Assembly (NCBI GenBank): GCA_963704885.1
Contig: CAVPIB010000001.1
Location: 192,001 to 256,000, forward strand
From: an uncultured Actinomycetes bacterium
GTDB taxonomy: Bacteria > Actinomycetota > UBA4738 > HRBIN12
Length of the DNA stretch: 64,000 bases
Direction: 5' to 3'
Positions 1 to 64,000 of the stretch are shown here, in pieces; positions within the stretch are counted from its first letter, which is position 1, and each line of letters begins with the position of its first letter. The translations under genes and the position numbers were made by a program. Under the pieces are notes generated by a model, which saw only the letters and a list, made by a program, of their open reading frames with translations, searched no databases and was not told the origin of the DNA.

Positions 1-238
1 TCAACTCGTATCCCGCTCCAGCCTTGCGGACCACGATCGGTTGGAGGATCCCCACCTCGCGGATCGAAGCGGCCAGAGCACCGATCGCCTCGTCGTCGAA
101 GCGCGTCCGGGGCTGCCTCGGATTCGGGGCCACCGCGTTCACCGGCACCTCGAGCAGTCCGGAAACCTCGCCAGCCTCGGGCGCACCCGGGATGAGCGCG
201 GAGAGTCCGCGGCCCAGTCCGCCTCGTTTCGTCATCAT
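1..238 (-). CDS. parB: ParB/Spo0J partition protein, N-terminal part (runs off the window)
   Basis: Manual translation [18 protein letters not shown]...[10 protein letters not shown]...[14 protein letters not shown]; ATG overlaps the parA stop (ATGA). Confidence 0.93.
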
Positions 239-1743
239 TCGCCTCCCTTGCGGAACAGTCGCCATCGGCGCTTGGGCTGGCCCTCTTCCTCAAGGGTGGC
301 CCCGATCTCGACGTCGGACGGCGGCGTCACCCGCGTTCGAACGGGACGGCCCTGGGAGGTAGAGGGCGCGGAACGCGCTTTGAGCTCCGCGTCATCGTCG
401 ATGACCACCACCCGGCGTTCAGGAAGGTGTTCGGGTGGAGCTTGGTCGGAGGTTGCTGGACGGCGAGAGGCTGGGGGCGGCGGAACGGGTTCGTCCGGAT
501 CCTCCCAAAGGTCGTCCTCGTCGACTCCGGCCATGGGAACAAGGGGTGCAGGCTCGCTTGGAGGGGAGGGCTCAGGGGCTGGCTCAGGGGCTGGCTCAGG
601 GGCTGGCTCAGGGCCTGGCTCAGGGGCTGGCTCAGGGGCTGGTTCCGGTTCCGGTTCCGGTTCCGGTTCCGGCTCGGGGGCCGGCTCCGGCTCAGGCGTC
701 GGCTCCGCCAGGAGCTGGTGGACGGTCGGAGTGGGAAGGTCCTCCAGTTCGGCCTCGTCGACGGCATCCTGTGTGACGGCGTCATCCACTGCCGGGATCA
801 CCATCGCGGGCATGTCATCGAAGATAGGCATCGGCTCGTCGGGCGGAGGCCGAAGAGCAACCTCCGTAGCCAGTTGACGGTACGCGTCCGCCCCTTTCGA
901 CCGCGGATCGTAGACAGTGATGGGTTGACCGAACCCAGGCGCCTCCGACAATCGCACCGTCCTTGGGATGATGACGTCATACACAAGCTCTCCGAAGAAG
1001 CGCTGAACCTCTTCGACAACCTGCTCCGAAAGCTTCGTCCGGGGATCGAACATCGTCATCACGATCCCCGACAGTCGCAGCTCAGGGTTGATGTTCTGCT
1101 GCACCAGACTGACGTTCCTGAGCAGTTGCCCCAGCCCCTCCAGGGCGTAGTACTCGCACTGGATAGGCACGATCAACTCCTCTGCGGCTGTGAGGGCGTT
1201 GACGGTCAGCAGTCCGAGCGAGGGTGGGCAGTCGAGTAGGACGAAGTCATACCGGCCTTCCCGTATCGGGTCGAGAGCCTTCTTGAGGCGGGTCTCCCGC
1301 GAGAACTGGCTGACCAGCTCGATCTCGGCCCCGGCTAGGTCGATGGTGGACGGCACGGCATGGAGTCCCTCGACCGGCGTAGGGACGATCGCGTCTTCGA
1401 TCGGGGATTCGATCACGATGACGTGGTAGACGGTGGTTTCTCTCGCCTCGTGGCGGATCCCCATCCCGGTGGAGGCGTTTCCCTGAGGATCCAGATCGAC
1501 AACCAGGACCCTATAGCCGAACTCTGCGAGCGCCGCCCCCAAGCTCACCGCCGTGGTCGATTTGCCGACGCCGCCCTTCTGGTTGGCGATCGCGATGATC
1601 CTGGCCGAACCGGGGGTCTCCGGCGGCTTGGGAGCCGACTTCCTCGCCGGCGTTCGCCGTCCAGCGGCACGGGCCGAGCTGCCCCTCGAGGCAGAGCGTG
1701 CCGATGCGGTCCGCGAGGCGGCCTTCGCGCCTGAGGTGGTCAC
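235..1743 (-). CDS. parA: ParA/Soj ATPase with long Pro/Glu-rich C-terminal extension
   Basis: [12 protein letters not shown] Walker A, DLDPQGN, DCPPSLG, EAPGFG; GTG start at 1743 overlaps the rsmG stop (GTGA). Confidence 0.93.
569..670. repeat. Tandem repeats in the parA 3' end: 6x 12-bp GGCTCAGGGGCT then 5x 6-bp GGTTCC
   Basis: Read directly; encodes (PEPA)n/(PE)n on the minus strand. Confidence 0.9.
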
Positions 1744-2357
1744 TGCCGGCTCATGATAGCGAGCGGCCCTGACCTTGCAAGCGTCGAGGCCACCAGGTTG
1801 ATCTCGAGGTCGCTTGGCAGCTGCGATCGATCGAATCCCCGGCCGGCGAAGTAGACCAGCCGTCCGTGAGGGACGAGCAGCGGTTCTGCGGCTCGCCAAG
1901 AGGCCGCAGGGCCGGCGAACGCTCGGGCGAGACACAGGTCAGCGCGATCACTGAGGTTCTGCGCCCTCCCTGCGTATATGCGCGCATTGGGCAACCCGAG
2001 CAGTTCGACGGCGAGCTCTAAGAAGGCCACTCGTGGTCGGCGTGGCTCCACCAAGGTGACCTCCAGCCAGGGGCAGGCGATCGCCACCACCAGGCCTGGG
2101 AGCCCGGCGCCGGAGCCTAGGTCGTACCCGGTGCGCTCCTGCCCACTCACGACCGCAGCCGCACGCAGGCAGTCCCAGATGTGGCGTTCTCTCAGTCGCG
2201 ATACGTCGGCGGCTGCTACGAGCCCCGAGGGGACCGCGCGCTCCCTCAGAAGGGTCTCGAACCGCTCGAGCTGGCCGACTTGGTCATGACTCAACGTGAC
2301 ACCCGGGACCGGGAATGATGGTTCGGGAGTGGAACCCTCATGTTTCACGTGAAACAC
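1740..2357 (-). CDS. rsmG: 16S rRNA m7G527 methyltransferase RsmG (start uncertain)
   Basis: [20 protein letters not shown] motifs; position between jag and parA. Confidence 0.9.
2341..2356. promoter_or_regulatory. parS centromere site
   Basis: Perfect palindrome TGTTTCACGTGAAACA matching the canonical parS consensus, next to parAB. Confidence 0.92.
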
Positions 2358-2404
2358 GCCTCCGTGTGGCGCCGCGCAGCGCCAGAGACATCCCGAAGGG
2401 AGGA

Positions 2405-3058
2405 CTAGCGGCGTCGGATGACGACCGCCCGGTCGGGCTCTTCGCCTCGACTCGAGCTCTCCACGCCGTCGATCCGCGAGACGGCATCATGCACGATCTT
2501 ACGTTCGAACGGATTCATCGGCTCCAGGGTCTCCTCAGCGCCGGACTTCAGAACGCGCGCGGCGACGTCGGCGGCGTGCTCCTCCAGACGCGTCTCACGG
2601 CGCTTGCGGTAGTCCTCAACGTCCACGATCACCCGCACCCGCTCATCGAGATGCCGGCCGACGACCATCCGGGTGAGCTCCTGGATGGCGTCCAGGGTCT
2701 GCCCGTGGCGGCCGATCAATAGGGCCATGTCGTCCTCATCCTCCCCGACGATGTCCACGTACATATGATCACCGTGCAGGTTCGGCTCGGCGACGGCGTC
2801 GACGCCCATGTGTCCCAGCAGCTCCTCAAGGAAGTCAGCCGCGCTGTCGGCCTGCTCCTCGAGGTCTTCTGGATCGACGTCGGGGGAGACCATCCTCACG
2901 CGTACGACCGCCTCGTGCGAGCCTATCCCAAGCACGCCACCGCGGGGCTCCTGCAGCACTTCGATACGGGCCTCCTGCTCTGAGATCCCGAGTTCTTGGA
3001 GGGCCGCTTCGACGGCCTCCTCGATGCTAGGCGCCCGTTTCTCCGTCTCCCTTGCCAC
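2405..3058 (-). CDS. jag: Jag/EloR (KhpB) RNA-binding protein (Jag_N, KH, R3H)
   Basis: LIGRHGQTLDAIQ (KH), PMNPFERKIVHD (R3H); start placed at GTG 3058. Confidence 0.9.
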   Translation of the reverse strand: MARETEKRAPSIEEAVEAALQELGISEQEARIEVLQEPRGGVLGIGSHEAVVRVRMVSPDVDPEDLEEQADSAADFLEELLGHMGVDAVAEPNLHGDHMYVDIVGEDEDDMALLIGRHGQTLDAIQELTRMVVGRHLDERVRVIVDVEDYRKRRETRLEEHAADVAARVLKSGAEETLEPMNPFERKIVHDAVSRIDGVESSSRGEEPDRAVVIRRR

Positions 3059-4184
3059 CTTCGCCTTCACCCCCCGGGGGTCGTTTCGGAGCGGGCCGCC
3101 CGCCGCCCTTAGAGCCACCTGTGTTCGGACGTCGCCGCTTCGGCTGTGGGCCCTTCGCGCCCCCGCCGGTGGGCTTGCTGCCACTCCCGCCGGAGGGCTT
3201 GCGGCCGCCACCACTCGCCGGGCGCTTGCCCTCCTGTATACGACGACTCTCCTCCGCCCGTTCTTGCATGCGGGACATGAGCCCCTTCTTGGCGGGCCCG
3301 CCGGCGTTCTTGGCGCGCTGTTCGGCCATCCTTCGCTCCATGGCCTCAGGTCCGATATGGCCCGCCTTCAGCAATGCATACTGCTGTCCGATCTGCCAGA
3401 AGTTCGAGACGGTCCAATACAAGGTGAGTCCTGCAGGGAAGGCGAATCCGAAGACCCCGAACATGATCGGCATGATCTTCATGATCGCCTGCTGCTGACC
3501 CGAGGCCGCGCCGGGAGGACTAGCCCTCTGCATCTGGCGCTGCTGGAAGAACGTGGTGCCGATCATGATCACGAGAAGCGCGAAGTAGGGGATCTTGTCG
3601 GCCGTACCCGAGCCGCAGTCGATGACGTGGTCGCTCGGCTGTCCGTCTGAGTCCGGGACGGTCACCTGCTTCCCGGCCTGAGACGCCGAGCACTGCAGGT
3701 TCAGCAAGAGGAAGTTCATGTTCGTGTCGGTGGTCACGTCCGCGTACAGCTGCGAGTCAACAGGCAGGTGGTTGTTCACGAATTCGGGCACGTTCGGATT
3801 CGGCTCGGCAGGGTCGTAGGCGGCATTCGGCACTGGGGCGCGGAGCACGGAGTACATGGCGATCAGGATGGGGAACTGCAGCAGGAGCGGGAGGCAGCCC
3901 CCGAGGGGATTGACGCCCGCCTCCTTGTAGAGCTTCATCGTCTCTTCTTGGGCCTTCTGCTTGTTGCCCTTGTTCTTCTTCTGGATCTCCTTGACCTTCG
4001 GCTGGATCGACTGCATGGCGCCCATCGACTTGATCTGCTTGATGCCTAACGGCAACAGGATCACGCGGATAAGGATCGTGAGCACGATGATGGAGAGGCC
4101 GTAGTTGCCGACGAAGTCGTAGATCTCCGCCAGCACCCAGCCCAGGCTGTTCAACAGAGCCTGGAAGACCTCCAGCGCGACCAT
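3027..4184 (-). CDS. yidC: Membrane protein insertase YidC
   Basis: YGLSIIVLTILIRVIL, GVNPLGGCLPLLLQFPI, PAGLTLYW; basic Gly/Lys tail. Confidence 0.95.
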   Translation of the reverse strand: MVALEVFQALLNSLGWVLAEIYDFVGNYGLSIIVLTILIRVILLPLGIKQIKSMGAMQSIQPKVKEIQKKNKGNKQKAQEETMKLYKEAGVNPLGGCLPLLLQFPILIAMYSVLRAPVPNAAYDPAEPNPNVPEFVNNHLPVDSQLYADVTTDTNMNFLLLNLQCSASQAGKQVTVPDSDGQPSDHVIDCGSGTADKIPYFALLVIMIGTTFFQQRQMQRASPPGAASGQQQAIMKIMPIMFGVFGFAFPAGLTLYWTVSNFWQIGQQYALLKAGHIGPEAMERRMAEQRAKNAGGPAKKGLMSRMQERAEESRRIQEGKRPASGGGRKPSGGSGSKPTGGGAKGPQPKRRRPNTGGSKGGGRPAPKRPPGGEGEGGKGDGETGA

Positions 4185-4492
4185 CAGCTGGCTCGCTCAG
4201 TCACACTGGGTATGATGGCGTCATACTCGTCCGAGGAGGGCGCCGTCCCAGGAACCTGCTCGATCCCGCCTGCCCCGAATGGGTTGCAGCGCAGGATCCT
4301 CCACAGAGCCAGTCCGGTTCCCTTCAGGGCGCCATGTGCACGGATCGCCTCCTCCGCGTAATGCGAGCAGGTCGGATAGAACCGACATTGGCCCCCCAGC
4401 CAGCCCGAGAGAGTGGCCCGATACAACCTGATCAGGCCCGTGACCATGGCTCGCGCCGGGGCGCCGGCCGTCCTGAGGGCGCGGCGCTTCAT
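4184..4492 (-). CDS. yidD: Membrane protein insertion efficiency factor YidD
   Basis: CRFYPTCSHYA...RILRCNPF motif and synteny. Confidence 0.93.
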   Translation of the reverse strand: MKRRALRTAGAPARAMVTGLIRLYRATLSGWLGGQCRFYPTCSHYAEEAIRAHGALKGTGLALWRILRCNPFGAGGIEQVPGTAPSSDEYDAIIPSVTERAS

Positions 4493-4809
4493 GCGTCAAG
4501 CACCTCATCAAGGCGGAGCAGCTCCGTCATCTCGGCCACCAGATCCTGTGTCTTCGCGCCCACGATAGCTTCGCGGGCCACCAGGACTACGTCTTCGTCG
4601 TTCCCGACCCGAGGAGCAACCTCACGCCATGCCGCCCTCAAGATCCGCCGGGATCGATTCCGCTCGATGGCACCACCGACCCGACGGCTAGCGACGACCG
4701 CGGAATCCCCCGAACCGGAAGCGAGGAACAGTACCACCCGGCCTCCGTGCAACGGACGGCCGGTGTCGAACACGCGACGAACCTGCGGGGACCGCACGGC
4801 CGTGCTCAG
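4489..4809 (-). CDS. rnpA: RNase P protein component (start GTG 4797 or CTG 4809)
   Basis: [20 protein letters not shown] (RNR motif); lies between rpmH and yidD. Confidence 0.88.
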
Positions 4810-4949
4810 GGGGTGAGGCTGGCGCGGCCCTTCCGACGGCGCCGAGCCAGGATCGAGCGGCCGGCGCGCGTGCGCATACGGATCCGGAAGCCGTGCGTCT
4901 TCGCGCGATGGCGGTTATTCGGCTGATAGGTACGCTTGCCCTTGGCCAT
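4806..4949 (-). CDS. rpmH: 50S ribosomal protein L34
   Basis: [42 protein letters not shown]. Confidence 0.97.
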
Positions 4950-4999
4950 GTCGGTCGGTCCCTTCGATGCGAAGGCCAGCGCAAGGCCGGCCGGGCGAG

Positions 5000-5029
5000 A
5001 GTATACGGGGCTGCATCGTCGCAGGACAA
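5000..5029 (-). promoter_or_regulatory. Candidate housekeeping-sigma promoter for rpmH
   Basis: TTGTCC-N18-TATACT on the minus strand about 50 nt upstream of the rpmH ATG. Confidence 0.5.
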
Positions 5030-5077
5030 AGGGCTTGACAACGAAAAGAGTGTCAAGACCCCGCTGACGGCGAGCGC

Positions 5078-5204
5078 TGTGGAAAAGCCCGGTGCTATAG
5101 TGCGGGCCGCCTCCCCCCCCGGCGGAACCGTCCGGCGGTCGGCGTAGCGCCAGATCACCTTCCCCCGAAGGTTTTCCACCGTTGTGGAAAGGTTCTGTGG
5201 ATAG
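5078..5204. promoter_or_regulatory. DnaA-box cluster upstream of dnaA
   Basis: TGTGGAAAA 5078, TTTTCCACC 5172, TGTGGAAAG 5183, TGTGGATAG 5196. Confidence 0.8.
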
Positions 5205-5206
5205 GA

Positions 5207-6625
5207 ATGGCGATAGCGTTCTCTGAGCGCGAGGCACACGACACCTGGGCTCACGTCCTGGAACGCGCCCGCGCCGAGCTTCCCGAGACGACGGTCGTCA
5301 TGTGGTTCGCCGATGTGAGCCCCGTCTCGCTCGACGGCGGCGTGCTGGCTCTACATGTGCCCAGTGACATGGTCCGGGAACGTCTGCAACACAATCATCT
5401 TGGGCTCATCCACGACGCAGTCGTCGATGCTGTCGGCGCGGACGTCGAGATCCGCCTAGACGTGGACGAGGCCCTGCGAGGCCCGGTCGATGACATCGTG
5501 TCGATCCCCGACCTCGACGAGACTCCTGCCCCCGCGATGGAGCCCCCGCCGGAGGCGACCGCCGCCCAGCGCGCCGCCGGCGCCCCCGGATTGCCGTTCC
5601 CCAACTACACGTTCGAGGCCTTCGTGCCCGGACCGTCCAACCGGTTCGCGCATGCGGCCGCCATGGCAGTTGCCGAGGCTCCTCCCTCCAAGGCCTACAA
5701 CCCGCTGTTCATCTACGGCGGCGTGGGTCTGGGCAAGACCCACCTGCTGATCGCGGTCGGGCATCACATGTACCGACTGAAGCCACGGCTGCGCGTCAAG
5801 TACGTGACCTCCGAGCAGTTCGTGACCGAGTTCATCAAGGCGGTCCGCGAGCGCCAAGGCGACGGCTTCCGCCAGAAGTACCGTGAGGTCGACGTGCTGC
5901 TCGTGGACGACATCCAGTTCCTGGCCAAACGCGAGGAGACGCAGACCGAGTTCTTCCACACGTTCAACCATCTACACACGGCCGGCCGGCAGATCGTGAT
6001 CGCGTCCGACCGGCCACCGCACGAGCTCTCGAGCATGGAGGAGCGCCTGACCAGCAGGTTCCGATGGGGACTCTGCGTGGACGTGCAACCGCCGGACCTG
6101 GAAACGCGGATCGCCATCCTGCAGCTGAAGGCCGAGCGCGAGGCGATCGCCGTTCCCCCAGACGTCGTCGAGTTCGTCGCTTCCAAATTCGATCAGAGCG
6201 TCCGTGAGCTGGAGGGCGCCCTGGTGAGGGTGGTGGCGTGGTCCGAGCTGACAGCGCAGGCGATCGACGTGACCTTGGCCGAGCGTGCGCTGCAGGATCT
6301 GATCCCGCAGACCGAGCACGACATCCCTCCGCCATTGATCTTGGAGGAGACCGCGAACTACTTCACGCTCGCGACAGGCGACCTGATGTCGAAGAGCCGG
6401 TCGCGGCCGCTCACCCAGGCGCGTCACATCGCCATGTACCTGGTTCGCGAGTGCACGGGGCTCTCGCTCGTGAAGATCGGCGAGATCTTCGGGGGGCGGG
6501 ATCACACCACGGTCCTGCACGGCATCAACAAGGTCGAGGGGGAGATGCGCGCCCGGGATACTACGTTCCGCCAGGTCCAGGACCTGACGCGCATCATCCG
6601 CGGTCGCGCTCGGGGGTCGGCATGA
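5207..6625 (+). CDS. dnaA: Chromosomal replication initiator DnaA
   Basis: [36 protein letters not shown]. Confidence 0.98.
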
Positions 6626-6827
6626 GGGTGTGGAAAACGCGGGGACCGGATGTTGGCTGTGGTGGATGCAACCCGATCGCAGGGCATATGGATGATGGTT
6701 CTCCCCAGCATGTCCACATGTCGGAGGGCTCCTCTACGCTGGGGGAACGCCTACGTTGTGCACCTTTCCACAGCACCTACTACTACCGTACTGAGAGAAA
6801 GACTAAGAGCAACAGGGGGTGGCCACG
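6626..6827. other. oriC (dnaA-dnaN intergenic): DnaA boxes plus DnaA-trio unwinding element
   Basis: TGTGGAAAA 6629, ATGTCCACA 6710, TTGTGCACC/CTTTCCACA 6756-6772 followed by GCAC and CTACTACTAC (6777-6786), then an A-rich tract. Confidence 0.88.
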
Positions 6828-7931
6828 GTGAAGTTCCGGTGTGACCGAGACGCGCTCTCGGAGGCTCTACAGACCGTTCAGCGAGGTGTGTCGTCTCGCC
6901 CCGGCATCCCGGCGTTGACCGGGGTGCTGCTCGAGGCGACGGACGGCGGTGAGCTGACCATGATCACCACCGACCTCGAGGTGTCCGCGCGGTTGTCGAT
7001 CGCCGTGCAAGTGACCGAACCGGGGATCGCCCTGATCCCGGCGCGTCTCTTCGGCGACACGGTGAAGAGCTTGTCGAACGCGCCGGTCGACGTGGAGACC
7101 GATCAGAGCCAGGCGCGCATCCGTTGTGCGGCCTATGAAGGCACGTTGAGGCTGCTGCCGGCCGAGGACTTCCCGGGGCTGCAGGAGCCGAGCGGGACCC
7201 GGTTGACCGCGGAGGCCGGTGCGTTCGCGGAGGCCGTGAACCAGGTGGGGCGAGGGGCCTCGCGCGACGAAGCGCGCCCGGTTCTCACGGGCGTGCTGCT
7301 CGAGGTCAGTCGCGAGGGCGTGGTCATGGTGGCGACCGACTCGTACCGGCTGGCGGTGCGCGACCTTGTGGCCACGGCAGATGGCGAGGCGCGGGCGATC
7401 GTCCCCGAACGCGCGATGTCGGAGGCCGGACGCGCGGCTGCGGCCGACGAGAAGGGCTCCGTGGAGGTCTTCGTGGACGAGAGTCAGGTCTCGTTCAAGA
7501 TCGGTGGGCTCACGCTCACATCTCGATTGATCGAAGGTGAGTTCCCTAACTTCCGGCAGCTGCTGCCGGAGTCGACCGAGAGTCGGCTGACGATCTCTCG
7601 CCAGCAACTGCTCGATGCGGTCAGACGGGTAGGCCTACTGGCGCGTGACACCACACCGGTCCGCCTGGAGTTCAATGCGCTCGGAGTGAAGCTCTCCAGC
7701 TCGTCACCCGACCTCGGGCAAGCGGTCGAGACGGTGGAGGCGCGCTATGAGGGCGAGGACCTCACGGTCGCGTTCAACCCGCAGTACCTGGCAGACGGGC
7801 TCACGGCCGCCAACGGCGAGACCGTTCGCCTGGACGTTCGCGACGGGCTCAAGCCCGGTGTGGTCCACGGGGAGGGCGACGAGTTCACCTACCTGGTGAT
7901 GCCCGTCCGTCTGCCCGCGGCGGTGAGCTAG
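6828..7931 (+). CDS. dnaN: DNA polymerase III beta clamp
   Basis: TTDLE, VATDSYRL, SRLIEGEFPN, AFNPQYL, LVMPVR. Confidence 0.97.
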   Translation: MKFRCDRDALSEALQTVQRGVSSRPGIPALTGVLLEATDGGELTMITTDLEVSARLSIAVQVTEPGIALIPARLFGDTVKSLSNAPVDVETDQSQARIRCAAYEGTLRLLPAEDFPGLQEPSGTRLTAEAGAFAEAVNQVGRGASRDEARPVLTGVLLEVSREGVVMVATDSYRLAVRDLVATADGEARAIVPERAMSEAGRAAAADEKGSVEVFVDESQVSFKIGGLTLTSRLIEGEFPNFRQLLPESTESRLTISRQQLLDAVRRVGLLARDTTPVRLEFNALGVKLSSSSPDLGQAVETVEARYEGEDLTVAFNPQYLADGLTAANGETVRLDVRDGLKPGVVHGEGDEFTYLVMPVRLPAAVS

Positions 7932-7959
7932 GAAAGGCTGGGGCGCAAGGGTTCCCCTC

Positions 7960-9054
7960 ATGCGCCTGGCCTGGGTCGAGCTGCGCGACTTCCGCAACCA
8001 CGCTTACACGCGCATAGAGCCGGTACCCGATGGGCTGATCGTTGCCGTGGGTCCGAACGGCGAGGGCAAGACCAACCTGCTCGAGGGGATGTGCTACCTG
8101 TTCACGCTAGCGTCGCCGCGTGTCTCGGCGTCCGGGCCGCTCGTCCGCGGAGGTGCCGACGCCGCCTACGTGCGTGGCGAGGTCCAGACGAACGACGGCC
8201 TCGTCCTGGTGGAAGTGGAAGTGCCCACGCGTGGCGTGAGCCGCGTGAAGGTGAACCGTTCGTCCGTGCGTCGCAGGCGCGATCTCAGGCGTCAGGTTCG
8301 CGCGGTGTTCTTCGGGCCCGACGATCTGGACATGGTGCGCGGCGAACCGTCGCATCGGCGACGGTTCCTCGACGAGGCCGTCGTGGCTCTCTGGCCGCTG
8401 AAGGAGTCGCTGCTGTCTGGCTACGACCGGGCGCTACGTCAGCGCAACCGCCTGCTGAGGGAGTGGGATGGCCCTGGTGTCCCTGCGGGGATGGAGGCGT
8501 GGGACGCCGAGTTGATCCAGGCGGGCGCGGCCCTGATCCGCGCCCGGGCCGAGGCCGTCGACCTACTGACATCGCCCGCGTCCGAGGAGTTCGAGGCACT
8601 CGCCGACTACGGTTTGGCCTGCACGTACTCGCCGAACGTGCGGGGTGCCGAGGACCTGGAGGACATGTTCCGTACGCGGATCGACGAACGGCGCCACGAC
8701 GAGTTGGCGAGGCGAACCTCGCTGGTAGGGCCGCATCGCGATGATCTGGATCTGGCCGTCAGGGATCTGGGCGCGCGGGCGTTCGCCTCTCACGGCGAAG
8801 CTTGGGCGGCGGCGCTCTGCCTCCGCCTCGGTCTGGCGTCCGCGGTGGAGCTAGAGATCGGTGAGCCGCCGATCCTGCTGGTGGACGACCCGTTCTCGGC
8901 GCTCGACCCGAGGCGCCGCGATCAGATCGGCGAACGGCTCGCGGCCCGCGGAGGTCAGGTGGTCATCTCTGTCGCCGATGAGGCCGATGTGCCGGCGGCC
9001 GCTCACGCCACGTGGGACGTCGATGCTGGGACCGTCACGCCGAGGGCGGCCTGA
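7960..9054 (+). CDS. recF: DNA replication/repair protein RecF
   Basis: GPNGEGKTNLLE, GPHRDDL, LLVDDPFSALD. Confidence 0.95.
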   Translation: MRLAWVELRDFRNHAYTRIEPVPDGLIVAVGPNGEGKTNLLEGMCYLFTLASPRVSASGPLVRGGADAAYVRGEVQTNDGLVLVEVEVPTRGVSRVKVNRSSVRRRRDLRRQVRAVFFGPDDLDMVRGEPSHRRRFLDEAVVALWPLKESLLSGYDRALRQRNRLLREWDGPGVPAGMEAWDAELIQAGAALIRARAEAVDLLTSPASEEFEALADYGLACTYSPNVRGAEDLEDMFRTRIDERRHDELARRTSLVGPHRDDLDLAVRDLGARAFASHGEAWAAALCLRLGLASAVELEIGEPPILLVDDPFSALDPRRRDQIGERLAARGGQVVISVADEADVPAAAHATWDVDAGTVTPRAA

Positions 9055-9395
9055 TGCCGCACTCCAAGGGTTGGCGAACCCGGCGCGACCCACGCTCCAG
9101 CGACGCCGTCCAGATCGGCGACATAGTCGACGGCCTGTTCGAAGAGGAGATCTTCTCTCGGGGCATGCCGATCGCTCAGCTCGCCTCTGGTTGGGTCCAG
9201 ATCGTGGGAGAACGACTGGCGGGCGAGACGGCGCCGATGAGTTTGGAGGCCGGGGTTCTTACGGTCGCGGCGACCAACGGGCCGTGGGGGGCTCAGGCCC
9301 GGTTCTTGCATGAGCAGATCCGGCACAAGGCCAACCAGGCGCTCGGCGGTGAGACCGTTTCGTCGGTCCGTGTGGTCGTGCGAAACAGCAGGTAG
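9054..9395 (+). CDS. DUF721/DciA family protein
   Basis: TGATG coupling to recF; W..IVG..LA.ET.P..L..GVL.V pattern; recF-gyrB synteny. Confidence 0.8.
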   Translation: MPHSKGWRTRRDPRSSDAVQIGDIVDGLFEEEIFSRGMPIAQLASGWVQIVGERLAGETAPMSLEAGVLTVAATNGPWGAQARFLHEQIRHKANQALGGETVSSVRVVVRNSR

Positions 9396-9441
9396 ATGGC
9401 CTGAAACAGGTCGCGGAACCGCGCCGAACGTCGGCCCTGAT

Positions 9442-11484
<2,043 letters not shown>

Positions 11485-11540
11485 GTCGAGCGGGCCGAGA
11501 GCCGTCGGGGAGCGTAGGCCAAGAAGCGTAGGAAGGACCC

Positions 11541-13988
11541 ATGTCACAGAACCTGTTCGCCGGCCGCATCGAGGACATCCAACTCGAAGACGAGATCCAG
11601 AGCTCGTACCTGGACTACGCGATGTCGGTCATCGTGGGCCGGGCGCTTCCCGACGTCCGCGACGGGCTCAAGCCGGTCCACAAGCGGATCCTGTGGGCCA
11701 TGCTCGAGGCTGGGTACCGCCCAGACCGCCCACATCGCAAGTCTGCCGCGGTGATCGGCGACGTGTTGAAGAAGTACCACCCGCACGGCGACCAATCCGT
11801 GTACGACGCCCTTGTCCGCATGGCGCAAGATTGGTCGCTGCGCTACCCGCTGGTCGACGGCCACGGTAACTTCGGTTCGGTCGACGGTGATCCGGCCGCT
11901 GCATATAGATACACGGAAGCGCGTCTCGCGCCCATGGCGATGGAGATGCTGCGCGACATCGAGGCCGAAACCGTCGACTTCGTCCCGAACTTCGACGGAT
12001 ACGAACAGCAGCCGGTCGTCCTGCCCAGCAGGTTCCCGAACCTGTTGGTGAACGGCTCGGGCGGGATCGCCGTCGGTATGGCCACGAACATCCCCCCGCA
12101 CAACCTCGGCGAGACGATCGACGCGGTCGTGCACTTCCTGGACAACCCCGACGCGACCCCCGGCGACCTCATGAAGTTCATCAAGGGGCCCGACTTCCCG
12201 ACCGGCGCCACGATCATGGGGCGCCAGGGCATCAAGGACATCTACGAGACCGGTCGCGGCTCGATCAAGGTCCGGGCCGTGACGCAGGTGGAGGAAGGCG
12301 CGAACGGCCGCTCGAAGATCGTCGTGACCGAGCTGCCCTACCAGGTCAACAAGGCGCGCCTCGCGGAGAAGATCGCCGACCTCGTGAAACTCGGCCGGCT
12401 GAAGGACATCGCCGACCTCAAGGACGAGTCCAACCGCGAGGGCATGCGGTTGGTCATCGAGTGCAAGCGCGCCGCGAACCCGCAGGTCCTGTTGAACCAG
12501 CTCTACAAGACGACCCAGCTACAGGAATCGTTCGGCGCCATCATGCTCGCGCTCGTCGATGGCGTACCGCGCACGCTGAACCTGGCCGAGATGGTCGGCT
12601 ACTACGTCGATCACCAGGTGGACGTCGTCACCCGGCGCACCCAGTACCTGCTGCGCAAGGCCGAGGATCGCGACCACATCGTCCTGGGGCTGCTGATCGC
12701 GCTCGATCATCTCGACGAGGTCATCGCCATCATCCGGGCCTCGCAGGACGCCGAGGCTGCGCGGAAGCGTCTGATGACGAAGTTCAAGCTGTCCGAGATA
12801 CAGGCGAACCACATCCTGGACATGCCGCTGCGGCGCCTCACCAAGCTCGCGCGGACCGAGCTCGAGGATGAGCACAAGAAGCTGCTCGAGGACATCGATT
12901 ACTTCAACAGCCTGCTGAAGGATCCGAAGCTCCTGCGCGGCGTCATCAAGGAAGAGATCCTCGAGATCCGCAAGAAGCACGCCGATGGGCGGCGCACGAA
13001 GATCATGGCCGACGAAGGCGACCTCGACATCGAGGACCTGATCGCCGAAGAGGACGTGATCATCACGGTCAGCCGCGCCGGCTACGTGAAGCGGCTGCCG
13101 GTCGACGCGTTCAAGCGGCAACTCCGCGGCGGCAAAGGAGTGCGCGGCCAGAACCTCAAGGAAGAGGACGTCGTCAAGCACGTGTTCACGACGACCACGC
13201 ATCACTGGATGCTGTTCTTCACCACGAAGGGGCGGGTGTACCGCTTGAAGGCCCACAGCATCCCGGAATCGGGCCGGACGGCGCGGGGCCTCTACGCCGC
13301 GAACCTGCCCGGGGTCGCGCTCGACGGCGACGAGCGCATCAGCGCGGTGATCGACCTCAAGGAGTACTCGGAAGGCGAGTACCTGCTCTTCGCCACCCGC
13401 AACGGCATCGTGAAGAAGACCAAGCTGCCCGAGTACGACTCGCCGCGCACCGGTCTCATCGCGATCAACCTCCGCCAGGATGACGAGCTGATCGACGTGA
13501 AGCTCACGGACGGCAAGGACGAGATCTTCCTCGTCTCGCGCAAGGGGCAGGCGATCCGATTCAAGGAGTCGCTCGCCCGCCCGATGGGTCGCGGGACGGG
13601 TGGCGTCATCGGGATGCGGCTGGGTGAAGACGACCGGGTGATCGTGGTCGGCCTGGCATCCGACGGCGAGGAGATGATCAGCGTGACCGAGCAGGGCTAC
13701 GGCAAGCGCTCGAAGCTCGCCGACTATCCGCCCAAAGGGCGCGGTGGCAAGGGCGTGATCGGCCACCAGCTCACCAAGAAGACAGGGCTGCTCGCGGGCG
13801 CGTACATCGGCTCGAAAGACATCGACATGTTCGTGATCTCGTCGAGCGGACAGGTGGTTCGCGTTCCGGCCGGCGACATCCGCCGGGTCGGTCGAGCAAG
13901 CCAGGGCGTGCGAACGATGCGGGTCGAGGAGGGTGCCACGGTCGTTGCGCTGGCGCCGGTGATCATCCAGATGGACGAAGAGGAGTAG
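11541..13988 (+). CDS. gyrA: DNA gyrase subunit A
   Basis: YHPHGD, AAAYRYTE, GyrA-box QLRGGKG, C-terminal pinwheel repeats. Confidence 0.97.
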   Translation: MSQNLFAGRIEDIQLEDEIQSSYLDYAMSVIVGRALPDVRDGLKPVHKRILWAMLEAGYRPDRPHRKSAAVIGDVLKKYHPHGDQSVYDALVRMAQDWSLRYPLVDGHGNFGSVDGDPAAAYRYTEARLAPMAMEMLRDIEAETVDFVPNFDGYEQQPVVLPSRFPNLLVNGSGGIAVGMATNIPPHNLGETIDAVVHFLDNPDATPGDLMKFIKGPDFPTGATIMGRQGIKDIYETGRGSIKVRAVTQVEEGANGRSKIVVTELPYQVNKARLAEKIADLVKLGRLKDIADLKDESNREGMRLVIECKRAANPQVLLNQLYKTTQLQESFGAIMLALVDGVPRTLNLAEMVGYYVDHQVDVVTRRTQYLLRKAEDRDHIVLGLLIALDHLDEVIAIIRASQDAEAARKRLMTKFKLSEIQANHILDMPLRRLTKLARTELEDEHKKLLEDIDYFNSLLKDPKLLRGVIKEEILEIRKKHADGRRTKIMADEGDLDIEDLIAEEDVIITVSRAGYVKRLPVDAFKRQLRGGKGVRGQNLKEEDVVKHVFTTTTHHWMLFFTTKGRVYRLKAHSIPESGRTARGLYAANLPGVALDGDERISAVIDLKEYSEGEYLLFATRNGIVKKTKLPEYDSPRTGLIAINLRQDDELIDVKLTDGKDEIFLVSRKGQAIRFKESLARPMGRGTGGVIGMRLGEDDRVIVVGLASDGEEMISVTEQGYGKRSKLADYPPKGRGGKGVIGHQLTKKTGLLAGAYIGSKDIDMFVISSSGQVVRVPAGDIRRVGRASQGVRTMRVEEGATVVALAPVIIQMDEEE

Positions 13989-15210
13989 CGGGCTCGGCGG
14001 TTTCGGGCAGCCGGACCTTCTTGAACGTCCGCCAGAGCAGCAGGTCGTAGACGCACTTCACCGCCCCGGCCACGACGAACGGCGCGCCCACGGCCACGTT
14101 CTGCATGAGGGCGGCGCCGATCGCGGGTCCGAACGGCCTTGCCACGTATCGCGATGTGTTGGTGAACGCCGCCGCCGCCGCCCGCTCCTGCGGGTCGACC
14201 ATGGCCGCGATGTAGGCCTGCCGGGTGGGAACGTCCATCTGCGACAGCGCGAACCGAGCGAGCAACACGGCGATCGCCAGCTCCAGCGTGGGCATGAAGG
14301 GCACGAGCGCGAGCAGCACGTTCGACGGCAGGTGGGAGAAGACCATGGTGTTCAGCAGGCCGAACCGCGAGCCTATACGTGCTGCCACGATCGACGAGCC
14401 CGCCTGCAGCAGCCCTCCTGCGAACACCACGACGCTCATGAGCTGCGGCGACGCGCCGAACGTGCGCTCGAACCAGAACACGATGAACGTCATGACCACG
14501 AAGCCGCCCGCGAACGCGTCCAGCGCGAAGAGCGAGCTCAGCTTCAGGACGTTCGAGCGAGAGCGCTGTAGAGGTCGCTGAGCATCGGCCGTTCCGCCAG
14601 CCTCGATGCCCAGGGACAATCTACGAACTAGTATGAGACAGACTAGTGCGCCGACGGGGAACAGCAGGAGCCATCGCTGATCGTTTGGCGCGCCGTGCCA
14701 GACGTCGCGCAGGAACGCCGGACCCCCCGCTGCCAGGGCGCCGACGGCGCCCGCCAGATATGCGATCGCGTTGTATCGGCCGAACACTCGGATCCGGACA
14801 TCGGATGGTGCCTGACCGATCATGGCCTGTTCGAGCGACGTGATCGGCCCCGATTCGTTCGCGTCCGTCGACATCATGCCGGTGAGCGCGACGAGGATCA
14901 GGACTGCCAGCGCGTCGGTGAGCGCGAAGACCGCGCCAGCCAGCCCGAAGGCCACCAGGAGTGCCGCGTACAGCCGCCGCCGCCCGATGCGCTCGGCGAA
15001 GATGCCAACGCCGATGGTGGCCAGCGCCATACCCACGAGCATCGCGGTGAACACCAGTCCCACCTGGGCGTCGGAGAGATCGCTGGAGGCGAACGCCGTC
15101 GCCAGCACCACCGTTGCGAAACCGTAGAGCGCGGCTCTGATCGCTTGGACCCACAGCAGCCGTCGCAGGTCGCGTTCGATGCCCTCCGCGGACGGTTCCG
15201 TGCTGTTCAC
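13963..15210 (-). CDS. MFS transporter
   Basis: About 12 hydrophobic segments, AERIGRRR motif A; 3' end overlaps the gyrA 3' end by 26 nt. Confidence 0.88.
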   Translation of the reverse strand: MNSTEPSAEGIERDLRRLLWVQAIRAALYGFATVVLATAFASSDLSDAQVGLVFTAMLVGMALATIGVGIFAERIGRRRLYAALLVAFGLAGAVFALTDALAVLILVALTGMMSTDANESGPITSLEQAMIGQAPSDVRIRVFGRYNAIAYLAGAVGALAAGGPAFLRDVWHGAPNDQRWLLLFPVGALVCLILVRRLSLGIEAGGTADAQRPLQRSRSNVLKLSSLFALDAFAGGFVVMTFIVFWFERTFGASPQLMSVVVFAGGLLQAGSSIVAARIGSRFGLLNTMVFSHLPSNVLLALVPFMPTLELAIAVLLARFALSQMDVPTRQAYIAAMVDPQERAAAAAFTNTSRYVARPFGPAIGAALMQNVAVGAPFVVAGAVKCVYDLLLWRTFKKVRLPETAEPATPLRPSG

Positions 15211-15310
15211 GTCCGCACGATAGCCCCAAGTCTGGGGCCGTTCGGCACACCCGTCGACCCGAGGGTGCTTGCCCCGGCGGGTGCGTACCCTTAGAAAGCT
15301 TGGAGAGGAG

Positions 15311-15796
15311 ATGGCTCAAACGATCGAGGACCCCACCCCACCGCCCGCTGCTGCGTCGCCGGAGCCTTCGTCGACGCCTGCTTCTGCTACCCCGCCGGTC
15401 ACGCCCGGCCGTGCCTCGATCCATGCGGCGCCCCGTCGCACGCGGGTCGTGGTCCGTAAGGTAGGGCCGCTCTCGGTCCTCAAGTTCTCGCTGATCTTCT
15501 ACTTCTGCGTGATGCTGATCGTGTACTTCGCGCTCATGATCATCTACTGGGTCTTGAACACGGTCGGCGCTATCGACTCAACCGGCAGGTTGCTGGGGTA
15601 CGTGTTCGCAACCGGGACCGCCGAGAGCTCGGAGCCGGTCGAGATCAGGTTCGGGATCTTGTTCACCTGGTTGTTCCTGGTAGGTCTGGCGAACGTCGTC
15701 CTGTGGTCGCTCGTGAACGTCTTCGTGGCGTTCCTCTACAACCTGATCAGCGATGTCGTGGGCGGCATCGAAGTGACGCTCGCCCAGAAGCGCTGA
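15311..15796 (+). CDS. DUF3566 membrane protein (Rv0007-like)
   Basis: VRKVGPLSVLKFSL...AFLYNLISDVVGGIEVTL; gyrA-tRNA-Ile position; RBS GGAGAGGAG. Confidence 0.88.
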   Translation: MAQTIEDPTPPPAAASPEPSSTPASATPPVTPGRASIHAAPRRTRVVVRKVGPLSVLKFSLIFYFCVMLIVYFALMIIYWVLNTVGAIDSTGRLLGYVFATGTAESSEPVEIRFGILFTWLFLVGLANVVLWSLVNVFVAFLYNLISDVVGGIEVTLAQKR

Positions 15797-15799
15797 GGT

Positions 15800-15829
15800 T
15801 TGACACCCTTTCCCGACCGTGACTACGCT
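15800..15829 (+). promoter_or_regulatory. Promoter for tRNA-Ile
   Basis: TTGACA-N18-TACGCT 30 nt upstream of the tRNA. Confidence 0.7.
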
Positions 15830-15858
15830 GGCGAAGGGCCACGGGCCCCGTCCGACCA

Positions 15859-15933
15859 GGGCCTGTAGCTCAGCTCGGTTAGAGCGCTTCCCTGATAAGG
15901 AAGAGGTCGATGGTTCAAGTCCATCCAGGCCCA
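15859..15933 (+). tRNA. tRNA-Ile(GAT)
   Basis: GGGCCTG/CAGGCCC acceptor stem, CTTCC-CTGATAA-GGAAG anticodon arm, TTCAAGT T-loop; CCA not encoded. Confidence 0.97.
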
Positions 15934-15956
15934 CTCCCGGAAGGAGGGCTTCTCAC

Positions 15957-16133
15957 ATGGCGGATGACTCCGACGTGAAGGAAGAGAAGAAGGGCGGTTT
16001 CTTCAGGAAGCTGTTCAAGTTGGCGTTCGTCGCTGCGATCATCGCGGCGGTCGCGGCGGTCTTCAAGCGCCGTCGCGGCAGCGATGTGGACGACGTCGAG
16101 TGGCAGGAGCTGCCACCCCCCGCGGGCGGATAG
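15957..16133 (+). CDS. Small single-TM protein (DLW-39-like, after tRNA-Ile)
   Basis: RBS AAGGAGG; MADDSD...KLAFVAAIIAAVAAVFKRRR...DVEWQE. Confidence 0.75.
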   Translation: MADDSDVKEEKKGGFFRKLFKLAFVAAIIAAVAAVFKRRRGSDVDDVEWQELPPPAGG

Positions 16134-16159
16134 GTTCGCCCGAAACACGTCCGACGTAC

Positions 16160-16186
16160 GAGAGCCCGTGCGAAGCACGGGCTCTC
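16160..16186 (+). terminator. Strong hairpin, probable terminator (no U tract)
   Basis: GAGAGCCCGTGC-GAA-GCACGGGCTCTC, 12-bp perfect stem. Confidence 0.65.
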
Positions 16187-16218
16187 GGCGTCCCGGGACC
16201 CGGCGCTAGACTCCGCCG

Positions 16219-17028
16219 ATGGAGGCGTGGCAGGAAGCGAACGACGCCGCGGCGGCCGCCGGCGTCGAGCTCCGGTCGTTGAGCACCGTCGAGGATGCAG
16301 ACCGCCTCTTAGGCGTCATGATCGCCACATGGGGCGAGCATCAGCTGGTCCCGCGCGAGATGATCAGGGCCTTCGCAGAGAGCGGTAATATCTCGTGGGG
16401 CGCCTGGGACGGCGACCGATTGATCGGCTACGTGCTGGGCTGGGCCGGAGTAACGCCCGGGGACGGCCTTCACACGCACTCCCACATGCTGGCAGCGCTT
16501 CCCGATAGGCGCCACAGGGGCGTCGGCTACGCGCTCAAGCTGGCCCAGAGGGCGCAATGCCTGGATCAGGGCATCACCCTCGTTCGATGGACGTTCGACC
16601 CGTTGTTGTCGCGGAACGCGCACTTCAACCTGACCAAGCTCGGTGCTAGTGCGGATCGGTTCCTACCCAATGAGTACGGCGAGATGACCGACATCCAGAA
16701 CGCGGGGGACCGAAGCGATCGGTTGATGGTTCGATGGGAGCTGGATCGAGGGCCGCGCGGCGCCCCCGTCTTGGACCCGCACCTTGTCCTACGTCGGGAG
16801 GGCGAGGATCCGGATCTGCCGGTTCCATCGGACGTTCATCCACCCGACGGTCCGGCGGCGGTCATCCAGATCCCGCGCGAGTACCACGAACTCCGTGAGC
16901 GCGACCGGGATCTAGCCGACGGTTGGCGCCTGGCCTCGGCGACGGCCTTCTCGCTGTGTTTCGATGCTGGCTTGATCGCCACGGCGTTCATACCCGATTC
17001 GACCTACGTCCTCACGCGCGAGCCATGA
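16219..17028 (+). CDS. GNAT-family acyltransferase (probable D-amino-acid N-succinyltransferase type)
   Basis: HSHMLA...RHRGVGYALKLAQR...WTFDPL..RNAHFN.KLGA; ATGA-coupled to the NSAR/OSBS gene. Confidence 0.8.
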   Translation: MEAWQEANDAAAAAGVELRSLSTVEDADRLLGVMIATWGEHQLVPREMIRAFAESGNISWGAWDGDRLIGYVLGWAGVTPGDGLHTHSHMLAALPDRRHRGVGYALKLAQRAQCLDQGITLVRWTFDPLLSRNAHFNLTKLGASADRFLPNEYGEMTDIQNAGDRSDRLMVRWELDRGPRGAPVLDPHLVLRREGEDPDLPVPSDVHPPDGPAAVIQIPREYHELRERDRDLADGWRLASATAFSLCFDAGLIATAFIPDSTYVLTREP

Positions 17029-18134
17029 CCAAGGTCACCGACATCGAGCTCCGCCTGATCGGGCTGCCGCTGAAGAGCCCGTTCCGAACCAGCTTCGGCG
17101 TGGAGACCGAGAAGGTGTGCGTCTTGGCCCGGATCGCGACGGAGGAGTCTGAGGGTTGGGGTGAATGTGTGGCCGGGCCAGACCCCGGCTTCTCCGAAGA
17201 GTGGAACGAGAGCGCCTGGTTGGTGATCCGAGACTTCCTGGCACCCGCGCTCTTCGCGGCTGGAGACGTGACCATCGACGACGTGGATCGGGTGCTGGGG
17301 AGTGTTCGCGGGAACCCCATGGCCAAGGCGACGGTGATCGACGCGTTCCTGGACGCGGAGCTGAGGGCCCAGGGGCTTTCCCTCGCTGAGCATCTGGGCG
17401 CCGACAGGGATCGCGTGCCTTGCGGTGTGTCCATAGGGATCGCCGACACCACCGTCGAGCTGCTCGAGCGGGTGGAGAGGTACCTGGGCGACGGCTATCA
17501 GCGGATCAAGCTGAAGATCGAACCCGGCCGGGACGTCGAGCGCGTCGGAGCGGTTCGAGCCGCCCACCCGGACATCCTGCTCTCGGTCGACGCGAATGCC
17601 GCGTACACGCTCGAGGACGTCGGCGTCTTCAAGGCGCTCGACGAGTTCGGCCTGTTGATGATCGAGCAGCCGCTGCATCAGGACGACCTGTTCCAGCACG
17701 CCGCACTTCAATCGCAGATCCGAAGCGACATCTGTCTTGACGAATCGATCCGAACTGCGGCCGACGCCTCGGCGGCGATCGAGCTGGGGGCGTGCCGCAT
17801 CGTGAACATCAAACAGGGACGAGTCGGTGGGGTCCCGGAGGCCCGGCGGATCCACGACGTGGCGCGCGCCTTGGGCGTTCCCGTGTGGTGCGGGGGAATG
17901 CTCGAGACCGGGATCGGACGGGCCACGAACCTCGCGCTGGCCTCGATGCCGGGCTTCAACCTCCCCGGCGACACGAGCGCATCCAACCGGTACTTCACCG
18001 ACGACATCACCGAGCCGTTCGTGGTGGATCCCGACGGGACCATGGCCGTTCCCACGGGGCCGGGGATCGGCGTGACCCCACGCCTCGATCGCTTGGAAGC
18101 CTGCACGATCCGCACCGAGACGCTGAGGCGATAG
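17025..18134 (+). CDS. menC: o-succinylbenzoate synthase / N-succinylamino acid racemase (enolase superfamily)
   Basis: RIKLKI (KxK), VDAN, IEQP, LDES, NIKQGRVGG, WCGGMLETG. Confidence 0.85.
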   Translation: MTKVTDIELRLIGLPLKSPFRTSFGVETEKVCVLARIATEESEGWGECVAGPDPGFSEEWNESAWLVIRDFLAPALFAAGDVTIDDVDRVLGSVRGNPMAKATVIDAFLDAELRAQGLSLAEHLGADRDRVPCGVSIGIADTTVELLERVERYLGDGYQRIKLKIEPGRDVERVGAVRAAHPDILLSVDANAAYTLEDVGVFKALDEFGLLMIEQPLHQDDLFQHAALQSQIRSDICLDESIRTAADASAAIELGACRIVNIKQGRVGGVPEARRIHDVARALGVPVWCGGMLETGIGRATNLALASMPGFNLPGDTSASNRYFTDDITEPFVVDPDGTMAVPTGPGIGVTPRLDRLEACTIRTETLRR

Positions 18135-18227
18135 CTCGCGCTTCCTTCTCCGCGCTGCTTGAGCCGGCCCCCAACACGCGCGACGATAGCCGGACGCCGC
18201 GAGCTCGTTGCTGCGGCGTCTCAAACG

Positions 18228-18788
18228 ATGAAGAAACGTGTGGTCCGCGCGGAGGAGTTCGAGGTCGTCGACGAGAGCGGCGGCGTTCGACTGCGCATCG
18301 GCCTGGGCAACGACGACTCGCCCTTCTTCTCCATGCTCGATCCTGCCGGTCAGGTTCGCGCCCGCTTCGGTCTGTCCTCCGACGGGTCGGCGGGCCTCGC
18401 GATCGGCGACGACAACGGCAAGGTCCGCGCGACGCTTGGACTTTCGTCGGATGGATCGGCCAGCCTGGCGTTCGGCGACAAGAACGGACGGATCCGCGCC
18501 AAGTTCGGTCTGGCGCCGGAGGCCTCGCCCACGTTGGGCATGCAGGTCCGAAGCGGCGAACTGCATCAGGTCTACAGCCTGGCCGAACAGGGATCACCGA
18601 CGATGGGCCTGTACGACAAGGCCGGAAAGGTCCGGGTGAGGCTGGGCCTGGCCGCCGAAGGCTCGCCGGTGCTCCGGCTACTCGATCACGAGGGCGAGCT
18701 GCGGGCCGTGGTCGGCCTGGCCGGTGACGGCAGCCCGTTCATCCAGTTCATGGATGAACAGAAGGCGCCCACCTGGACGATGCGATGA
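18228..18788 (+). CDS. Hypothetical protein built of about 7-8 tandem 23-aa beta repeats
   Basis: Repeat consensus P.L.L.D..G.VR..LGL..DGS; ATGA-coupled to the mauD-like gene. Confidence 0.8.
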   Translation: MKKRVVRAEEFEVVDESGGVRLRIGLGNDDSPFFSMLDPAGQVRARFGLSSDGSAGLAIGDDNGKVRATLGLSSDGSASLAFGDKNGRIRAKFGLAPEASPTLGMQVRSGELHQVYSLAEQGSPTMGLYDKAGKVRVRLGLAAEGSPVLRLLDHEGELRAVVGLAGDGSPFIQFMDEQKAPTWTMR

Positions 18789-19294
18789 CGGGGTGGTGGG
18801 CCGCGGCGTTCGTGGCCCAGTGGCTCCTGGTCCTCGTGCTTGCAGTGGTGATCGTTGCGCTTGCCCGTCAGGTGGGAACACTCCATCTGCGTCTCGGGCC
18901 TCGTGGCGCCCTGGAGGTTGACTCCGAGGGCCCCGCGTTGGGCGAGGCGCCGCCCCCCACACCGGGGATCGACGCCTCAGGCGCGCGCGTGCTGGTCGGC
19001 GGTCCCGGCCCGGGGCGCCTGATCCTGTTCTCGTCTCCTTCGTGTCCGATCTGTCAGGACGTGGCGCCTGGGATCCCCGCCGCCGCCGCCGCCGTGCGGA
19101 TGGCCCCGATGGTGCTGCACGACCCCGAGCTGGAACACGTCTACGGAGTGCCGGGGACCCCGTTCCTCCTGGTGATGGACGAGTTCGGCGTGGTCCGCGC
19201 GAAGGGGACCGTGAACAACCTCGAACAGGTCGAGGGTCTGGTGGATACGGCGCTTCGCCGCATCGAGGAGGTGCCGGAGCGACGGGCAAGCTGA
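18785..19294 (+). CDS. MauD-like membrane-anchored thioredoxin-fold protein
   Basis: N-terminal TM, LARQVGTLHLRLGPRGAL, SPSCPIC (CxxC), GTPF, AKGTVNNLEQVEGL. Confidence 0.85.
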   Translation: MTGWWAAAFVAQWLLVLVLAVVIVALARQVGTLHLRLGPRGALEVDSEGPALGEAPPPTPGIDASGARVLVGGPGPGRLILFSSPSCPICQDVAPGIPAAAAAVRMAPMVLHDPELEHVYGVPGTPFLLVMDEFGVVRAKGTVNNLEQVEGLVDTALRRIEEVPERRAS

Positions 19295-19818
19295 TCGCGA
19301 TCGAGCGGGCGGAACGGACCCTCGCGCGGCGAACCAGCCGGCGAGGGTTCCTTGGGAAACTGGGCCGCGGCGTGGTCGCCTTGGCCGGCGGCGGCGTGGT
19401 CGCCACGGCCCTCGCGCCGGGACGGGCCTCGGCGCACCACATCTGCGGGCATCTGTACACGACCGAGTCCTGCCCGCATCCGTTCGGCAAGCTCGCGAGA
19501 ACAGACAACTTCGGTTACCCGGTCCATCCGGTATATGGCTATCCCGTGGACGATGAGGGCGCGGTCTACTCCGATCCAGCGGCGCAGGTCAGGAGCAAGG
19601 TCTGTCAGCAGATCGTGCCGTCGCTCTATCACTTCGTGAAGAACCCTCGCTACGGCGGAGGCTGGACGCGGTGCTGCAACGGCCGTCTGCGCCACATCCA
19701 GGACTGCTGCTCGACCTCTCGGATCCGGATCAACGGCGACTATTCGGTGACCGGCTACTGCCCGACGCGGTTGCGCGTCTTCTGCATCACGTATCGCGAG
19801 TTAGAGGGCACGTGCTAG
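19291..19818 (+). CDS. Tat-exported Cys-rich protein, MauA (amine dehydrogenase light chain)-like; start probably non-canonical CTG
   Basis: TSRRGFL Tat motif, ASA cleavage site, 10 Cys in the mature part including W..CC and DCC; single Trp. Confidence 0.75.
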   Translation: MIAIERAERTLARRTSRRGFLGKLGRGVVALAGGGVVATALAPGRASAHHICGHLYTTESCPHPFGKLARTDNFGYPVHPVYGYPVDDEGAVYSDPAAQVRSKVCQQIVPSLYHFVKNPRYGGGWTRCCNGRLRHIQDCCSTSRIRINGDYSVTGYCPTRLRVFCITYRELEGTC

Positions 19819-21029
19819 ACGGTTCGTTGGTGGTGGCCCTGGTCGTCGCCTCTGCGGTCGCCGGCTGGTCGGCCCTCCACGGACCCTGAGGTCTGTCGAT
19901 GGTGGAGACCATCACCCCCGTGGTCCACGGGGGACGCGCGCGGTGGCTGAGCACGTTGGTGCTGCATACGCTCGGGGCCGCTGTCACGGCGGGCGTGTTC
20001 GGCGCGGCGCTCGGGTGGGTCGGTGGACTCCTGGGCGCGCCCTGGGGGCGACCCGGTCTGGTAGTCCTCGCGGCTTTCGCCGCCGCATATGGGCTCGCCG
20101 AGCTCTCACGACGCGGCCGGCTCCCCATCCCGCAGCTCCGCCGACAGGTTCCTGATTGGTGGCGAACCTTCTTCGGCCGACAGGTGGCCGCCGTCCTTTA
20201 TGGCGCGGGCCTTGGGATCGGGTTCTTCACGTACCTCGCAGAGGGAACCCTCGTCGTCGTGACGTTCGCGGCGCTCGCCAGTGGACGTCCGGAGGTGGGC
20301 GCGCTGTTGATGGCGCCGTTCGGACTGGTGCGAGGGCTCTCGGCCGCCGTAGCCTGGCGATCGGATACGCCCGAACGGAGCCGGGCGCTGGTCGACCGGC
20401 TGGTATCGGCGCCCGAGCGCCGCAGGAAGGTAGCGAACGCACTCGCTCTGGCGGCGATCGTGGTCACGGGCGCCGTGGCCGCGATCCAGACGCCGCGCGG
20501 CGGCTGGCAGGTCTTGGGGGCAGCGGCGCTGGCCGCGGTCTTCTCGTGGAGCGCGGCATCGAAGCTGCTCCCCACCGCGCGATGGCGTCGGGCGCTGGCT
20601 GCCCACCGGCTCCCGGGCGTCGTGGAGCGGATCGCCTCGTGGTCTGTGCCGGTCGGTGAGGCGTTGGTGCCCGTGCTGGTTGTTCTCGGGTATCCGCGCG
20701 TGGGCGCTGCCTGGGCGCTGGTGCTCATGGGTATGTTCTCGATCGAGCTGGTCCGCGTTCGCGGCCTGGTGGGTGTGCGCGTGCCGTGTGGGTGCTTCGG
20801 GGGACGGGGGACCGTCGATGTCCGGCACGCGTTGTTCCGCAACGCCGGGCTCGCCGGGCTCGCGGTGTTCGTCCTCGTTCTCGGGGTCGACCGCGCCGCC
20901 TCGTGGTGGCCGGAGGTTCCAGGCAGAGCGGATCTGGTGCCGCTCCTCGTTGCGGCCAGCGCCGTCTCGGCGGCTATGCTGACGGCCTGGCGGGCGTCTT
21001 CTTGGCTGGCCAAAGGCAGGGGGGCATGA
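19812..21029 (+). CDS. MauF-like/MauE fusion membrane protein with in-frame TGA at 19887-19889 (candidate Sec)
   Basis: GTG 19812 frame reads MLDGSLVVALVVASAVAGWSALHGP*GLSMVETITP; RQVP..W, YGAGLGIGFFTY (MauF/DsbD-like); C-terminal MauE domain with PCGCFGG...RN. Confidence 0.75.
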
Positions 21030-21658
21030 CGGGGCGGATCCTGCGCGGGATCGCACCGTTCGCTTTGGTGGCCGCAACGGTCGTGGGTGTGGCGGTCGTG
21101 GCGATGGCTGCCGGACCGGTCGTTCCGGGGCCGCGGGCGCAGGTCGACGATCCGAACGACACGCGAGGTCCGCTCGACATCAGGCGCGTCTGGTTCGAAG
21201 ACCCAGCGGACGCTCCGCCGAACTGGACCATCGTCACGTACGGCCCCTGGCACCCGAAGCGGCTCTACGACAGGGGTTTCACGTTCGTCTTCCTGGATAC
21301 GACCGGCACGGACAGAGCCGAGTACTACGTGCTTATCCGCTCGGTGGGGCGTGCGTTGGCGGGTTCGCTCTGGCGTGACCCCAAACGCGGCGGCGACATC
21401 AAACTCCTGCCGATCGGTGTGACGCGATCCTCGAACGCGAGCCTCACCCTGGAGATCCCGCTGAGGAAGCTCGAGGTAGGTCCGTTCCGGACCTACTACG
21501 GCTGGTACGCCGTGACTACGTTCACGGGTCGGGTGTGCCGCGCCACGTGCATCGACCGGACGCCGGATACCGGAGCGTTCGATCAGCCGATCGGTATCCC
21601 GTCGCCCACGCCCACCGGGAGCCCGACGGCGTCGGTCGGCAGCGATGAACGAACGTGA
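21026..21658 (+). CDS. Secreted hypothetical protein
   Basis: ATGA overlap with the upstream stop; signal-like N-terminus; DDPNDTRGPLDI; CRATC Cys pair; Pro/Thr tail. Confidence 0.7.
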   Translation: MTGRILRGIAPFALVAATVVGVAVVAMAAGPVVPGPRAQVDDPNDTRGPLDIRRVWFEDPADAPPNWTIVTYGPWHPKRLYDRGFTFVFLDTTGTDRAEYYVLIRSVGRALAGSLWRDPKRGGDIKLLPIGVTRSSNASLTLEIPLRKLEVGPFRTYYGWYAVTTFTGRVCRATCIDRTPDTGAFDQPIGIPSPTPTGSPTASVGSDERT

Positions 21659-21688
21659 TCCCGGCGGGGGAAGTCGTCCAGGCCTTCG

Positions 21689-23188
21689 TCAGGAAGGTCG
21701 AGAGAGGGCGGTGCCATCCAGCTGCGGATCGACCAACGGCGTTGGTTTCTCCACGACGTGGAAGCGCCGTTCGGGGCTGATCAGGCTGTATACGACCGAC
21801 GAGGCCTCCAACACCGTGAAGATCGGGATCATGGCAGCTTGAAGGACGAAGTAGCCGGGGTGCCGCAGCGCGCGCAAGCCCTCCTGCATCGATAGGCTGA
21901 CCCACAGCCCAAGCAGGTAGTTCGTCACGAACACGGCGAAGATCGCGTCTCCGACGATCGCCAGGCCGCGGGGCACCGCCACGCCGCTGAAGATGTGGAG
22001 GAGCGAGTAGGCGAACCCGGTCCACCCCACGGTCCAGAGGAACATCGCGAACCAGAGCGAGCGACGATACTTGACGGGCACGGGCGTCTTCCTGGCCGCC
22101 CACCACATACCGGTGAACCACCGCCGCCGCTGGTGGATGAAGTCGTTGAGGTTGGCGGGCGACTGCTCTATCACGGTTCCCTCTACCCACCGGAAACGGT
22201 TGCCCTCGCCCATCTGTCGAAGTGCCCAGGTCGTGTCCTCGGTCGTGCAAGCTTCGGGCGGGAAATCGAAACCCACCTGCCGTTCGACGCTCGAGCGGAC
22301 GAGCAGGAAGGAGCCGTGCATCCCGAACAGGATCTGGTGCATCCGGTACTGGAGATGGAATCTGCCCAGATCGTCCCCCACGCGGATGGAGTCGGCCATG
22401 GAGAAGACCTTGTTGGACGCCAGATTCCGGTGATACGTGATGAGTCCCTGCCCGATGCGATGCTTGCCGGACCGCTCCTCTTCGGTTACGGCTTCGCGGA
22501 TACCCACGATCAACTCCTCGGTGACGTGGGACTCCTCGTCCAGGTGCAGGATCCAGCCGTCGTCGGGGATCGGAGAGACAGAGATGGCGTAGTGGAGCGC
22601 GCGAGCCTTGTGCGTGGCCCCGTTGCTCGTTGCGAAGTCATCCGGCACGACGATCGTGTGCACGGCTTCGTGATCGGGCAGGCCTTCTACCGGCACGTCG
22701 CTCACGACCTCGATCTGGAAGGGGAAGCACGGCCGCGATCTCATCGAGTCCAGAACCGAATGGGTCGTGGCGATCACCGTCTCAGGCTGGTCGCCGCGAG
22801 TCACGATCCGGAAGACGATTGGGAACCGCATGGTCGTGGCCCGAGATCCGGCGCGTGTCTCTTCGGTGGCCTTCGTGTGACGCCTGAATAGCAGCCATCC
22901 GGAAACGTCCGCGATCGCCCACGGGAGCATGAGGGACCACGTCACTGCGCTCCAAGCGATCACGTGATCGAAGAGGTTGTTGGCGGGATGTCCTCCCTGC
23001 GGCCAGACGACACCCTTCACGTAGCGGATCGCGAGGAAGATGACCGCCATCAGCGCGATCACCCCGAGACGGAAGATCAAGTTGCGCGACGCCAAAGAGC
23101 GGCTCGCGATCGGTTCGGGCGCTGATCGATCCGGGCCGGGGGCTTCGGGCGAAGGTTGGGCGAGGGTCTGGGTTCGAGTCGTCTGCAT
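21689..23188 (-). CDS. GT2 glycosyltransferase, egghead/BRE-3-like
   Basis: HKARAL, WILHLDEES, IGQGLITY, ADSIRVGDD, TED, EQSP..DFIHQRRRW; N- and C-terminal TMs. Confidence 0.85.
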   Translation of the reverse strand: MQTTRTQTLAQPSPEAPGPDRSAPEPIASRSLASRNLIFRLGVIALMAVIFLAIRYVKGVVWPQGGHPANNLFDHVIAWSAVTWSLMLPWAIADVSGWLLFRRHTKATEETRAGSRATTMRFPIVFRIVTRGDQPETVIATTHSVLDSMRSRPCFPFQIEVVSDVPVEGLPDHEAVHTIVVPDDFATSNGATHKARALHYAISVSPIPDDGWILHLDEESHVTEELIVGIREAVTEEERSGKHRIGQGLITYHRNLASNKVFSMADSIRVGDDLGRFHLQYRMHQILFGMHGSFLLVRSSVERQVGFDFPPEACTTEDTTWALRQMGEGNRFRWVEGTVIEQSPANLNDFIHQRRRWFTGMWWAARKTPVPVKYRRSLWFAMFLWTVGWTGFAYSLLHIFSGVAVPRGLAIVGDAIFAVFVTNYLLGLWVSLSMQEGLRALRHPGYFVLQAAMIPIFTVLEASSVVYSLISPERRFHVVEKPTPLVDPQLDGTALSRPS

Positions 23189-23234
23189 CTCACATCCACT
23201 CTTGGAGGTCGGCCGTTCAGGGGGGTCTCTAGCT

Positions 23235-23264
23235 GAATCGACACCTAGACCCTGAAGCCTTGAT
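23235..23264 (-). promoter_or_regulatory. Candidate sigma28 (WhiG/FliA) promoter for the GT2
   Basis: ATCAAG-N16-GTCGATTC. Confidence 0.5.
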
Positions 23265-23426
23265 GCCTAGATGTAGGTAAAGGTCTGTGGCCGACCGCTC
23301 CTCGGATACTCAAGGAACGAGCGGGTTCCTTCTTGACGGAACCCTGAGACACGGTTGAGGCGCCTCTGACCCCCGCACCCGATGAAAGGGATGCGACCCC
23401 AAGTCGGAAGGAAAGGTCAGGGCACG

Positions 23427-23690
23427 ATGAGCGCCACGGCACAGACCCTCGAAGGATGGTCGAGCGGCGAGCCACGCTCCCTCGTTCGGCGTGTCCGTGG
23501 GTTGAGCGTCCGGCGAGCCGTTGCGTGCCTGACCTGCGCTGTCGCCGGTGCCGGGGTCGCCTGGAACTGGGCCACGCTGCTGGCCGGGGCGCTGCATATG
23601 GGCTGGGTGGGACCGGCTGTGGGCCTCGTCGCTGGTCTGTGGATAGCCGGCGTGATCGCAGGGCTCGACGCCGACGAGCAGCGTCAGTAG
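23427..23690 (+). CDS. Small membrane protein
   Basis: RBS GGAAAGGT; 87 aa with two hydrophobic segments. Confidence 0.55.
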   Translation: MSATAQTLEGWSSGEPRSLVRRVRGLSVRRAVACLTCAVAGAGVAWNWATLLAGALHMGWVGPAVGLVAGLWIAGVIAGLDADEQRQ

Positions 23691-23721
23691 ACCCCTCCGC
23701 TCGCTCCTGGATCCCGCGAAT

Positions 23722-23750
23722 CTCAACCGCCTGCCGTTGCGTGCCGATGG
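23722..23750 (+). promoter_or_regulatory. Candidate sigma28 promoter for the RR-HK-EAL cassette
   Basis: CTCAAC-N15-GCCGATGG. Confidence 0.55.
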
Positions 23751-23817
23751 AACGGGGGGATCGCTCGGTGTGGTCTATCGCCCCGAGCGGTCGGTCCGCC
23801 GTCGAGCAACGGAGTCC

Positions 23818-24522
23818 ATGGTGCAGGAACGGTCGAGCCTCGATGAGGGAGGAACCGCTCGAGTCCTGGTTGTCGACGATGACCAGGACATACGCGATGT
23901 CATCCTTTCGGCCCTGGAGCGAGAGCACTTCGAGATCCGTCAGGCGGCCGACGGTCGATCGGCCGTGGAGCTGGCGCAGGAGTTCCGCCCCGACGTCATC
24001 TTGCTGGATCTGAACCTCCCGGGGCTGAGCGGGATCGACGTCTGCCAGCGCGTGCGGGCGTTCTCGGACGCCTACATCCTGATGCTGACAGCGTCGGACG
24101 AACTGAGCGACAAGCTCGTCGGGCTCTCGAGCGGGGCCGACGACTACGTGGTCAAGCCGTGCTCCATGGCGGAGATCGTCGCCAGGATCCGAGCGCTCAC
24201 ACGACGATCTCGGACTGTGCAGGCCCCCGATCGCGCTCGCTCCTACGGCGACCTGCGCCTCGACCCGGCCACTCGTGAGGTTCAGATCAGCGGCGCGCCG
24301 GTCTCTCTCACGAGGATCGAATTCGACCTGCTCGACGTGTTGTTGACGGATCCTAAGGTCGTCGTGTCCAAGGGCCGTCTCCTCGAACGCGTCTGGGGAC
24401 CGAACTGGTACGGCGACGACCACGTCGTCGACGTGCACGTGTCCAACCTGCGCCGGAAGATCGGCGCCTCGCTCATCCGCACGGTGAGGGGCGTCGGCTA
24501 TCGCCTCGGTGATGCGGCGTGA
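23818..24522 (+). CDS. OmpR-family response regulator
   Basis: VLVVDDD, ILLDLNLP, GADDYVVKP, VDVHVSNLRRK, IRTVRGVGY. Confidence 0.93.
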   Translation: MVQERSSLDEGGTARVLVVDDDQDIRDVILSALEREHFEIRQAADGRSAVELAQEFRPDVILLDLNLPGLSGIDVCQRVRAFSDAYILMLTASDELSDKLVGLSSGADDYVVKPCSMAEIVARIRALTRRSRTVQAPDRARSYGDLRLDPATREVQISGAPVSLTRIEFDLLDVLLTDPKVVVSKGRLLERVWGPNWYGDDHVVDVHVSNLRRKIGASLIRTVRGVGYRLGDAA

Positions 24523-24532
24523 ACGTGGGTGG

Positions 24533-25714
24533 ATGATGCCGTCGCGGGCCGATGACCTGGGGCCGTTCGACCCGGACGCCCAGATCCTGATCGTCGACGA
24601 CGTTGAACCGAACGTGCGACTCCTTGAGCGCGTGCTCCGAGACGCCGGTTACCGCAACGCGAAGGGCTTCACCGATCCGAACGAGCTCCTGCGGTGCGTC
24701 GATGAGAGCACGCCGGATCTGATCTTCCTCGACCTCCACATGCCCGTCGACGGCCTAGGGCTGATCCGCGAGCTTCGCAAGCGCTTCCCGAGGTCCGTCG
24801 AGCTTCCGATCATCGTGCTCACGGGCGACGTGACGCCCGAGGCGAAGCACCGCAGCCTGCTCGCCGGCGCCAGCGACTTCCTCACCAAGCCCTACGATCT
24901 CACGGAGGTGCTCTGCCGCGCGGCGAACCTGCTCGAGGCGCACGAGCTGCACCTGCGCCTGCTGAGTCGGCAGGGGGATCTGGAGTCGGTCGTCGCAGAT
25001 CAGACGAAGAAGCTCGAGGATCGGCTTCACGATCTGGGCCGGCTCGACCAAGAACGCCGCAGGCTACTTTCCCACCTCGTGCACGCCCAAGAGGAAGAGC
25101 GAAGGGCGATCGCGTCTGATATCCACGACGACCCGATCCAGAAGATGGTAGCCGTGGCGATGCGGCTGGACATGGTCCTCGAGGAGCGCCCGGAGCTCGG
25201 CGACGACGAGCAGTTCCACAAGGCGCAGGAGACGGTGAAGAGGTCGATCGAGAGCTTGCGCAGTCTGATGTTCGAGCTGCGGCCCTACGTGTTGGACCAT
25301 GATGGCCTTGCTGCGGCCCTGACCGTTCTCGTCCGGGAAGAGGGGAAGCTGCCCGGAAGCGCGACGTACAAGGTCCGGAACCGGCTCGGTTCGGAACCGC
25401 CCGACAGCGTGCGGGTGATCCTTTACCGCATCACCCAGGAGGCGCTCGTCAACGTACGCAAGCACGCTCGAGCCTCCCAGGTCGAGATCACCCTGGAAGA
25501 GAGTGATCAAGGCTACACGGTGCGGGTGAAAGACGACGGGGTCGGGTTCGAGCCCGAGACGTCCTCGGATCCATCGCTCGGCCATATCGGCCTGACGTCG
25601 ATGCGCGAGCGAGCCTCGTTGGCGGGTGGGTGGTTCCGGATCGAGAGCACGCCAGGCGCAGGCACGGTCGCGGAGGCCCTGATCCCGCGCGAGGCGCAGG
25701 GAGCGGCGGCGTGA
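24533..25714 (+). CDS. Cytoplasmic hybrid: receiver domain plus HisKA_3/HATPase kinase
   Basis: ILIVDD...FLDLHMP; EERRAIASDIHDDPIQ; QEALVNVRKHA; DDGVGF; no TM. Confidence 0.9.
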   Translation: MMPSRADDLGPFDPDAQILIVDDVEPNVRLLERVLRDAGYRNAKGFTDPNELLRCVDESTPDLIFLDLHMPVDGLGLIRELRKRFPRSVELPIIVLTGDVTPEAKHRSLLAGASDFLTKPYDLTEVLCRAANLLEAHELHLRLLSRQGDLESVVADQTKKLEDRLHDLGRLDQERRRLLSHLVHAQEEERRAIASDIHDDPIQKMVAVAMRLDMVLEERPELGDDEQFHKAQETVKRSIESLRSLMFELRPYVLDHDGLAAALTVLVREEGKLPGSATYKVRNRLGSEPPDSVRVILYRITQEALVNVRKHARASQVEITLEESDQGYTVRVKDDGVGFEPETSSDPSLGHIGLTSMRERASLAGGWFRIESTPGAGTVAEALIPREAQGAAA

Positions 25715-25735
25715 TCGTCGGAACAGGGTGACGCG

Positions 25736-26953
25736 ATGCCGATCCGGATCCTGATCGCCGACGACGACGCCGAGGTCCGCAGCGTCCTCATCGACATCAT
25801 AGGAAGGGCCGAGTCGCTCGAGCTCGTCGGCGTCGCCGAGGATGCACAGCAGGCGATCGAGCTCGCAGGACGGCAGCGACCCGACGCCGCACTGTTGGAC
25901 GTGAAGATGCCGGGTGGTGGTCCGCGGGCGGCGCGGGAGATCCGCGCGTCCAGTCCAGGAACGGCGATCATCGCGCTGTCGGCACATGAGGACGCGCGCA
26001 GCGTCCAGGAGATGCTGGCGGCGGGCGCCTACAACTTCCTGGTCAAGGGGACGAGCCCCAAGGAGCTCGTGGACGCGATCCGCTCGAGCGTCAACGGAGA
26101 GGTACGGCTCTCCGCCAAAGCGGCGTCTCATGTCGTCGGGGAACTGGCCACCAAGCTGGTGCAGGAGCGCGAGGGGGTCGAGCGACGCTCCGCCTGGGAG
26201 AGGCAGATCCAGCGAGTCCTCGACAGCGGCGGTCCGGAGTGTGTCTTGCAGCCGATCATCGCGCTCGATACGGAGCAGCCTGTCGGCTTCGAAGCGCTCG
26301 CCCGGTTCGACTCGGAACCGGTCCGCAGTCCTGGCGCCTGGTTCGCGGAGGCCGCGGCCTTGGGGTACGCGCTCGAATTGGAGATCGCCGCGGTCGAGGC
26401 CGCGATCTCGGGCATCGACCATCTCCCGCCCGGGGCGTTCTTGGCGCTTAACGTCTCTCCAGCATCGATCGTATCCTCGCGGCTCACGGAGACGATCGGG
26501 CGGATCCCGCTCGACCGCGTGGTCGTGGAGCTGACCGAACACGCGCCGATCTCCGACTATCCGATGTTGCGTTCGGTCCTTGCCGATCTTCGCCTGAGCG
26601 GAACTAGGCTCGCGGTGGATGACGTCGGGGCAGGCCACGCCAGCCTGCGGCACATCCTGCAGCTCGAGCCGGACCTGATCAAGCTCGATGTCAGCCTGAC
26701 CAGGGACATCGACACCCAGCGCGCGCAGCGATCTCTCGCGTCGGCTCTGGTCACGTTCGGTCGAGAGATGGAGGCCACCCTCATCGCGGTGGGTGTCGAG
26801 ACCGACGCCGAGCTTGCGGTCATCCGAGAGCTCGGTATCCCCTGGGCGCAGGGCTACTACTTCGGTAGGCCGGCCCCATGGCCGGTTCCCCCGTCCGAGG
26901 TCCCCTCCAAGCGCGAGGTCGAAACGAAGAGTCTCGCCGAACCTCGTCGATAG
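25736..26953 (+). CDS. Receiver plus EAL-domain protein
   Basis: ILIADDD...LLDVKMP; FEALARF, ELTE, DDVGAGHASL, IKLD, QGYYF; AEGVE motif reads AVGVE. Confidence 0.9.
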   Translation: MPIRILIADDDAEVRSVLIDIIGRAESLELVGVAEDAQQAIELAGRQRPDAALLDVKMPGGGPRAAREIRASSPGTAIIALSAHEDARSVQEMLAAGAYNFLVKGTSPKELVDAIRSSVNGEVRLSAKAASHVVGELATKLVQEREGVERRSAWERQIQRVLDSGGPECVLQPIIALDTEQPVGFEALARFDSEPVRSPGAWFAEAAALGYALELEIAAVEAAISGIDHLPPGAFLALNVSPASIVSSRLTETIGRIPLDRVVVELTEHAPISDYPMLRSVLADLRLSGTRLAVDDVGAGHASLRHILQLEPDLIKLDVSLTRDIDTQRAQRSLASALVTFGREMEATLIAVGVETDAELAVIRELGIPWAQGYYFGRPAPWPVPPSEVPSKREVETKSLAEPRR

Positions 26954-26966
26954 ACTGGAACGCGAA

Positions 26967-27039
26967 GGGGACGTAGCTCAGCTGGTAGAGCACCTGCTTT
27001 GCAAGCAGGGGGTCGGCGGTTCGAGTCCGCTCGTCTCCA
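26967..27039 (+). tRNA. tRNA-Ala(TGC)
   Basis: GGGGACG/CGTCTCC acceptor stem with G3.U70, CCTGC-TTTGCAA-GCAGG anticodon arm, TTCGAGT T-loop. Confidence 0.97.
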
Positions 27040-27068
27040 CGCCGTCTCCACGCCGACTCTCCACGCCG
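27034..27068 (+). repeat. Three copies of TCTCCACGCCG starting in the tRNA-Ala 3' end
   Basis: Copies at 27034, 27045 and 27058. Confidence 0.85.
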
Positions 27069-27156
27069 GATTCATCCGAGCCGACTACGCGGATCAGCCA
27101 TCACAGGCCGTACCATGTCGGGGTCCATCGTCGAGATCACAGATTCGGAGGCGTCG

Positions 27157-27648
27157 ATGAAGCTGACCAGGTTCCTGGCCGTGTTGATCGTCGGAGCATT
27201 CGTCCTCGCCGCATGCGGTGGGGGCGATGACGGGGATACGGTGTCCCCTGCGGCCGGTGACGGCGGCGGGGACACCGGTGGAGTCACGGGTGTCTTCGAC
27301 ACCGCCGAATGCGCACAGGCGGTCACCGCCTGGAGCGCCGCCGCGGCCGCCGTGCCGGCGGCGATGAGCGGATCGGCCGGCGACCTGGATACCACGCTCG
27401 CCCAGCTCCAGGCGTTCGCGGACGCGGCGCCCGAGGAGATCCGGGCGGATCTGGTGCTCGTCTACCAGGGATACGGCGCGTTCATGACAGCCATACAGGA
27501 CTCCGGCTACGACCCGAGCAGCGGTGAGGTGCCGTCCGCCGACGCGATGGCCGCGATGGAGGCGGCGAGCGCGACACTCGATGATCCCGAGTTCACGGCG
27601 GCGTCCGACCGCGTGAGCGCGTGGTTCGACGCTAACTGTGGTGGCTGA
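27157..27648 (+). CDS. Lipoprotein
   Basis: RBS GGAGG; MKLTRFLAVLIVGAFVLAAC lipobox; acidic Ala-rich domain with a Cys pair. Confidence 0.85.
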   Translation: MKLTRFLAVLIVGAFVLAACGGGDDGDTVSPAAGDGGGDTGGVTGVFDTAECAQAVTAWSAAAAAVPAAMSGSAGDLDTTLAQLQAFADAAPEEIRADLVLVYQGYGAFMTAIQDSGYDPSSGEVPSADAMAAMEAASATLDDPEFTAASDRVSAWFDANCGG

Positions 27649-27682
27649 CCGACCTACCAACTGAGCGACCTATCATCGGGCC

Positions 27683-28345
27683 GTGCATCGGTTCATCGCG
27701 GTCCTGGTCGTGGCGGCCTGCTCGCTGGTGCCCTCCGTGGCCTCGGATGCCGCACCCCGCCGCCTTCCGGTGTTCGAGGCCGATGTGTCGATGTTGGATC
27801 GAGCCGCCCGGGAGCTGATGATCGGGCGCTCCTGGCACGCCGGCTGTCCGGTACCGCTGCGTGATCTCCGGCTGATAGAGCTCACCTACTACGGCTTCGA
27901 CGGACACGCGCATCGGGGCCAGCTGGTCGTCCATCGTTGGTACGCCGCTGGATTCGTCGGGGTGTTCCACCGGCTCTACGACGCCCGCTACCCGATCAGA
28001 AGGATGCGACTGGTCGACCGCTACGGCGCCGACGACTCGCGCTCGATGGCGGCAGATAACACGTCGGCGTTCAACTGCCGGCTTCGCGCAGGGTCTTCCA
28101 CAGAGTGGTCTCAGCATGCGTACGGGCGCGCCATCGACGTGAACCCGGTGGAGAACCCCTTCGTCACGCCCACTCACGTATCTCCGCCCGCGGGGATCCA
28201 CTACTTGGATCGAACGCAGACCCTGCCGGGCATGATCCACCTTCGCGACCGGGTCTGGTGGGCGTTCCACGCGATCGGGTGGGTGTGGGGCGGCACCTGG
28301 ACAGGCACGATCGACTACCAGCACTTCAGCGCGAACGGGCGGTAG
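27683..28345 (+). CDS. M15-family metallopeptidase (D-Ala-D-Ala carboxypeptidase-like), secreted
   Basis: NTSAFNCR, SQHAYGRAIDVNP, DYQHF. Confidence 0.88.
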   Translation: MHRFIAVLVVAACSLVPSVASDAAPRRLPVFEADVSMLDRAARELMIGRSWHAGCPVPLRDLRLIELTYYGFDGHAHRGQLVVHRWYAAGFVGVFHRLYDARYPIRRMRLVDRYGADDSRSMAADNTSAFNCRLRAGSSTEWSQHAYGRAIDVNPVENPFVTPTHVSPPAGIHYLDRTQTLPGMIHLRDRVWWAFHAIGWVWGGTWTGTIDYQHFSANGR

Positions 28346-28368
28346 AGGTCTAACTAGTCTGGGTCGGA

Positions 28369-29169
28369 CTAGCAGACGGCCATCAGGTAGGCGTGCGGGT
28401 CCACCGCGCTGCCGTTGCCCGGGTGCCACTCGAAATGATCGTGGTACCCGCCGGCGTCGCCCGTGGCGCCCACGTAGCCGATCACGTCGCCGGCCTGCAC
28501 CTCACCGAGCTGACCGTATCCGGACAGGTGCGCGTTGTAGACGTATCCGTGTTCGCCGAACACCTTGACGGCCAAGCCACCGAGCTCGTTCGAGCTGGCC
28601 TCTGCTACGCCGTCGAACGGCGCCACGATCGGGGTGCCCGACGCCGCGATGATGTCGTTGCCCTGATGGATGTGCTTCGGCACTTCGGGCTTGATGACCC
28701 AAACACCGAAGTCGTCGATCACCTCGTTGGATCCCGCGACCGGGCACGCACGGAAGATCCCGAACGTCTGGATCCACTCGGTGAGACTCAGGCGCTGGGT
28801 CCGAAGCACGACCGTCCGCTCCCGGATGAAACGCTCCAGCTCGCGGAGCTTGAGGTTGAGCTCGTGTCGCAGCCCGGTCAGGTGTTCTTGGCGGCGGCTC
28901 CACCGCGCTCGGTCCGATGCAAGCGACGGCCCCTTGGCCTTGACGCGGTCGATGCGGCTCTGGATACCTCGGATCTGGTGGTGCAGGTTCTGTCGGCCGA
29001 TGCGTCGGACCTCGTGGATCCGCACGAGCTTCTTCACCGTGACCTTGCGCTCACGCAGGGCGCCGCTGAGCTGGGTGTCCGCGCCTGCGGCGGCCACCAC
29101 GCCTCCCACGATGAGTACGGCGCTCAGGATGAACGCCGCTCCGCGCCAGACCATCTTCGTGCGATCCAA
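28369..29169 (-). CDS. M23-family peptidase with N-terminal coiled coil
   Basis: HQGNDI (HxxxD), GTPIVAPFDG, YNAHL, HDHFE. Confidence 0.88.
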   Translation of the reverse strand: MDRTKMVWRGAAFILSAVLIVGGVVAAAGADTQLSGALRERKVTVKKLVRIHEVRRIGRQNLHHQIRGIQSRIDRVKAKGPSLASDRARWSRRQEHLTGLRHELNLKLRELERFIRERTVVLRTQRLSLTEWIQTFGIFRACPVAGSNEVIDDFGVWVIKPEVPKHIHQGNDIIAASGTPIVAPFDGVAEASSNELGGLAVKVFGEHGYVYNAHLSGYGQLGEVQAGDVIGYVGATGDAGGYHDHFEWHPGNGSAVDPHAYLMAVC

Positions 29170-29202
29170 CCTCTCCGACCTCCCCAGTCCTGACGCTTCC
29201 GG

Positions 29203-29283
29203 GTATCGGCACGGAGGGCTTCGGTTCTTGAGGGCACCGGTGCACAGGTTCGGGGTTCAGACACGTCTCTAACGCGCCGATGG
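29203..29283. promoter_or_regulatory. Back-to-back candidate sigma28 promoters
   Basis: Minus: CTCAAG-N16-GCCGATAC (29232-29203); plus: TTCAG-N15-GCCGATGG (29256-29283). Confidence 0.6.
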
Positions 29284-29343
29284 GAAGGGGAGTCGGCTCC
29301 GGTCGACGTGAGAGATCGTTCCGAGGGACCGGGGGAATAGACG

Positions 29344-31116
29344 TTGAAGACAGATCGTCGAACCCGCGATCGGGTCCGCCTGTTCTTCTGGGCGGTGCTG
29401 GCCGCCGTGTGTGTGGTGGCCGTGCTGGTGGCGCGCCAGCAGCAACAGCAGGGCCTGGTCCGCAAGTCTGAGGCTGCGGAGGATCGGGCGGTCCGCTACA
29501 CCCACAACACACTGGTCGGTCGGATCGGTGAGACTCGGGCCAGCCGCCCCTTCGCGGGTTCCAGCCTTGACACGTTCGATGCGGAGGTCCGGCGCGCGCT
29601 GTTCACCGATCGCCGGGTCCTTCGGGTACGTCTGTGGAGTCCCGACGGGCTCCTCGTGTTCACGACCGATGATCCCGAGGAGATCGGCAAGCTGACCTCC
29701 ACCGATGAAGGCCTTCGCGCGGCGCTCAAGGGCGAGATCGCCAGCCTGATCACGTACGAGACGCTGGCGCCCGACCAGTCGACGACTCCTGCCCGTATCG
29801 AGCTGCTCGCCACGTATGTCCCCTTGCGTACGTCCGACGAGGATCGCGTCTACGCGGTCGCTGAGATCGACAACGACTACGGCCTTCTGCGCGACGGGAC
29901 ATCGCGTCCCTGGCTGCAGATGCAGGTGGCGTTCGGCCTCGTGGCCGTCCTCTGCCTGGTCATGACCGTGCTCTCGTTCATCTGGTCGCGGCGGCCACAG
30001 GAGGTCGCCGGGTTCGGCCCCAGCCGTCGCGAGGTTCGCGCCGCGGCGCGGGACGACCGTAAGGTCGCCGAGGCTAAGGCCGACGTCGAAGCCGCGAAAG
30101 CCGAGACCGCCATCTTGCGTGAAAGGGTGCACGAGCTGGAACGACGTCCGGAGCAGGCCACGACGCCCGAGGTCGATCCCGCCGAACTGGAGCGCCTCAC
30201 GGCGCGTGCGGGACAACTCGAGGAGCAGTCCCGCGCGGCCGAGGGACGGACGGCGCAGCTGCAGGCTCGGGTCACGGAGCTGGAGGCTCAGCTCCGGATG
30301 ACGACGGATCAGCTGCGCGCCGCGGCCAAGCGTGTTGAGGGGCCCCCGGAGGTCCCCGCCGAGTTCAGAGCGAAGCTCGAGGCCGTCGAGGAGAACGAAC
30401 GCCGGCTGGGCACCGAGCTCCAGCTCGCACGTGAAGAGGCGGAGAGTGCGGTGAAGGCGCGGATCGTCGCCGAACAGGACCGGGCCGAGCTGGAGCAGGT
30501 GAAGCAGGGTGAGCTAGATCAGATCCGTGCACAGGTGCGGATGGCCGAGGAGGAACGCCAGCAGATCCTGGCGGAGGCGGCGAAGAGCCCCACCGCCGAG
30601 CCGGTCTTCTCCGAGGATGCCCAGACGCGGATCGCGGAACTGGAGCAGGCGTTGCAGCGCTCGGAGACGGAACGCGGGATGCTCCGCTCCGGGCGGCCGG
30701 AGACGGTCTACGAGGTCCGCAACCGGGAGTTGGAGGACGAGCTGGCTCAGGTCCGGGAACAACTCGCCGTGGCGGAGGGCCGCGCCCGGACGGCGGACGC
30801 GGCCAAGGCCGGCGTGGACCCCGGAGTGATCGTGGCGCTCGAGGAGCGGATCACCGCCGCCGAGGAGCGCGCGCGAGAGGCGGAGCGGCTGCTGGGACAG
30901 GCGAAGAGCCGGGGCGGGAGCCGTTCGCGTGCATCCATCAGGAACGGCGCAGACGACGGGAGCGACGCCGATGCCGCGCCCGCCGCGAGCACGGACGAGG
31001 CTGCGGCCCCGGACGAAGAGACACCCGAGGTGGATGGCAGCGAGCTCCGGAGCCGTCTGGTGCGCAGCACCGACGCTCGACGCAGGGGCGTCTCGAAGAC
31101 GTCTGATCGCAGCTAG
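29344..31116 (+). CDS. Two-TM protein with extracytoplasmic sensor-like domain and long cytoplasmic coiled coil
   Basis: TM1, RVRLWSPDG..VF...YVPL...VAEI, TM2, then about 300 aa of E/A/R heptads. Confidence 0.8.
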   Translation: MKTDRRTRDRVRLFFWAVLAAVCVVAVLVARQQQQQGLVRKSEAAEDRAVRYTHNTLVGRIGETRASRPFAGSSLDTFDAEVRRALFTDRRVLRVRLWSPDGLLVFTTDDPEEIGKLTSTDEGLRAALKGEIASLITYETLAPDQSTTPARIELLATYVPLRTSDEDRVYAVAEIDNDYGLLRDGTSRPWLQMQVAFGLVAVLCLVMTVLSFIWSRRPQEVAGFGPSRREVRAAARDDRKVAEAKADVEAAKAETAILRERVHELERRPEQATTPEVDPAELERLTARAGQLEEQSRAAEGRTAQLQARVTELEAQLRMTTDQLRAAAKRVEGPPEVPAEFRAKLEAVEENERRLGTELQLAREEAESAVKARIVAEQDRAELEQVKQGELDQIRAQVRMAEEERQQILAEAAKSPTAEPVFSEDAQTRIAELEQALQRSETERGMLRSGRPETVYEVRNRELEDELAQVREQLAVAEGRARTADAAKAGVDPGVIVALEERITAAEERAREAERLLGQAKSRGGSRSRASIRNGADDGSDADAAPAASTDEAAAPDEETPEVDGSELRSRLVRSTDARRRGVSKTSDRS

Positions 31117-31688
31117 AGGGCCAGCGGGTCGACCGCGTAGGTGGATCTGAGCATCTGGTCCATCTCGTCTGCTGGGAGCGACTCCTGCGGGCGCATCCCG
31201 TACCGCGACGCGACGTCTGCATGTTCCCCGCAGAGCGGGAGCATCTCGTCGCGGGGATACCAACCGACGACCGTCGGCGCGGCGGCCTGCGGGCGATGCT
31301 GCCAGAAGCAGAACTGGCAGATCAGTCGCAAGCGTTGCGGGTAGCCGAACCGCGCACGGAAACCCAGCTCGTGTTCGATCACACGGCCCCAGAGCGCCAC
31401 TCGACCCAGCACCGCCGGGTTCCGCGTCTTCCGGAGCAGGTCGATCTCATGGGTGCCGTGGAGACCGCACGAGCATCCAACGTCCGGAGCATCGTGGAAC
31501 CACCCCACACGACAGCTCGCCTCGGCGGGTCGTCCGGGGATCCATGCCCGAGCCCGTCCGGCGACCGGGCGCAGCAGCAGGTTCGACCCGTCGCGGTGGC
31601 CGGTCAACGCCCAGGCCCGCCACGCGAGGACCGCCTCGGTCGACACATCCACCGGGAGCGACCGCTCGAGGGTGACGCCGCGGGTCAT
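31113..31688 (-). CDS. Hypothetical Cys/His-rich protein
   Basis: WRAW, H.AP...CSCGLHG, GRVALWGRVIEHELGFRA, CQFC...LCGEH. Confidence 0.75.
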   Translation of the reverse strand: MTRGVTLERSLPVDVSTEAVLAWRAWALTGHRDGSNLLLRPVAGRARAWIPGRPAEASCRVGWFHDAPDVGCSCGLHGTHEIDLLRKTRNPAVLGRVALWGRVIEHELGFRARFGYPQRLRLICQFCFWQHRPQAAAPTVVGWYPRDEMLPLCGEHADVASRYGMRPQESLPADEMDQMLRSTYAVDPLAL

Positions 31689-31808
31689 CTACGGCGCCGG
31701 CTCGGAGGGCTGGGGCGCCGGCTCGGGCTCGAGGATGGGGAGTGTTTCCGGCAAGGGCCAGGACGCCGGCTCCACCTCGATGATCCGTTTCGGCCGACCG
31801 ATGTCCAT
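31689..31808 (-). CDS. 39-aa Pro/Glu-rich small protein (below the ORF-track cutoff)
   Basis: RBS GGAGGTGA; MDIGRPKRIIEVEPASWPLPETLPILEPEPAPQPSEPAP; TAG directly abuts the next ATG. Confidence 0.7.
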   Translation of the reverse strand: MDIGRPKRIIEVEPASWPLPETLPILEPEPAPQPSEPAP

Positions 31809-31862
31809 CTGTTCACCTCCCGGTCGAGACCCGGGCTCGTGTGACCAGCCTACCCCCGTCTA

Positions 31863-32957
31863 TCATGCCTTCGCCAGGCGATATATGCCCTGGAAGTCGC
31901 TGAAGTAGATCCGTCCGTCGGGCCCCGTTTCCATGGAGTAGATCGCACCGTTCGGGCTGTCTAGCACCTGGACCGGGTCACCCGAGACGTCGTTGCGGGC
32001 CGCGTTCAGCGCCACGCGCCGAAGCACCCCGGCGTTCACTTCTCCGAAGAACAGCTGCCCCTCGACCTGGGCGCTCAGCCCGCAGTCCTGGCAGAACGCG
32101 GCACCGGTTATCCCGATCGTGTTGACGAACCAGAGCTTGGGCAGTTGACGGGGTGTGGGGCCGCTGTTGTTGGTGCCGCCGGGAACGTCTGCGCAGTTCT
32201 CGTTCGGGCCCCAGCCGAAGTTCCCTCCCGCCACGATCAGGTTGATCTCGTCCATACACTCGGGTCCGTTCTCGCTCTCCCAGAGCCGATCTGTCTGGGG
32301 ATCGAACGCGAACCCGTAGGAGTTGCGGATCCCGAACGCATAGGTCCTGCTGCCGGCGATAGGGTTGTCGGAGGGCACTCCGCCGTTGGGCGTCATTCGC
32401 AGGATCTTCCCGCGGAGGTTGCCCGTCAGGTCCTGGGCATTGGAGCTGTCGTGCCCGTCCCCGACGATCGCGTAGAGCATCCCGTCTGGGCCGAAGAGGA
32501 TCCGCCCGCCGTTGTGGTACGGACTGGAACTGGCGGGCGTGGTCAACAGCACGCGCATCGCGACGTGACCGGACGCGCGCGTCACCCTCACGATCTGGTT
32601 CTTGAGGCTGCCGCCCGATGAGCGGGTCACGTAGACGTAGAGGGTCCGCGACCCGGGCCAGTTGGGACTCACCGCGACGCCGAGCGCTCCGCGTTCCCCC
32701 TGACCGTTCACCCCGGGCACTTTGAAGAAGCGGTGATCGGCCTTGGTCTTGGGGTTGTAGATCCTGATCTCGCCGGAGCCGCGCTCAAGGTAGACGATCC
32801 GCCCGTTCGGCAGGAAGGTGAACGCGGCCGGGCCGTTGAGGCCGCCGACCACCCTTCGGGCGACGATGGCTCCGCCCGCCTGTGCGGGCGCGGCCGCAGC
32901 GCAAGCGAGCGCGGCTAGCGCGAGGCTGAGGATGCCGGCGATCGTGCGGTGACGCAT
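31863..32957 (-). CDS. PQQ-dependent sugar dehydrogenase (GSDH family), secreted
   Basis: GERGALGVA, HNGGRILFGPDG.LY..GD, GKILR, GIRN..G, DEIN. Confidence 0.9.
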   Translation of the reverse strand: MRHRTIAGILSLALAALACAAAAPAQAGGAIVARRVVGGLNGPAAFTFLPNGRIVYLERGSGEIRIYNPKTKADHRFFKVPGVNGQGERGALGVAVSPNWPGSRTLYVYVTRSSGGSLKNQIVRVTRASGHVAMRVLLTTPASSSPYHNGGRILFGPDGMLYAIVGDGHDSSNAQDLTGNLRGKILRMTPNGGVPSDNPIAGSRTYAFGIRNSYGFAFDPQTDRLWESENGPECMDEINLIVAGGNFGWGPNENCADVPGGTNNSGPTPRQLPKLWFVNTIGITGAAFCQDCGLSAQVEGQLFFGEVNAGVLRRVALNAARNDVSGDPVQVLDSPNGAIYSMETGPDGRIYFSDFQGIYRLAKA

Positions 32958-33005
32958 CAATTGACCCTCCTTGAGGTGGTGCGGTTGCTGGCTAGCATGT
33001 GGCCC

Positions 33006-35318
33006 GTGACCCTGCCTCCCTCGATGTTCGGCGTCCCAGCCCTGCGAACTGAAGACCCGCGGTTCCTACGCGGGGAGGGGCGCTATCTGGAGAACATCCC
33101 CATCCCCGGGGTGCTGCGGGCCGTGTTCGTCCGTTCCATCATGCCTCACGCCCGGATCGAAGGGATCGAGGGGCTGGAGGCCGCGCGGGCGATGCCGGGC
33201 GTGGTAGCCGTGTTCACGGCCGACGACCTACAGGTCCCGCCTCAGCCTCCCAGCGGAAACGTGGAGGGGGCGACGGGCACGCTCGAGGAGGGCGCGTTCA
33301 TGCGGGAGGTGCTCGCCCGCGAGGTGGTTCGCTACGTGGGCGAGGCCGTGGCGGTGGTGATCGCGGCGTCGTTCGCGCAGGCGCAGGACTCGGCGGAGAC
33401 GGTGTGGCCGTCGTACGACCCGATCGATGCCGTGACCGATGTGGAGGCGGCCGTGGCCGTAGGCGCGCCGCTCCTGTGGCCGTCGTACGGAACGAACGTC
33501 GCGTACTCGTTCGAGACCCGATGGGACGAAGACGTTCTGGCCGGGGCCGATGTGATCGTGCGCGCGCGCGTTGTACAGCAGCGACTGGCTCCCGTCCCCA
33601 TGGAGACGAACGCGATCGCAGTGATCCCCGAGGACGACGGTGGATACACGGTCTGGGTGTCGACGCAGGTGCCGTTCGATGTCCGCGACGACCTGGCGGA
33701 GCTCTTGGGCGTCGACAAGAAGCGGGTGCGTGTGATCGCTCCAGATGTGGGGGGTGGTTTCGGCGCCAAGCTCCTGATGTACCCGGAGTTCGCAGTGGTG
33801 GCGGCTGCCGCGAAGAAGATCGGGCGACCCGTGCGATGGTCGGAGACGCGCTCGGAGAGCATGGTGAGCCTGACGCACGGTCGCGCTCAGGTGCAGTACC
33901 TGGAGGTAGGGGCCAAGCGCGACGGGACGGTGGTTGGTCTCCGGGCGGATCTGCTGGCCGACATGGGCGGGTATCCGATCGGCGCGTTCCTGCCGACAAC
34001 CACGAACGAGATGCTCGCCGGTCCGTACACGATCCCCAGGATCGCCTGTCGCGGTCGGAGCATCGTGACGAACGCCACCCCGATCTTCGCGTATCGGGGA
34101 GCCGGCAGGCCGGAGGCGACCGCCTTGGTCGAGCGCGCGATGGACCTGGTGGCCGCTGAGCTCGGTATGGACGCCGTTCAGGTTCGCCGTAAGAACCTGA
34201 TCCCGCCAGACGTGTTCCCTTACACGACCTCGACCGGGACGAAGTACGACGTGGGGGACTACGGGCGCGCGCTGGATCTGGCGCTCGGCATGGCGGGCAT
34301 CGATGAGCTCCGGGCCGAGCAGGAGGCCCGCCGGGCGCGCGGAGACCACCTGCTGCTGGGTATCGGCGTCAGCACCTACGTGGAGATCACGGCGTTCTCG
34401 TCGAAGGAGTTCGGCTCGGTGGAGGTCGCGTCGGACGGCTCGGTCACCGTGCTCACCGGGGTGTCGCCGCAGGGGCAGGGACACGAGACCGCCATGGCAC
34501 AGATCGCGTCGGCCGTCTTGGGGGTGCCGATCGGCACGGTGCGGGTGGTGCACTCGGACACGGGGATCGTGCCGAAGGGCGCCGGGACGTGGGGTTCGCG
34601 CTCGCTCCAGGTAGGAGGGTCGGCCGTTGCCGAGCAGAGCCAAGCGGTCGCGGCGAAGGCGCGAACGCTTGCCGCGTATCTGTTGGAGGTGGACGAGGCC
34701 GACCTGGCCGACGTCTTCGACGGGCGGATCGAGGTGAAGGGGGCACCCGACCGTGGGCTCACGTTGGCGGAGCTGGCCGCAGCAGCGAACGACCCCAAGC
34801 GGCTGCCCGAGGGCATGACTCCTGGGCTCGCGGCGTCCGGGCAGTTCCGTGAGCTGGAGTCCACGTTCCCGTTCGGGACGCACGTTGCCGTCGTCGAGGT
34901 GGATACACAGACGGGGGACGCGCGTTCGGTGCGGCACATCGCGGTCGACGACTGTGGCAGGATCTTGAACCCGATGCTGGTGGACGGACAGGTTGGCGGG
35001 GGACTTGGCCAGGGCATCGCGCAGGCCCTGTATGAGGAGGTCCGCTACGACGACGCGGGGAACCCGGCAACCGGCAACCTGTCGATCTATGCCATGCCCT
35101 CGGCGGCCGAGTTGCCGTGGTTCGAGATCGCCCACACCGAAACGCCGACGCCGCTGAACCCGCTGGGCGCGAAGGGGATCGGAGAGTCGGCGACGATCGG
35201 CTCGACACCGGCTGTGCAGAGCGCGGTCGTGGACGCTCTTTCGCACCTGGGGGTTCGCCACATCGACATCCCACTCACGCCCGAGCGCGTGTGGCGCGCG
35301 ATCCGCGAGGCTCTGTAG
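33006..35318 (+). CDS. Xanthine dehydrogenase-family molybdopterin large subunit (form II CoxL-like)
   Basis: EDPRFLRG.G.Y, VGGGFGAK, AYRGAGRPEA, GQGHET, GAKGIGE. Confidence 0.9.
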   Translation: MTLPPSMFGVPALRTEDPRFLRGEGRYLENIPIPGVLRAVFVRSIMPHARIEGIEGLEAARAMPGVVAVFTADDLQVPPQPPSGNVEGATGTLEEGAFMREVLAREVVRYVGEAVAVVIAASFAQAQDSAETVWPSYDPIDAVTDVEAAVAVGAPLLWPSYGTNVAYSFETRWDEDVLAGADVIVRARVVQQRLAPVPMETNAIAVIPEDDGGYTVWVSTQVPFDVRDDLAELLGVDKKRVRVIAPDVGGGFGAKLLMYPEFAVVAAAAKKIGRPVRWSETRSESMVSLTHGRAQVQYLEVGAKRDGTVVGLRADLLADMGGYPIGAFLPTTTNEMLAGPYTIPRIACRGRSIVTNATPIFAYRGAGRPEATALVERAMDLVAAELGMDAVQVRRKNLIPPDVFPYTTSTGTKYDVGDYGRALDLALGMAGIDELRAEQEARRARGDHLLLGIGVSTYVEITAFSSKEFGSVEVASDGSVTVLTGVSPQGQGHETAMAQIASAVLGVPIGTVRVVHSDTGIVPKGAGTWGSRSLQVGGSAVAEQSQAVAAKARTLAAYLLEVDEADLADVFDGRIEVKGAPDRGLTLAELAAAANDPKRLPEGMTPGLAASGQFRELESTFPFGTHVAVVEVDTQTGDARSVRHIAVDDCGRILNPMLVDGQVGGGLGQGIAQALYEEVRYDDAGNPATGNLSIYAMPSAAELPWFEIAHTETPTPLNPLGAKGIGESATIGSTPAVQSAVVDALSHLGVRHIDIPLTPERVWRAIREAL

Positions 35319-35359
35319 CGCTGGGCGCGAGCGACGCCGGACAGATAGGGTTCCGGCCC

Positions 35360-37171
35360 ATGAGCGAACACACCCCCGCGTGGGAGCAGCGGCATCGTGC
35401 GCCCGTCGCGTCGATGCCCGACTGGTCTCCGAACGCCCCTGACCACGTCGCCTACGAGAGCACCGAGAGCGGGGTGTGGCAGGTCCATGCGTGGGACGTG
35501 GCGACCGGAACCCGGCGCCAGGTGACCGACCATCCGGTTGGGGTGATCACCGGCTCCCTGTCGGCCGACGGCACCGACGTGTTGTGGTGGCAGGACGAGA
35601 CGGGCGATGAATCCGGGCGATGGTTCGCCCAGCCGTTCGAGGGCGGCGAGGTCCGTCCGTTCCTGGAAGGGGTACCCGCAGGCTGGAACGAGGGGTTCGC
35701 CCAGGCCGCCGGCGTCGTGGCGGCCTCGATCAGCGACCGCGGTGGGTTCGCCGTCTACATCTCGATCGACGGTGGTCCGGCGAAGGAGATCCTCAGGAGC
35801 GCCGAGTGGCTCAGGGTGGCCGGCGCCGAGGGTGGGTTCAATCGCGGCGGGTTATCAGCGGACGGAACCCTGCTCTGCCTCGAGCACTGCGAGGGCGGCG
35901 ACATGCGTCACCCGGCGCTCCGGGTGATCGACCCGCGCACCGCTGAGGTCGTCGCGGAGCTCCGTGACGAAGGCAAGAGCCTATCGGCCGCGACATGGTC
36001 GCCGGTACCGGGCGACGGTCGCCTGGTCGTGACACACGAGCGCACCGGGGAGGCCACCGCAGCGCTTTGGGAACCGGCCACGGGGACCTGGACCGATCTG
36101 CCGACCGGTCTGACGGGCGAGGTAGTGGCGCTCGACTGGTGGCCAGACGGATCGGCGCTGCTGCTCTCCAACCTGGTGGAGGGACGTCACCGTCTCGAGC
36201 GATTCGACCTGTCTTCCAACACGGCCACGCCCATAGATCACGAGGAGGGGCAGATCTCCGGTGCGCTCGTCCGACCCGGCGGAACCGTCTGGTATCGGTG
36301 GGCGAACGGCGCGACCGCCCCCCAGGTCCGCGACGATCGTGGCAGCGAGGTGCTGCAAGCCGAGGGCGAGCGCGCGGTCGCAGGGCGGCCCTATGTGTCC
36401 TTCAGGTTCGACAACCAACACGGCCAGTCGGTGCACGGTTTCTACGTCACACCGGAGGGCGAGGGTCCCTTCCCGATCCTGATGCGTCCACACGGGGGTC
36501 CTGACTGGCTGGACGAGGACCGGTGGAGCCCGGAGGTCCAGGCCTACGTCGACGCAGGTCTGGCCGTGGCCATGATCAACTACCGAGGCTCCACGGGCTA
36601 CGGCGCGGCATGGCGCGACACGCTCATCGGCAATATCGGCGGTCCCGAGCTGGAGGATCTGAACGCGGGCCTGGAGTGGCTGGTGGATCACGGGATCGCC
36701 GACCCGGCGAGCGCAGCGGTCGGTGGCTGGTCGTGGGGCGGGTACCTGACCCTGATGGAGCTGGGCAAGCACGCCGATCTTTGGCTCTGTGGCGTCGCCG
36801 GCATCCCCGTGGGCGACTACGTGATGTCCTACGACGACATGTCGCCGACCTTGCAGGCTTACGATCGCGCACTGCTGGGAGGCACACCCGAAGAGGTGCC
36901 CGAGCTGATGCGCGATCGCAACCCCATCCACTTCGCCGACGACGTGAAGGTGCCGGTGCTGTTCCTCATAGGCCAGAACGACAGTCGCTGTCCTTACCGC
37001 CAGGCGATGGCCTACGTGGATCGGCTCGCCGAGCGAGGCCACCCACATCAGGTCTACCTGTTCGGAACGGGGCACGGTTCGTTCGATATAGAGGAGGACG
37101 TTCGTCAGGTCGGTGCCATCCTCGGGTTCCTGGCCGAACACGTGCCGGGCGTGAGGGTGCCGACCGACTAA
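35360..37171 (+). CDS. S9 prolyl oligopeptidase-family peptidase
   Basis: HGGP, NYRGSTGYG, GWSWGG nucleophile, NDSRC, GHG. Confidence 0.9.
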   Translation: MSEHTPAWEQRHRAPVASMPDWSPNAPDHVAYESTESGVWQVHAWDVATGTRRQVTDHPVGVITGSLSADGTDVLWWQDETGDESGRWFAQPFEGGEVRPFLEGVPAGWNEGFAQAAGVVAASISDRGGFAVYISIDGGPAKEILRSAEWLRVAGAEGGFNRGGLSADGTLLCLEHCEGGDMRHPALRVIDPRTAEVVAELRDEGKSLSAATWSPVPGDGRLVVTHERTGEATAALWEPATGTWTDLPTGLTGEVVALDWWPDGSALLLSNLVEGRHRLERFDLSSNTATPIDHEEGQISGALVRPGGTVWYRWANGATAPQVRDDRGSEVLQAEGERAVAGRPYVSFRFDNQHGQSVHGFYVTPEGEGPFPILMRPHGGPDWLDEDRWSPEVQAYVDAGLAVAMINYRGSTGYGAAWRDTLIGNIGGPELEDLNAGLEWLVDHGIADPASAAVGGWSWGGYLTLMELGKHADLWLCGVAGIPVGDYVMSYDDMSPTLQAYDRALLGGTPEEVPELMRDRNPIHFADDVKVPVLFLIGQNDSRCPYRQAMAYVDRLAERGHPHQVYLFGTGHGSFDIEEDVRQVGAILGFLAEHVPGVRVPTD

Positions 37172-37180
37172 CCTGACCCG

Positions 37181-37438
37181 GTGCCGACCTGGCTCCTGGT
37201 CCTCACCGCCATCCTGCTCGGCCTGCTGATCTGGCGGGTGGGGATCGGCATGCTCCGTTCGATCACCGGTGGGGCTGACCGCACCAAGCCCGAGGTCGAG
37301 GACGTGGAGGAGCTCGAGGTCTTCCTCGTCTGCGGGGAATGCGGCACGGAGTTCCGGGTCATGCGGCTGGGCGAGCTGCAGATCCCTCGCCACTGCGGCG
37401 AATCGATGCAGGTGGTTCGGGGACCTGCGGGAGACTGA
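37181..37438 (+). CDS. Small membrane protein with zinc-ribbon motif
   Basis: N-terminal TM; CGECG...PRHCGESM. Confidence 0.7.
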   Translation: MPTWLLVLTAILLGLLIWRVGIGMLRSITGGADRTKPEVEDVEELEVFLVCGECGTEFRVMRLGELQIPRHCGESMQVVRGPAGD

Positions 37439-37449
37439 GGCCGCCTGCG

Positions 37450-37542
37450 TTTTCCACAGGCTGCGAACCGTTCGTCCACCGGTTATCCCCAGTGAGGCGT
37501 CGTTCGAGGGTTACCCACAGGTGTGGAAAGCCTTGTGGAAGG
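37450..37542. promoter_or_regulatory. Extra-origin DnaA-box cluster downstream of crgA
   Basis: TTTTCCACA 37450, TCGTCCACC 37472, TTATCCCCA 37483, TTACCCACA 37511, TGTGGAAAG 37522, TGTGGAAGG 37534. Confidence 0.8.
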
Positions 37543-37569
37543 ATCACATCGTTGTGATTCGACGGGCGA

Positions 37570-37833
37570 CTAGCGGATCATCGTGGTGCCCAGGAACCCG
37601 ACGCCGATCATGCCAAGACCCACCATCAGGGCGACCGGGCTCGTCTGGTCGTTCGTGAACGGCAAGATCCCCATGTAGTTGAGGACGATCACGATGACCC
37701 CGAGGCCCATGAGGCTCAGGACCATCGGCGAATACCAACGAGGGCTCGCCTTCTTGCGCGCCGCCCTCTTCGCCGGCTCCAACTGGTAGCGACGCTTGGA
37801 GGAGCCGCTGTTGCGTGAGCGGGATTTGGGCAT
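37570..37833 (-). CDS. crgA: Cell division protein CrgA
   Basis: MPKSRSR...SPRWY..MVLSLMGLG, two TMs. Confidence 0.85.
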   Translation of the reverse strand: MPKSRSRNSGSSKRRYQLEPAKRAARKKASPRWYSPMVLSLMGLGVIVIVLNYMGILPFTNDQTSPVALMVGLGMIGVGFLGTTMIR

Positions 37834-40130
37834 CACCCGATGTTACCGGGAAGCAGGCGCAGAGTGGCGACGGCCGCCGCTTCGACGGCGGCGCGCGTGA
37901 ACGGTAGGGGGTGATGCTCGCCGGCCGCCCAGAGCGGGGCCTGGTCGTTCCAGTGGGGGGAGGTGGGGTTGCCCGAGATCCCAGACGGCAACACGCCTAC
38001 GGACCGATCGAGGTCGGACAGGTCGTAGACGGCGCGCCACGAGGCGATCACCGCGGGCTCGTAGCCGTCGCGTCCGTCGAACCCGCCCTGCATCACCGTC
38101 TGCTCGTCTCCGCCGAGCTCGACGTCCGCCGCGCTGAAGAGTGGCTCCAGTCCGGGGAGCGCGCCGAGCGGGTGGACCAGTTGGAGTCGGTGCAGCGCTC
38201 CCCATCGCCACTCGGAGGGATCGTCTCCCAGATGTTCGCGGAGCTCGGCGAGCGCGTCCACGAGCGCCGCGCGAAGGAGGTCGTGGTCCAGCCAGTCGTT
38301 CGGCTCGCGCAGCATCGCCGGTAACGCCTCGCACTGGAAGACCTCGCGCCACGTGTGGTACAGGCGGAAGAGCTCCTCGCCCAACCGAGGTTCCAGCACG
38401 CGTCGCGCGATGTTGCGGGACCACGCGTTGAACACCGCGGCGCCCGCGGACCCTGCGTTCATGTCGCAGTCCCACCCTCGGAGCATGTCGATCGCAGCGC
38501 GCTCCCCCTCCGTATGAGGCTCTACGGCCAGCAGCCAGGGGAGGGCCTCGCGCGCCGGAAGCGAGACGGTGTCCGATTGGATCGCCGCGAGCGACGCGAC
38601 GTCGTGCGTTGGGACGGCTTCGAGGCGCTCTACGATCCGCCGCGCCCGGTACGGCGTGTGGAAATCGTGGCCGATCAGATGCGGGTAGGAGTCGTCGTGG
38701 ATGCGGTTGTTGGCGGTGACGACGTAGCCGCGTTCGGGGTCGACCGACCAGGGCAGTTCATCGAACGGGATCCACCCCTCCCACTCGTGGTCGTCCGTCC
38801 AGCCCGGCACAGGCACCATGCCGTCGCCGGCGCGACGGACGGGGAACCGGCCCGTGCACTGGTAGCCGATCGTCCCGTCGACGTCGGCGTAGACGAAGTT
38901 CTGTCCGGGGCATTCAAGACCCCACGCCGCGCGGCGGAACTCCTCGAAGTTGGTCGCGCGAGCCGCGTCGATCGCGAGCGATGGACGGACGCCGCACTCG
39001 AGGCCGGTCCAGCGCAACGCGTATGTCTGGGTGGGCGGGAGCTCGATGTACTCGGCATGCAGCTGGCCGACGACCGCGGTCTCCAAGATCGGGCCGTGAC
39101 GTGTCTCCAGGACCTGCACCACGATCGGGTCGGCGGTCCCGCGCACATGGATCTCTTCGCGATGCACCGTGAGCGGTTCCCAGTCGCCGTGATGTTCGAC
39201 AGCGGTGCGCTCCTCGTTCAAGTGCTCGACGTAGAGGTCTTGGACGTCGCCGGTCACGTTGGTCACACCCCATGCGTGGTGAGCCGTCGTGCCGAGCAGG
39301 ATCCCCGGTGAGAACGTGAGCGCCACGCCGCGGGCCTCGTAGCCGGGTGCGCTCAGGTGCAGCTCCATCCACACACCCGGCTGCACCGCCAGTAGGTGAG
39401 GGTCGTTGGCGAGCAGCGGCTTCCCGCTCGCGGTCCGCGACCCCGCGACCGCCCAGTCGTTCGAACCCTGCGCCTTCGGGTGCGGCAGACCGTCGAGCAG
39501 CCTGCCCGTGAGCGAGCCGGCGGCCAACTGTGGAGGGTCGGCGGGGAGCGGCGGCATCAGGGTCTCGACGGCCTCGCGTCCCAGACGCTCTGCGATCGCC
39601 GCCCGCAGCAGCTCGGAGTCCCAGTTGCCCGACAGACCCCACGCCAGGAAGACGAACGCGGCTCCCCACGCGGCTTCGTCTGTCGGCAGCTCGGGCGCAA
39701 GATCGAGCAGCGTGTACTCGACCGGTGGTGCGGGCATGACCGCGATCCACGCCGCCACACCCTCCCGGAACCGGGCGTGCATGGTGTGCGAGGTGTCGTC
39801 CCACCCGGCCGCCAACCGCCCGCCGGCGCGATGGAACCCGACCGTTCGCGCGAAACGGTCGTCGGGGAGCGTCTGGTCGGCGAACATCTCCGACAGCCGG
39901 CCGTTCGCGGCGCGGAGCAGCAGGTCCAGCTGGAACAAGCGCTCTGCGGCGGTGACGAATCCCTGCGCGAACCAGAGGTCCTCCTGCGACTTGGCCGTGA
40001 TGTAGGGGACGCCCCACCGGTCTCGGAGAACCTCGACAGACTCGGCCAGACCGGGGGCGACGAGCTTCCCGTCTTCTGGGAAGAGCGACGCGGCTGCGAT
40101 GTCCCGCAGCTGATCGAGGAAGTCGCCCAT
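37833..40130 (-). CDS. Penicillin acylase-family Ntn hydrolase
   Basis: RDRWGVPYI, AQGFVTA.ERLFQ, GSNDW nucleophile, LLANDPHL, QNFVYAD. Confidence 0.92.
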   Translation of the reverse strand: MGDFLDQLRDIAAASLFPEDGKLVAPGLAESVEVLRDRWGVPYITAKSQEDLWFAQGFVTAAERLFQLDLLLRAANGRLSEMFADQTLPDDRFARTVGFHRAGGRLAAGWDDTSHTMHARFREGVAAWIAVMPAPPVEYTLLDLAPELPTDEAAWGAAFVFLAWGLSGNWDSELLRAAIAERLGREAVETLMPPLPADPPQLAAGSLTGRLLDGLPHPKAQGSNDWAVAGSRTASGKPLLANDPHLLAVQPGVWMELHLSAPGYEARGVALTFSPGILLGTTAHHAWGVTNVTGDVQDLYVEHLNEERTAVEHHGDWEPLTVHREEIHVRGTADPIVVQVLETRHGPILETAVVGQLHAEYIELPPTQTYALRWTGLECGVRPSLAIDAARATNFEEFRRAAWGLECPGQNFVYADVDGTIGYQCTGRFPVRRAGDGMVPVPGWTDDHEWEGWIPFDELPWSVDPERGYVVTANNRIHDDSYPHLIGHDFHTPYRARRIVERLEAVPTHDVASLAAIQSDTVSLPAREALPWLLAVEPHTEGERAAIDMLRGWDCDMNAGSAGAAVFNAWSRNIARRVLEPRLGEELFRLYHTWREVFQCEALPAMLREPNDWLDHDLLRAALVDALAELREHLGDDPSEWRWGALHRLQLVHPLGALPGLEPLFSAADVELGGDEQTVMQGGFDGRDGYEPAVIASWRAVYDLSDLDRSVGVLPSGISGNPTSPHWNDQAPLWAAGEHHPLPFTRAAVEAAAVATLRLLPGNIG

Positions 40131-40141
40131 GGCGCCGCAGC

Positions 40142-41980
40142 CTACCTGTCGACAGGTTCTTGGTCGTTCGCGGCGCGGACGTTGCCGAGCCAACTCGCGT
40201 ACATCCCCGCGTAGACGCCGCCGAGGGAGAGCAGCTCGGCGTGCGTGCCCTCCTCGACCAGCAGGCCCTCGTGCAGGACCAGGACGCGATCCGCATGTTC
40301 GGCGGTCGAGAGCCGATGGGCGATCGTGATGACCGTGCGTCCTGCCGAGAGCCGGCGGAGCGCCTCGGTAGCCCGGCGCTCGGTGGCCGGGTCCACCGCG
40401 CTCGTCGCCTCGTCGAGGATCAACAGACCGGGCTCGTCGATCTGCGCCCGTGCCAGCGAGACCAGCTGCCGCTCGCCTACCGAGAGCGCTTCGCCACGCT
40501 CCCCGACGCTGGTATCGAGCCCGTCGGGCAGCGAGGCCACCCAGTCGGAGAGCCCGAGCTCGTCGAACGCCGTCTCTACGTCGCGATCGGTCGCGCCGGT
40601 GCGGCCGAACCGAACGTTCTCCCGGACGGTCGTGTCGAACAGGAACCCATCCTGCGGCACCATGCGGATCGCACGTCGCCGGGAAGCTGGATCGACCTCG
40701 CGGAGGTCGATCCCCTCGACGTCGATCAGACCCTCGGCCGGATCGGCCAAGCGCGCCAGGAGCTTCGCGAATGTCGTCTTGCCTCCACCTGTCTCGCCCA
40801 CGATCGCCAGATGCGCGCCGGCGTCCACCGCGACCGTGATACCTCGGAGCACGGGACCGCCCTCGCGGTAGGCGTACCGGACGTCGCTAACGCGTATCGC
40901 GAGAGCGCCCTTCGGCAACTCGATACCCCTCACGGGCTCGACGATCTCGACCGGAAGGTCGAGAACCGTGAGGATCTTCCGCCAACCCGCGATCGCCGTC
41001 TGCGTCTCCGCGTAGACCTCGGGCAGGTCCATGAACACGTGCAGGAAGATGTCCGAGAGGAAGATGAACGCCGTGACGCTTCCGAACGTCAGCCCCCAGC
41101 TCGGTCCGAAGCTGGCGCCCAAGACCACGATCGTCGCGACCGCGGCCGCATAGAACATCGTCCCCATGGGGAAGAGGGTGGCCGACCGCCAATGCGCCAC
41201 GACCTGCGCGCGGTAGCGCTCGTCGATCGCGTGCTTCACTCGAACGTCGGTGCGTTCCTCCAGGCCGTAGGCGCGAACGACCGCGGCGCCCATCACACTT
41301 TCGGAGACCTCCGACAAGAGCTCGCCCACGCGCGTACGGACCGTGTCGAACGCTTGCGTGAGGCGCGCCTGCATCGAGAACACGAACAACAACAGCGGGA
41401 TCACGAGCAACACGACAGGGATGGTTAGCTGCCACGAATAGGTGAGCATGAGTGCGAGCCCGCCGATCGCGAGCGCGAACGAGATGATCCAGGCGATCGC
41501 GCCCCATTCGGTGAACTTCGAGAGGGTGTCGACGTCGGCGGTGACACGCGCCACGAAGATGCCGCGCTTCTCCTCGGACTGCTCCGCGATCGAGAGCCGG
41601 TGGATGTGCTCGAACGTCCGCACGCGCAGGGACGTGAGGGCCTGCTCGGACGCCCGTACCAGCCGGCGGGCGGCCGCCCGACCCGCGACGTAGGTGAGTA
41701 GGACGAGCGCGAGGGCCCACGCACAGTTGGTGAACACGTAGGCCGCCTGGAAACCTCCTGTGAACCCGTTGTCCAAGATGCGTTTCACCAGGATCGGTGT
41801 CACGAGGGTCGCGACCGTTACACCGAGCGAGATCACGACCGTGAAGCCCAATCCCTTACGGAGCTCAGGGGACTCGCGAAGCCCGCGTCGCAGGACCGAA
41901 CGAGCGCGCTCCAGGTGCGGTGGGATCTCGAGCTCAGGCTCCGCCGACCGCGACACCTCCTCGACGCTCGTGACGCTCAT
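40142..41980 (-). CDS. ABC exporter, fused TMD-NBD
   Basis: GETGGGKT, LSVGERQ, ILDEATS, IAHRLST. Confidence 0.92.
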   Translation of the reverse strand: MSVTSVEEVSRSAEPELEIPPHLERARSVLRRGLRESPELRKGLGFTVVISLGVTVATLVTPILVKRILDNGFTGGFQAAYVFTNCAWALALVLLTYVAGRAAARRLVRASEQALTSLRVRTFEHIHRLSIAEQSEEKRGIFVARVTADVDTLSKFTEWGAIAWIISFALAIGGLALMLTYSWQLTIPVVLLVIPLLLFVFSMQARLTQAFDTVRTRVGELLSEVSESVMGAAVVRAYGLEERTDVRVKHAIDERYRAQVVAHWRSATLFPMGTMFYAAAVATIVVLGASFGPSWGLTFGSVTAFIFLSDIFLHVFMDLPEVYAETQTAIAGWRKILTVLDLPVEIVEPVRGIELPKGALAIRVSDVRYAYREGGPVLRGITVAVDAGAHLAIVGETGGGKTTFAKLLARLADPAEGLIDVEGIDLREVDPASRRRAIRMVPQDGFLFDTTVRENVRFGRTGATDRDVETAFDELGLSDWVASLPDGLDTSVGERGEALSVGERQLVSLARAQIDEPGLLILDEATSAVDPATERRATEALRRLSAGRTVITIAHRLSTAEHADRVLVLHEGLLVEEGTHAELLSLGGVYAGMYASWLGNVRAANDQEPVDR

Positions 41981-43788
41981 CGCCGCTCGATCCGTTCGTA
42001 CGCGCGGATCATGGCCGCATAACCCGGCATGCTTGCGATCAGCTCCTCGTGCGAGCCCGTCGCGCGGAGTTGTCCGTCCTCCAGGTACAGGATCCGGTCG
42101 GCGAGGCGGATCGTCGACAGCCGATAGGCCACTACGACGAGCGTCGTGCGTAGCTCGTCGCGGAGCGCACCCAGGATCTGAGCCTCGATCGTTGGGTCAA
42201 CGGCGGAGGTCGCATCGTCCAGGATCAGCAGCCGAGGCTGCCGGACGAGGGCGCGCGCCAGCGCGATCCGCTGGCGTTGGCCGCCCGAGAGCGTATGCCC
42301 TCGCTCGCCGACGACGGTGTCGAAGCCTTGGGGCAACGCGCGGATGAACCGGTCGGCTTGCGTGATCCTGGCTGCGCGCTCGATATCGGTGTCGGTGGCG
42401 CCCGTGTCGAGCGCGATGTTGTCGCGGACGCTCGCCGCGAACAGGAAGCTCTCCTGGAAGACGATCGCCGTCGCATCCCTGAGCGAGGCCGCGTCGACAT
42501 CTCGCAGGTTCACGCCGCCCACCCGAACCTCACCCGTGTCAGGATCGTCCAGGCGGACCAGCAGCTGCGCGAGCGTGCTCTTGCCCACGCCGGTCGGGCC
42601 GACGATCGCCACCGACTCGTCGGCGTCGATCCGGAGCGACACTCCGTCGAGCACCCGCTGGTCCCCGTACGTGTACGAGACCTCTTCGAACCGAGCGTCG
42701 AGTGACCCCTGGGGCACGGCGACGGGGTGGGCGGCCGGTTCCACCGTGACGGGCTCGGCGAAGACCGCCTCCAGGCGTGCGTAGCTCACCACGGCGCGAG
42801 GCAGCTCCGACAGGATCCATCCGATGAAGCGCATCGGCCACGAGAGCAGACCGAACAGGACGACGAACTGGATCAGATCTCCGATGGAGACGTCGCCCGT
42901 CGATACGCGCCACGATCCGACCGCCAAGAGCATCACGATGCCGAGGGTGGGCAGGGCCTCGAGCGCGGGTTCGAAGCTCGCGCGGATGAACCCGGCTTGA
43001 ACACGCTCATCCCTGAGCGCTCGAGCCTCGACCCCGAGGCGCTCGGTCTCGTGGGCCTCGCGCCCCAGCGTCTTCACGATCAACGCGCCGTCGATGCTCT
43101 CGTGCGCGACCGCCGAGACGTCGCCGATCTTCTCCTGGGCACGGCGGGCCGGCCCTTCCATCCGGCGCGCGAAGCTGTTGTTCATCAACGCGAGCGCAGG
43201 GAAGAGCAGGAACCCGATCATCGCTAGGAACGGGTCGGTCACGATGAGAGCGATCATCGCGAACGCGACGAGGAAGATCACCCCGCAAGCGAACGGCACC
43301 GGGTGGAGCACGTCCACGGCTGCCTCGACGTCGGCTTCCATGTGGGCGAGTAGCTCGCCCGTGGGGGTCTCTTTGTGGAACTGGAGCGACAACTCGCGGT
43401 ACCGGTCGGCGACGCGGCGACGCAGGGTAGCCATCACTTGCGCGCCCGCGACGCCGCTGTAGTACCGGCGCACCATGATCCCGATCGAGCGGATCGATCC
43501 CACGATCAAGATCGCCAGGGCGCCCAGCCAGATCTTCGAGGTCTCGACGCCGCCGGAGAACGCCGGCTCGAGCACTTGGTCAGTGATCCGTCCGAGCACG
43601 ATCGTGAGGCCGATCGACCCGATGGCATAGAGGAAGGCGCCGCCGACCGAGATCAGGAACGGTTTGGGGTGGAGCCTCACGTAGGAACCGATCAGACGCA
43701 GGCCGCGCGTGAACAGGCCCGGTTCGTCCAGGGTCGGTGTCTCGACGCGCGCCTGCACTCCTGCCCCCCTCGGTTTGCGCCTCAGCAT
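41977..43788 (-). CDS. ABC exporter, fused TMD-NBD (degenerate half of a heterodimer; start uncertain)
   Basis: GPTGVGKS, LSGGQRQ, ILDDATS, VAYRLST. Confidence 0.92.
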   Translation of the reverse strand: MLRRKPRGAGVQARVETPTLDEPGLFTRGLRLIGSYVRLHPKPFLISVGGAFLYAIGSIGLTIVLGRITDQVLEPAFSGGVETSKIWLGALAILIVGSIRSIGIMVRRYYSGVAGAQVMATLRRRVADRYRELSLQFHKETPTGELLAHMEADVEAAVDVLHPVPFACGVIFLVAFAMIALIVTDPFLAMIGFLLFPALALMNNSFARRMEGPARRAQEKIGDVSAVAHESIDGALIVKTLGREAHETERLGVEARALRDERVQAGFIRASFEPALEALPTLGIVMLLAVGSWRVSTGDVSIGDLIQFVVLFGLLSWPMRFIGWILSELPRAVVSYARLEAVFAEPVTVEPAAHPVAVPQGSLDARFEEVSYTYGDQRVLDGVSLRIDADESVAIVGPTGVGKSTLAQLLVRLDDPDTGEVRVGGVNLRDVDAASLRDATAIVFQESFLFAASVRDNIALDTGATDTDIERAARITQADRFIRALPQGFDTVVGERGHTLSGGQRQRIALARALVRQPRLLILDDATSAVDPTIEAQILGALRDELRTTLVVVAYRLSTIRLADRILYLEDGQLRATGSHEELIASMPGYAAMIRAYERIERR

Positions 43789-43862
43789 CGTACGCAAGCC
43801 GACCGGAGGCTCGCGGGGCGCGTCACGTTGCAGGGTTCGGCGCCCCCTGGAATGATGCGCTC

Positions 43863-45578
43863 ATGACCGAGCACCGGCCGTGGTTCGCGACCTGGCGCCC
43901 CGGCGTGCCGAAGACGCTCGAGCCCTACCCCCAGGTCTCCGTCTACTCGCTGCTGGCCGACTCTGCCGCGGGCTTCCCCGAAAGCGTGGCGCTGGCGTTC
44001 CTTGGCAAGCACGTCAGCTACCGAGAGCTGCTCGCCGAGGTGGAGCGTTTCTCCGCCGTGCTCGCCGGCCTAGGCGTGAAGAAGGGCGACCGGGTCGGAC
44101 TGCTGTTGCCCAACTGCCCGCAGTACGTGATCGCCTGGTACGCCACCGTTCGGCTGGGAGCGATCGCGATCGGCAACAACCCGCTCTATACACAACGTGA
44201 GCTGACCCATCAGATCAGGGACTTCTCGCCGAACGTCATGATCGTGCTCGATCAGCTCTACCCGGGTCTCGCGGCGATACAAGCCGAGGCGGGTTTCACC
44301 GAGGTCGTCGTGACCAAGTTGACCGACTACATGAAGTTCCCGCTCAACCTGCTCGCGCCCCTCAAGTTCAGGAAGGATCACAAGAAGGAAGGCAAACCCT
44401 GGCCGCCGGTTCCTAAGGACGCGAAGGTCCGCTGGTGGCGAGATCTGATGGCTAAGGCGGGCACGCCTCCGCCGGTTGCCGAGGTGGACGCCGTCCACGA
44501 CGCCGCCGCCTTCATCTACACCGGTGGGACGACGGGTCTGTCCAAGGGCGCCATGCTCTCGCACCACAACTTCGTGTCGAACGTCCTGCAGGTAGCGCCG
44601 TGCATCACCGACTTCACCCGCGGGCACGATGGCGTGATGTGCGTGCTGCCGTTCTTCCATTCGTTCGGCACGGTCGCTATGAACTTCGGCCTGCACCAGG
44701 CGGGGAAGCTCGTGTTGCTGCCGCGATTCGAGCTCCACATGGTGTTGAAGCAGCTCGCGAAGGAGCGGCCGTCGTTCTTTCCCGGCGTGCCGCGCCTGTA
44801 CGTGGCGCTGAACGAGGCGCCCGAGACCGCCAAGTACGACCTCAAGTCCGTCAAGGCCTGCATCTCGGGTGCCGCACCGTTGCCGAAGGCCGTGGCCGAC
44901 CGGTTCCACGAGATCACCGGTGGCGCGAAGCTGGTGGAGGGCTACGGCCTGACCGAGTGCTCACCGGTGACGCACGTGAACCCGTTCGATGCGCCGCATC
45001 CCGGAACGATCGGCATCCCCATCCCCGATACGGATTGCAGGATCGTCGACATAGAGGATCCCGATCGCGAGGTCGCCGTGGGCGAGCGGGGCGAGCTCTG
45101 TATCAAGGGCCCACAGATCATGCTGGGGTACTGGAACAAACCGGAGGCGACGGCCGAGATGATCCGCAACGGGTGGCTGCACACCGGCGACATCGCGACC
45201 ATGGATGACGACGGCTTCTTCCGGATCGTTGACCGGCTGAAGGACATGATCATCGTCTCGGGGTTCAACGTCTATCCCACCGAGGTAGAGGCGGTGCTCT
45301 TCAACAATCCGAAGGTGTCCAAGGCGAGCGTCGTCGGGATCCCCGACGAGCGCACCGGGGAACGGGTGAAGGCCTACATCGTGCTCAAGGAGGGCAAGAC
45401 CGCGACGGCGGAGGAGATCGAGGCCTGGTGCCGCGATCCCGAGCAGGGTCTGACCGGCTACCGGGTACCCCACGAGGTCGAGTTCCGCAGCGAGCTCCCC
45501 GAGACGCTGATCGGAAAGGTCTTGCGCCGGGTCCTTCAAGAAGAGGAACGCCAGAAGACCGAGGCGCCGGCGTCCTGA
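43863..45578 (+). CDS. fadD: Long-chain fatty-acid-CoA ligase
   Basis: YTGGTTGLSKG, EGYGLTE, GWLHTGD, GKVLRR. Confidence 0.88.
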   Translation: MTEHRPWFATWRPGVPKTLEPYPQVSVYSLLADSAAGFPESVALAFLGKHVSYRELLAEVERFSAVLAGLGVKKGDRVGLLLPNCPQYVIAWYATVRLGAIAIGNNPLYTQRELTHQIRDFSPNVMIVLDQLYPGLAAIQAEAGFTEVVVTKLTDYMKFPLNLLAPLKFRKDHKKEGKPWPPVPKDAKVRWWRDLMAKAGTPPPVAEVDAVHDAAAFIYTGGTTGLSKGAMLSHHNFVSNVLQVAPCITDFTRGHDGVMCVLPFFHSFGTVAMNFGLHQAGKLVLLPRFELHMVLKQLAKERPSFFPGVPRLYVALNEAPETAKYDLKSVKACISGAAPLPKAVADRFHEITGGAKLVEGYGLTECSPVTHVNPFDAPHPGTIGIPIPDTDCRIVDIEDPDREVAVGERGELCIKGPQIMLGYWNKPEATAEMIRNGWLHTGDIATMDDDGFFRIVDRLKDMIIVSGFNVYPTEVEAVLFNNPKVSKASVVGIPDERTGERVKAYIVLKEGKTATAEEIEAWCRDPEQGLTGYRVPHEVEFRSELPETLIGKVLRRVLQEEERQKTEAPAS

Positions 45579-46276
45579 GCGCGATCTACGAGGCGGTCGT
45601 GTTCGACCTGTTCGGGACGCTCGTACCGGAGTTCTCCAGATCCGACTTCTTCGACGCCGTGCGGAAGATGGCCCGGATCGTGGGCGCGGATGCCGGTCAG
45701 TTCGAGGCGGCGTGGACCGGGACGGCGCTCGAACGGCAGACCGGTGGGTTCGCGACCGTGGAGGAGAACGTCCGATCGATCTGCTCGTCGCTGGGCGTCG
45801 AGCCCTCGGAAGACGCGGTCGACCGTGCGCTCGACGTTCGGTTGGATCTGTACCGCAAGTGGTTCCACCCGCGTGTGGGAGCGCTTGAGACGCTTGCCGA
45901 GCTCAGGGCGCGTGGCTACCCGATCGGTCTGATCAGCATGTGTGCGCCGGACGCACCGGCCATGTGGCGGGCGTCGCGGCTTGCGCCCTTCGTCGACGTC
46001 GAGGTCTTCTCGAGCGAGGTCGGGCTTCGCAAGCCCGACGCGGCGATCTACCGGTACGCGACCGACGGGCTCGGCGTGGATCCGCACGCCTGCCTGTACT
46101 GCGGGGACGGCGCTTACGGCGAGCTGTCGGGAGCAGCGGCTGTAGGCATGACTCCGTACCTGATCGCGGACCCGTCGGTAGACCACGAGGAGTCGCTCAC
46201 GCCCGAACGCGAGGAGTGGGACGGCCCCGCGGTATCAGACCTCCGCGAGCTCCTCCCCCTCCTGCCGGGTATCTAG
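45575..46276 (+). CDS. HAD-family hydrolase (start probably CTG overlapping the fadD stop)
   Basis: AVVFDLFGTL, RKPDAAIY, YCGDG. Confidence 0.85.
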   Translation: MSAIYEAVVFDLFGTLVPEFSRSDFFDAVRKMARIVGADAGQFEAAWTGTALERQTGGFATVEENVRSICSSLGVEPSEDAVDRALDVRLDLYRKWFHPRVGALETLAELRARGYPIGLISMCAPDAPAMWRASRLAPFVDVEVFSSEVGLRKPDAAIYRYATDGLGVDPHACLYCGDGAYGELSGAAAVGMTPYLIADPSVDHEESLTPEREEWDGPAVSDLRELLPLLPGI

Positions 46277-47325
46277 ATCGCTCTCGGTTCTCGGGATCTC
46301 CGCACGTACCGCCGCCGGTGGAGCGCGTAGGCCATCGGTCCGACCACCAACGGCAACCAGTACGAAACCAAGCGGTACGCGAGCGTGGCCAGCACCGCGT
46401 CGGCCGCGTTCACCCCGGCCAAGGTGAGCGTCGCGGTGAGCCCCGCCTCTACGAATCCCAACCCACCCGGGGTGATTGGGATCATGCCGAGGACGGCCGC
46501 CGTGACGTAGGCCAGCAGGACGAGCGACGGACGGGGACGGCTGCCGACGGCGGTGAGCGCCGCGAGGAGTGCCAGGTAATCGAAGAGCCAGTTGCCCATG
46601 GACGTGACGAGAGCCATCCACCACTTGGTGCCGAGCGTGCCCCGGATCTCGTCGCGTTCCGCGAGGAGCGTGTCGGGTAGGTCCGTCCGCGGCGTTCTAT
46701 CGCGGTGCATGTGGTTCAACGTCCACTGGATCGTCCGGCCCGCCGCGGCGAGAGGTCGCCGCGACGACAGCAGCATCGCTCCCACGGCGACCGCCAGGAC
46801 GAACAGGCCGGCGCCGAGCCAGGCGGACTGCGTGAGGCCCCGTGGCGCCGGCGCGCCGAACACGATCGCGGGAAGGGCCAACACGGGGAGCGCGAACAAG
46901 GTGCCGGAGCTGATGAGCGTCGCGGTGGTTAGACCGGTTCCGATCGTGGTGGCGTCCAAACCCGACTGGACCAGCAGGCGGTACTGGATCGCGCCGCCCG
47001 CGGCCGCGCCTCCCGGCACGATCCGGCTGAACGCGTTCCCGGCGATCTGTGCCGTGGCGATCGCGAACCACCGTCCCGTTCGAAGCGCCACCCGTTGGAG
47101 GGCCCACGCGCACCCGAAGCTCGCGATCTCGGCCAGGAACATCGCCACGAACCAAACCGGGTTGATGGTGAGTAGGTCGGGCCAGGCGGAGAAGACTTTC
47201 AGGAGCGAGGGCCACAAGACGTAGAGCGTCAAGAGCGAGACGAGCAGGAAGATCAGTCGAACGATGATGCGACGCCGGAGCGACGGCTCGGCTCCGGAGA
47301 TGACACGATCGTTCGGCTCAGCCAT
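46273..47325 (-). CDS. Lysylphosphatidylglycerol synthase-like TM (flippase-type, UPF0104) protein
   Basis: Multi-TM; PITPGGLGFVEA, YRLVSYWLP. Confidence 0.82.
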   Translation of the reverse strand: MAEPNDRVISGAEPSLRRRIIVRLIFLLVSLLTLYVLWPSLLKVFSAWPDLLTINPVWFVAMFLAEIASFGCAWALQRVALRTGRWFAIATAQIAGNAFSRIVPGGAAAGGAIQYRLLVQSGLDATTIGTGLTTATLISSGTLFALPVLALPAIVFGAPAPRGLTQSAWLGAGLFVLAVAVGAMLLSSRRPLAAAGRTIQWTLNHMHRDRTPRTDLPDTLLAERDEIRGTLGTKWWMALVTSMGNWLFDYLALLAALTAVGSRPRPSLVLLAYVTAAVLGMIPITPGGLGFVEAGLTATLTLAGVNAADAVLATLAYRLVSYWLPLVVGPMAYALHRRRYVRRSREPRAI

Positions 47326-47340
47326 CGGGCGTCCGCAGCG

Positions 47341-48189
47341 TCAGATGAGCGACAACACCGTGGCGCGCTCATCGTCGGTCAGTCCCCGGAGGGGAGCCCT
47401 GACGTCGGCTGTGGTTAGGACGTCCTTCGACACGAGTATCTCCTTCAGCGCCGCGTGGAACGGGATGCCCTCCAGTGCTTCTCGGAGCCGTTCCACTCGT
47501 TCCTCAGCCGCGGCGCTCCGCTCATGGACCAAGGAGGCAACGATCTCGGGGAAGGCGGTCGCCAGGCCGCTCACGGCACCCAACGCCCCACGCTCCATGC
47601 CCCGAAGCACGAGCGGCTCGTAGCCGATGAACAGGTCCAGGTCCGGCAGGTCGAGGTAGGGCTCGACCGCGGCGAACGGCGTGTCCGAGACCTTCATGCC
47701 ACGCAGGTTGGGACATCGTTCGCGGATCCGCTGGATCACGTCGACGGGGATCGAATAGCCACTGCGTCCTGCGAACTCGTAGACGTAGAACGGCAGGGGA
47801 TCGCAGGCGCTCGCGACCGTGACGAAGTGACGGGTGAGCTCCTCGGGATCGAGCGGGAAGTAGGGCGGCGCGATCAAGGCGACGGCGTCGGCGCTGGCGT
47901 CCAGTGCATGGGCCGCCAGAGCGGTGGAGTCGGCGGTGGTTTGCGCTCCCACGTGGATGGCGATCTGGAACCCATCGGGACGCGACCCCAGGAACAGCTC
48001 GGTCACGCGTCGTCGTTCATCGACCGTGAGAAGCACGCCCTCGCCGGTCGTTCCGCATGCGAGCAGGCCGTCGGCCCCGCCCTCGGCGAGGAACCGAACG
48101 AGCGGTGGGAACGCCTCGGTGTCCAGGTGTCGTCCGCCGTCGCGCAGCGGGGTGACGGCGGCAGCGATAGCTCCGACCAGACCGGGCAT
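47341..48189 (-). CDS. DapA/NanA-family aldolase
   Basis: AAVTP, GTTGEG, PPYF, Schiff-base Lys in GMKVS; TGATG-coupled to proline dehydrogenase. Confidence 0.85.
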   Translation of the reverse strand: MPGLVGAIAAAVTPLRDGGRHLDTEAFPPLVRFLAEGGADGLLACGTTGEGVLLTVDERRRVTELFLGSRPDGFQIAIHVGAQTTADSTALAAHALDASADAVALIAPPYFPLDPEELTRHFVTVASACDPLPFYVYEFAGRSGYSIPVDVIQRIRERCPNLRGMKVSDTPFAAVEPYLDLPDLDLFIGYEPLVLRGMERGALGAVSGLATAFPEIVASLVHERSAAAEERVERLREALEGIPFHAALKEILVSKDVLTTADVRAPLRGLTDDERATVLSLI

Positions 48190-49094
48190 CAGACCAGGTT
48201 CCTCAACGCCAGAAGCGTGTTCTCCACCGGTTTCTCGGCGATGCGCCGCATGAACCATGGGTACCAGTAGGGGCCATACGAGATCAGGGTGCGCACCTTG
48301 ATCCCTTCGCGTGTCATGCGGCGCTGCTCGTCCGATCGTATCCCGTAGAGCATGGCCACCTCGAAAGCGTCTCGCCCCCCCGGAACGGCCCCCTGGATCC
48401 GCGCGATCAGCTCGGTGTCGTGGGTGCCGAGCGCCAGCCGTCGCGCGCTCCGCGCCAGATGGCACGCAAGGCGGAAGTAGCTCTCATCTATCAGGCGCTT
48501 GTCCTGGAAGGCGTGCTCCTTGGACTCGCGGTATGCCCCTTTGACCAGGCGGATGGACGGCTCGGCAGGAGAGAGCGCCTGCACGTCTTCCCACGTGCGG
48601 CGCAGGTACGCCTGTAGGCACAGACCCGTGTTCGGGAACTTGGTCAGTAGCCGGCGGTACAGCTCGATCGTGCCGTCGACGTAGCCGGTCGATTCGATGT
48701 CTATCCACAGCGTCCGATCCAGGGCGGAGGAGCGATCCGCCAGGCGCTCCAGATGGTTCATGGTGGCATCTCGGTCGAGATCGAACCCGAGCTGCGTGAG
48801 CTTGACCGAGATCTCTGCATCGAGGTTGAGCTCGTCGATGCGATCTAGGAGCCGCAGGTACTCGCCGGCAGCCTCGGTCGCCTGCGCGAGCTCGGTGACG
48901 TTCTCGCCGAGCAGCGTGAACGAGGCCGGGATCCCTTCATCGGCGAGCGTCGCAGCTGCCGTCAGCGCCTCATCGGCCGTCTCGCCGGGCATGAACCGCG
49001 ACACGGTCTTGCGGATCGATCGGAAGCGCGGCAGGTTCCTGCGGAGGGTGGCGTTCCCCGACGCCCACAGCAGCGTTCCTCGCAGCGGGTTCAT
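48189..49094 (-). CDS. Monofunctional proline dehydrogenase
   Basis: RFMPGE, SVKLTQLG, IDIE, LQAYL, IRLVKGAY.E, GTHD, MLYGIR, MRRIAE. Confidence 0.9.
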   Translation of the reverse strand: MNPLRGTLLWASGNATLRRNLPRFRSIRKTVSRFMPGETADEALTAAATLADEGIPASFTLLGENVTELAQATEAAGEYLRLLDRIDELNLDAEISVKLTQLGFDLDRDATMNHLERLADRSSALDRTLWIDIESTGYVDGTIELYRRLLTKFPNTGLCLQAYLRRTWEDVQALSPAEPSIRLVKGAYRESKEHAFQDKRLIDESYFRLACHLARSARRLALGTHDTELIARIQGAVPGGRDAFEVAMLYGIRSDEQRRMTREGIKVRTLISYGPYWYPWFMRRIAEKPVENTLLALRNLV

Positions 49095-49148
49095 CGCGGG
49101 CGAGCCTATCGGAAGTGCCGGGCGCGCTACGGCTGCGTCGGCATCGGA

Positions 49149-50465
49149 TCAGGCGGTCTTCGTCTCGAACTGGGCCTCTTCGGTGGAGCCCTTGAGGGCG
49201 AGCGTCGACGCCGTGCCGCCCGAGATCACCTCGGAGACCTGGTCGAAGTAGCCGGTTCCCACCTCTGCTTGGTGCCGGGTCGCCGTGTATCCCTGGTCCT
49301 CCATGGCGAACTCGTTCTCCTGCAGCCGGACGTAGGCGCTCATGCCCTCATCCGCGTACCCGCGAGCCAACTCGAACATGCTGGCGTTGAGCGCGTGGAA
49401 CCCGGCCAGGGTTATGAATTGGAACCGGTACCCCATGGCGGCCAGCTCGGTCTGGAACCGCGCGATGGTGTCGTCGTCCAGGTGCTGCTTCCAGTTGAAC
49501 GAAGGCGAGCAGTTGTACGCCAAGAGCTTGCCGGGATACATGGCGTGGATCGCCTCGGCGAACGTCCGTGCCTCGTCCAGTTCCGGGGTCGATGTCTCGC
49601 ACCAGAGCATGTCTGCGTACGGCGCGTACGCCAGGCCGCGTGCGATGGCGGCGTCCATGCCTGAACGCACCCGGAAGAATCCCTCCGGAGTGCGGCCGCC
49701 GCTCGCGAACCGCGCGTCCCGCGGGTCGACGTCTGTCGTCAGGAGCGTCGCGGCGAGCGAGTCCGTCCGGGCGATGAGCACGGTCGGCACGTCGAGGACG
49801 TCGGCCGCCAGGCGGGCGGCGGTCAGCGTGCGGATGAACTGCTCGGTCGGCACCAGCACCTTGCCGCCGAGATGTCCGCACTTCTTCTCCGAAGCCAGCT
49901 GATCCTCGAAGTGCACGCCGGCCGCTCCCGCTTCGATCATGGACTTCATCAGCTCGAACGCGTTCAGCGGACCGCCGAACCCTGCCTCGGCGTCGGCGAC
50001 GATCGGCGGCAGCTGACGGGGATCGTGACCCTCCGCCCACTCGATCTGGTCGGCGCGTATGAGAGCGTTGTTCAGGCGTCGGACGATAGCCGGCACGGAG
50101 TTCGCCGGGTAGAGCGATTGGTCAGGGTATGTCTGACCCGCGAGGTTGGCGTCGGCGGCCACTTGCCACCCGGAGAGGTAGATGGCCTCCAGGCCGGCCT
50201 TGGACATCTCGACGGCCTGGCCTCCTGTGAGCGCCCCGAGCGCCGCAACATACTCGCGCGACCCCATCAGGTGCCAGAGGCGCTCGGCACCCACGCGCGC
50301 CAACGTGTGTTCGACCCTGATGGATCCTCGCAGGCGGATGACGTCCTCCGGGGTGTAGGTGCGCTCGATGCCGGTCCAGCGAGGATCGGTATCCCAGCGC
50401 CGTTCGAGTGCCTCGGCCTCACTGCGGATGTGCGCCTTGGCGGTCATGTCGGTCGTGCCGGCCAT
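49149..50465 (-). CDS. aceA: Isocitrate lyase
   Basis: [30 protein letters not shown]; RBS AAGGAGG. Confidence 0.97.
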
Positions 50466-50500
50466 CTCGGTGCCTCCTTGGTCGTCTTCCCGGGGAAGTG

Positions 50501-50528
50501 AAAGACCCTTCGCCTGCGGCGAAGGGTC
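50501..50528 (-). terminator. Terminator-like hairpin in the aceA leader
   Basis: GACCCTTCGCC-GCA-GGCGAAGGGTC followed by TTTCACTT on the minus strand. Confidence 0.7.
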
Positions 50529-50617
50529 GATGGCGCGTCCGGGCTCAGATGAGCCCAGGGCCGCGCCCTAGGGACCGGATACGTGGATCGAAGCCGCGCC
50601 GGCGAGATCCCCAAGAT

Positions 50618-50672
50618 TGAACGTTCGTTCAGTCACTCATGCATCCTTCCAGAGCAACCCGTGGCGTGTCAA
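50618..50672 (-). promoter_or_regulatory. aceA promoter with palindromic operator
   Basis: TTGACA-N18-AAGGAT; palindrome TGAACG-AA-CGTTCA at 50618-50631 just downstream. Confidence 0.6.
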
Positions 50673-51133
50673 TCAACCTTTCCGCCGCTTGCCGGGGCGG
50701 GTACGGGGCCTCGTACCCCCGATAGTTGGAGCTCCATCTCGTACATGGCTGAGACCAGTGCCATCGGGCCCCCATCCACGAGTTCCTTCCAGATCCGGAA
50801 CGGACGCCCGCGAACGGTGGCGAGTTCGATGAAATGACCACGCACGTTCTGGGTGCCAGCCACATCCCCCCAGGGGAGCCGCCGCCTCGGGAGAAGGAAG
50901 AGTTGAGATCGGACGGACAGGCCGGCTCCATCCATGATTATCGAGGGCTTCCGCCCGAGGCTAAGCAGGTATGATCCCTCGACCATCCCGATCAGGCCCA
51001 GGGCTGCCAGGCAGATCAGGAAGACGCTCACCGTCGGCACGCTGATCGCGAACACCAACAGGGCAAGAGCCCCGGTGATCAACGGCGACAGGGCGCTCAG
51101 GCGAAGTTGTGGGCTGGGGAAGATCTCGATCAT
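50669..51133 (-). CDS. Hypothetical membrane protein
   Basis: Two TMs then a short beta-rich domain (R.LPWGDV). Confidence 0.55.
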   Translation of the reverse strand: MIEIFPSPQLRLSALSPLITGALALLVFAISVPTVSVFLICLAALGLIGMVEGSYLLSLGRKPSIIMDGAGLSVRSQLFLLPRRRLPWGDVAGTQNVRGHFIELATVRGRPFRIWKELVDGGPMALVSAMYEMELQLSGVRGPVPAPASGGKVD

Positions 51134-51167
51134 GCTGATCGGTTCACTTCTTACACCATCCGGCCTC

Positions 51168-52427
51168 CTATTTCGATAGGTAGCGGACTACCCCGAACCT
51201 GCGTACCCGATCGACAACGGCCTCGCCGACCACCAGGATCTTGCCGTTGGCCTGGATGGTCATATCTCGTGCGGCGTCGGATCCGCCGTCGAAATCGCAA
51301 AGGACGCGTCCACCCGCCCCGAATCTCAGGTCGCGCCTACCCCCGGACTTCAGGCGGATCAGACCGAAGTCGTCCTTGGCGCCGTTGCGGATCCTTCCGG
51401 CCAAGACCAGCTTGCCGTTGGCTTGCACCGACACGGCGGCCGCCTCGTCGTAGCCGGAACCGAACCCGGTCACCAGGAGCCCTCGATCCCCGAAGCTGTC
51501 GTCCAGATGCCCGTGCGGACCCACGCGGACGATCCCCCACTCATCCCGCCCGTCCGCGGCGGCCGATCCCACGATCACCAGGTATCCATCGGCTTGAAGG
51601 GCTGCGCCGAAGCCCTTGTCGCTGCCCTCGGAGACGTCCATCCTGGCGATCCCGTCCCAGTCGAAGCTGTCGTCCAGCTTCCCGTGGGCCATGTATCGAA
51701 CGGCCGAGAAAGCAGGCACCAGGGAGCCCTCCGCCCAGCCGACCGCGACGATCTTCCCGTCGGGCTGGATCAAGACGTCGGTCAGTTGCTCGCCGCTGGG
51801 GCTGACATCTGTGGTGACGCGACCGTCGCCGCCGAACGTGTCGTCCAGCCGGCCGTCGCGAAGGAAGCGCGCGACCGCCGACCTGCTGGTGAAGCCGTTG
51901 GACGTCGAACCCGCGATCACGATGCGATCCGCCGGGGTCATCGCGACCGCGTTCGCCGTTTGATACCTCCTGCCGAACCCGATGATGACCGTTCCGCCAT
52001 CCCCGAACCCCGGGTCGAGGGTGCCGTTCGGTCGGTAGCGCTGCATGAAGATCCGATCGTTCTGTGGCGTTCTGCGCTGACCCACGACCACGATCCCGCC
52101 GTCGGACTGGATCGCAACGTCGAAGGCGTATCCATCGCCGCCGATGTCGGTGAGCACCTTGCCTCCGCTACCGAAGGTCGGATCGAGGCGGCCTTCAGGT
52201 GTGAATCGGGCGAGCGCCACGTCCGGGTGGTTGGCGAGCGTCGAGCCCGCGACAACGATGCGATCGTGGCGATCGATCGCAACGGCGTAGGCGGCGGCGC
52301 CTCGAGCGAACGCCGTCTGCTTCCCGTCGTGGCTGAAGGACGTGTCTAGGTCGCCGGGAGAAGCGAACGCCGGGCGGGGCGATAGGGAAACGATGAGGAT
52401 GATCGCTGCTACCCACGATCGACGCAT
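51168..52427 (-). CDS. Secreted delta-60/DUF5122 repeat beta-propeller protein
   Basis: Signal peptide; about 7 repeats G.LD.SF..DG...A..VAIQ.DGKIVV.G. Confidence 0.85.
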   Translation of the reverse strand: MRRSWVAAIILIVSLSPRPAFASPGDLDTSFSHDGKQTAFARGAAAYAVAIDRHDRIVVAGSTLANHPDVALARFTPEGRLDPTFGSGGKVLTDIGGDGYAFDVAIQSDGGIVVVGQRRTPQNDRIFMQRYRPNGTLDPGFGDGGTVIIGFGRRYQTANAVAMTPADRIVIAGSTSNGFTSRSAVARFLRDGRLDDTFGGDGRVTTDVSPSGEQLTDVLIQPDGKIVAVGWAEGSLVPAFSAVRYMAHGKLDDSFDWDGIARMDVSEGSDKGFGAALQADGYLVIVGSAAADGRDEWGIVRVGPHGHLDDSFGDRGLLVTGFGSGYDEAAAVSVQANGKLVLAGRIRNGAKDDFGLIRLKSGGRRDLRFGAGGRVLCDFDGGSDAARDMTIQANGKILVVGEAVVDRVRRFGVVRYLSK

Positions 52428-52448
52428 GGTCCTCCTTCGCGGCAGCCG

Positions 52449-53324
52449 CTAGGGGACGATCTTCGAAATGGGCAGCTCCAGGATGTCGGTGGCCCCTGCA
52501 GCTTTCAACTGGGGGATCAACCTGTTCACGGTCCGCTTCTCGACCACGGTCTCCACGGCGTAGCCGCCCTCCGACAACGGCGAGACCGTTGGTGCCTTCA
52601 TGGACGGGACGACCTCTAGCACCGCGGCGAGCTCGGGTTCGCCGACGTTCAGCTTGATCAAGACCCGGCCCTCCGCGCGCAGGGCGCCCAGCAGGAGCGT
52701 GGTGATGTCGTCCATGGCGGCCCGCCTGACAGGATCCGCGGCGGCCTCCCGGTTGGCCACCAACACGGGCTCGGATCCCAGGAGCGTTTCGATGATCTTC
52801 ATGCCGTGCGCCCGCAGCGTGCTGCCGGTCTCGGTGACGTCCACGATGGCGTCTACGATCTCCGGGACTTTGGCCTCGGTCGCGCCGAATGACCAGACCA
52901 CCTTGACCGGGATCCCCAGGTCGGCGAAGTACCGCTCGGTGATATGCAGGAACTCCGTGGAGATGCGGGTATCGGGTGGGATCTCCTTCGCGCTGTTGGC
53001 CGGGTGCTCGTTCGGCACCGCCAGCACGACCTTCGTGCCGTGACCCGTCCCGCTCTTCGCGTATGAGAGCGACGTCAAGATCTCGACGTCCGCCGCGGTC
53101 TCGGCTATCCAATCCTGTCCGGTGATGCCGATGTCGAACAATCCATCCTGAACGTAGGTCGGGATCTCTTGAGGGCGTAGCAGCGAAACCCTCTCGATCC
53201 GATCGTCGTCGATCCAGCCGTGGTAGTCGCGGCTCGACCCACGGCGCACGGCCAGGTCCGCGGCCTCGAAAAGCCGTATGGTCTGCTCCTCCAGGGAGCC
53301 TTTGGGCAGCACGAGCTTCAGCAT
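52449..53324 (-). CDS. hisG: ATP phosphoribosyltransferase (long form)
   Basis: LPKGSL, DIGITG.D, GATE, IVDVTETGSTL, C-terminal regulatory domain. Confidence 0.95.
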   Translation of the reverse strand: MLKLVLPKGSLEEQTIRLFEAADLAVRRGSSRDYHGWIDDDRIERVSLLRPQEIPTYVQDGLFDIGITGQDWIAETAADVEILTSLSYAKSGTGHGTKVVLAVPNEHPANSAKEIPPDTRISTEFLHITERYFADLGIPVKVVWSFGATEAKVPEIVDAIVDVTETGSTLRAHGMKIIETLLGSEPVLVANREAAADPVRRAAMDDITTLLLGALRAEGRVLIKLNVGEPELAAVLEVVPSMKAPTVSPLSEGGYAVETVVEKRTVNRLIPQLKAAGATDILELPISKIVP

Positions 53325-53653
53325 CAGGTCCCCAGCGTACGGAAGAAGCAGGTCCGCTCACCCGTGTGGCAGGCCGCGCCCTCTTGGTGGACGCGGATCA
53401 ACAAGACGTCGGCGTCGCAGTCCACACGGATCTCCTCCACGTGTTGGACGTGTCCGCTGGTCTCGCCCTTTCGCCAGAGCGCCTCACGCGACCGGCTCCA
53501 GAACACGGTCCGTCCTTCCGAAGCGGTCAGCTCGATCGAGTCGCGGTTCATCCACGCCATCATCAGGACGTCGCCGTTGTCCGCGTCCTGAACGATCGCT
53601 GGCACGAGGCCACGGTCGTCGAACGTCAGGCCGCCGATCGGCACGGAGTCCAT
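53324..53653 (-). CDS. hisI: Phosphoribosyl-AMP cyclohydrolase (monofunctional)
   Basis: WSRSR..LW.KGETSG, DCDAD, ACHTG..TCF. Confidence 0.95.
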
Positions 53654-53655
53654 GA

Positions 53656-54414
53656 TCAGAGCCTCACCGGGAGCCGGCGCGAGGCCAGGTACTCCTTGAT
53701 CTGACGGATCGTCAGCTCGCCGTCGTGCAATCGGGACGCCGCCAGGACCGCGTCGGCCCCACCGTCCTGGAGCGCCGCCGCGAAGTGTTCCAACTCGCCG
53801 GCGCCTCCGCTCGCCACGACGGGAACGGTCACGGCCCCGGTGATCGCCCGGAGCAGCTCCAGATCGTATCCCTCACCGGTCCCGTCCCGGTCCATCGATG
53901 TCACCAGCACCTCACCCGCGCCGCGCTCGGTGGTCGCTTCCGCCGCCCATTCGACGGCGTCGCGGTCCACCGCGGTCCGCCCGGCGTCGATCACGACCTC
54001 CCAGCCATCGCCGCGCCGGCGTGCGTCGATCGCGATCACCATGCACTGCGTGCCGAACCGATCGGCGCATCGTGCGAGCATCTCGGGGTCGCGCACCGCG
54101 GCGCTGTTCAGGGACACCTTGTCGGCGCCCGCGCGAAGGAGCGCGTTCACGCCATCCTCATCCTGCACGCCGCCGCCCACCGTGAGCGGGATGAAGACCT
54201 GCTCGGCCGTCGTGGAGATGACATCGAGCGTGGCCTGCCGTCCTTCGATAGTGGCGGTGATGTCCAGGAACACGAGCTCGTCGGCCCCTTCCCGGTCGTA
54301 GCGGGAGGCCATGGCGACCGGGTCCCCGGCGTCGCGCAGGTCCTTGAACCTGGTGCCCTTCACCACGCGGCCCGCGTCGACGTCCAGACAGGGGATCACG
54401 CGCTTGGCGAGCAT
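53656..54414 (-). CDS. hisF: IGP synthase cyclase subunit
   Basis: [30 protein letters not shown]. Confidence 0.96.
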
Positions 54415-54416
54415 GG

Positions 54417-55118
54417 CTAGCCCCGGATCACCTGTGACAGCTTCAGGGTGCGTTCGTACAGAGCCTTTCCCGTCACGACCGCCTCGCAGCCGAGGTCGCG
54501 GAGGGCCCACACATCGTCGGCGTCCCGGACCCCGCCCGAAGCGATCAACGGTCGGTCCGTGAGCTTCAGGACGCGACCGTAGAGTGCGAGGTCTGGGCCC
54601 TCGAGCGTGCCATCCCGCGCGATCGAAGTCACCAGGTAGCGCGGAGCCCCCGCCTCGTCGAGCGCGGTGAGCGCTTCCTCGAGCTCGGGACCTTCTTCGG
54701 TCCAGCCCCTAACCATCAGGCGGCCTGCGCGGACGTCGACGCCGACCACGACATGCTCCGCGTACTCCTCGACCGCACGTGTCACGAAGGCCGGATCGGC
54801 CGCCGCGGCGGTGCCCAGGATGGCGCGGGCCGCGCCGGTATCCAGCATGGAGCCGAGCGCCTCGAGCGATCGGATCCCTCCGCCTACCTGCACGGGGATC
54901 GCGACCGCGTGACAGATCGCCTTCACGGCGTCGGTGTTGGACCCTTCGTCGAGCGCGGCGTCAAGGTCCACCACGTGCAGCCGCCGGGCGCCCTCTTGCT
55001 GGAACCGCTCGGCGACGGCGACGGGGTCATCGGCATACGCGGTCTCCGCGTTCGGATCGCCTCGCACCAGGCGAACCGCGCGTCCGCCGCGCAGGTCTAT
55101 CGCGGGGATCACGATCAC
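54417..55118 (-). CDS. hisA: ProFAR isomerase
   Basis: IPAIDL..G.AVRL..G, LHVVDLD, QVGGGIR, TSIARDG. Confidence 0.95.
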
Positions 55119-55738
55119 GCGGCCTTCACCGTCCGCACGAACGACTCGTAGATCTGCAGACCGGCGTCCGAGGACTTCTCCGGGTGGAATTGCGTGGCGA
55201 ACACATTGCTCTGTGCGACCACGGAGGAGAACGGTCGTCCGTGATCGGTGACGCCGATCGTCGTTCCCTCCATCACGTCGGGCGCGAACGAATGCACGAA
55301 GTAGAAGCGCGTGCTGTCGGGGATGCCCTCGACGTACGGGTGGGTGTCCATCCAGTCGACCTTGTTCCATCCCATGTGCGGCACCTTCACGTTAGACGGG
55401 AGCTTCCTCGAGCGACCGGGGACGATCGCCAGTCCTTCTTCGGGGTCCTCGTCGCTCTCCTTGAACAGGACCTGCATGCCCAGGCAGACGCCGAACACGG
55501 GTCGGCCGGTGCCCACGAACGCCCGGATCGCTTCGTCCAGGCCGCGTTCTTCCAGAGCTCGCATGCAAGCGCCGAACGCGCCAACGCCCGGGATGACGAG
55601 CGCATCTGCCCCCGGGAGCATCGCGCCGTCACGCGTCACCTCCGCGGTTCCCCCGACCCTGGCGATCGCGCGTGAGACCGAGTGCAGGTTGCCCATGCCG
55701 TAATCCAGGACCGCGATCGTGGCTGAGCGCGCGCTCAC
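55115..55738 (-). CDS. hisH: IGP synthase glutaminase subunit
   Basis: DYGMGN, PGVGAF, GVCLGMQ, PHMGWN, QFHPEKS. Confidence 0.96.
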   Translation of the reverse strand: MSARSATIAVLDYGMGNLHSVSRAIARVGGTAEVTRDGAMLPGADALVIPGVGAFGACMRALEERGLDEAIRAFVGTGRPVFGVCLGMQVLFKESDEDPEEGLAIVPGRSRKLPSNVKVPHMGWNKVDWMDTHPYVEGIPDSTRFYFVHSFAPDVMEGTTIGVTDHGRPFSSVVAQSNVFATQFHPEKSSDAGLQIYESFVRTVKAA

Positions 55739-56328
55739 AGCGTCCCCTTCGTGCTGGGCGTGCTCGCTCGTCCCGTCAGGCTGCACGCGTCACCTAGGGC
55801 CCTCGCCAGAGCCTTGAACTCGGCCTCGACAACGTGGTGTGGTGAGCGCCCCGAGCGCAGGCGGACGTGCAGCGTCATCTGAGCCGCGGTCGCGAACGCT
55901 CGGATGAAGTCTTCGACCAGCCCGGTGTCGAACGTGCCGATCATCTCCGCGGGGATCTCGACCTCGTGAACGATGAACGGACGGCCGGATAGGTCGAGCG
56001 ACACCTCGACCGCGGCCTCGTCGAGCGGCACGGTGATGGAGGCGAACCGCCGGATCCCTGACTTATCCGCGAGCGCCTCGACGAGGGCCTGTCCGACGGC
56101 GATACCCACGTCCTCGACGGTGTGGTGGCCGTCGATCTCTAGGTCTCCCCTCGCCGACACGGTCAGGTCGAAACCGGCGTGCGTGCCAAGCTGCTGAAGC
56201 ATGTGATCGAAGAACGGGAGTCCGGTATCGGCCGAGGCCGTCCCGGAGCCGTCGATAGACAGCTCGACACGGACGTCGGTCTCCTTCGTCGTTCTCGTCA
56301 CCGTCGCCGTCCGCGCGGTATCGGTCAC
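55735..56328 (-). CDS. hisB: Imidazoleglycerol-phosphate dehydratase (monofunctional)
   Basis: RTTKET, FFDHML, HHTVED, HHVVEA.FKA, PSTKG. Confidence 0.96.
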   Translation of the reverse strand: MTDTARTATVTRTTKETDVRVELSIDGSGTASADTGLPFFDHMLQQLGTHAGFDLTVSARGDLEIDGHHTVEDVGIAVGQALVEALADKSGIRRFASITVPLDEAAVEVSLDLSGRPFIVHEVEIPAEMIGTFDTGLVEDFIRAFATAAQMTLHVRLRSGRSPHHVVEAEFKALARALGDACSLTGRASTPSTKGTL

Positions 56329-57374
56329 GCCGCGAGCACCTCCTCGAGTGCGGAAAGGAACAGGTCGACCTCGTGGGTTGCCCCCGCGGTGACCCGCAGA
56401 GCGTTGGGCACGACGGCGGACAGATCGCGCACCAGGACGCCCCGATCCACCAACCCCTGCCAAACCTCCGCGGCGGGGCGGGGCGGCACGAAAAGGACGA
56501 AGTTCGCGTCCGACGGATACACCGTAACGTCCGGCATGGCGGACAGGTCGGCGAAGATGCGGTCCCGCTCGATACGGATCGCGCCGAGGATCGCCATGGC
56601 CTCCCGAACGTGGTGGATCGCGACGATCCCGGCGGCCTGGGTGAGAGCCGAGACGTTGTACGGCAGCCGAACCCGCTGCAGGTCGCCTACCACCTCGGGG
56701 TCTGCCAGGGCATAGCCGACGCGTGCCCCTGCGAGCGCGAAGGCCTTCGACATGGTGCGCGTCACCACCACGTTGGGGTGGCCGCTCACGAGCGGTATGC
56801 AGGTCGTTCCCCCGAACTCGATGTAGGCCTCGTCGATCACGACCAGAGCCTCGGTACCCGCGACCAGGGACGCGATACTGGCGAACGTCTGTGCGTTCCC
56901 GGTCGGATTGTTAGGTGAACAGACGAAGATCACATCGGGTCGCTGGTCGATCGCCTGGCTGGTGGCTTCGGTCGTGAGGGCGAACCCCTGACCAAGCCGC
57001 AATGGGACGAGCTCCGTCTGCGTGAGCCAAGCAAGTCGCGAATGCAGGAGATAGGTCGGCTCGAACACCACGGCGCGTCGGCCCGGACCTCCATACGCCT
57101 GGAGCAACTGCGTCAGGATCTCGTTGGAGCCGTTCGCAACCCAAGTTCCGGCGGCCGTGTGACCAACATGCGCAGCCAGCTCCTCCCGCAGCCGCGTCAT
57201 CTGTCCATCCGGGTAGCGGTTCAGCGGGACGTCCATGACCGCGTCAGCCAGATCTTGGGCGAACCCCTCCGGGAGCGGGTAGGGGCTCTCGTTGGTGTTC
57301 AGACGCGCCGCGACGGCCAGCTGCGGTGAGACGTAAGGCGCGACGTCGCGGAGCCCTGCGCGAGGGGTGGTCAT
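56325..57374 (-). CDS. hisC: Histidinol-phosphate aminotransferase
   Basis: LNTNESP, NGSNE, PNNPTG, IDEAY, RTMSKAF.LAG.RVG. Confidence 0.95.
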   Translation of the reverse strand: MTTPRAGLRDVAPYVSPQLAVAARLNTNESPYPLPEGFAQDLADAVMDVPLNRYPDGQMTRLREELAAHVGHTAAGTWVANGSNEILTQLLQAYGGPGRRAVVFEPTYLLHSRLAWLTQTELVPLRLGQGFALTTEATSQAIDQRPDVIFVCSPNNPTGNAQTFASIASLVAGTEALVVIDEAYIEFGGTTCIPLVSGHPNVVVTRTMSKAFALAGARVGYALADPEVVGDLQRVRLPYNVSALTQAAGIVAIHHVREAMAILGAIRIERDRIFADLSAMPDVTVYPSDANFVLFVPPRPAAEVWQGLVDRGVLVRDLSAVVPNALRVTAGATHEVDLFLSALEEVLAA

Positions 57375-58654
57375 CGGGTGCCCCGATCGGCTCGAGCGTC
57401 CATGGCGTGGGCGTGCCCGACCAATCCTTCGCTCCGCGCGATGGCGGACGTCTGTGGAGCCAACCGTTGCGCAGCATCCGCGGTCATCTGGACGACCGAG
57501 CGTACGGTCACGAAGTCCGCGGCGCGCAACCCCGAGGCGAACCGAGCCGTTCCCGCGGTGGGCAGCACGTGATTGGACGCGACGCCGTAGTCGCCGAAAG
57601 GCACCGCGGTCCACTGGCCCAGGAAGATCGCCCCCGCGTTGCGCACCGTCCCCAGGAACGCATCGGGGTCGGCGAGCAACACCTGGAGGTGCTCGGCCGC
57701 GACGTCGTCAACGATCTGAGCTGCATGCCCAAGATCTCGAACGAGCACCGGCAGGGTATGCCGCAGCGCCTCGTCCACGATCTCGCGGCGGCCGGCGGCT
57801 TGGAGTGCTTCGTCCAGTGACACGCGCACCCGATCGATCACGTCCGGGTCGCTCGTGATCAGGAAGGTCCGGGCCTCGGGGTCGTGCTCCGCCTGCGCGA
57901 TGAGGTCGAGTGCCACGAGCGCCGGATCTGCGGAGGTGTCGGCCACGATCGCAAGCTCCGTCGGCCCAGCCAGGCCGTCGATCCCGACCACGCCCGCCAC
58001 CTGCCTCTTGGCCTCGGTGACGTAGATGTTGCCGGGTCCAACGATGCGATCGACGGCCGGAACCGAGACCGTTCCGAACGCGAGCGCTCCGATAGCCTGC
58101 GCGCCTCCGGCTTTGACCACCTGGGTAGCGCCCGCCCGACGGGCTGCATACAGGATCGCGGGCGGGATCGAGCCGTCGGTTTGGGGAGGCGTGCAGAGCA
58201 CGATGCGCTTCACGCCCGCCACGGCAGCCGGAACGACCGTCATGCACACCGAGGACGGGTAGAGGGCCCGGCCACCCGGTACGTAGCACCCCACCGATGC
58301 GAGCGGCCGAACGATCTCGCCGAACCGCACTCCGTCGCGGTCGTCCCACCACTCGGGCGGCAGCTGACGCTCGTGCAGATCGCGCAGGCGCTCGATCAAG
58401 GCGTCGAGGGCCTGACTGAGCTCAGTGGAGACTGATGCCTCCGCTCGCTCGAACTCCTCTGCGGTAACGACGAGACTCCCGAGTGAAAGGTCGGCGTTGT
58501 CGAAACGGGCAGCCAACTCGACCAGCAAGGAATCGCCCTCGGCGCGGACGCGCTCGAGGATCGCCCGGACGGTTTCCGTGACGGTGGGGTCGACCTCGAA
58601 CCTTGACGGCTCGAGCCGCTCCCCCCGCTCGCGCAGGTCGAGGAGCCCGAGCAT
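57371..58654 (-). CDS. hisD: Histidinol dehydrogenase
   Basis: YVPGG, GGAQAI.AL, GPGNIYV, AQAEH, AEHL, NHVLPT. Confidence 0.96.
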   Translation of the reverse strand: MLGLLDLRERGERLEPSRFEVDPTVTETVRAILERVRAEGDSLLVELAARFDNADLSLGSLVVTAEEFERAEASVSTELSQALDALIERLRDLHERQLPPEWWDDRDGVRFGEIVRPLASVGCYVPGGRALYPSSVCMTVVPAAVAGVKRIVLCTPPQTDGSIPPAILYAARRAGATQVVKAGGAQAIGALAFGTVSVPAVDRIVGPGNIYVTEAKRQVAGVVGIDGLAGPTELAIVADTSADPALVALDLIAQAEHDPEARTFLITSDPDVIDRVRVSLDEALQAAGRREIVDEALRHTLPVLVRDLGHAAQIVDDVAAEHLQVLLADPDAFLGTVRNAGAIFLGQWTAVPFGDYGVASNHVLPTAGTARFASGLRAADFVTVRSVVQMTADAAQRLAPQTSAIARSEGLVGHAHAMDARADRGTR

Positions 58655-58834
58655 TCAGGCCCCCTCGCGGCCCTCTCGATGATGCGCGTCGTCTACCATG
58701 GCCGCGCCCGGCACGGGCTCGGCCCTCCCGAAGGCCCGGTCACGGACGACTAGCACCCAACCGCTCACGCCGACCGCGAGCGCGGCGGCGATGAGCATGC
58801 CGAGGGCGAGCAGGAACGTCGTCTGTCGGTCCAT
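58655..58834 (-). CDS. 59-aa single-TM protein heading the his operon
   Basis: MDRQTTFLLALGMLIAAALAVGVSGWVLVV...; its stop abuts the hisD ATG. Confidence 0.55.
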   Translation of the reverse strand: MDRQTTFLLALGMLIAAALAVGVSGWVLVVRDRAFGRAEPVPGAAMVDDAHHREGREGA

Positions 58835-58898
58835 GAGCCTCGTCAGGGTACACGAGGGTTCCGGTGGCGCGACCTGCGGCGTTGTCCGGCAAGGCATC

Positions 58899-58927
58899 TT
58901 CAAGGCCGACGCCCGGCGTGCCGACAA
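58899..58927 (+). promoter_or_regulatory. Candidate sigma28 (WhiG/FliA) promoter for the pilin
   Basis: TTCAAG-N15-GCCGACAA. Confidence 0.6.
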
Positions 58928-58979
58928 CGTTCGAAGGGGACGGATCAACCGTCTCCGAACATGTAGAGAAGAAGAGGTG

Positions 58980-59456
58980 ATGCCTGGGATGTCCGCACCC
59001 CTCGCGCAGCGGCGCGGGGAACAAGAAGCGGGGTTCACGCTCGTCGAGCTCATGGTGGTGATCCTCATCATCGGCATCTTGATCGCCATCGCACTGCCCA
59101 CCTACATCGGCGCCCGAACCCGCGCGCAGAACCGTGCCGCACAGACCGAGCTTCGCTCCGCTTACGTGGCTGCCTCCACGTATTACGCGGCCAACGAGAC
59201 CTACACCGGCTTCGACGTGGCAGCCGCGCTACAGGCGGAAGGTGCCGTGAGCTGGGTGGCCGGCGGTGCCGCACCGGTGGTCGGTCAGGTCGCCATCGAG
59301 GTCGCGTCGGGCAACACCGTGCTGCTGATCGATCTGGCCAGGAGCGGGACCTACTGGTGTATCGCCCAAGTCCCGGGTAGTCCTCTCAACACGAAGGGCG
59401 GCGACGCCGCGTGGGCGAACATCAACACGACGGCGTCATGTAACCAGGGCTGGTGA
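58980..59456 (+). CDS. Type IV pilin (class III signal peptide)
   Basis: EAG|FTLVELMVVILIIGILIAIALP; C-terminal Cys pair. Confidence 0.9.
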   Translation: MPGMSAPLAQRRGEQEAGFTLVELMVVILIIGILIAIALPTYIGARTRAQNRAAQTELRSAYVAASTYYAANETYTGFDVAAALQAEGAVSWVAGGAAPVVGQVAIEVASGNTVLLIDLARSGTYWCIAQVPGSPLNTKGGDAAWANINTTASCNQGW

Positions 59457-59465
59457 CGATCCGCT

Positions 59466-61061
59466 TCAACTGGTGGCGTTCCGCTTGGCCTCGGTGCGAC
59501 GCTCCGCCGCCAGGCGCTCCAGGTCGACGTCTTCGCCGCTCACGTAGGTGAACGATCGCCCGAGAGCAGGGTGGACCCCCTCGATCAACCGATGCATCTC
59601 CTGCGCCACCCGGCGATACGTCGGGTGGCCCTGCGGTTGAGAGCGCAGCTCCGTCAGGTGCATGGCCTCTCGGGCGTTCATCTGCATGGTGAAACGGATC
59701 CGGTAGGCCATGGCTACGGCGTACTGCGCCGCCTCCTCCAGGCCCTCGTCCCGGATCCGGCTTTCCATGGCAGCGCTCGCCTCCATGACGGTGTCCCACT
59801 CTGCGCGGAGCCCGGCCTGGTCGATCGCCGAGGGCGTGTCGTAGCCGAGCTCGGTGCGCAGCGGCTGCCATTCGACGGTGAGCGGCCGGTGACGCTGCAG
59901 GTCGCGGAACGCTCCGTAGTCGCAGCACACGTCGAACCGGTAGTCGGTGCGCTCCCACGCCCGGCCGGGCTTGTGCCGACGGTTCGTCCGCTCGCCGACG
60001 CTCGCGGCCAGGACCTCGGCCCGCTGGTCCGGGCCCAGTTCGCGCGCGATGTCGAGCAGCTGGTCGTCGGGGAGAGCGCTCGCGGCGTACAGCGCAGCGG
60101 CCACGACCTTCACCTCACCGTCCGGATCCCAATCGGTGAGCGTGACCTCCGGGCGAGGCGCGGGTTCCACCCCCGCGAGGGTCTTCCCGGCGACGTCATC
60201 CAGTCGCTCCCGCGTCTGGCGCCAGTACGCGCTCCACGCCACACCGCGATCGTCCACGTCGACCCTCTTCAGGAAGGCAGGGATCACCTTGCGAAGCTCG
60301 GTAAGCATCAGCCCGCCGTAGGAACGCATCTCTTCGAGAGGATGCGCGGCCAGCCTCATCAGCAGCTGTTCATAGGATTGTCCGGTCGCGTAGATGCCCA
60401 GGTTCGAGCGTGTAGCGGCCGGGAGGAGGAGCCGCAGCGTGTCACAGGTCTTCGCGGTGATCGTCGATCGATACACGAACTCCGAGTCGCTCGTTTCCCG
60501 CGGGAAGCGCGCCTCGAACCATGCGACCAACGGATCGAACATCCGGCCATACGTGTTGAACACAGTGTCCAAGTAGGTCTGGAACTCGGGCTCTAGCTCG
60601 CTGCCGGCGATCTCGGGAGGGACCGTCGCCCGCCACCTGTCACCGGGCCTGTCGTCGTAGCGCATGTAGCGAGTGGACTGCTCCAGGTAAGCGGCCATCC
60701 GCCCCCACTCGAGCGCCTTGCACAGGAGCTGCGACGACTGCTCACAAGCCAGGTGCACGCCGCCCAGCTGAGCCACAGAGTCGTCGCCGTACTCCACGAA
60801 CACGCGGTCATAGAGCTTCTCCGCGCGCCCCTCCCCGGCGCGGGTGAGTTCCCCAGCGGCGCCCACGTCCTCGGCGAACTCGTCGAGGAAGAGTCGCCGG
60901 AGCGACTTTGTGGTCCGGGAGTACCGGGCGAAGAGGGCACCCTTCACCACCTCTGGCAGGTTGGTGAGCACGAACACCGGTCCGTGCAGGTTGGTGAAGT
61001 GCCGCTGAAGGACCTCGGCCTCCGCGGCCGTGAAGGTCTCGGTCGCGTACGGGAGCGTCAA
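59466..61061 (-). CDS. thyX: FAD-dependent thymidylate synthase, tandem Thy1 domains
   Basis: GALFARYSR, YGDDSVAQL, YLEQSTRY, RDLQRHR, ELRSQPQGH; TTG start overlaps the pknB stop. Confidence 0.88.
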   Translation of the reverse strand: MTLPYATETFTAAEAEVLQRHFTNLHGPVFVLTNLPEVVKGALFARYSRTTKSLRRLFLDEFAEDVGAAGELTRAGEGRAEKLYDRVFVEYGDDSVAQLGGVHLACEQSSQLLCKALEWGRMAAYLEQSTRYMRYDDRPGDRWRATVPPEIAGSELEPEFQTYLDTVFNTYGRMFDPLVAWFEARFPRETSDSEFVYRSTITAKTCDTLRLLLPAATRSNLGIYATGQSYEQLLMRLAAHPLEEMRSYGGLMLTELRKVIPAFLKRVDVDDRGVAWSAYWRQTRERLDDVAGKTLAGVEPAPRPEVTLTDWDPDGEVKVVAAALYAASALPDDQLLDIARELGPDQRAEVLAASVGERTNRRHKPGRAWERTDYRFDVCCDYGAFRDLQRHRPLTVEWQPLRTELGYDTPSAIDQAGLRAEWDTVMEASAAMESRIRDEGLEEAAQYAVAMAYRIRFTMQMNAREAMHLTELRSQPQGHPTYRRVAQEMHRLIEGVHPALGRSFTYVSGEDVDLERLAAERRTEAKRNATS

Positions 61062-62734
61062 GGCGACGGGCTCTCCGGGGTCGGCGAGACCGCCTCGCCG
61101 ATGAACAGCGTGACCGTGGAGCCGACCTCGACCTGGGTGCCGGCCACGGGACTCATGGCAGCCACGCGGTTCGGGTTCGGACATTGGGGGAGCGCTGGAG
61201 CCGTTCCCGAGACCACCAAGAGCCCGAGGTTCTGGAGTTCCGCTTTCGCCGCGCCGTACGAACGACACGTCACGTCCGGAAGCGTCACCACCGCGGGCGC
61301 GGTGGACACCACCACCTGCACATCGCTGCCCTTAGGCACCTCCGTACCGGCCGCCGGGTCCTGGCTGATGATGGTCCCAACGGGAACGGTGGTACTCAAT
61401 TGTTCGGTCGGCACCAGGTTCACGCCGACCTGGAGAGCCAGCGACTGGGCCTCGGCCAGCGTCAGACCTGTGAACACGGGGACGGGCACCAGAGGCGGCT
61501 GTTTCGCGACCCAGATCGTGACCGTGGATCCGACTTCCACCTGGGTCTGCGCGAGTGGATCCTGCTCGACGACGCTGCCGACCTTTGCAGTGTCGGAGAC
61601 TCGGGTCTTGACGTCGACCTCCAGGCCGACGTCCTCGAGCTCGCTCGTGGCACGCTCCAGGCTGAATCCGATCAACCTGGGGACGCCTACGGTCTGCGGT
61701 GTTTCGTCGTTGTCTCCCAGCAGGGAGTTCGCAAGCACATAGCCCCCGCCGGCGAGGACCGCCACGGCGAGGATCCCTATCAGGACCCCTAGCCAGACTC
61801 GTTTGCCGCTGCCTGGGGGCGGGTCCTGCGGCGGGAGAACCGCGGTCTGCGGGCGGTTGATCACCTGGGTGGCCTCGGCTCCGACCGGGAGCAGAGGAGT
61901 CGCCAGCACCTGCTGCCCCTGCCGCGCTCTCTCCAGATCGGCGCGGAACTCGTCCGCGGTCTGGTATCGGTTCGCTGGGTTCTTCGCCAGCGAGCGCATC
62001 ACCACGGCGTCGAGCGCCGGTGGCACATCGGCGTTCACCCGCGATGGCGGGATCGGGTTCTCGTTCACCTGCTTGTAGGCGATCGCCACGGAGGAGTCGC
62101 CGGTGAACGGAGGGCGTCCGGTAAGCGTCTCGTAGAGCACCGCGCCGAGCGAGTAGATGTCGCTCCGACCGTCCACGGGCTGGCCCTGGGCTTGCTCGGG
62201 TGAGATGTAGGCGGCCGTGCCCAGAACGGCGGAGGTCTGTGGGGCAGTCTCGGGTCCCGCCACGATCCGCGCGATGCCGAAGTCCATGACCTTCACCACA
62301 CCCTTGCGGGTGACCATGATGTTGGCCGGCTTGATGTCTCGGTGGATCACGCCCCCTACGTGCGCGTAGGCGAGCGCCTCGCAGATCTTCTCGGTCACCT
62401 CGGCGGTGTTGACCGGGCTGAAGTGGCCTCCGGCGCTCAGGAAGTCGGCGAGCGTTCGTCCCTCGATGAACTCCATCACTATGAACTGAGTCTCGCCGTC
62501 GGAGCCCGAGTCGTAGATGCCGACGATGTTGGGGTGGTTCAGCCGGGCGGCCGCCTGCGCCTCGCGACGGAAACGCTCGACGAAGTTGGAATCCCGGGCG
62601 AACTGTGGGAGCAGGATCTTGATCGCGACCGTGCGATCGAGCACCGTGTCGACGCCGCGGTAGACCTCGGCCATGCCGCCTGATCCGATGCGCGCCTCGA
62701 CGCGGTAGCGCCCACCTAACACCGACTCGCTCAA
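61058..62734 (-). CDS. pknB: PASTA-domain Ser/Thr kinase
   Basis: IGSGGMAEVY, HRDIKPAN, DFGIAR, TM, three PASTA-like repeats; TTG start with RBS GGAGGGAG. Confidence 0.93.
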   Translation of the reverse strand: MSESVLGGRYRVEARIGSGGMAEVYRGVDTVLDRTVAIKILLPQFARDSNFVERFRREAQAAARLNHPNIVGIYDSGSDGETQFIVMEFIEGRTLADFLSAGGHFSPVNTAEVTEKICEALAYAHVGGVIHRDIKPANIMVTRKGVVKVMDFGIARIVAGPETAPQTSAVLGTAAYISPEQAQGQPVDGRSDIYSLGAVLYETLTGRPPFTGDSSVAIAYKQVNENPIPPSRVNADVPPALDAVVMRSLAKNPANRYQTADEFRADLERARQGQQVLATPLLPVGAEATQVINRPQTAVLPPQDPPPGSGKRVWLGVLIGILAVAVLAGGGYVLANSLLGDNDETPQTVGVPRLIGFSLERATSELEDVGLEVDVKTRVSDTAKVGSVVEQDPLAQTQVEVGSTVTIWVAKQPPLVPVPVFTGLTLAEAQSLALQVGVNLVPTEQLSTTVPVGTIISQDPAAGTEVPKGSDVQVVVSTAPAVVTLPDVTCRSYGAAKAELQNLGLLVVSGTAPALPQCPNPNRVAAMSPVAGTQVEVGSTVTLFIGEAVSPTPESPSP

Positions 62735-62747
62735 CCTTGCTCCCTCC

Positions 62748-64000
62748 TCATCCCAGGAACGCCTCCATGACCTGCCTGGCGATCGGGGCGGCGATCGCGC
62801 CCCCCGTCGCCTCGTTCCCGAGGTTGCCGCCGTCCAAGACGATAACCGCCACCGCGATGGTGGGGACCTGGCCCTCACCGGCCGGTGCGAACGAGATGAA
62901 CCATGCATGGGGCGCCGAATCGGGTCCGCCGTGCTGAGCCGTTCCGGTCTTGCCGGCGACCGTGTACCCGGATATCTGGGCGGCCTGGCCGGTCCCGGCC
63001 GCCACCACGTTCACCATCATGATCCGCAAGGCATCCGCGGTCTGCTCCGATATCGGGCGGCCGTACTCCGACGGATCGAAGCGGCGGATCACTCGCCCCT
63101 GCGGATCCCGGATCTCCGTGACCAGACGTGGGCTCATCATGATCCCGCCGTTGGCGACGGCGGAGGCCACCAGCGCCATCTGCATCGGGTTGGCCAGGAC
63201 GTTGTCCTGTCCGATCGCCGAGATGGCCACGAGGGGGTCATTCTGGTCGAAGTACGACTCCACCGGGAAGCGTCCGCTCTCGAACGGGATGTCGAACGGG
63301 ATCGTCGGCTCGATGCACTCTGTTAGGAGCGGCGGATCCGTCTGGCAGAATCCGAACGCGTGCGCCTGATCCGAGAGCTTCTGAGCCCCGATCGTCAGTC
63401 CGATCTCGCCGAAGATCACGTTGCACGAGTTCGTGAACGCCGTAAGCAGCGTGGTCTTCGATCCCCCCGGGCACTGGCTGCCGCCGAAGTTCTGGATGGT
63501 GCCCTCCGTCAGCGGAAGGTCCAGCTCGTGAGGGTTCGGCCACGTGCTATCCAGCCCGTAGCCATCCTCGAGCGCGGCCGCGGCCGTGACGATCTTGAAC
63601 GTGGACCCGGGTGGATACAGCTCGTCGTTCGCACGAGAGACCAGCGGGCGGCTGGGATCGGCGTTCAACCGCTCCCACGACGCCCTCACCTCCGCGCCGT
63701 CTTGTGAGGACAGCTCGTTCGGATCGAAGGTTGGATTGGAGACGAGAGCCAGGACGTCACCGGTCGTGGGGTCGATCGCCACCACAGCGCCGGGGAGCGA
63801 GCCCAGGGCATCGGAGGCCACGCGCTGCAGTGCCGCGTCGATCGTGGTCACGACCGTGCCGCCCTTCTTCGGGCGGCCCAGGACCAGGTCGGCGAACGTC
63901 GAGACGGTCAGCTCGGCCGCGTTGCCCGACAGGTAGGGGTTCATGGACTGTTCCAGCTCGCTCCGTCCGTAGATGCGCGAGTAGTAACCGGTCAGGTCGG
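62748..64000 (-). CDS. pbpA: Class B penicillin-binding protein PbpA (5' part outside the window)
   Basis: STFK (SxxK), SCN (SxN), KTG; immediately upstream of pknB. Confidence 0.9.
   Translation of the reverse strand, partial: DLTGYYSRIYGRSELEQSMNPYLSGNAAELTVSTFADLVLGRPKKGGTVVTTIDAALQRVASDALGSLPGAVVAIDPTTGDVLALVSNPTFDPNELSSQDGAEVRASWERLNADPSRPLVSRANDELYPPGSTFKIVTAAAALEDGYGLDSTWPNPHELDLPLTEGTIQNFGGSQCPGGSKTTLLTAFTNSCNVIFGEIGLTIGAQKLSDQAHAFGFCQTDPPLLTECIEPTIPFDIPFESGRFPVESYFDQNDPLVAISAIGQDNVLANPMQMALVASAVANGGIMMSPRLVTEIRDPQGRVIRRFDPSEYGRPISEQTADALRIMMVNVVAAGTGQAAQISGYTVAGKTGTAQHGGPDSAPHAWFISFAPAGEGQVPTIAVAVIVLDGGNLGNEATGGAIAAPIARQVMEAFLG

Follow-up and report, generated by a model that had tools for sequence, protein, structure and literature searches.

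A short open reading frame problem at one actinobacterial locus raises a simple question: is the TGA near the 5' end of a predicted membrane protein gene a stop codon, or is it read as selenocysteine (Sec)? We addressed this question in a 64,000-nucleotide stretch of contig CAVPIB010000001.1 (hereafter the window, to which all positions refer), which comes from an uncultured Actinomycetes bacterium, together with related loci from other genomes. We consider it highly likely that TGA 19887-19889 is a selenocysteine codon, and that 19812-21029 encodes a 405-residue membrane selenoprotein in which a homologue of MauF is fused to MauE.

Reading frame and annotation of the gene

The upstream open reading frame (19042-19818) ends in a TAG at 19816-19818, and the GTG at 19812-19814 overlaps this gene end. 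From this GTG the frame reads MLDGSLVVALVVASAVAGWSALHGP, then TGA (19887-19889), then GLSMVETITP, and it is in frame with the ATG at 19899, from which the gene as it is usually called (19899-21029) yields a protein of 376 amino acids. In translation, the peptide around residue 26 of the 405-residue product is ...LHGP-U-GLSMVETITPVVHGGR. The original prediction had been built on these elements, namely the GTG, the hydrophobic helix in its frame, the TGA, the GLSMVETITP peptide and two perfect hairpins directly downstream, and all of them were found in place. Twelve genomes of the same genus, as well as other families of the order, have homologues that match this gene in length and layout.

Features of the locus, with positions in the window
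Feature	Position	Strand	Remarks
MauD-like membrane-anchored thioredoxin-fold gene	18785..19294	+	upstream; motif SPSCPIC
TAT-signal 10-Cys protein gene	19306..19818	+	directly upstream; start tentative, open frame begins at 19042; alignment A3
Predicted Sec-MauF/MauE selenoprotein gene	19812..21029	+	GTG start, in-frame UGA, TGA stop at 21027-21029; 405 residues
25 codons before UGA	19812..19886	+	first transmembrane helix; without counterpart in public annotations
MauF-homologous membrane domain	19812..20516	+	approximately residues 1-235; 6 predicted transmembrane helices
In-frame UGA, predicted Sec26	19887..19889	+	invariant P-U-G motif; U in 77/77, Cys in 13/13
Hairpin 1	19898..19913	+	GATGGT-GGAG-ACCATC; perfect 6-bp stem, loop GGAG begins 14 nt after UGA
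Hairpin 2	19915..19933	+	CCCCCGTG-GTC-CACGGGGG; perfect 8-bp stem, loop GUC begins 33 nt after UGA
MauE domain	20520..20879	+	residues 237-356; Pfam PF07291, E 2e-18, 67.4 bits, cut-off 27
C-G-C motif of MauE domain	20787..20795	+	Cys326, Gly327, Cys328; CGCF aligns with CGCF of Paracoccus MauE
210-aa downstream gene	21026..21658	+	start overlaps selenoprotein stop (ATGA); N-terminal hydrophobic segment

The segment ahead of the TGA behaves as part of a protein. It is conserved at the protein level in all loci compared, and its entropy at codon positions 1, 2 and 3 (0.87/0.61/1.19) has the same periodicity as that downstream of the TGA (0.76/0.56/1.00). Of the 40 loci listed, 38 have a start codon 22-26 codons ahead of the TGA, and locus L039 has one 15 codons ahead; none was found in the stretch searched ahead of the TGA of locus L040, and the sequence of locus L033, from an unpublished genome, begins at a contig end 11 codons before the TGA, placing the start codon outside it. 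Since codon-position entropy is periodic as in coding sequence, and since start codons are conserved upstream, the 25 codons are coding. In an AF2 model, residues 4-23 of the segment form a helix, and hhalign aligns the segment with the helix that precedes the TWSPCG motif of Paracoccus MauF.

That standard annotation would shorten the protein to a start at MVETITP had been anticipated in the original prediction, and the databases bear this out. All of the best 120 database homologues (120/120) begin at MVETI, directly after the TGA, which means that the public records are truncated. Gene callers begin after the Sec because it lies only 26 residues from the N-terminus. Among the best 150 cluster representatives from 1.84 billion proteins, 100 are full length and carry (W/F/Y)SPCG, and 45 begin just past the Sec site as judged by match position (30 or 32); going by sequence, these are 39 and a further 6 classed as 'other'.

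The N-terminal domain is homologous to MauF

Comparison of an alignment of the N-terminal domain (A2, 43 sequences) with Paracoccus denitrificans MauF gave an hhalign match with a probability of 99.6 % (E 1.4e-24, 209 columns, 32 % identity), in which Sec26 aligns with the Cys of the TWSPCG motif. The expected replacement of P-C-G by P-U-G is therefore seen in the alignment itself, and, with the PF07291 match of the C-terminal part, the protein is a MauF-MauE fusion as had been proposed. The MauF-like domain is modelled by AF2 with a pLDDT of 93.1 and a pTM of 0.89. Pfam and NCBIfam searches with the N-terminal domain and six Cys-form homologues returned no meaningful family, A2 used as a profile against PDB sequences returned nothing at E up to 10, and Foldseek of the domain model against the PDB returned nothing at E up to 0.001. 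In one family (f9) the MauF-like domain stands alone, without a MauE part, and a search of approximately 1.5 kb downstream at its loci gave no MauE. Work on Paracoccus mau mutants has shown that MauF is genetically required; to our knowledge, the protein has stood biochemically unexplained since the 1990s.

The UGA codon is conserved and pairs with cysteine

The codon aligned with TGA 19887-19889 is TGA, within the motif (G/S)P-U-G, in all 77 of the published related TGA-form loci (42 + 35), so the TGA is not unique to this sequence; it is also present in five loci of unpublished genomes (L033, L068, L071, L073 and L080). Homologues that lack the TGA carry Cys at the aligned position in every case (13/13, WSPCG). 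In alignment A2, P25, U/C26 and G27 are invariant, and the column of residue 26 is the only invariant Cys/Sec column of the N-terminal domain. This pairing supports the selenoprotein candidacy put forward in the original prediction. At the level of genomes, 27 of 41 relatives have a match and all 27 carry the TGA; across the phylum, the N-terminal domain is present in 84 of 401 sampled genomes, with 71/401 being of the TGA form. The aligned codon itself was read in 60 published TGA-form genomes and is TGA in 60/60.

Hairpins downstream of the UGA

Both hairpins have G as the first loop base. Over 42 published loci, 95.1 % of cells in the two helices are paired, and 5 of the 14 pairs change on both sides. 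Hairpin 1 pairs in 97.2 % of cells, with one pair changing from G-C to C-G in 3 loci; hairpin 2 pairs in 93.5 % of cells, with 4 of its 8 pairs changing on both sides. As a control, the 3' partners were slid by 1-3 columns, which lowered pairing to 38-64 % of cells. The covariation score was reached by none of 500 shuffles, but at 0.133 it nearly equals the 0.132 of the -1 slide control, and so is weak evidence when taken alone; covariation is limited here because the hairpin region also encodes a conserved peptide.

Folding energies separate the two forms of the gene more clearly. From +10 to +48, the mean energy is -20.6 kcal/mol (z -3.4) in 47 TGA loci, five of them from unpublished genomes, compared to -11.7 (z -0.19) in 13 Cys loci. 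A crude count of at least 4 contiguous base pairs finds hairpin 1 in 76/77 TGA loci versus 6/13 Cys loci, and hairpin 2 in 75/77 versus 10/13; we prefer the folding z-scores since this count separates the TGA and Cys forms poorly.

Hairpin 2 persists in subfamilies that encode different peptides at this point (TPVVHGG, TPLGERG, SPVGEA and TPPVRG), with loops of GUC, GGUC or CGUGC at a spacing of 29-33 nt, and within its loop G37 is an invariant column, with U38 conserved to at least 90 %. Models of bacterial SECIS elements have a spacing of 16-37 nt from the UGA. Of the two, hairpin 2, whose G-U loop lies approximately 33 nt from the UGA, would more probably be the SECIS bound by SelB. The spacing of hairpin 1 is 14 nt in 58 of the 77 loci, nearer to the UGA than the 16-37 nt of these models. 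An Rfam search over 19700-20100 found no matching family, its sole match being a chance sRNA at E 2.5.

Selenocysteine machinery and competing explanations

The Sec system invoked by the original prediction is encoded in the genome from which the window comes, with selA, selB, selD and tRNA-Sec (70.9 bits, anticodon TCA) all present, along with a second selenoprotein gene, FdhA-like, that contains CNRTUHAPSV. The TGA form also co-occurs with selA across genomes, selA being above cut-off in 56 of 60 TGA-form genomes versus 4 of 13 Cys-form genomes. We propose that the UGA would be decoded by SelA, SelB, SelD and tRNA-Sec of this genome, with the conserved downstream hairpins providing the SECIS.

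If the TGA were instead a true stop, a 25-residue hydrophobic mini-protein (19812-19889) would be followed by coupled re-initiation at ATG 19899, with the hairpins tuning the coupling. The sequence TGAGG, invariant at this site, does resemble a stop codon joined to a Shine-Dalgarno sequence, with GAGG placed 7 nt before ATG 19899, and gene callers yield exactly the 376-aa product that re-initiation would give. However, the GG belongs to the Gly codon of the invariant P-C/U-G, which the Cys forms share, and termination would delete the only invariant Cys/Sec of the family precisely in the genomes that have selA. The codon for Met30 is ATG in 10 of the 13 Cys forms. Of the 77 TGA forms, 8 have a codon here that is not start-type, and two of these 8 have no in-frame start within 17 codons. 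Since this ATG lies inside uninterrupted Cys forms and is replaced by codons that are not start-type in those TGA forms, Met30 is, on this comparison, an internal residue. We therefore regard termination with re-initiation as improbable.

Read-through by a near-cognate tRNA (Trp or Cys), or a lineage-specific change of the code, would dispense with the Sec system, which would suit the 4/60 TGA-form genomes whose assemblies lack an intact selA (none was found in G140 and G268, at 98 % completeness; G035 has a fragment only, and G253 has selA in frameshifted pieces). This explanation is very improbable in our estimate: TGA also terminates the same Sec-MauF/MauE gene in most loci, and is thus not generally reassigned, the TGA form is strongly associated with selA, stable hairpins accompany the TGA forms (z -3.4) and not the Cys forms (z -0.2), and the genome of the window carries tRNA-Sec as well as another Sec gene, of canonical type. 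A nonsense mutation or sequencing error in a decaying gene would explain the bare presence of an in-frame stop and nothing more; it is refuted by the conservation of the TGA in 77/77 published loci, from many genera and families, and of the peptide on both sides of it, leaving this reading a negligible probability. Selenocysteine insertion at the UGA is the reading that we carry forward.

Neighbouring genes and a proposed role

The MauD-like gene, two genes upstream of the selenoprotein gene, encodes a protein 32 % identical to Paracoccus MauD (E 5e-24); it matches NCBIfam TIGR02661 (E 1.5e-21) with 76.8 bits, under the equivalog cut-off of 188.6. A MauD-like homologue is found at most 1.5 kb upstream in most TGA-form loci. 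The gene in between encodes a protein with a TAT signal, in which 10 Cys and one Trp are invariant (alignment A3), and such a Cys-rich TAT gene is the immediate upstream neighbour in 38 of 41 published TGA loci (window excluded) and in 6 of 13 Cys loci. Its structural model has a pLDDT of approximately 90 in the mature part and below 50 in the signal part. Nothing relevant was returned for it by a PDB profile search, and nothing at E up to 0.001 by Foldseek of the model against the PDB. We also considered whether this neighbour is a relative of MauA, and on the evidence so far rejected the idea, as BLASTP and hhalign align the TAT signal only. Downstream, the 210-aa protein has no family match, and its gene is conserved in place in closer relatives only. 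A search of the genome of the window, which is 97 % complete, for methylamine dehydrogenase subunits (TIGR02658 and TIGR02659) gave no match; as a positive control, the same search gives 398 bits with a Paracoccus record.

In the mechanism that we propose, Sec would replace the single invariant Cys of the MauF family (S/G-P-C-G) where the first transmembrane helix ends; by the positive-inside rule, the predicted helices would put Sec26 at the cytoplasmic end of TM1. The fusion protein and the neighbouring MauD-like protein, with its CPIC motif, may form a membrane thiol/selenol relay in which Sec26 would be the reactive nucleophile, and the selenoprotein may act as an electron conduit, a role already suggested in the original prediction. 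Such a relay could mature the TAT-exported 10-Cys protein, a candidate substrate of the module, through disulfide formation, isomerisation or reduction, or through the making of a cross-link or cofactor.

A broader reading is offered tentatively, and is rather unlikely to hold as a whole: MauF-type proteins would be catalytic via their single Cys/Sec, and the Sec-MauF/MauE/MauD module would mature an undescribed class of TAT-exported 10-Cys/Trp proteins. As parts of the same reading, the 10-Cys protein might, by analogy, carry a protein-derived cross-link or quinone-like cofactor, the selenol would drive chemistry that sulfur does poorly, and the two hairpins, unusual in their placement, would together form a two-stem SECIS specific to the lineage. 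The analogy behind the cross-link or cofactor is with the small subunit of methylamine dehydrogenase, which is unrelated in sequence and in predicted fold.

Novelty and implications

Among the papers listed in literature searches, none links MauE, MauF, DoxX or methylamine utilization to selenium; the candidate lists of deep-Sep, BSepDB or the groundwater-MAG study cited in PMC13188914 could already contain the family. The terms Mau, methylamine and DoxX have 0 occurrences in the text of PMC12013277, PMC13326102, PMC13188914 and the preprint 10.64898/2026.04.03.716425. Of the 119 selenoprotein families and subfamilies in Table 1 of PMC13188914 (2026), none is MauF, MauE or DoxX. Assessed by the standard computational criteria, we have very probably found an unlisted selenoprotein family in Actinomycetota.

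This family is common in one phylum (71/401 sampled genomes), yet is systematically truncated in public annotation. Both the first helix and the active residue are lost in gene calling, which leaves family models and structure predictions derived from the deposited sequences incomplete. The exchange of Sec and Cys at the sole invariant Cys marks this residue as the reactive centre of MauF, which makes a redox or chalcogen-transfer role of MauF directly testable. Finally, the presence of MauD, MauE and MauF homologues beside a Cys-rich secreted protein, without methylamine dehydrogenase, suggests that the module is used more widely.

Comparison with known systems

The closest known systems include MauF, the methylamine utilisation protein F of the P. 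denitrificans mau cluster (WP_011750949.1, NC_008688.1), which has a homologous membrane domain. In Paracoccus MauF, W-S-P-C-G follows the equivalent helix and is aligned with G-P-U-G here; RRQVP and GLG motifs are common to both proteins, and both co-occur with MauD and MauE. The Sec form differs in having Sec for Cys, in its fusion to MauE and in the absence of the extra N-terminal helix of Paracoccus MauF. It also belongs to an actinobacterial family that lacks a mauA, mauB or mauG context and has no Pfam or NCBIfam model. Truncated homologues bear the NCBI name MauE/DoxX family redox-associated membrane protein (PF07291), which covers the C-terminal third only; the first 235 residues, Sec included, form the MauF domain.

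The description of the N-terminal domain as MauF/DsbD-like held for MauF and not for DsbD. Kinship with DsbD found no support, with hhalign giving a probability of 1.8 % against the DsbD_TM protein of the same genome and Pfam giving no DsbD match at E up to 1. DsbD/CcdA proteins (PF02683, PF13386) are likewise polytopic and place a reactive Cys at a helix end, in an S-P-C context; they resemble the Sec-MauF domain locally over 49 columns, and a redox-relay role is plausible for both. DsbD, however, needs two conserved membrane-embedded Cys, and the Sec-MauF domain has one conserved Cys/Sec, not two.

Among known or predicted integral-membrane selenoproteins, Table 1 of PMC13188914 includes the YeeE/YedE transporter (GUxSG), a putative mercuric transport protein, the SO_0444 Cu/Zn efflux transporter, the permease SaoP and the rhodanese/DsbD-fusion-like TsoB. 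Like the protein predicted here, these are bacterial membrane proteins in which Sec takes the place of a functional Cys, and they were identified by Sec/Cys pairs together with downstream hairpins. Compared to these entries, the Sec-MauF family is set apart by being mainly actinobacterial and by the position of its Sec, 26 residues from the N-terminus.

Conserved UGA codon in a MauF–MauE gene

In the window, a UGA codon occupies a catalytic-looking Cys position of the MauF domain; this codon is conserved, and the means for Sec decoding are present. The GTG start, the hydrophobic stretch, the TGA, the following GLSMVETITP and the two perfect hairpins of the original prediction were all recovered from the window sequence.

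Features of the Sec-MauF-MauE locus and of another selenoprotein gene of this genome
Feature	Position	Strand	Remarks
menC-like gene	16923-18134	+	first in listed gene order
Repeat protein	18159-18788	+	209-aa ORF; degenerate ~20-25-residue repeats (GLSSDGSAGLAIGDDNGKVRA...)
MauD-like thioredoxin-fold gene	18785-19294	+	SPSCPIC; TIGR02661
TAT-signal Cys-rich gene	19306-19818	+	homologues in loci L024-L088
Sec-MauF-MauE gene	19812-21029	+	directly after Cys-rich gene
GTG start of Sec-MauF-MauE gene	19812	+	overlaps TAG of upstream ORF
TAG of upstream ORF	19816-19818	+	sequence reading
25 codons, mostly hydrophobic	between GTG 19812 and TGA	+	encode MLDGSLVVALVVASAVAGWSALHGP
In-frame TGA	19887-19889	+	GLSMVETITP next, same frame
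376-aa ORF, gene-caller start	ATG 19899	+	in frame with TGA 19887-19889
Hairpin 1	19898-19913	+	perfect stem, loop GGAG; sequence reading
Hairpin 2	19915-19933	+	perfect stem, loop GTC; sequence reading
210-aa gene	downstream	+	overlaps Sec-MauF-MauE stop
FdhA-like (formate-dehydrogenase-like) gene	G000:C4, locus L099, position 1615		second selenoprotein gene, canonical type; CNRTUHAPSV

The TGA is not unique to this sequence. A six-frame search of whole genomes with the read-through protein matched 27 of 41 relatives (including the unpublished genome G008), and every match covering the N-terminus holds the TGA; the motif (G/S)P-U-G surrounds it in all 27 genomes, the most distant only 27–35% identical to the window protein, with a start codon 22–26 codons before. 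The domain is present in 84 of 401 sampled genomes of the phylum (this tally and that of 71 TGA-form genomes include unpublished genomes), and close homologues carry the NCBI label 'Actinomycetota bacterium'. The aligned codon is TGA in 60/60 published TGA-form genomes, not counting the window's own, and all 13 stop-free matches, each fetched, have Cys at that column as WSPCG, bearing out the proposal that P-U-G stands in place of P-C-G. P25, U/C26 and G27 are invariant in a 43-sequence domain alignment, as are Q112, W117, G131, G135, G137, F170 and R174, and the alignment contains no second conserved Cys. Searched with a profile, 1.84 billion cluster representatives yielded 5421 relatives (E up to 0.001). 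Of the 150 best, 100 have the full length and carry (W/F/Y)SPCG, and another 45 start exactly after the Sec site, as expected of truncated Sec forms.

Selenocysteine machinery

The window's own genome, which is 97% complete, holds the full Sec set: selA, selB and selD (two loci) each exceed curated cut-offs, and a tRNA-Sec with anticodon TCA scores 70.9 bits. TGA alleles co-occur with selA, which is over the cut-off in 56/60 TGA-form genomes vs 4/13 Cys-form genomes; of the four remaining TGA-form genomes, two (G140 and G268) give no selA match, G035 has a fragment, and the match in G253 is broken into pieces in different frames. These genomes have not reassigned TGA, which terminates the same gene in most loci.

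The two selD matches (G000:C20:5731-6654 and G000:C14:8433-9356) lie on small contigs with identical scores of 372.7 bits and may reflect duplication or assembly redundancy; neither has an internal stop, and both are therefore of the Cys type. In the FdhA-like gene we read by eye a hairpin, GUGGUC-GGUCU-GGCCAC, with its loop starting 18 nt past the UGA; the RNAfold minimum-energy fold differed.

Hairpins downstream of the UGA

The hairpins are kept with the TGA alleles. Across 42 published loci, 95.1% of cells in the two helices pair and 5 of 14 pairs show both-sided changes, for example ATGGT/ACCAT to ATGCT/AGCAT and CCCGTG/CACGGG to CCGCTC/GAGCGG or CCCATG/CATGGG. None of 500 shuffles reached the covariation score; a control slid by −1 equals it, yet just 54% of its cells pair. 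Folding of +10 to +48 gave a mean of −20.6 kcal/mol for TGA forms (z −3.4 vs shuffles; n = 47, including 5 unpublished loci), whereas Cys forms (−11.7, z −0.19, n = 13) are not more stable than shuffles to that degree. A crude count of stems of at least 4 bp did not separate the two forms in this G+C-rich DNA.

Hairpin 2 is retained in subfamilies with an altered peptide, 29–33 nt from the UGA, with loops GUC, GGUC or CGUGC. Loop column G37 is invariant and U38 at least 90% conserved. SelB-binding loops expose G-U, and published bacterial SECIS models have a spacing of 16–37 nt; by these rules hairpin 2 is the likelier SECIS of the two, and hairpin 1, 14 nt from the UGA, may be an accessory stem.

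A distant Sec subfamily (L111-L137, e.g. in G178, G082, G089 and G130; WSPUGESMLSSISPVGE) retains both hairpins with different sequences, the second being CCCC-GGUC-GGGG, 29 nt past the UGA; MauD-like and Cys-rich neighbours are absent from this subfamily in the three loci with flanks read (L047-L049). Two genomes, G411 (L108, L109) and G231 (L075, L120), each encode two Sec-containing MauF-like paralogues of different subfamilies.

Alternative readings of the UGA

TGAGG can double as a Shine-Dalgarno sequence 7 nt before the ATG at 19899, which makes a true stop followed by re-initiation there the main rival to Sec insertion; the GG of this sequence, however, also encodes the Gly in the invariant P-C/U-G motif, and Met30 is encoded by ATG in 10/13 uninterrupted Cys forms. 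Moreover, the Met30 codon is not of start type in 8/77 TGA forms, two of these eight having no in-frame start within 17 codons, and re-initiation would lose the sole invariant reactive residue precisely where selA is present. If the 25 upstream codons were instead intergenic, their variation should not resemble that of coding sequence, as it does (entropy 0.87/0.61/1.19 at codon positions 1/2/3), in line with the coding role predicted for them. A pseudogene or sequencing error is excluded because the TGA is conserved. We therefore consider it very probable that this gene encodes a real selenoprotein, which has until now been mis-annotated and gone unlisted.

The best 120 deposited homologues all begin at MVETI, the truncation foreseen for standard annotation, and are named 'MauE/DoxX family redox-associated membrane protein' by NCBI. 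None of the 119 selenoprotein families or subfamilies in Table 1 of a 2026 review (PMC13188914) is MauF, MauE or DoxX. Literature and term searches found no link of the family to selenium; an earlier entry as an unnamed supplementary-table candidate is possible.

Relation to the mau system

The sole Pfam match is MauE (PF07291, 67.4 bits, residues 237-356), in keeping with the proposed fusion; the first 235 residues match no Pfam or NCBIfam family, even at E of 1. A tblastn with the upstream neighbour led us to Paracoccus denitrificans PD1222 and its characterised mau cluster, whose annotated MauF matches our domain profile with 99.6% probability (hhalign, E 1.4e-24, 209 columns) and aligns the Cys of TWSPCG with U, so the MauF name was right. 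The 'DsbD-like' description is not supported: hhalign gives a probability of 1.8% against the genome's own DsbD_TM protein, and a single Cys/Sec is conserved. AlphaFold2 gave a confident six-helix model (pLDDT 93.1, pTM 0.89) for which Foldseek retrieved no PDB structure at E up to 0.001; the model's helices and Arg-rich loops suggest an N-out topology, in which the cytoplasmic end of TM1 would carry Sec26.

Within the order to which the window belongs, the MauF domain is fused to MauE. Family f9 has an unfused Sec-MauF domain, no MauE being found in the ~1.5 kb downstream of it, and several Cys forms (L083, L085-L088) and L074 carry a C-terminal extension of ~250-290 residues instead of MauE, so the partners of the domain vary between lineages. 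The L083 extension has weak beta-propeller-like matches (LpqB/TolB-type, E 0.002-0.009); those of L085 and L086 have none.

Leaving the window aside, 38 of 41 published TGA loci have the Cys-rich gene directly upstream and 37 of 41 the MauD-like gene; a Cys-rich homologue is upstream in 6/13 Cys loci. The MauD-like protein matches TIGR02661 at 1.5e-21, under the equivalog cut-off, and is 32% identical to Paracoccus MauD. The repeat ORF, whose stop overlaps the MauD-like start, has no family match. The Cys-rich protein has a mature part of ~130 aa with 10 invariant Cys and one invariant Trp (HICGH..TT.SCPHP, GGGW.RCC, DCCS.S..RINGD, GYC...VFC); no entry of Pfam, NCBIfam or the PDB matches it, and Foldseek found no PDB structure resembling its confidently predicted AF2 core. 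MauF (Sec), MauE (CGC) and MauD (CPIC) could form a membrane thiol/selenol relay, whose substrate would be this exported 10-Cys protein. Such a relay might oxidise, isomerise or reduce its substrate, and might also help to make a cofactor.

The value of this gene for MauF is that it suggests which residue is reactive. The large and small subunits of methylamine dehydrogenase were not found in the 97% complete genome, with the Paracoccus record as a working positive control. Likeness between the Cys-rich protein and MauA is limited to the signal peptide, and kinship is not detectable; in the Paracoccus cluster mauA follows mauD, and the Cys-rich gene holds the same place after the MauD-like gene.
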